From Octopus vulgaris (lineage: Eukaryota), in NCBI GenBank assembly GCA_951406725.2, contig OX597822.1, positions 75,888,001 through 75,952,000 of the forward strand: DNA of 64,000 nt, read 5' to 3'. The notes under the pieces were generated by a model, which made no database searches, was not told the origin of the DNA, and saw nothing but the letters and a program-made list of their open reading frames with translations. Every line of letters begins with the position of its first letter. Position 1 is the first letter of the stretch. This document shows positions 1 to 64,000 of this stretch, piece after piece. Both the position numbers and the translations under genes were made by a program.

Positions 1-96
1 CTAATAACTCAGAAACAGCTGTAAGACTAAATTTTTCTTTATAAATGTCCTGAAAATTCCATACATCCTTGGCTTTGTTGTCTCATTATATTTAAT

Positions 97-191
<95 letters not shown>

Positions 192-770
192 TGGATAGAT
201 AGATATACATGTGCGAGTGTGTGTGTGTGTATGTGTGTGATTGGGTGTGTGTACGCATGTATATGTATGTGTGCGTGTGTGTTTGTGTGTGTATGTTTGC
301 GTGCAGGTGGTTAGTGTTATGTTTTTCTGTGTCAGACTCTAAATGATCTTGGTACGCGGTGTGTAGTTTATGTAGCTTCAATGGTTTGCAGCTGAGAAAA
401 ATTCAGGTTGGGGGAATATTTTTTGATAAAATATTTTCGGATATTGGTTATGTAGGAACGTCTGTAATGTCATTTTGATTTGTTGCTCGACCAAGTCACA
501 ATGCAACAGCAATAAATAGTGTAACATCTCACAGAAAAGCTAAAAATAGAGCTTCCAAATTTTTTGCCAAAAGAATACGTAGAATGAGTCTGCAGTCTAT
601 CTAAAGAAGGTTGTGCTTTCCAAAACCCGGACATGCATACTGCAGAACCTCGGTTTTCGAACGCCTCTGATCACGAATCAATCGTGCTTTATACATATCT
701 TTATTTCTCTCTCTCTCTCTCCCTCCCTCTCTCTCTCTCTCTACACACACACACATATATATATATATAC

Positions 771-843
<73 letters not shown>

Positions 844-847
<4 letters not shown>

Positions 848-1046
848 ATCCAAACATGAAAGCACAAAAAAAACACATCAACGCGAGGACGTGGAACAAA
901 TATAGTATTATTGGACGCTCAGGAAAGAAGGAAAGAAGGAGGGTTTAACGTTTCGAGCGGAGCTCTTCCTCGGAAACATAGGAGAAGGAAAGATCCAGAG
1001 AAGGGAAGACAGAGGAAAAAATCGCCAACGGTACACACGCGGTCAC
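844..1046 (-). mobile_element. Short PLE-like terminal fragment abutting (TA)n, carrying a hammerhead-like motif
   Basis: Starts right after a long (TA)n tract. Its first ~55 bp recur inverted at ~46582-46637. Contains the motif at 943-977. Confidence 0.55.
943..977 (-). ncRNA. Minimal type-I hammerhead-like motif (U4C core)
   Basis: Minus strand reads GTTT-CCGAGGA-A-GAGC-TCC-GCTC-GAA-ACGT-T-AAAC: stem I GTTT/AAAC, stem II GAGC/GCTC, palindromic stem III ACGT. Confidence 0.6.
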
Positions 1047-1480
1047 ATGTTTCTCACATATTTCAACTGCTAAAGGCAAATACACTGAAGTTACCGTGGC
1101 GAAAAAAAAATTCTCTCTTATGGTAAAAGGGTGTGAAAACAACCCGTTCTTTCAGTGTCGCCCTCTCTCGGGAAACTGAGACATCGTTGTTTCGAGTCTC
1201 TTGATTCGATCAGGCGATCTACTAGCGCAAATCAGTCAATGTGTTGGCTGATATTATATACAAAGCTATAAGCTTTGTCAGTTCGTTCAGGGTTGTCCCT
1301 CTCAGGTACATCTGATCGACAAGAGTCAACAAACTCGAAACATCGATGTCTCAGATTCCTGAAAAAGGGCGACATTGAACGATCGGGGTATTTTCACACC
1401 CTTTTACCATAAGAGAGAATTTATTCTTCACAGTAACTGCAGTGTGTTTGCGTTTAGCAGTTGAAATATGTGACAAACAT
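1047..1480. mobile_element. Fold-back element with ~165 bp inverted arms
   Basis: 1047-1213 is the diverged reverse complement of 1312-1480 (ATGTTTCTCACATATTTCAACTGCTAAA / TTTAGCAGTTGAAATATGTGACAAACAT). Spacer ~100 bp. Confidence 0.85.
1312..1354 (+). ncRNA. Hammerhead-like motif with U3-A8 and C4 core
   Basis: CTGA-TCGACAA-GAGT-CAACAA-ACTC-GAA-ACATCGATGT-C-TCAG: all three stems pair, stem III is a palindrome, cleavage triplet GUC. Confidence 0.6.
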
Positions 1481-1598
1481 ATTTCAACTAACCTAAATTG
1501 AGATTGTACGTAAACACTTCTTAGTGCATTTACTCCGATATATATATATATATGTATACACGCACACACAAACACACATACATACATACATACATACA

Positions 1599-1634
<36 letters not shown>

Positions 1635-1651
1635 CATACATACCTATATAT

Positions 1652-1872
1652 ATACTCTTTACTCTTTTACTCTTTTATTTGTTTCAGTCATTTGACTGCG
1701 GCCATGCTAGAGCATTGCCTTTAGTCGAGCAAATCGACCCCGGGACTTATTCTTTGTAAGCCCAGTACTTATTCTATCGGTCTCTTTTGCCGAACCGCAT
1801 AGTGTCGGGGACGTAAACACACCAGCATCGGTTGTCAAGCAATGCTAGGGGGACAAACACAGACAAACATAT

Positions 1873-1903
<31 letters not shown>

Positions 1904-2055
1904 TATACGACAGGCTTCTTTCAGTTTCCGTCTACCAAATCCACTCACAAGGCTTTGGTCGGCCCGGGGCTATAGCAGAAGACACTTGCTCAAGATGCCA
2001 CGCAGTGGGATTGAACCCGGAACCATGTGGTTGGTTAGCAAGCTACTTACCACAC
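1652..2055 (-). mobile_element. Major tRNA-derived SINE (family A)
   Basis: tRNA-like head with B box (GGTTCAATCCC), internal (TA/TG) tract, conserved body, tail GCATGGCCGCAGTCAAATGACTGAAAC plus (AAAAGAGT)n. Confidence 0.9.
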
Positions 2056-2251
2056 AAAGTACGACTTATTCGCAATTAGAGTTGCTCGAAAACCAAGGTA
2101 CAACTGTAGAAGGTTAAATAAACTGGTTTTACAACACATAGGACTGTTATCCGTCAGGACGTCTTGGCATGCCCCACATCTACTAATATGTTCAAACCAT
2201 ACAATGCATAGGATAAAAGATAACGGATATTCCCGCATCATATTGACCCAT

Positions 2252-2448
2252 AGGACCAGTTTCCTGGTTTCTGTGGCGCATATATGCCTTTCTAGACGAG
2301 GCAGCAGTCCGTCACAGGATTAATCATCTTCGTTAACTGAGGGGTTATAGCAATGTAAAATGTAGTTTTTCGCGTCACCCGGTTCGTCAGTCGAACCCGC
2401 AGTCTTACGAGCATGAGTCCATCCCTCCAAACGGTATGGGAAGCCACG
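2252..2448 (-). mobile_element. Diverged tRNA-derived SINE
   Basis: Degenerate head and tail (GAAACCAGGAAACTGGTCCTATG) resemble the copy at 29368-29610. Confidence 0.55.
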
Positions 2449-2479
2449 CACCTCCACATATCACAATGCACGGACCATG

Positions 2480-2869
2480 CAAGTATGTGTATATGTATGA
2501 ATGTATGAATGTGTTTATGTATGTATTTGTGTATGCACGTATGTTTGTATGCTTGTGTGTATGCATATATGTATGTATGCATGTATGTATGTATGCATGT
2601 ATGTATGAGTATATGTATGTATTTTCGTATGTACGTATGTGTGTATTTACGTATATATGTATGCATGTATGTGTGAATGTATGTATGTATGCATGTAAGC
2701 ATGTATGAGTGTATGTATGTATGTATGTATGTATGAATGCATGAGTGTATGTATATATGTGTGTAAGAATGTAGGTATCGATGAGTCTATGTATTTATGT
2801 CTTTACGTAGTACGTATGTATGTATATATTTACGTATGTATATGTGTGTGTATTTACTATATATATGTT

Positions 2870-2900
<31 letters not shown>

Positions 2901-2990
2901 ATGTATGTATGTATGTATGTATGTATGTATGTATGTATGTATGTGTGTGTGTGTATGTGTGTGTGTGTGTGTGTGTATGTATGCATGCAT
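2480..2990. repeat. Compound (TATG)n/(TG)n microsatellite
   Basis: Directly visible. Confidence 0.95.
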
Positions 2991-4352
2991 TTCTCAATGA
3001 GAGTTGTGATAATTTTGCTAATTTAACTAGTTCTCAATCTCGACTCCAATTTCCGTAAGAAAATAGGATCTCCGTTAAACATACCGAAATACTTATAAAC
3101 ACACGTTACTAATAGAAGAATGCAGCTAGAGCCAGATTATGCAAATGATAGCATCAGAGAGTGGCTGCAGTCTGGTGGCCGAACGGAATATATTTTAAGA
3201 CATCCAATGTAGTGAAGAACTGCAGAGTTCATAGGAGAGAACGTTACTTAATCAATCACGATCAGTCTGCTTATAAAACAAGCTGTTCACAAAGCACTCA
3301 AATCACAAATTTTTAAAGCAAAACAATTTAAAATCAATTTGTGTGATGGGAGTGATAAAATTAGCAACAGAATGGATTATCAACTACATTGTAATTGCTG
3401 TGAACGGTAGCATTCTGTGTTTCTTTTGTTTACATTCGTACAAGCGTATATAGCGTATATATATGTACAGACGGACAAAGAGACAGATAGGCAGACAGAT
3501 AGATAGAAAGATAAATAAATGATAAATAGATAAATAGATTAATAGACAGATAGATAGATGGATAGATTATTGATAGAAAGACAGACAGATAGACGTAGCT
3601 AACACAGGTGCACACACTCTGATGCATATTTTTCCACAATACATCCGTATTTTTAGGTTTAATTCACATAGAGCTGAAGGTGCATTGGAACTATGAAAAG
3701 CACTCGTAAATGCATGTACAAAAACACATTTGATTATACACAAACGCATACACACAACTTCCATAATTATACAGTAATACATAGAAGTCCTTATATAATT
3801 GATACACAAAGTACACAGTAATATAGAAAGGAACACACAAATGCATTTCTAACGCGATTACTAATAGATACATATAAAAACACTAGTACAGAACTTGCAC
3901 ATTTCGTAGATGCATCCACTACGTACATTATATTACAGAGAAGGACACTCATATATACTCACTCATTCATAAATAATTTTCGCACAAATTCCTATCCTGC
4001 AGCTCTTGCACGTATGAAACTTCAATCCTTCTCTGTCACTTCCAGTAATTCGACCTTTGCCGTTTTCAAAAATGACCAAGCCAGATCGATACATTTTCCA
4101 TAACACCCTTTATTTTTCTTTTCTCTTTCCTACTATAGTCATTTCCAAATCTTCTACTCAGCAGTAAACTATGTAGTACATTGTAGTTTCATTTTCTCTC
4201 ATCTGGTAATTTTGGATACAACTCACACACGTACACACACACTCACATGCACGCACACACACATATATAAATATACATATACATGTATATATACATGTGT
4301 GTGTATGTATGTATGTATGTATGTATGTATGTATGTATATCTGTATCTATCC

Positions 4353-4447
<95 letters not shown>

Positions 4448-4773
4448 GGGTAAAGACCCCCTTCGGTCATGAATGACCATGGGATTGCACCTAGAAAGTT
4501 ACCTTCCTAGATACAAGTCCGGGCAAGGTTGTTTATGGAAGGCCAGCAGTCGCCCATGCATACCAGCCTCCCCTCTCCACGCCACCAGTGTTATCCAAGG
4601 GAAAGACAAAGGTCGATACAGCTTGGCACCAGTGACGTCGCAACTCATTTCTACAGCTGAGTGAACTGGAGCAACGTGAAATAAAGTGCCTTGCTCGAGA
4701 ACACAACACGCAGCCCGGTCCGGGATTCGAGCCCACAACCTCACGATCGTAAGCTCGACGCTCTAACGACTGA

Positions 4774-4778
<5 letters not shown>
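4448..4778 (-). mobile_element. tRNA-derived SINE (family C) between (TA)n tracts
   Basis: Head TGGCTCAGTCGTTAGAGCG...GCTCGAATCCC (A and B boxes). A closely similar copy is at 62175-62485. Confidence 0.9.
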
Positions 4779-4850
<72 letters not shown>

Positions 4851-4983
4851 CGGAGATGTACTTAGCGAGTGACTTGATCTGAGATCGCGTGCTGGAACAA
4901 AGACATTTGCAGCGTGGAAGGTGTATATAAGTCATTTAAGAAACACACAAAACCGTTAGATTCACTTCAACATTTAAATTTAA

Positions 4984-5034
4984 TTTGTCAAAATATTTTC
5001 GTCGCTTTGAGACCGCGACCTGCTCACTGACAAA
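4984..5034 (-). ncRNA. Hammerhead-like motif with swapped G3-C8 core
   Basis: TTTGTCA-GTGAGCA-G-GTCGC-GGTCTCAAA-GCGAC-GAA-AATATT-T-TGACAAA: 7 bp stem I, 5 bp stem II, palindromic stem III. Lies in a ~200 bp element (4850-5055) abutting (TA)n. Confidence 0.6.
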
Positions 5035-5406
5035 ACTTCGTGCAGCACGAAGTTTCATTTAGACACTGCATTGGATCTGTATTACAAAGAAGATTGTGTC
5101 AGAGACCGCGCTGCAGATATTGCGATGAAAATGTTTACGACATGTTAATGTTTGCTAACATGCGCTTCCCACGCTACGATTGTGTCAGATTCAGCACATG
5201 ACCTCATTTTAATCACTCATCCGATAATTATACACACGTTCGATTTCTTTTCTTTCTTAGGACTTTTCCGTTTCTCCTTGCCGACGAAGGGCTGTGCACG
5301 AAACATCAAAAACTCTCTCTTCTTATTGTACGTCAAGCTAATACATTCTTTGTGCATGACCTGTTGTTGTTTGTTATTGTTGATTTTATTATGCTTTGTT
5401 TGAAAT

Positions 5407-5448
<42 letters not shown>

Positions 5449-5486
5449 TTGTGTGTGTGCATGTATCTAAGTATGCAATGTATGTA

Positions 5487-5666
5487 GGCGCAGGAGAGGC
5501 TGTGTGGTAAGTAGCTTGCTTACCAATCACATGGTTCCGAGTTCAGTCTCATTGCGTGGCACCTTGGGCAAACGTTTTCTATTATATATAGCCTTGGACT
5601 GACCAAAGCCTTCTGAGGGGATTTGATAGACGGAAACTGAAAGAAGCCCATCGTATATATATACAT

Positions 5667-5758
<92 letters not shown>

Positions 5759-5950
5759 GCGTGTGTGTTTGTTGTTGTTGTGTGTGTGTGATGGGTTAAC
5801 GTTCCCGTAACTTAGCGTTTCGGCAAAAGTTACCGATGGAATAAGTACTAGGTTTACAAAGAATGAGTCCTGGGGTCGATTTGTTAGACTAAAGGGGGTT
5901 CTTCAACATGGTCGCACTCAAAGACTGATAAAATGAAAAAAAGTAAACGA
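5487..5950 (+). mobile_element. SINE family A with expanded internal (TA)n
   Basis: GGCGCAGGAGAGGCTGTGTGG head followed by family body and tail. Confidence 0.9.
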
Positions 5951-6259
5951 GTATGTATGTATGTAGGTAATTTATTTCATTCCAGTAATTATAACACAGT
6001 CATGCTTTGGTACCCAGTTCAAGGGTTTAGAGAAACAAATCCAAGAAATTGATTGGAACATTAATTTTATATACAGTACTTTACCTATCGCTCTTTTTTT
6101 CAACAAACAGCTAGGTTACTAGTCGTAAACAACAAGCATCTGCCCTCAAGCACTAAAAGGACAAACAGAAAAGCACCTAAACACGGTCACAGGTACTCAC
6201 AAAGATATGAATATATATATATACATATTTATATATATTCTCTTTCTATATATATATGC

Positions 6260-6302
<43 letters not shown>

Positions 6303-6606
6303 TATGGATATAGAAACAAAGATAAATATACACACACATATACATATACGGAAATATATACATATAAATGTATGTATGTGTGTATTGAGCTTTATTGACC
6401 TAATTGACCTTTATTGTGTATACAGTCTGTGACAGACCATGCCTGTCTTTTGCTGGCCTCCAATCGTATCTTTTCAGAACATTGTCTGGTTTAAAAAGCC
6501 ACATTAGCTGGTATGATAGTTCTAAGGTGTAGGTACAGGAGGGGGTGAAATTCTGCATAAGGAGTAGACAACCACCAACATATGTATATATAAATATATA
6601 TATATA

Positions 6607-6657
6607 TTTTTTTTCTAGTTTCAGCTCAGAGCTGTGGCCATGCTGATGCACCGCCGT
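6607..6657 (-). mobile_element. Isolated LINE/SINE 3' tail
   Basis: Minus strand CGGCGGTGCATCAGCATGGCCACAGCTCTGAGCTGAAACTAG plus poly(A), embedded in microsatellite. Confidence 0.75.
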
Positions 6658-6688
<31 letters not shown>

Positions 6689-6810
6689 GTATATATATAT
6701 ATATAAATATATGTATATATGTATATATATATATATGTATGTATATACATACATATATATATGTATATACATATATATATTTATATATGTAATATATATA
6801 TATATATATG

Positions 6811-6855
<45 letters not shown>

Positions 6856-7001
6856 TATTTACTAATAGGTATGCTAATATAAGAATGTCACGTGTGTATA
6901 TGCATACTTTTATATATGTATTTTCTGGAAAATATTTGCGTTAATCTCCCTGTGAATGTCTGTCGTAGAATTTACGTTTACATATATATATATATATATA
7001 A

Positions 7002-7126
<125 letters not shown>

Positions 7127-8089
7127 TGCATACGAGTGTCAGGGTATGAATATGTATTTTTAAACTTAAACTGTTAGTACGCGCCTATGTACACCAGTTC
7201 TGTGTTTTCGTTTATATGTATCTATATACATACACAACTATTAACAGTTATGAATAAATGGAAAAAAAAATAGCTACTGTTTTGAAATAGACCATTTCCA
7301 ATCTGTATAAAGTTTCCCCACCTTCCTAATGCCCAAAATTTCCTCCTCAATTCCCCCTCATATTTTCCACCCCATTCTATAGAATCTACACCAGGCCAGT
7401 ACCGCTTCCTAATGTACAATTTTGTGCAACATGATAATAGAAAATGGCGTCCGTCAGAATTATACCCAAAAATAAAGTAATAAAAACAAGAAATCTTCGG
7501 TAACGTTATTTTTCAGGGCGGGAATGAGATTTCCTTTTTCGTTCCAAATTTGGTTTTTAATATGTTCTTCGTGAATTTGTTTTTTTACTGAATGTACGTA
7601 ACAAAGTCGTCAGCTGCTAGAGTGTCTATTCAATGTGGTCTTTTAAAAATTCAGATGTTCTCTCTCTCTCTCTCCGACCCCCTCTCTCTTTTTCTTTCTC
7701 CTTCTACCTCTCATTCTTTCTCTTTATCTCTAGCTGTCTGTCGATATATTTATCTATCTATCTCTATCCATTTTCTCTGTCCTTTATTCATTTAAATGCT
7801 TTTCTCTCTAACGCAGTCTGATAGTTTCTCTCCCTCTCTCTATCTATCTATCTCTAATTATATTTATATTGTATATATATACATATATTACGGCATTTGT
7901 GAGTGCGACTATAACTTATATATTTATATGTATTAAAATAATATAATATAAGATAGATACCCATACGTACACACACACACACACATGCATATATATATTT
8001 ATATATTTGTATTAAGAGATATGAATGTATATATTTATAAACCAAACATTCTTAAACGCAATTCATATATGTATGTGTACATACACACA

Positions 8090-8389
8090 AAATTTACTCA
8101 CACACACACACATATATATGCATATTACATATTATATACGTATGTATACAAATGTATATGTATGTATATATATATATATATGTATATGTGTACACATATA
8201 TATATAAACGTATACATATATATGCATATATAAATACATTATATATATATATGTATGCATATGTATATATACATATGTGTACACATATATATATAGATTC
8301 ATGTAAATATATATATATATATTTATATATGTATATATATATATACATATATATATATGTACATATATATATATATACATATATATATA

Positions 8390-8443
<54 letters not shown>

Positions 8444-8724
8444 TAAATATATATATATATGAGTGCGTGTGAGTGCGCGCGGTGTGTATGCGTGTGCACA
8501 TATGTGTATATATGCGTGCCCATGCATATATTCATGCGTGATTCTGCGTGTGTATATATATGCTTATGAATTTATGAATATGTGTATTAAAACAGTATTA
8601 AAATATATCTAGTTTTGCATCTTGGTTCAATTATTTTTTTTTATGCTTAGAGATTCTCTGCCTCCACTATTTTCATTATTATTTTTATTGACCACACCAC
8701 CGCCGCCGCTACTGCAGTTACTGC

Positions 8725-8811
<87 letters not shown>

Positions 8812-8854
8812 AATATATATATATTTATATTTATATATATATGTATATATATAT

Positions 8855-8935
<81 letters not shown>

Positions 8936-8938
8936 TAC

Positions 8939-9012
<74 letters not shown>

Positions 9013-9060
9013 ATATATGTGTATGTATATGTACTTACGCACACATATAAACACATATAA
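8090..9060. repeat. (TA)n-rich compound microsatellites
   Basis: Directly visible; source of the poly-IY ORFs. Confidence 0.95.
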
Positions 9061-9235
9061 ACAGACGCACAGATGTATAGTCAATTGAAGCTATCATTTA
9101 TTTACTTTCTAAACTTTCCCGTATCATTTTATAAAAAATAATACGTAGCAATTTGGAAGAACACACAGGGTAAAAAGGACCCGTGGATCCAATAAGTAGA
9201 ATGGGAAAATTGAAATAACATCAACAACAATGGCA

Positions 9236-9440
<205 letters not shown>

Positions 9441-9608
9441 TAACGACACCATCGAAGAGATCAACAACAACATCAACAACAACACTTTAAGATAATAAAA
9501 AAAAGAACTCTTCCAATAATAGTAATAAGTTTTTCCACAAGAGTAAAAGATAAATATTATAATACAATACGTTTTTATAACACAGAAATATGATATAACT
9601 ATGTATGC

Positions 9609-9639
<31 letters not shown>

Positions 9640-9819
9640 ATATACATACACATATATACAAACATATATATATATATATATACATATATATACATATGTG
9701 AGTGTATGTACATATGCGTGTGTGAGTATATATGTATACATGCATGCATATATATATATATGTGTGTGTTTATGCATGTGCATTCAAACATATTTTATAT
9801 TTCTCAATTATAATTATAG

Positions 9820-9902
<83 letters not shown>

Positions 9903-10342
9903 TACAGTTAGTGATGATGATGAAAATGAATGTAATGATGATGGTAGTGTTAGTGCTGGTAGTGGTCGACAAAAGAAGAGAAAGAACACTTGCAAAGTGC
10001 TTTTTTGGTTTATGGCGTTCTTTGATTTTTTTTAGGATTTTTTCCGGGGTTGTTTTTTTATTTTTATTTCGTTTTTTTTTTAAAATTTTGTTTCGAAATG
10101 TCGACTGGTTCCGTGGAGAGAATTTAAATAGAGTATTATCAGGAGGAATGGAGGTGGTTGTGACACAGAATAAATCAGATAAACAACAATTCATTTTTGA
10201 CATCCATCGGAAGTTTACATTCCAGATTCACAGATTATCATGAGGCTCTGTTCGCCTGTCTGCCTGTCTGTATGTCTGTCCGTGTGTATGTTAATGTCTG
10301 GACATATACATGGCTGACTGGTTAGGGAAACTCTCTTTAAAA

Positions 10343-10514
10343 GTAGGAGTGGCTGAGTAGTAAGTAACTTGCTTACTAACCACATGGTTCCGAGTTCAGT
10401 CCCACTGCGTGGCACCTTGGGCAAGTGTCTTCTACTATAGCCTCGAGCCGACGAAAGCCTTGTGAGTGAATTTGGTAGACTGAAAGAAGTCCGTCGTATA
10501 TATGTATATATATG

Positions 10515-10550
<36 letters not shown>

Positions 10551-10760
10551 GCTTGTGTATCTGTGTTTGTCCCCCCAACATTGCTTGACAACCGATGCTG
10601 GTATATTTACGTCCCCGTAACTTAGCGGCTCGGCATAAGAGACCGATAGAATAAGTACAAGTCTTACAAAGAATAAGTCCTAGGGTCGATTTGCTCGACT
10701 AAATGCGGTGCTCCATCATGGCCACAGTTAAATGCCTGAAACAAGTAAAAAGAGTAAAAA
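10343..10760 (+). mobile_element. SINE family A
   Basis: Head, body and tail match the other copies. Confidence 0.9.
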
Positions 10761-10799
10761 AAAAAAGAGAGAGCCCCAATTTCGAGCCCACTGCATTGC

Positions 10800-10977
10800 A
10801 TTTTGAGCAAATGTCGTATTCCATGATTGTCGTAATCTTTGCATTCTGAGTTCAAATGCCACCAGAGGGCACTTTGCCTTTTATCGTTTTGCTGTCGATG
10901 AAATAAGCACCTGTTGGGAACTGGTGGTCGATCCCCTTCTCCCCAAATTTCCGGCATTGTGCCTACAGCGGAAAGGA
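10800..10977 (+). mobile_element. Diverged SINE family B fragment
   Basis: TTCTGAGTTCAAAT...ACTTTGCCTTTTATC...GTGCCTACAG matches the copy at 17238-17450. Confidence 0.65.
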
Positions 10978-10985
10978 TTCTAGAA

Positions 10986-11237
10986 CAGTGGTTCTCAACC
11001 AGGGTCTGCATGACTCTTGGGTGCCCATGGCTATTGGGTGCCTTTGTTATAATTTACCTGTGGTAAATTGGTTTCACTTTTACATCACACAAAATGTTTT
11101 AACAATTTTTTTGTACAGTTCGTAATAATATTTAGTCGTAAAAATATAGTATTTTTTAGACATCAAATTGAAGTTCAGTAAAGTAAAAGTTAAGAATCAA
11201 AGAGGTCCACATGTTTAGAATTGGTCGAGAAACACTG
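10986..11237. mobile_element. hAT (Charlie-like) MITE
   Basis: TIRs CAGTGGTTCTCAACC / GGTCGAGAAACACTG. Flanks TTCTAGAA / TTCTAAGA resemble the 8 bp NTCTAGAN TSD of Charlie elements. Confidence 0.85.
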
Positions 11238-12695
11238 TTCTAAGAGCTTGGTTCAGTTCAAGCATTTTGTATAAAATTATTTAATGTGCACAAAGAATAG
11301 CAGATATATTTTTAATGTTCCACCATATTTGACTGTGAATATGCTAATTGTTGTAGTGTTCATCATTGCAAAAGAACTTCTCATTTATGAAGAATCTTTG
11401 TTCATAACACACTCCATTCATTAATGGGAGGGAAGTTTGGGACACGCTGTTTCGACATTGTTGTAGCTTGTCAGTCATAGGGCAACACCGATTAATGAGT
11501 CTGATACGATTTCGAGTTCTTTATAACTTCAGCAAAGAAAATATTTCCTTTTTCTCGCTTGCCTCTCCCAATTGATAATTGTCATATTCATGAGGAACAA
11601 TGTGAATCAAAACGATGATTTACATATTTATTATCAAAATGTTCCGGCTGATTCGGACATGAATGCGCTAATCGTTGCCGTGTTTTGTCACAGGCAAACA
11701 ACGTCTTCTTTACGACGAATGTGTCAATACAACATGCTTGATTCATCGGCGCGAGGGACTATGAGACGCCGTTTCGACATCATTGTGATTTCTCGTTTGT
11801 TTATATAACACACATCTGTCGTAAACGAGATATTGCTCTCCTGTGATGTAACACAACAGTGATTAGCACACACTCGTTGGAACCTGTCTACCGGAACGTA
11901 TTAACTATATATGTATAGGTAAGCTATAGTCGTGTATGAAATTAATCGACCGAAACTGTTTAGAACCTCGCCGAATAGGTTGTACATGAAATGAAGAAAC
12001 ACGTAACATTTATACGCATCGTGTGCTACTGATTTTGTTGAGAATTACTCTTACGCGGCTTCAAATGATGTGTATCAATTAAAATTATGTGTTTCTGGGG
12101 TGTACTCAATCACTACACAATAATTCAATGCGTAACTCATTCTAACAAATGAATGTCCATTGACGAAACTGATGCATAGCTATTTGTTATCTGTGTTGCA
12201 GATCTCTGTTTGCTGTGTCGGAATCCTTATCTAAATAGCCATTCTATTTATACCATAGTTACAAAGTTGAAATATATCTTGCAGCAGGGTGAGCAAGAAG
12301 GGCAGATAATTTTTGTAGCAACAAACTATACTCCACTTAAGTCCTGTTGGCGTTGTTTAGCCCAATATGCGACTTGACTGCAAAAACCTATTATCAGAGC
12401 TGTTGTTGCATGAAAAGACTGTCCATTCGGTATTCAGTAAATACAATTACATTACCCTCTGTGTCTCAGGCTGACTGAAATGCGGTGAGGGTATATGTTT
12501 GCAAGAAACACCGTGACCTTCGGCTGTCGAAGATCTCAGGCGATCCTATATTTGGACAAGAAACACGAATGAAGGCTGCAATTATATAATCTATAATTTA
12601 TCACAGCTCGTGACGTGAAAACGGCCTTTGAATGGCTGAAGTGAATAATATGGCGAAAGACTTTTAGCTGGAACACATAGAGAAAGGAATAAAGA

Positions 12696-12745
<50 letters not shown>

Positions 12746-12746
12746 A

Positions 12747-12783
<37 letters not shown>

Positions 12784-12819
12784 CATCTGTCTGTCTGTTA
12801 GTCTGTCTGTCTGTCTATA

Positions 12820-13205
12820 TAGGAGAGGCTGTGTGGTAAGAAGCTTGTTTACTAACCACATGGTTCCAGGTTCAGTCCCACTTCGTGTCACCTTGGACAC
12901 GTGTCTTGTACTACAGCCTCGGGCCGACCAAACCCTTGGGAGTGGATTTGGTAGACGGAAACTGAAAGAAGCCCGTCGTATATATATATATCTATATATA
13001 TGTATATGTTTGTGTGTCTATGATTGTCCCCCCAACATCGCTTGACGACCGATGGTGGTGTGTTTACGTCCCCGATAAAATAAGTATTAGGCCTACAAAG
13101 AGTAAATTCTGGGGTCGATTTGCTCGACTAAACATTGCAGTGCCCCAGCGTGGCCACAGACAAATGACTAAAACAAATAAAAGAATTAAAAGAGAATAAA
13201 AGAAT
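12820..13205 (+). mobile_element. SINE family A between (TATC)n and (GATA)n tracts
   Basis: Family head, body and tail, with a small internal deletion. Confidence 0.9.
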
Positions 13206-13264
13206 GTATACGTATGTAATATACATGTATGCATATATACTTATATATATGTATGTATATATAA

Positions 13265-13368
<104 letters not shown>

Positions 13369-14174
13369 ACGGATACACACATATATGTAAGTGTATACAC
13401 ACACACATTTATGTATATAAACATATATATATACTGACTAATCGAAAAGATAACAGGAAAGATGTCAATCTAATTGTTTTCTCGCATATGCAGAACAAAT
13501 TAGAATGGAATTCATAGAAACGGGAATAGAAATAAACAGGAGGAAAGAAGATAGACAAAGAGCCAGAAATACAGAAAACGAGTATAGCGCATGAAAAATG
13601 GAGAGAAGAGAGGGTATTTGGCATGGAGTGGGTGTCGAATGAGCCAATGTATCTAATTAAAAATAAATGATACTTTTAGTCTTATAGAAATATCCCTAAT
13701 TATTAGGGAAAAAATGACAAATTACATCGATTATCAACAGCATCTACCTCGGGTTCTAGGGATAAGATATAAGAGACAATAAAAGTAGCATTCCTTTGTC
13801 CCCTGCTAAAGCTTTCTACATTAAGAGTTGATAAAATGGTTCTGATATGTACACACACACACATACACACAGATGTGCATGTCTATATATATATATATAT
13901 ACATGTATATATATACATAGTTACACACACACATGTATATATATAGCTACGTATATACGTATGCATGTATATATATATACACATATATTAATATTTTATA
14001 GATATATACAATATATATACATGTATATATATATGTATTATATATATATGTATTATATATATATGTATTTATATGTATATATATATATGTATTATATATA
14101 TATGTATATATATATGTATATATATATGTATATATATATATATTTATATGTATATATATATGTATATATATATG

Positions 14175-14205
<31 letters not shown>

Positions 14206-14212
14206 TTATATA

Positions 14213-14265
<53 letters not shown>

Positions 14266-14671
14266 CATGCATAGATGCGCGCACGCACATATAAGTATCT
14301 AACGAGAGAGAGACGGAAGAATAGTGTGAGAGAGAGAGAGAGAGACTGATGTACAGAGAAGGTAGGAAGAGGGAGAGTGAGAGAGAATGAGAGATAGAGA
14401 GAGAAAAAGACAGCAAGGGAAAGAGAGATAAAATGATACAGCAAAGGTTCCAGCTATTGACACAACAGTTCAATTTAGCTGAATGCAGTTCGATATTTGA
14501 AATTCCTGAACCAAAATCAATGCATGTTTGTTTATTGGTTTCATTCTTTATTTTACTCGAAGCCATTAACGAATTTTACTAAAAGCTCCTTTTGTAAAGG
14601 CAACACTGCTGATAGGCAACCAGGTTTTCTGAGGAATGCTATGTACATATATACATACATACATATATGTA

Positions 14672-14717
<46 letters not shown>

Positions 14718-14798
14718 CGCATATATATATATATATATACATGAACACACAATTATAAGTGTCTAAATATACTTGTGGGTACATAGGTATATATATAA

Positions 14799-14846
<48 letters not shown>

Positions 14847-14955
14847 CATGTATATATGCATACATATATACTTACATACACATGTGTATATATATATATT
14901 TATACGCACACGCACATATATATACATACACAAGTGTATATATATATATATATAT

Positions 14956-15001
<46 letters not shown>

Positions 15002-15072
15002 GATGGTTTGTTTAAACGAAACCTTTTAGGCAAGCAATTGTGAGCATACCCCGACACGCACCACATGTAGAG

Positions 15073-15130
<58 letters not shown>

Positions 15131-15344
15131 GAATGAATTCAAATTTGACAGTTAATCAAATGGTTTATAACGTATCTATAAATATCTATCAACGAGTGAT
15201 TATCTGTGTACGTTTGAGTCCGTTTAACTATAGAAGGCTAAAAGTAAAATATACATTATTTTCCAAAGTTTCCAATACACACGTATAACGTATATATGAA
15301 CATTTACGCAAAAACATACATACATATATATATATATACTTACA

Positions 15345-15394
<50 letters not shown>

Positions 15395-16416
15395 TAGATA
15401 GATAGATATAAATATACGTATATTTATATCTAGGTATAAAAACCGTCACGCGTGAATGCTTTTATTTCTACAAAATCTGGCATAAAGCTAAATGAACCTC
15501 TACGCATATACGCATATATTTATGATAAATTAATTCATTTGCCATGCATATATTTAGATACGTGAGTGATCGTGTGTCTGTTTTTTTTATGTGTGCGTTA
15601 ACGAACTTGTGTGTCTGTCTGTTTCTCATATGTGTAGATGTATAGGTGAACGTGTATTTGAGGCCACATATCACATACTGTGTAGTATACATGTGATGGA
15701 AGTAACAAATATAAATATAATCTTAAAAATAACATGCACGTCCCGCCAGCCCACCCCACCGTTATCTATAAATGAAAAGAATTTAAAAAAAAAAAAAATT
15801 CTTTCACCATCCACTTAGAGTTTTGCTTGTAACATTTCCTTTTCATTAGATGCAATTAACTGTCAAATTAAAGAGGAGACACTTGGGGAAAATAGAAAAA
15901 TAGGCTTAGAATGGGTTTTGCATGTGTAAATATTCGTGTAGAGGACAACAATGATGATGATGAGGAGGAGGAGGAGGTGGATGGAGAAACTTCGGAACTC
16001 ATAGTGTTAATGGAATATCATGCCTTCTCTCCAACTTTGGCTCGTTCTCTTTGCATATATGAGGGCATATACTAACATATACATACAGAGAGACACATAC
16101 GCACGCACACAAACAGACACACACATATGTATATATATTTATACATACATATATATATTTACATATATATATATGCATATATCTATCTATATATATATGT
16201 ATATATATATATGTCAGATATTTAATTGTGCATTCGTAGAAACTTACACAGACATGCCTTCATGTATGTATATATATATTTGTGTGTGTGTGTGTACGTA
16301 TGTATATACCCACACTTTTATTTACACGAACGTAAATGCTCTACTAGATAAATACATTACCACTTACGCAGTAACGTCAACATTCTTGCACACAGATACA
16401 TCAATAAGTACGAACA

Positions 16417-16466
<50 letters not shown>

Positions 16467-16649
16467 CATATATATATATATACATGCATACATATATATA
16501 TATATATATACATACATATATATATACATATACATATATATACATTTATATACATATATATACACATATATATATATAAACGCATATATATACACATACA
16601 TATATATATATATATACATACATACATACATATATACATACATACATAC

Positions 16650-16693
<44 letters not shown>

Positions 16694-16787
16694 CTATGTT
16701 AACGCTGACAGGTGTGACTATTAGAGAAATTCAAGGCAATCCAATATGAAGGTACTGATGCAGATAAAGACAAGTGGGCGTAATACA

Positions 16788-17008
16788 CAGGGTAGGTCAA
16801 AAGTCACGCTCCAGGATTAAACATAATCTGAAATATGTTGTTCCGGAATTGTCAAAGACATGCTTTAATTTCCCTAAAATTGAATAAAATAAACAAAATA
16901 ATGTTGAATACACACATACTTATACACGATGAACACATTGGAAAAGAATAATATCGTAATATAAATAAAATCTTAATTATTTTTGTACGTAACTTTTGGG
17001 CCAGCCTG
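16788..17008. mobile_element. Tc1/mariner-type MITE
   Basis: Imperfect TIRs CAGGGTAGGTCAAAAGTCACG / CGTAACTTTTGGGCCAGCCTG, with TA on the right flank. Confidence 0.65.
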
Positions 17009-17237
17009 TATATATATAAGCTTTTTCAAAAGTCTAACTAGAAACTCGCCTGTACACGTAATCACTCTTCTCACCCGCCTGTAATATTAAAAAAAAATAC
17101 TTATAGCGAATATTAGTAACTGACTGTCTAACTTCTTTTTCTTTAAGGAAATTTTCGAGTAAGCAGTCTCCTGCAATAAAAATGGTCGAGTGAGTCAATA
17201 GTGGTTTCAAAGATGAATTAATATATAATCCCTCTAA

Positions 17238-17450
17238 GGTGGCGAGCTAGTAGAAACGTTAGCACGCTGGGCGAAATGCTTAGCGGTATTCCGTCTATCT
17301 TTACTTTCTGAGTTCATATTCAGCCGAGGTCGACTTTGCCTTTTATCCCTTTGGGGTGGATTAATTAAGTATCAGTTACGTACTTAGGTCGATCTAATCG
17401 ACTGGCCCCCTTCCCAAAAGTTTCGGGCTTTGTGCCTACAGTAGAAAAAA
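17238..17450 (+). mobile_element. SINE family B (Meta-domain-like centre) with intact TSD
   Basis: Central GCCGAGGTCGACTTTGCCTTTTATCCCTTTGGGG. Flanked by the perfect direct repeat ATATATAATCCCTCTAA (17221-17237 and 17451-17467). Confidence 0.9.
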
Positions 17451-17765
17451 ATATATAATCCCTCTAATATTAATTAGAATAATATCCCTAGTGGCCTCAA
17501 TGATAAATCAATAGATGTTCCCTCTAATAATCAGAATAATGATAATAGACCTAAAAATAGACTAAGAAAAATAATTTGATTCGCCTCACCCTTTTCCCTT
17601 TATGTGAAACTAACATAAGTAAATGATTCTTGTCTCTCCCAGAGAAACATCTTCCAGTAACTCTGGAACATTCGTGCAGTTCCAAGCAATAATACTTTCT
17701 GTAGAGGCTCCATCTTCATATTTCTTCTTATCTTTACACTCCGGTCTGCCAGTTTGATGATTATA

Positions 17766-18632
17766 CAGCGTGCGATGAATAAATTGTCATGTAAATTACA
17801 AAAAATGAGAATAACACTGACCTCTCATTGTAACAGTTATATTTACCAAAATTATATTAAAATATCTCGAAGATATCTAAAGAGTAAATTTATTCGTGAA
17901 AATCGCCACGACTTCCAGACGACTTCGAAATCTCCTGGAACTCTTCTGGACGACCTCCTTATTTAAGTTGGTGAAAACTGCCATAATCCTAGCCTTCAGT
18001 TCATCTTTGGCATTACAAGGGGTTTTGTTAGTCTCTCGCTCAACTGCGCCCCACACATAATAATCAAGGGGGTTGCAGTTTGGTGAGTTAGGTGGCCAGA
18101 TATTAGGGGTGATTGATGTGGTTGCAGAAATTATCTGACAGCCATGACAGGGTTCTCCTGCTTGTGTAGTATGGTGCAGAGTCCTGTTGTCAGATATAGG
18201 GTCTTCCAGCAGCCACCCTCTTGACCCAGCGCAATAGTACATCCTCTAGGCACTTGATGTAGGCCTCTATGGTGAGTCTGGGGCCGTGTGAGATGATGAA
18301 TGGAGGAATAACATCGCCATCACTAGTGATCACCCCAAACACCATGATGTTGAGTGGATGTTTGATTTTTTATCACTCTCGGTACATGTTCTCAGATTGC
18401 ACTATCCTCAGATTGACACTAAAACACTCTGAAATATTCTTATTGGAGCCTCCAGCGAGAATGCCACGCAGTACAGCATCTTGGTTCCAAATTTCTGGCA
18501 TGGTGCTGTTTTTCTCGCAGATGGTGCCCAACTGACCTTACTATACTCTGTAGCCGACGAAATCAAAACCAAACAAGCCGCATGCGCGAAATCAAAGATA
18601 TAAAATGGCAACAGTTTACCAATCGCACGCTG
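17766..18632 (-). mobile_element. Internally deleted Tc1/mariner-superfamily transposon (maT/DD37D-like)
   Basis: TIRs CAGCGTGCGAT / ATCGCACGCTG with TA on both sides. ORF 17877-18242 contains WPPNSPNCNPLDYYVWGAVE...RRFRSRLE, a transposase C-terminal motif. Confidence 0.92.
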
Positions 18633-19304
18633 TAATAAAATTTTGACTTTCTTTTGTAACTCACAAAAAACAAAACACTTGCTTTATTTTAGTTTATTAT
18701 CGAGTGCTTGACACATTTATCCAAGCAAGCTGCAATAAAAGAAACACACAGATTAATCTTCTGACCACATTGAAAGTTCTGACGTTATTCATTGTGAATC
18801 TGGATTTACAGCATATAGGACAGACACAAAAAATATTGCTGAACATGACTTCAGCATAATTGGATAACATTGAAGAGTTAAAAACAAGAGAAACTAAAAT
18901 ATATTTAGTGGAGTTATGAACTCCATAATATGATGTATATCTGCCATTAACAGGCAGATTATCTCCCTTGGTAACGTAAATGGAATGAAAATATATTCAG
19001 ACGAAGGTCGTACCGAGGTTAAGTATTTTCCTTTAGATACATACGCCAAGAAGCGTTATTTGTTAAAACGTAAAAGGTGGGTTTATGGTTTCAACTGTAT
19101 TGAACAAAAGAGAAAATTGAATGCAAATAACAGTAAGCAAATATATTCGTAGAGCATATCCGTGTTTCTGTCTGCTATTATGTCACCTTGGAGTAAGACT
19201 GTCCACCTACCGCTAGCTATGAGAGAGCAGAAAGAGACTGAAACATTTTTACAATATCTATCTGCAGGGGTTGGACAAAATAATTGGAACAGTAGAAATT
19301 TAAC

Positions 19305-19549
19305 TCCGCTAAGTTACGGAGGCATAAACACACCAACATCAGTTGTCAAGCGATAATGGGGGAGAAACACAGACACAGACACACACACATACATACGACA
19401 GGCTTCTCTCAATTTCCGTCTACCAAATCCACACACAAGTCTTTGGTCGGCCAGAGGCTATAGTGGAAGGCACTTGCTCACGGCTCCACGCACAGTAAGA
19501 CTGAACCCAGAACCATATAATTGGGAAGCAAGCTTCTTATCACACAGCC
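19305..19549 (-). mobile_element. SINE family A, 5' portion
   Basis: Head and body present; ends at a Tc1-TIR-like sequence (19265-19304). Confidence 0.85.
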
Positions 19550-19567
19550 CCTTCTCTCTCTCTCTCC

Positions 19568-19622
<55 letters not shown>

Positions 19623-19746
19623 CATAGTCACTAAAGCGATTGAGAGTGCGGTGCTATTCAACATCTGTATTGCTAGAAATAAGAGTCAAAGCAATCATAC
19701 TCACAATAACGCACCATCTTATTGACTGACAAAGGAGGCAGTCAAC

Positions 19747-20350
<604 letters not shown>

Positions 20351-20351
20351 A

Positions 20352-21046
20352 TATGTAGAAAAATACAAACTGGGACAAGAACGTAAAATATTTAGAAGAC
20401 GATACAAAAAACACGGACGGGACATTCGAAGCTTTCAATCTTCAGTCAAGAACCGGATCATCCTCGCCATTTCGGCTGATTAATCTTGAGATCGCTCCGA
20501 TCCGGCCAGCCTCAAGGAAAAACTAAGCTACGAGCATTAGATTTCTTGGAAAAAGGATCGAATGTATACGAAACAAGGACAGAAAAACGGACGATGCCAC
20601 ACGAATATAAATACAAAAAACAATAATAGTAATAACAGGACAAAAACAGCGGGTGTCTTACGACTTTAGACAGTTCAACGAAGCTTAGCTGGCGTATTTG
20701 GAAAAAAATGCTTTGACGGCAGACGAAGAAAACGATGTTGTCGTGGCGGTGGTTAGAAGCCGAATGGCTAGTTGATCGGAGGTCACGTGAGAGGAGAAGA
20801 GAGAGAGAAAAAAAGGGGGCAAAGGAATCAAAGAGAGAGAGAGAAAAAGAGTAACAAAGGCATCAAAGGGAGAGGGAAGAGAGAGAAAGAAGGAATTAAA
20901 GAGGGGAGAAGAAAGAGAGCGTGCCAAGGATTGGCTTGGCGACAGAATCAGTGAGGTGCAAAGTGAGAAAGACAGAGAAATGTGAGAGAGTGGGGGAAGA
21001 GGAGACCAAAGAATCAGAGGCAAGAAAAGAGAAAAGGAGGAGGAGA

Positions 21047-21097
<51 letters not shown>

Positions 21098-21528
21098 TAT
21101 ATCAAAGTGGAGTGCAAAGTGTGAAAGGTAGAGAAATGTAGGAGAGGGGTGAGAGAGAGACAGTGTATTAGAGTCGTACCAAATTTAAAGAAATATGTAC
21201 TTACATACAGACCAAAAAGGGTACGGGCGCCGCTATATATATTACTCTTTACTCTTTTACTCTTTTACTTGTTTCAGTCATTTGACTGCGGCCATGCTGG
21301 AGCACCACCTTTTAGTCGAGCAACTCCACCCCGGGACTTATTCTTTTTGTAAGCCCAGTACTTATTCTATCGGTCTCTTTTTGCCGAACCGCTAATGTAG
21401 AAAAATACAAACTGGAACAAGAACGTAAAACATTTAGAAGACGATGCAAAAAACACGGACGGGACATTCGAAGCCTTCAATCTTCAGTCAAGAACTGGAT
21501 CATCCTCGCCATTTCGGCTGATTAATCT
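20352..21528. mobile_element. Element with ~133 bp direct terminal repeats between (TA)n tracts (pLTR-like)
   Basis: 20352-20486 is repeated at 21395-21528 (ATGTAGAAAAATACAAACTGG...GGCTGATTAATCTT). Confidence 0.6.
21241..21394 (-). mobile_element. SINE family A, 3' part
   Basis: Tail and (TACTCTTT)n present. Confidence 0.9.
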
Positions 21529-21530
21529 TA

Positions 21531-21618
<88 letters not shown>

Positions 21619-21839
21619 GTGAGAGGGAGAAAGAAGATAGGTGCAGCGTGGCTGTGTTGTAAAAAGCTTGCCTCCGGTTTGACGACGTCGATCGTGTTTT
21701 TTTCTGTAAGTTATCGTTTTTTCTGTTGAAATTCTGTTATTTGTTGTGAATAATTGTTGAAGAGTGTTATTCTAAACTGCCACCTGTTTGCAGACTTTGT
21801 TGAACTATTTTATTTCCCGGTATACCGGGGAATTAAAGC

Positions 21840-22065
21840 ACCGAGCTGGCAGAATCGCTAGCACGCCGGGCGAAATGCTTAGCGGTATTTCGTCTATCTT
21901 TATGTTCTGAGTTCATATTCCGCCGAGGTCGACTTTGCCTTTCATCCTTTCGGGGTCGATTAAATAAGTACCAGTTACGCACTGGGGTCGATATAATCAA
22001 CTTAATCCGTTTGTCTGTCCTTCTTTTTCCTCTCTGTGTTTAGCCCTTTGTGAGTAGTAAAGAAA
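21840..22065 (+). mobile_element. SINE family B
   Basis: CGAGCTGGCAGAATCGCTAGCACGCCGGGCGAAATG head plus central domain. Confidence 0.9.
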
Positions 22066-22399
22066 CAGGTATACCGTGGAATAAAGAATTTTTGTAGCCA
22101 ATTGCCATTTATACATTCGTGCGGATTTTTATCGGAGTACACATTGTTATTATTTGGCCTTTGTGGGCATTGTGGAGCTACGCCTCTCCATCAAACATGG
22201 GTGGGATTTGAACTGTATGTGTGTGTGTGCGTGTGTGTGTCTGTGTCAGTGTTTCTTCCCCATTATCGCTTGACAACCGATGTTGGTGTATTTATGCCTC
22301 CGTAACTTAGCGGAGTTAAATTTCTACTGTTCCAATTATTTTGTCCAATTATTTTGAACCAGAAAAAAAGGAAACCTATAATTTTTGTTTTGAAGGGGA

Positions 22400-24340
22400 A
22401 AAAAGGACTTTTTCAGCCGTTTTTTGAGTCGTTGGGCTAACAGGGGTGGGTTTTGAACTCACATTGCTTATAAAAGAAAACAAAATTGGATATGTGTCGG
22501 GAAACCTACGTTTTTTTTATGCGTTTTTTGCTAATTTATCTCGACCGAAATGTTGGTGGAGATAATTAGGAAAACTGCTCTCTCGAAGAGAGTGATGCTT
22601 TGGAGGCTAATCAACCTCCAAAACAAGTTACCAAAGGCTTTGCAGCAGTATCCACTGTACAAACTGAAAGTCTGGAAATCCCATTAGTGGACCTCCAGGA
22701 GATTTTCAAAAGAATGACAGAGGAGGAGCGCGATGTAAAAATATTGCCTCCCACCAACGCAACAGGGGAAATCAAATAAAGAACCATTGTTTTCAAAACG
22801 TTTTGCCCAGGAGAAAAGAAGATGGTACATATGGACCATAAAATTGAAAAATGCCTTGCACCAATCTGGAATGACATTATTTATGTTACAAGAGAGAAGA
22901 AATTTGGCACATAGAAGCCAGATTGAGGACGATAGAGTACGCCCGCGAGAACTCTGTCAGCCCGTTAAAAAGAAATGAAGTGGTGCTTCTGCCGACCTCT
23001 ATGGGGCGGCGCACGTCCCGTGTCAAGGTAACAGAAGTACCGCTGGAGATTGATGCCGTGTGGGTATTGGCCGCCGTGTTATTTAACAGAGAAGACAAAG
23101 TTAACATAAGTGACATGGTCTCCCTTCCCCTCCAAATTGGCTTGGGAAGAGCATCGCGGCCATCATTCAAGTGGCACCGAAAGATTAGGAAAGGATTCCC
23201 CACAGAGTGCTCGTGGGTGAGGACGTAGTCCTGAAAATTCAAGTGGTGGTGGTGGGGGAAAATCCCAGGGGGGTTTAAATTTGACCAAAAAAGGCACATA
23301 AGGGACGATTGTGACTCTGAAAAAAATAAAAGGAAGAAAATTCAAAGGTCTAAACAACAGTGGATACATTTACACCCGTCCTCCCAAAAACCGAAAAAAC
23401 TGCCGCCAAACCCACACCCATACCCACACCAACCCCAACATTAGCAAAAACACCCACTCTCCCAACTGCGGTGCCTACACAATGCCCCAAACAAGTATTC
23501 CAAAAGCCCCAACCCATGCACACACCGGTCCCGACAACAACAAAAATACCCACCTCCGTAAAAGTGCAACTCCCCCAGATGATACCATAGATGTAGCCGA
23601 GGAGGAGTTCACTATTGTTCGAAGCTCCACCAAAAGACTGTTGGCACAATCCCCATTCACATCCACCATAAAAAACAGAAAATCTAACGGCTCAGGCATT
23701 AAAATATCCCCGCCCAACCGTCCCAGAAAAACCAGGTGAAAAAAGGATTTTGGTCGAATTCGACCCGAGGGGCAAGTACACTATTGATGTTACATTGCCA
23801 CACCACACCACTGTAATATGTCCATTGCACAAAAACTATCCTAGACGATGTAGATGGATAGGCGAAACAATGTTTAAAAAATTGAAGGAGAGACATCCAA
23901 AAGCCATCTCAGGATTAAAATACCTCCCAATATACCTCAGGAAAGAGGAGAAAAGAGGAACCTCCTTACGAGACGTGAGGTCGGTCCCTACATCACCAAT
24001 GAAAAGTAATTAGGACGTTTACTTTTCTTTAAAGTGTTAACACTTAACCTTGGCTGCTTAAATGTGCGTGGTCTGAGCAAGAAGTGGAAGCAAGCATGTT
24101 CCTCGAAGACATCAGATCACATGATATATATATGATGGTTGCAACAGAAGGTTACAAACCTTCTCGGCTCTCCAGAATGGCTATGAGAAAAGTATGTCTC
24201 CTGGCCAGATCAGAGGTCGAGGTGGGTGTAGTAGTCCTGGTCCGAAAAGGCTTGGCTCTGCAGACAAGTACAGTCTTTGTGGACCTTGACGTGATATACA
24301 GCAGTAAGGCTTTCATGTTGATCGATATTTATGCACCTTG
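22400..24340 (+). mobile_element. Decayed L1/Tx1-like LINE: ORF1 remnants and start of the APE endonuclease
   Basis: At ~24040 it reads LNLGCLNVRGLS (APE motif I), then frameshifted MMVATE and GVVVLVRKG. Upstream broken ORF1-like frames include SRVKVTEVPLEIDAVWV. Cut off by a SINE at 24341. Confidence 0.7.
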
Positions 24341-24470
24341 GGCTTCTTTCAGTTTCCGTCTACCGAATCCACTCAAACAAAGCTTTGGTTGTCCCGAGGC
24401 TATAGTGGAAGACACTTGCCCGAGGTGACACGCAGTGGGAATGAATTCGAAACCATGTGGTTGGTAAGCA
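24341..24470 (-). mobile_element. SINE family A head
   Basis: Matches the family 5' half. Confidence 0.85.
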
Positions 24471-24811
24471 AAAAAAAAAAAAAATGAAGGAAAAAAATTC
24501 TGGATACTTATTTTATTGGTATCGCAATAAGAACATAGCAAATAGTTACATTCATCTAGCTAAGTGACTATGCACCTCTATTCAAGGTTTAGCTATTCTC
24601 GTGCTTTGCAACGAATTATGGGTGCGTTCGTTTCAGATGATTCTTCAGGTAAGAAAAGAAATAAAGTGATTCCAGGACTTACCCATCGGATAAAATATAT
24701 TGAGATTGCTTACTTCAAATAATCCTAGGTGTTGCTTACCACTTGATGAGGTAGCTATAACTTGCATTTCAGTTGGGTGCTTGAACGGTACCCGCTGGGA
24801 TTTACTATTCC

Positions 24812-24931
<120 letters not shown>

Positions 24932-24934
24932 GTG

Positions 24935-24990
<56 letters not shown>

Positions 24991-24992
<2 letters not shown>

Positions 24993-25288
24993 AGGCGCAA
25001 CGGCCTAGTGGTTAGGGCAGCGGACTCGCGGTCGTAGGATCGCGGTTTCGATTCCCAGACCGGGCGTTGTGAGTGTTTATTGAGCGAAAACACCTAAAAG
25101 CTCCACGAGGCTCCGGCAGGGGGGGTGGTGATCCCTGCTGTACTCTTTCACCACTCTTTCTCCACTCTTTCTTCTGTTGGCCTGCTCGCTTAGCCAGCGG
25201 GGTGGCGTCATTCGAAGGCTAAAACAATGCGAACGCATTGTGGCCAGCCATGTGTAACTACATCTGATGGACTGGTCGGTCACGTGAT

Positions 25289-25295
<7 letters not shown>
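24991..25295 (+). mobile_element. tRNA-derived SINE (family D)
   Basis: GGAGGCGCAACGGCCTAGTGGTTAGGGCAGCGGACTCG...GTTTCGATTCCC. The same head is at 59148. Confidence 0.9.
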
Positions 25296-25330
<35 letters not shown>

Positions 25331-25447
25331 TTCTATCTATCGATGTGTGTGTGTTAACATGTGTCACTATCATACAAGTGCTATCGTTTTATTTGCAAAC
25401 GACCACGAAAACATGTCCAGCTTTCAAATTGTTCGTTTTTCAAAATT

Positions 25448-25682
25448 ACTCTTCTATTCGTTTTCAGTCATTTAACTTTGGCCATGCTGGAGCACCGCCT
25501 TTAGTCGAGCAAATCGAACCCAGGTCTTATTCTTTGGAAGCCTAGTATTTATTCTATCGGTCTCTTTTGCCGAACCGCTAAGTTACGGGGACGTAAACAC
25601 ACCACCACCGGTTGTCAAGAGATTTGGGGAGGGGACAAACACAGATACACAAACATATACACACACATATATACATACACAT

Positions 25683-25748
<66 letters not shown>

Positions 25749-25784
25749 CTCATATATATATCATATATATATATATATATATAT

Positions 25785-25825
<41 letters not shown>

Positions 25826-25977
25826 GACGGGCTTGTTTCATTTTCCGTCTACTAAATCCACTCACAAGGCTTTGGTCGACCCGAGGCTATAGTAGAAGAC
25901 ACTTGCCCAAGGTGCCACACAGTTGGAATGAACCCGGAACCATTTGGTTGGTAAGCAAGCTACTTACCACACAGCCA
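25448..25977 (-). mobile_element. SINE family A
   Basis: Full tail, body and head with internal microsatellite. Confidence 0.9.
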
Positions 25978-26666
25978 AGAAAAGACGATTTCGTTTTGAA
26001 GCCTCTGCTATAATTCCGACGAGATTTGGTCTAGTTTTTATCGACAATAATTACTGAGTTGTTGTTGACTATACCAACGATATGACGGATGAATAATTAC
26101 AACAGAAAAATTAAGCATTATTATCGCAAATAAATATCTGTTATTAGTCCATCTCTAAAACAGATAAATGTTACCTTAAAGTAGTAAACAAGTTCTAAAC
26201 ATTACAAATATTCTCAAGTGGAGTTCCAAAACAGCAACATTATTCGTTAATTTAATAAAAAAAACTATCAGTTTCAGAGAGATAATTATCAAATATATGC
26301 TAATAAATAGCAACACTTCTTTCCAAGAAACGTCTTAAACGAAAATGGAAGTAATGAATAGAGATAGTAAACATGCTAATATATATATATATATTCATCT
26401 ACCTCGATCGGGTGCTAAAAGCTTTCAAGTGACAAATTCCGTCAGAAGACGCGAAGCAGCAGGAAGCGTAATAATTTACAAGAAATTTAGAAGTCAAACA
26501 TTACTCTACAAAGAAATGAGATTGTTAGAAAATTACGGCGGTACCTTCTCAAGAAGAGAGAAATATATCCATATATCCTGGAGAGATGTCTGGAGAGACT
26601 ATATATATATATATATAGTAATTATACTCTCAGCTTGAAGAGGAGCCTGCAACATACACCTCTCTT

Positions 26667-26731
<65 letters not shown>

Positions 26732-26758
26732 TGTATAGAGAGAGAAAGAAACAGTTTG

Positions 26759-27082
26759 GTACTCTGAGTATCGAGCGTGTGGCAAGTGTTCGGCCATTGG
26801 AGTCTGAATGAGAGTTCGATTGAAGAGTCCAAAGACTACTGGACGTTAGTCTGCGATTGGTCCAGAAAGGTCACGCGGTATAACAATATGTTGTTAGTAT
26901 TTTAGCGACAACACTTACTTGAAAAATACTGCATGGTGAATCGACAGCGTGAACAGGAAATCGGGCGTGTGGTTGGGGAGGTGTAAGCTAACGTCCAGTA
27001 GTAAACACTGACTCTCTTCGATGGAACTCTTATTTAGATACCAATGACCGAAGACTAGCCACACGCTTGAAACTCAGAGTAC
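26759..27082. mobile_element. Fold-back element with ~90 bp arms and a weak hammerhead-like motif
   Basis: 26759-26849 is the inverse of 26988-27082. Right arm reads CCGAAGA-CTAGC-CACAC-GCTT-GAAACTCAGAGTA. (TA)n tracts lie on both sides. Confidence 0.7.
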
Positions 27083-27170
27083 TAAGGATTCTTAATCAAA
27101 CTGTTTTAATCTGTACGTGTAACTCCCAATATATGTGTTGAGTGCCTTTCTTTCGTTTGTATACTCACTC

Positions 27171-27217
<47 letters not shown>

Positions 27218-27412
27218 CTCACTCGTATGTAAATGTATATGTATTTTTCATTGTTCACAAATAACGCGGAAAAAATAAATAGTTACCAGGGTAGCAAAAA
27301 TTCATATAAGTACTTATAATGGTAGAAATTCCAGAGTTTAGTGAAATGTTTTTGTTAGCATAGAAAAATAAATAACTGTCGTTAAACGCAGGTGTTATTC
27401 AAATCTTTATAC

Positions 27413-27480
27413 TTCCGACATATGTTTCAAAGTAAATATTGGTATTATTCCAGAAGGAATAAAATGATCTCATCAGGGAA
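27413..27480 (-). ncRNA. Type-I hammerhead motif with canonical core and long stem II
   Basis: TTCC-CTGATGA-[GATCATTT TATTCC TTCT GGAATA ATACCAATATTTACTTT]-GAA-ACATATGT-C-GGAA. A partial inverted copy is at 27753-27815. Confidence 0.65.
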
Positions 27481-27818
27481 AAAAGAGAAACAAAGCGTAT
27501 CAATAAGACACTTTAACCGAATATGATTACTGCATATATGACGTAGAGAACGCTGGTAAGTTATTTTGTTTTTAAAAACCGTCAATAGATATAACGTCAA
27601 AAGCAATTTAAAGAAAGAGAAGGAAGGGGAAGAAAGAAATTAGGAGAAAATTAAGAGTGGAGAAATATAGTGCGATAGGTGAATAGGAATAAAGATTAAA
27701 GGTCTGGAAATAGATATATATATTGGAAATGAAATGTAAGAAGACAGTTAAAAACCAATGTTTCTCCGAAACATATGTCGGAAGTATAAGGATTTGAATA
27801 ACAACTGTGTTTAACTCC

Positions 27819-27899
<81 letters not shown>

Positions 27900-28124
27900 G
27901 TTTTAGTTCAAACTTAGCGGAATGAAATAATACTATTTCCTTCCATCCTTTACATAACTTCTTCATATACTCTTTGTCTCCCTATCATCTCGAAGTGGTC
28001 CCCTCCGATTTCGTTAATACTATTCCGCAACTGCACGATTGTCCGGCCCAGCACAACTTGTGATTTCAGTATTCTGCAAGAATATCGCCCACTCTACTCT
28101 CTTCTTGATTTGCATTTCTGATAC

Positions 28125-28533
28125 GGGATCTTTTCACTTTGACAGACAGATTTTTGAAATAATTTCTATGTAACTAAACACTTTTAAACTTCGTATACTG
28201 GTAATGTGTTATATAAAACATCTTTTTCTCCTGGCTTTCTTGGGAAAATTCTGTAGTTTGTAAGCTATTTGAAATATGTCATAAATAACAGTGACAGATT
28301 GATATGACACCGCCAGAAAATGTTGTATTCACCTCAATAGACATCATTGATTGTTTGAAATTGCCGAAATGCAAGAAATTAAACAACAAATAGCTTACAA
28401 ACTACAGAATTTTCTCAAGAAAGCCAAGACAAAAAGATGTTTTATGTAACACACTACCAGTATACGAAGTTTAAGAGTATTTAGTTACATAGAAATTATT
28501 TTTAAAATCTGCCGGTCAAAGTGAAAAGATCCC
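28125..28533. mobile_element. MITE with ~145 bp TIRs
   Basis: GGGATCTTTTCACTTTGAC... / ...GTCAAAGTGAAAAGATCCC. Arms ~28125-28270 and ~28388-28533. Confidence 0.92.
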
Positions 28534-28567
28534 TGATATGATCCCGCAGCGATATTCCTGGTAAAGT

Positions 28568-28599
<32 letters not shown>

Positions 28600-28638
28600 T
28601 GTATGTATGTATGTATGTATGTTATGTATGTATGTATG

Positions 28639-28735
<97 letters not shown>

Positions 28736-28842
28736 ATAAAGGCATATATTAGGAGAGAATTCACAAAAAAAAACAAAAGACGACGACAGGTGGTGTAGAC
28801 AACAAATAGATGTATTAGTTTAACGTTCGGGAAGTGAAAAAG

Positions 28843-28881
28843 TCCTGAACGTTTCGAGCCTTTGCTCTTCCACAGAAAGGA
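28843..28881 (-). ncRNA. Degenerate hammerhead-like motif in a PLE-like end abutting (TA)n
   Basis: TCCTTT-CTGTGGA-A-GAGC-AAAG-GCTC-GAA-ACGT-T-CAGGA. Same layout as 943-977, but A6 is changed. Confidence 0.5.
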
Positions 28882-29367
28882 ACATAGAAAGAAACAAGGA
28901 GAGAAAATAAAGAATGTGTAGTGGCTCGCGATATATCATGGCGAATGCAGGACAGAGGGGTCACACAGGAGAGCTAGGAAGAAGGGATGCTTGTACCCCC
29001 ATGTTTTGGTTTTGTGTGGCAATCAATATTCCTTTTGTGCTCTCTTATTTGCCTGCTGTCCTATGCTGTACTGAAACATTTCCATTTCGACCACGCTTTA
29101 GTTCCTTTTTGTCAAGTATTGACCGTATCAGGATTTTCTTGCCAACTCCATAGCATACTTTAAATCCAATTTTTAATTTAAAATTTCATCAATTATTTGT
29201 TTTTATTGTTCGTCAGTCAACCTCGTAGCTGTTTGTTACACCAGCCTCTTGTTGATATTTTCTTAAACATTTTTGTAAATAATTTTGTTTGTATTTTATA
29301 ACCACTTGTATTACTTTCCATTCACCCCGTAACTAACAAAGTTGTTTTAACTATAAACAAGTGTAGA

Positions 29368-64000: not shown

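Follow-up and report, generated by a model that had tools for sequence, protein, structure and literature searches.

A hammerhead motif in Octopus vulgaris carries G3-C8 in place of the canonical C3-G8 core pair, and the swap is family-wide, being fixed in the lineage of elements to which the motif belongs. The motif lies in a stretch of 64,000 nucleotides of contig OX597822.1 (positions 75,888,001 to 75,952,000; hereafter the window), in the terminal repeat (pLTR) of an RT/GIY-YIG element, that is, an EN+ Penelope-like element (PLE). We favor the interpretation, to which we assign a probability of about 0.58, that G3-C8 replaced C3-G8 in a leader hammerhead that is predicted to cut only weakly, likely as a dimer or together with an element protein, and that the copy in the window is itself likely inert.

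A minimal type I hammerhead with an inverted 3:8 pair

The motif and its parts are as follows.

4984..5034, minus strand: minimal type I hammerhead motif with stems I and II and a palindromic stem III (from sequence, folding and descriptor)
5021..5027, minus strand: core strand G3-U4-G5-A6-G7-C8-A9, 3:8 pair swapped, with G3 at 5027, C8 at 5022 and A9 at 5021 (from sequence and family counts)
5001..5019, minus strand: stem II of 5 bp with a G10.1-C11.1 closing pair and a 9-nt loop (from sequence, folding and alignment)
4991..4997, minus strand: A15.1...U16.1 palindrome AAUAUU and U17, with the predicted cut at 4991/4990 (from sequence and hammerhead numbering)

Read on the minus strand, stem I consists of seven Watson-Crick pairs between UUUGUCA (5034-5028) and UGACAAA (4990-4984), and stem II of GUCGC (5019-5015) paired with GCGAC (5005-5001). 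A single extra G at 5020, which the first-pass annotation had passed over, separates A9 from G10.1. After stem II come GAAA (5000-4997), AAUAUU (4997-4992) and U17 at 4991, so that the triplet is UUU. The first-pass annotation had described just these stems (7 bp, 5 bp and AAUAUU), the core GUGAGCA and the UUU triplet, and all of them are borne out on the minus strand at 4984-5034; its further claim of a double change that preserves the 3:8 pair holds as well, G3 at 5027 and C8 at 5022 being Watson-Crick partners. The conserved nucleotides of PLE minimal type I hammerheads (U4, G5, A6 and A9; G12, A13 and A14; A15.1-U16.1; H17) are all present, as are the hallmarks of metazoan PLE hammerheads, namely the extra base after A9, G10.1-C11.1 and the palindromic stem III. 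Only the canonical C3 and G8 are absent, G3 and C8 standing in their place with the pairing kept. Position 7 is G in the window copy, a minority letter; the family has A7, and its common core is GUGAACA.

In isolation the 51 nt fold into stems I and II at -13.8 kcal/mol (z -2.41), a stability reached by 6 of 200 shuffled sequences. A descriptor that allows any Watson-Crick 3:8 pair gave one match in the window and none in 300 resampled windows. A chance match, or two decay mutations in one old copy, is hardly credible in view of those 300 windows and of the 6,292 family matches described below, against none for reversed controls. With 26 nt more of upstream sequence, a fold-back at 5033-5055 is predicted to capture the 5' strand of stem I, and the window copy is probably inert. 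The dimer that the palindromic stem III implies was computed at -25.4 kcal/mol for the double hammerhead versus -24.8 kcal/mol for two monomers, a gain of 0.6 kcal/mol, which makes dimer formation possible but, unaided, not favored.

At the gathering threshold Rfam reported no hammerhead in the window, its sole match being a U6 snRNA (63239-63344, plus strand, 107.9 bits). This miss weighs little, since Rfam also passed over a motif with a canonical core at 50550. The latter belongs to a palindromic insertion at 50457-50613 whose core is a canonical CUGAUGA, whose stem II is very short and whose stem III is longer; it represents a different repeat, one also found fused behind a family copy at another locus (L130). 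The first-pass annotation had seen the same geometry at 50535 as beside our motif; the likeness is one of kind only, as the arms there are of about 78 bp with five mismatches and belong to that other repeat, versus an 11-bp arm here. A perfect 17-bp inverted repeat with a 3-nt loop lies nearby, at 50762-50798.

The swap across the family

The first-pass annotation had proposed to ask whether GUGANCA is fixed among genomic copies. We counted the 3:8 states with patterns that shared identical flanks and for which reversed controls gave no matches. G3-C8 accounted for 6,292 of 6,902 matches (91%), the rest being 209 without G3 and 401 with G3 but without C8. Among the first 100 of the 209 there was one C3-G8 match, from a sister family, and there were 12 single changes of G3 to C (about 25 copies by extrapolation). 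The opposite single change, G3-G8, made up 35 of the first 100 of the 401 (about 140 copies), and is thus several times commoner; it also occupied 12 of 22 arms in twelve C16 loci that had been chosen for long copies. This excess, together with the C16 arms, indicates that elements with unpaired cores multiplied too. C16 is also where 56 of the 106 copies extending upstream of the AGATG site discussed below are found, on a sequence of 58.8 Mb, or about 2% of the genome; they cluster at 1-15 and 43-56 Mb, and G3-G8 is the state of about half of the arms fetched from it.

The same state prevails in the subfamilies counted. G3-C8 dominates the matches listed for the GGAWTTTT subfamilies (2,672 matches), the GTCKGAAA subfamily (300 matches, with G8 in 3 of the first 100) and the old, CpG-decayed subfamily GGTTTYAAA (608 matches, with G8 in 4 of the first 100), and young copies beside open RT/GIY-YIG frames, such as L195, retain it. 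In Logan contigs from 4 of the 24 listed runs, bearing four other organism labels, no alternative letter reached 2% at 5027 or 5022, and position 5023 differed from the window in about 98%. Fixation among copies reflects the source elements and not selection on the copy in the window.

Selection may to some degree act on the hammerhead fold, as far as alignments can tell. In seven subfamily profiles, built from 136 of 166 extracted copies of subfamilies that are close to each other, 2 of 41 core and stem positions vary; in the rest of the leader 13 of 75 do (one-sided p = 0.047). The two are position 8, which varies in a set where C16 is oversampled, and an A-to-G change that keeps a U-G pair. 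GAAA, U16.1, U17 and both stems are intact across subfamilies, and loop 2 differs between them. Covariation in the stems consists mostly of one-sided G-U changes, with one double change each in stems I and II.

A terminal repeat of a Penelope-like element

The surroundings of the motif in the window are as follows.

4848..5047, minus strand: stub of the terminal repeat (pLTR) of a Penelope-like element, truncated at its 5' end; it terminates in the family "tail" beside a (TA)n tract (from identity to the element L207)
4864..4935, minus strand: degraded first 24 codons of the element reading frame (tblastn, 71% to the L207 N-terminus)
5033..5055, no strand: junction of a fold-back whose arms are 11 bp, what is left of the inverted 5' copy that such insertions typically have (from sequence and from longer inverted arms there in other copies)
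5053..5071, plus strand: 19-nt piece of the element coding region in opposite orientation, 18/19 letters with one extra T (also in L185, L196, L197, L205 and L207)

The stub (4847-5047) is 85% identical to the pLTR of the tandem element L207. As a dispersed repeat (4848 to about 5050) it gave 2,979 first-look candidates, the best 40 of which were scored, at 91-94%, and the 27-mer behind the motif has 9,090 exact matches in the genome. The window holds a single solo stub, and not the head-to-tail tandem of short hammerhead units by which non-LTR retrozymes are recognized. The fold-back that the first-pass annotation had placed upstream of the motif is there; it spans 5033-5055 with 11-bp arms, and the 21-mer quoted for it lies at 5034-5054 rather than at 5033-5053. 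The 19-nt coding piece is likely part of the inverted arm.

The reading frame begins about 55 nt behind the predicted cut, which places the hammerhead in the untranslated leader. We rejected coding constraint as an explanation for the motif, given that position of the frame and the fact that short upstream frames differ between subfamilies. On the minus strand at about 4500-4775 there is a further repeat with a tRNA-like end beside the (TA)n tract, likely a SINE by its appearance; ARAGORN found no tRNA within the window, this repeat included. Short matches of 80-83% to the tail region of the family, at 5167-5206 and 51269-51309, are probably older related repeats.

Long copies adjoin a frame that encodes RT motifs, a CX3CxxC linker and, at its C-terminal end, a GIY-YIG domain. 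In L195 this is a single open frame of 1,025 codons, whose GIY-YIG domain scored 25.4 bits (cut-off 22.6); Pfam gave no RT match in the L195 frame, and the motifs DKSG and YVDD are visible in its sequence. The best named homolog of the frame is an Octopus vulgaris protein (57%) named as an RT-domain protein. L207 is a partial tandem, in which the terminal repeat runs on into the open reading frame with the ATG behind the hammerhead, and L195 shows an inversion. The linker of L195, CQSNCAVC, lies between RT and EN and conforms to the CX2-5CxxC pattern of the Neptune clade. The tail was present in 52 of 100 arms, and 43 ended at the inner site. Inverted arms, a one-sided tail and (TA)n targets fit the EN+ Penelope-like insertions described by Craig et al. 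(2021, PMC8557442), and the octopus element further resembles EN+ PLEs with a cysteine linker (Neptune/Nematis type) in that source in having one frame with RT motifs, CX3CxxC and a GIY-YIG domain at the C terminus, as well as partial tandems, an inverted 5'-truncated copy and microsatellite targets; its placement as Neptune/Nematis type is by motifs, not by a tree.

Two loci with family copies stood out for other features. At G000:C1:6.245-6.254 Mb two adjacent intronless open frames (L049 and L050) each lie beside a family copy, and presumably resemble dCMP deaminase. At G000:C2:206158695-206186227 (L285) 13 listed matches are spaced mostly at about 2.18 kb; they mark a tandem array, and its repeat unit includes, besides other DNA, a palindromic insertion of the family.

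Relatives and the direction of the change

A pattern with C3 and G8 gave 32 matches versus 2 for its control and uncovered a sister pLTR family with the same stems, the 3:8 state of whose copies is set by the pattern that selected them. Most of the 30 sister loci shown continue into the same layout of stem II, GAAA and stem I. A profile of the sister sequence downstream of the motif, with the motif itself excluded, gave scores above 0 bits for 68 of 151 copies of the family versus 2 of 1,510 shuffled sequences, with a best score of only 10 bits, and upstream of one sister copy (L215) lies the remnant of a GIY-YIG domain. Among related elements at 31 metagenome loci, a motif stands behind the frame in 5, and all 5 are C3-G8. 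Stem I is 7 bp in the G3-C8 motif versus about 4 bp in the C3-G8 sisters. In 24 aligned rows, chosen by state, positions 3 and 8 read CG in 17, GC in 6 and otherwise in 1. Since both the homologous sister family and the five motif-bearing distant relatives are C3-G8, the G3-C8 swap is likely derived, as judged from these comparisons.

The standing of G3-G8 is less sharply drawn. On a mostly open tree of 185 pLTR rows, with positions 3 and 8 masked, G8 requires 19 changes, and G8 copies are scattered. The median identity to the nearest neighbor was 0.952 for G8 copies (n = 15) versus 0.982 for C8 copies (n = 25), in a reference set that is itself heavy in C8. The old subfamily, with 4 of 100, is not clearly richer in G8 than the family overall (about 2%).

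Copy ends suggest uncut RNA as the usual template

For a census of copy ends we treated as arms the first 100 C1 matches of the downstream 27-mer. Only 1 of these 100 arms starts exactly at the predicted cut, and 4 start within 3 nt of it. The whole core is kept in 79, and 39 end within eight positions around the sequence AGATG. Of 25 arms that stop at AGATG, 14 have a G in place of the C or T of the element, as do 25 of 43 arms in a wider set; about half of the AGATG-stop arms abut an inverted arm that could supply the extra G, and two rows are duplicates. This extra G may be a copied cap. The pile-up at AGATG likely marks a capped start site. Addition of untemplated G and T has been described for the RT of another retroelement (PMC13000458). 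The AGATG site, TTTCTCAG with CTAAC before it, also resembles a 3' splice site and is a candidate for one; no shared upstream exon was seen for that reading. If AGATG is taken as the RNA start, G3 occupies +23, the predicted cut precedes +59, the ATG sits at +115, and the two copy ends lie at +146 and +206. Most copies were likely made from uncut RNA.

Relation to known hammerheads

The octopus motif resembles the minimal type I hammerheads of metazoan PLEs (Cervera and de la Pena 2014, PMC4209133) in its place in the pLTR, in the extra base between 9 and 10.1, in G10.1-C11.1, in a palindromic stem III that implies a dimer, and in its thousands of solo copies and opposite-strand pairs. It departs from them, which are C3-G8 with a U3-A8 variant in Schistosoma, in its G3-C8 core, its longer stem I (7 bp) and a cleavage that is predicted only. 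The natural U3-A8 covariation (Perreault et al. 2011, PMC3088659) is likewise a double change that keeps a Watson-Crick 3:8 pair. U3-A8, however, arises by two transitions that keep the pyrimidine-purine order, whereas G3-C8 arises by two transversions and, unlike U3-A8, places a pyrimidine at the nucleotide that contributes its 2'-OH to catalysis.

The first-pass annotation had given as established that the swap partly rescues engineered hammerheads, and partial rescue by the C3G/G8C double mutant is indeed documented (Frangieh et al. 2024, PMC11167929; Roberts et al. 2023, PMC9901934; reviewed in PMC8495972). C3G/G8C is identical to the octopus swap, and the hammerheads rescued include that of the green anole PLE; what was engineered there is the dominant natural state here, in a genome of 2.8 Gb. 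In a full pairwise screen the G:C swap was the only rescuing double mutant in that part of the core (PMC9901934). In the literature within reach of our search, which stopped short of figures and some supplements such that a prior report is possible, we found no natural G3-C8 hammerhead and G3-C8 only as a laboratory mutant; the passages that our search terms found in the supplement of PMC4209133 contain CUGA cores only. Natural U3-A8 and laboratory rescue by G3-C8 are known, and, within that search, a family-wide natural G3-C8 is new here.

What the swapped hammerhead may do

For the anole element, RT is reported to start at two internal sites that define the tail, with uncut RNA as the main substrate, and the hammerhead to cut only with protein present, cutting being dispensable for insertion (PMC11167929). 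We propose that transcription likely starts at AGATG, about 23 nt before G3. By analogy with the anole element, the octopus RT would then prime internally, at two RNA sites some 146 and 206 nt downstream, and would copy back through the uncut hammerhead to the 5' end of the RNA. The product would be the thousands of stubs of about 200 bp, frequently with an inverted arm. Since insertion works without cutting, a ribozyme that is slow and conditional would be tolerated, and the restored 3:8 pair would keep some cleavage, which may trim tandem read-through RNA or remove the capped leader. A bolder version, which we put forward only tentatively, is that the lineage crossed a near-dead G3-G8 state, a minor form that is still multiplying, and then fixed the inverted pair, and that a natural working but tuned-down ribozyme decides whether the capped leader is retained.

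The missing cut-site footprint bears on two other readings. It would be expected if the motif had no useful cutting rate, being a relic or a fold kept as an internal promoter or for protein binding, with C8 fixed by drift or for another role. We consider this somewhat unlikely, yet it draws on several observations: G3-G8 copies multiplied; relative to the likely start the core spans +23 to +29, a region in which Penelope carries internal promoter elements (PMC2377424); PLEs of the Naiad type thrive although they lack canonical hammerheads (PMC8557442); and G8C alone is reported to cost about 10^5-fold in activity, with only partial rescue. What tells against it is that the change fixed at position 8, out of three possible ones, is that which restores a Watson-Crick pair, that GAAA, U16.1, U17 and both stems have stayed intact across subfamilies, and that the fixed swap is the sole rescuing core double mutant in the full pairwise screen; on this last ground we favor residual activity over a dead relic. 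Missing cut-site ends are also predicted if the ribozyme, aided by its longer stem I, is efficient in vivo and acts as a brake, such that cut RNAs lose their capped leader and only uncut ones leave copies. A stem I of 7 bp, against about 4 bp in the C3-G8 sisters, would suit such a role, and cleavage 59 nt past the likely start would part the cap from the reading frame. An efficient brake is nonetheless improbable, as minimal hammerheads of metazoans are poor cutters in vitro even when they have C3-G8 (PMC4209133), and as the 3' product of cutting retains both RT start sites and should yield copies that start at the cut, which are rare. The first-pass interpretation stands in part. Its claim that the double change is unlikely to be random decay is supported, the swap being fixed in 91% of 6,902 matches, kept across subfamilies and covarying with the C3-G8 sister family; but the fixation is that of source elements, the G3-G8 half-swap multiplied, and copy ends lack a footprint of cutting.

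Implications

The C3-G8 pair was inferred from structure and from the rescue of mutants, and the only natural covariation that we found in print is U3-A8. With its thousands of G3-C8 copies, its minority of G3-G8 and its C3-G8 sisters, the family offers a natural compensatory series open to direct assay. The family also bears on the role of hammerheads in Penelope-like elements, in that the ends of its copies suggest that the RNA used as template usually carries an uncut ribozyme. Finally, the standard "cuganga" descriptor used in PMC8557442 would miss a G3-C8 hammerhead. If G3-C8 hammerheads do work, families that carry them would escape searches for CUGANGA, which could explain some of the PLEs that are said to lack hammerheads.
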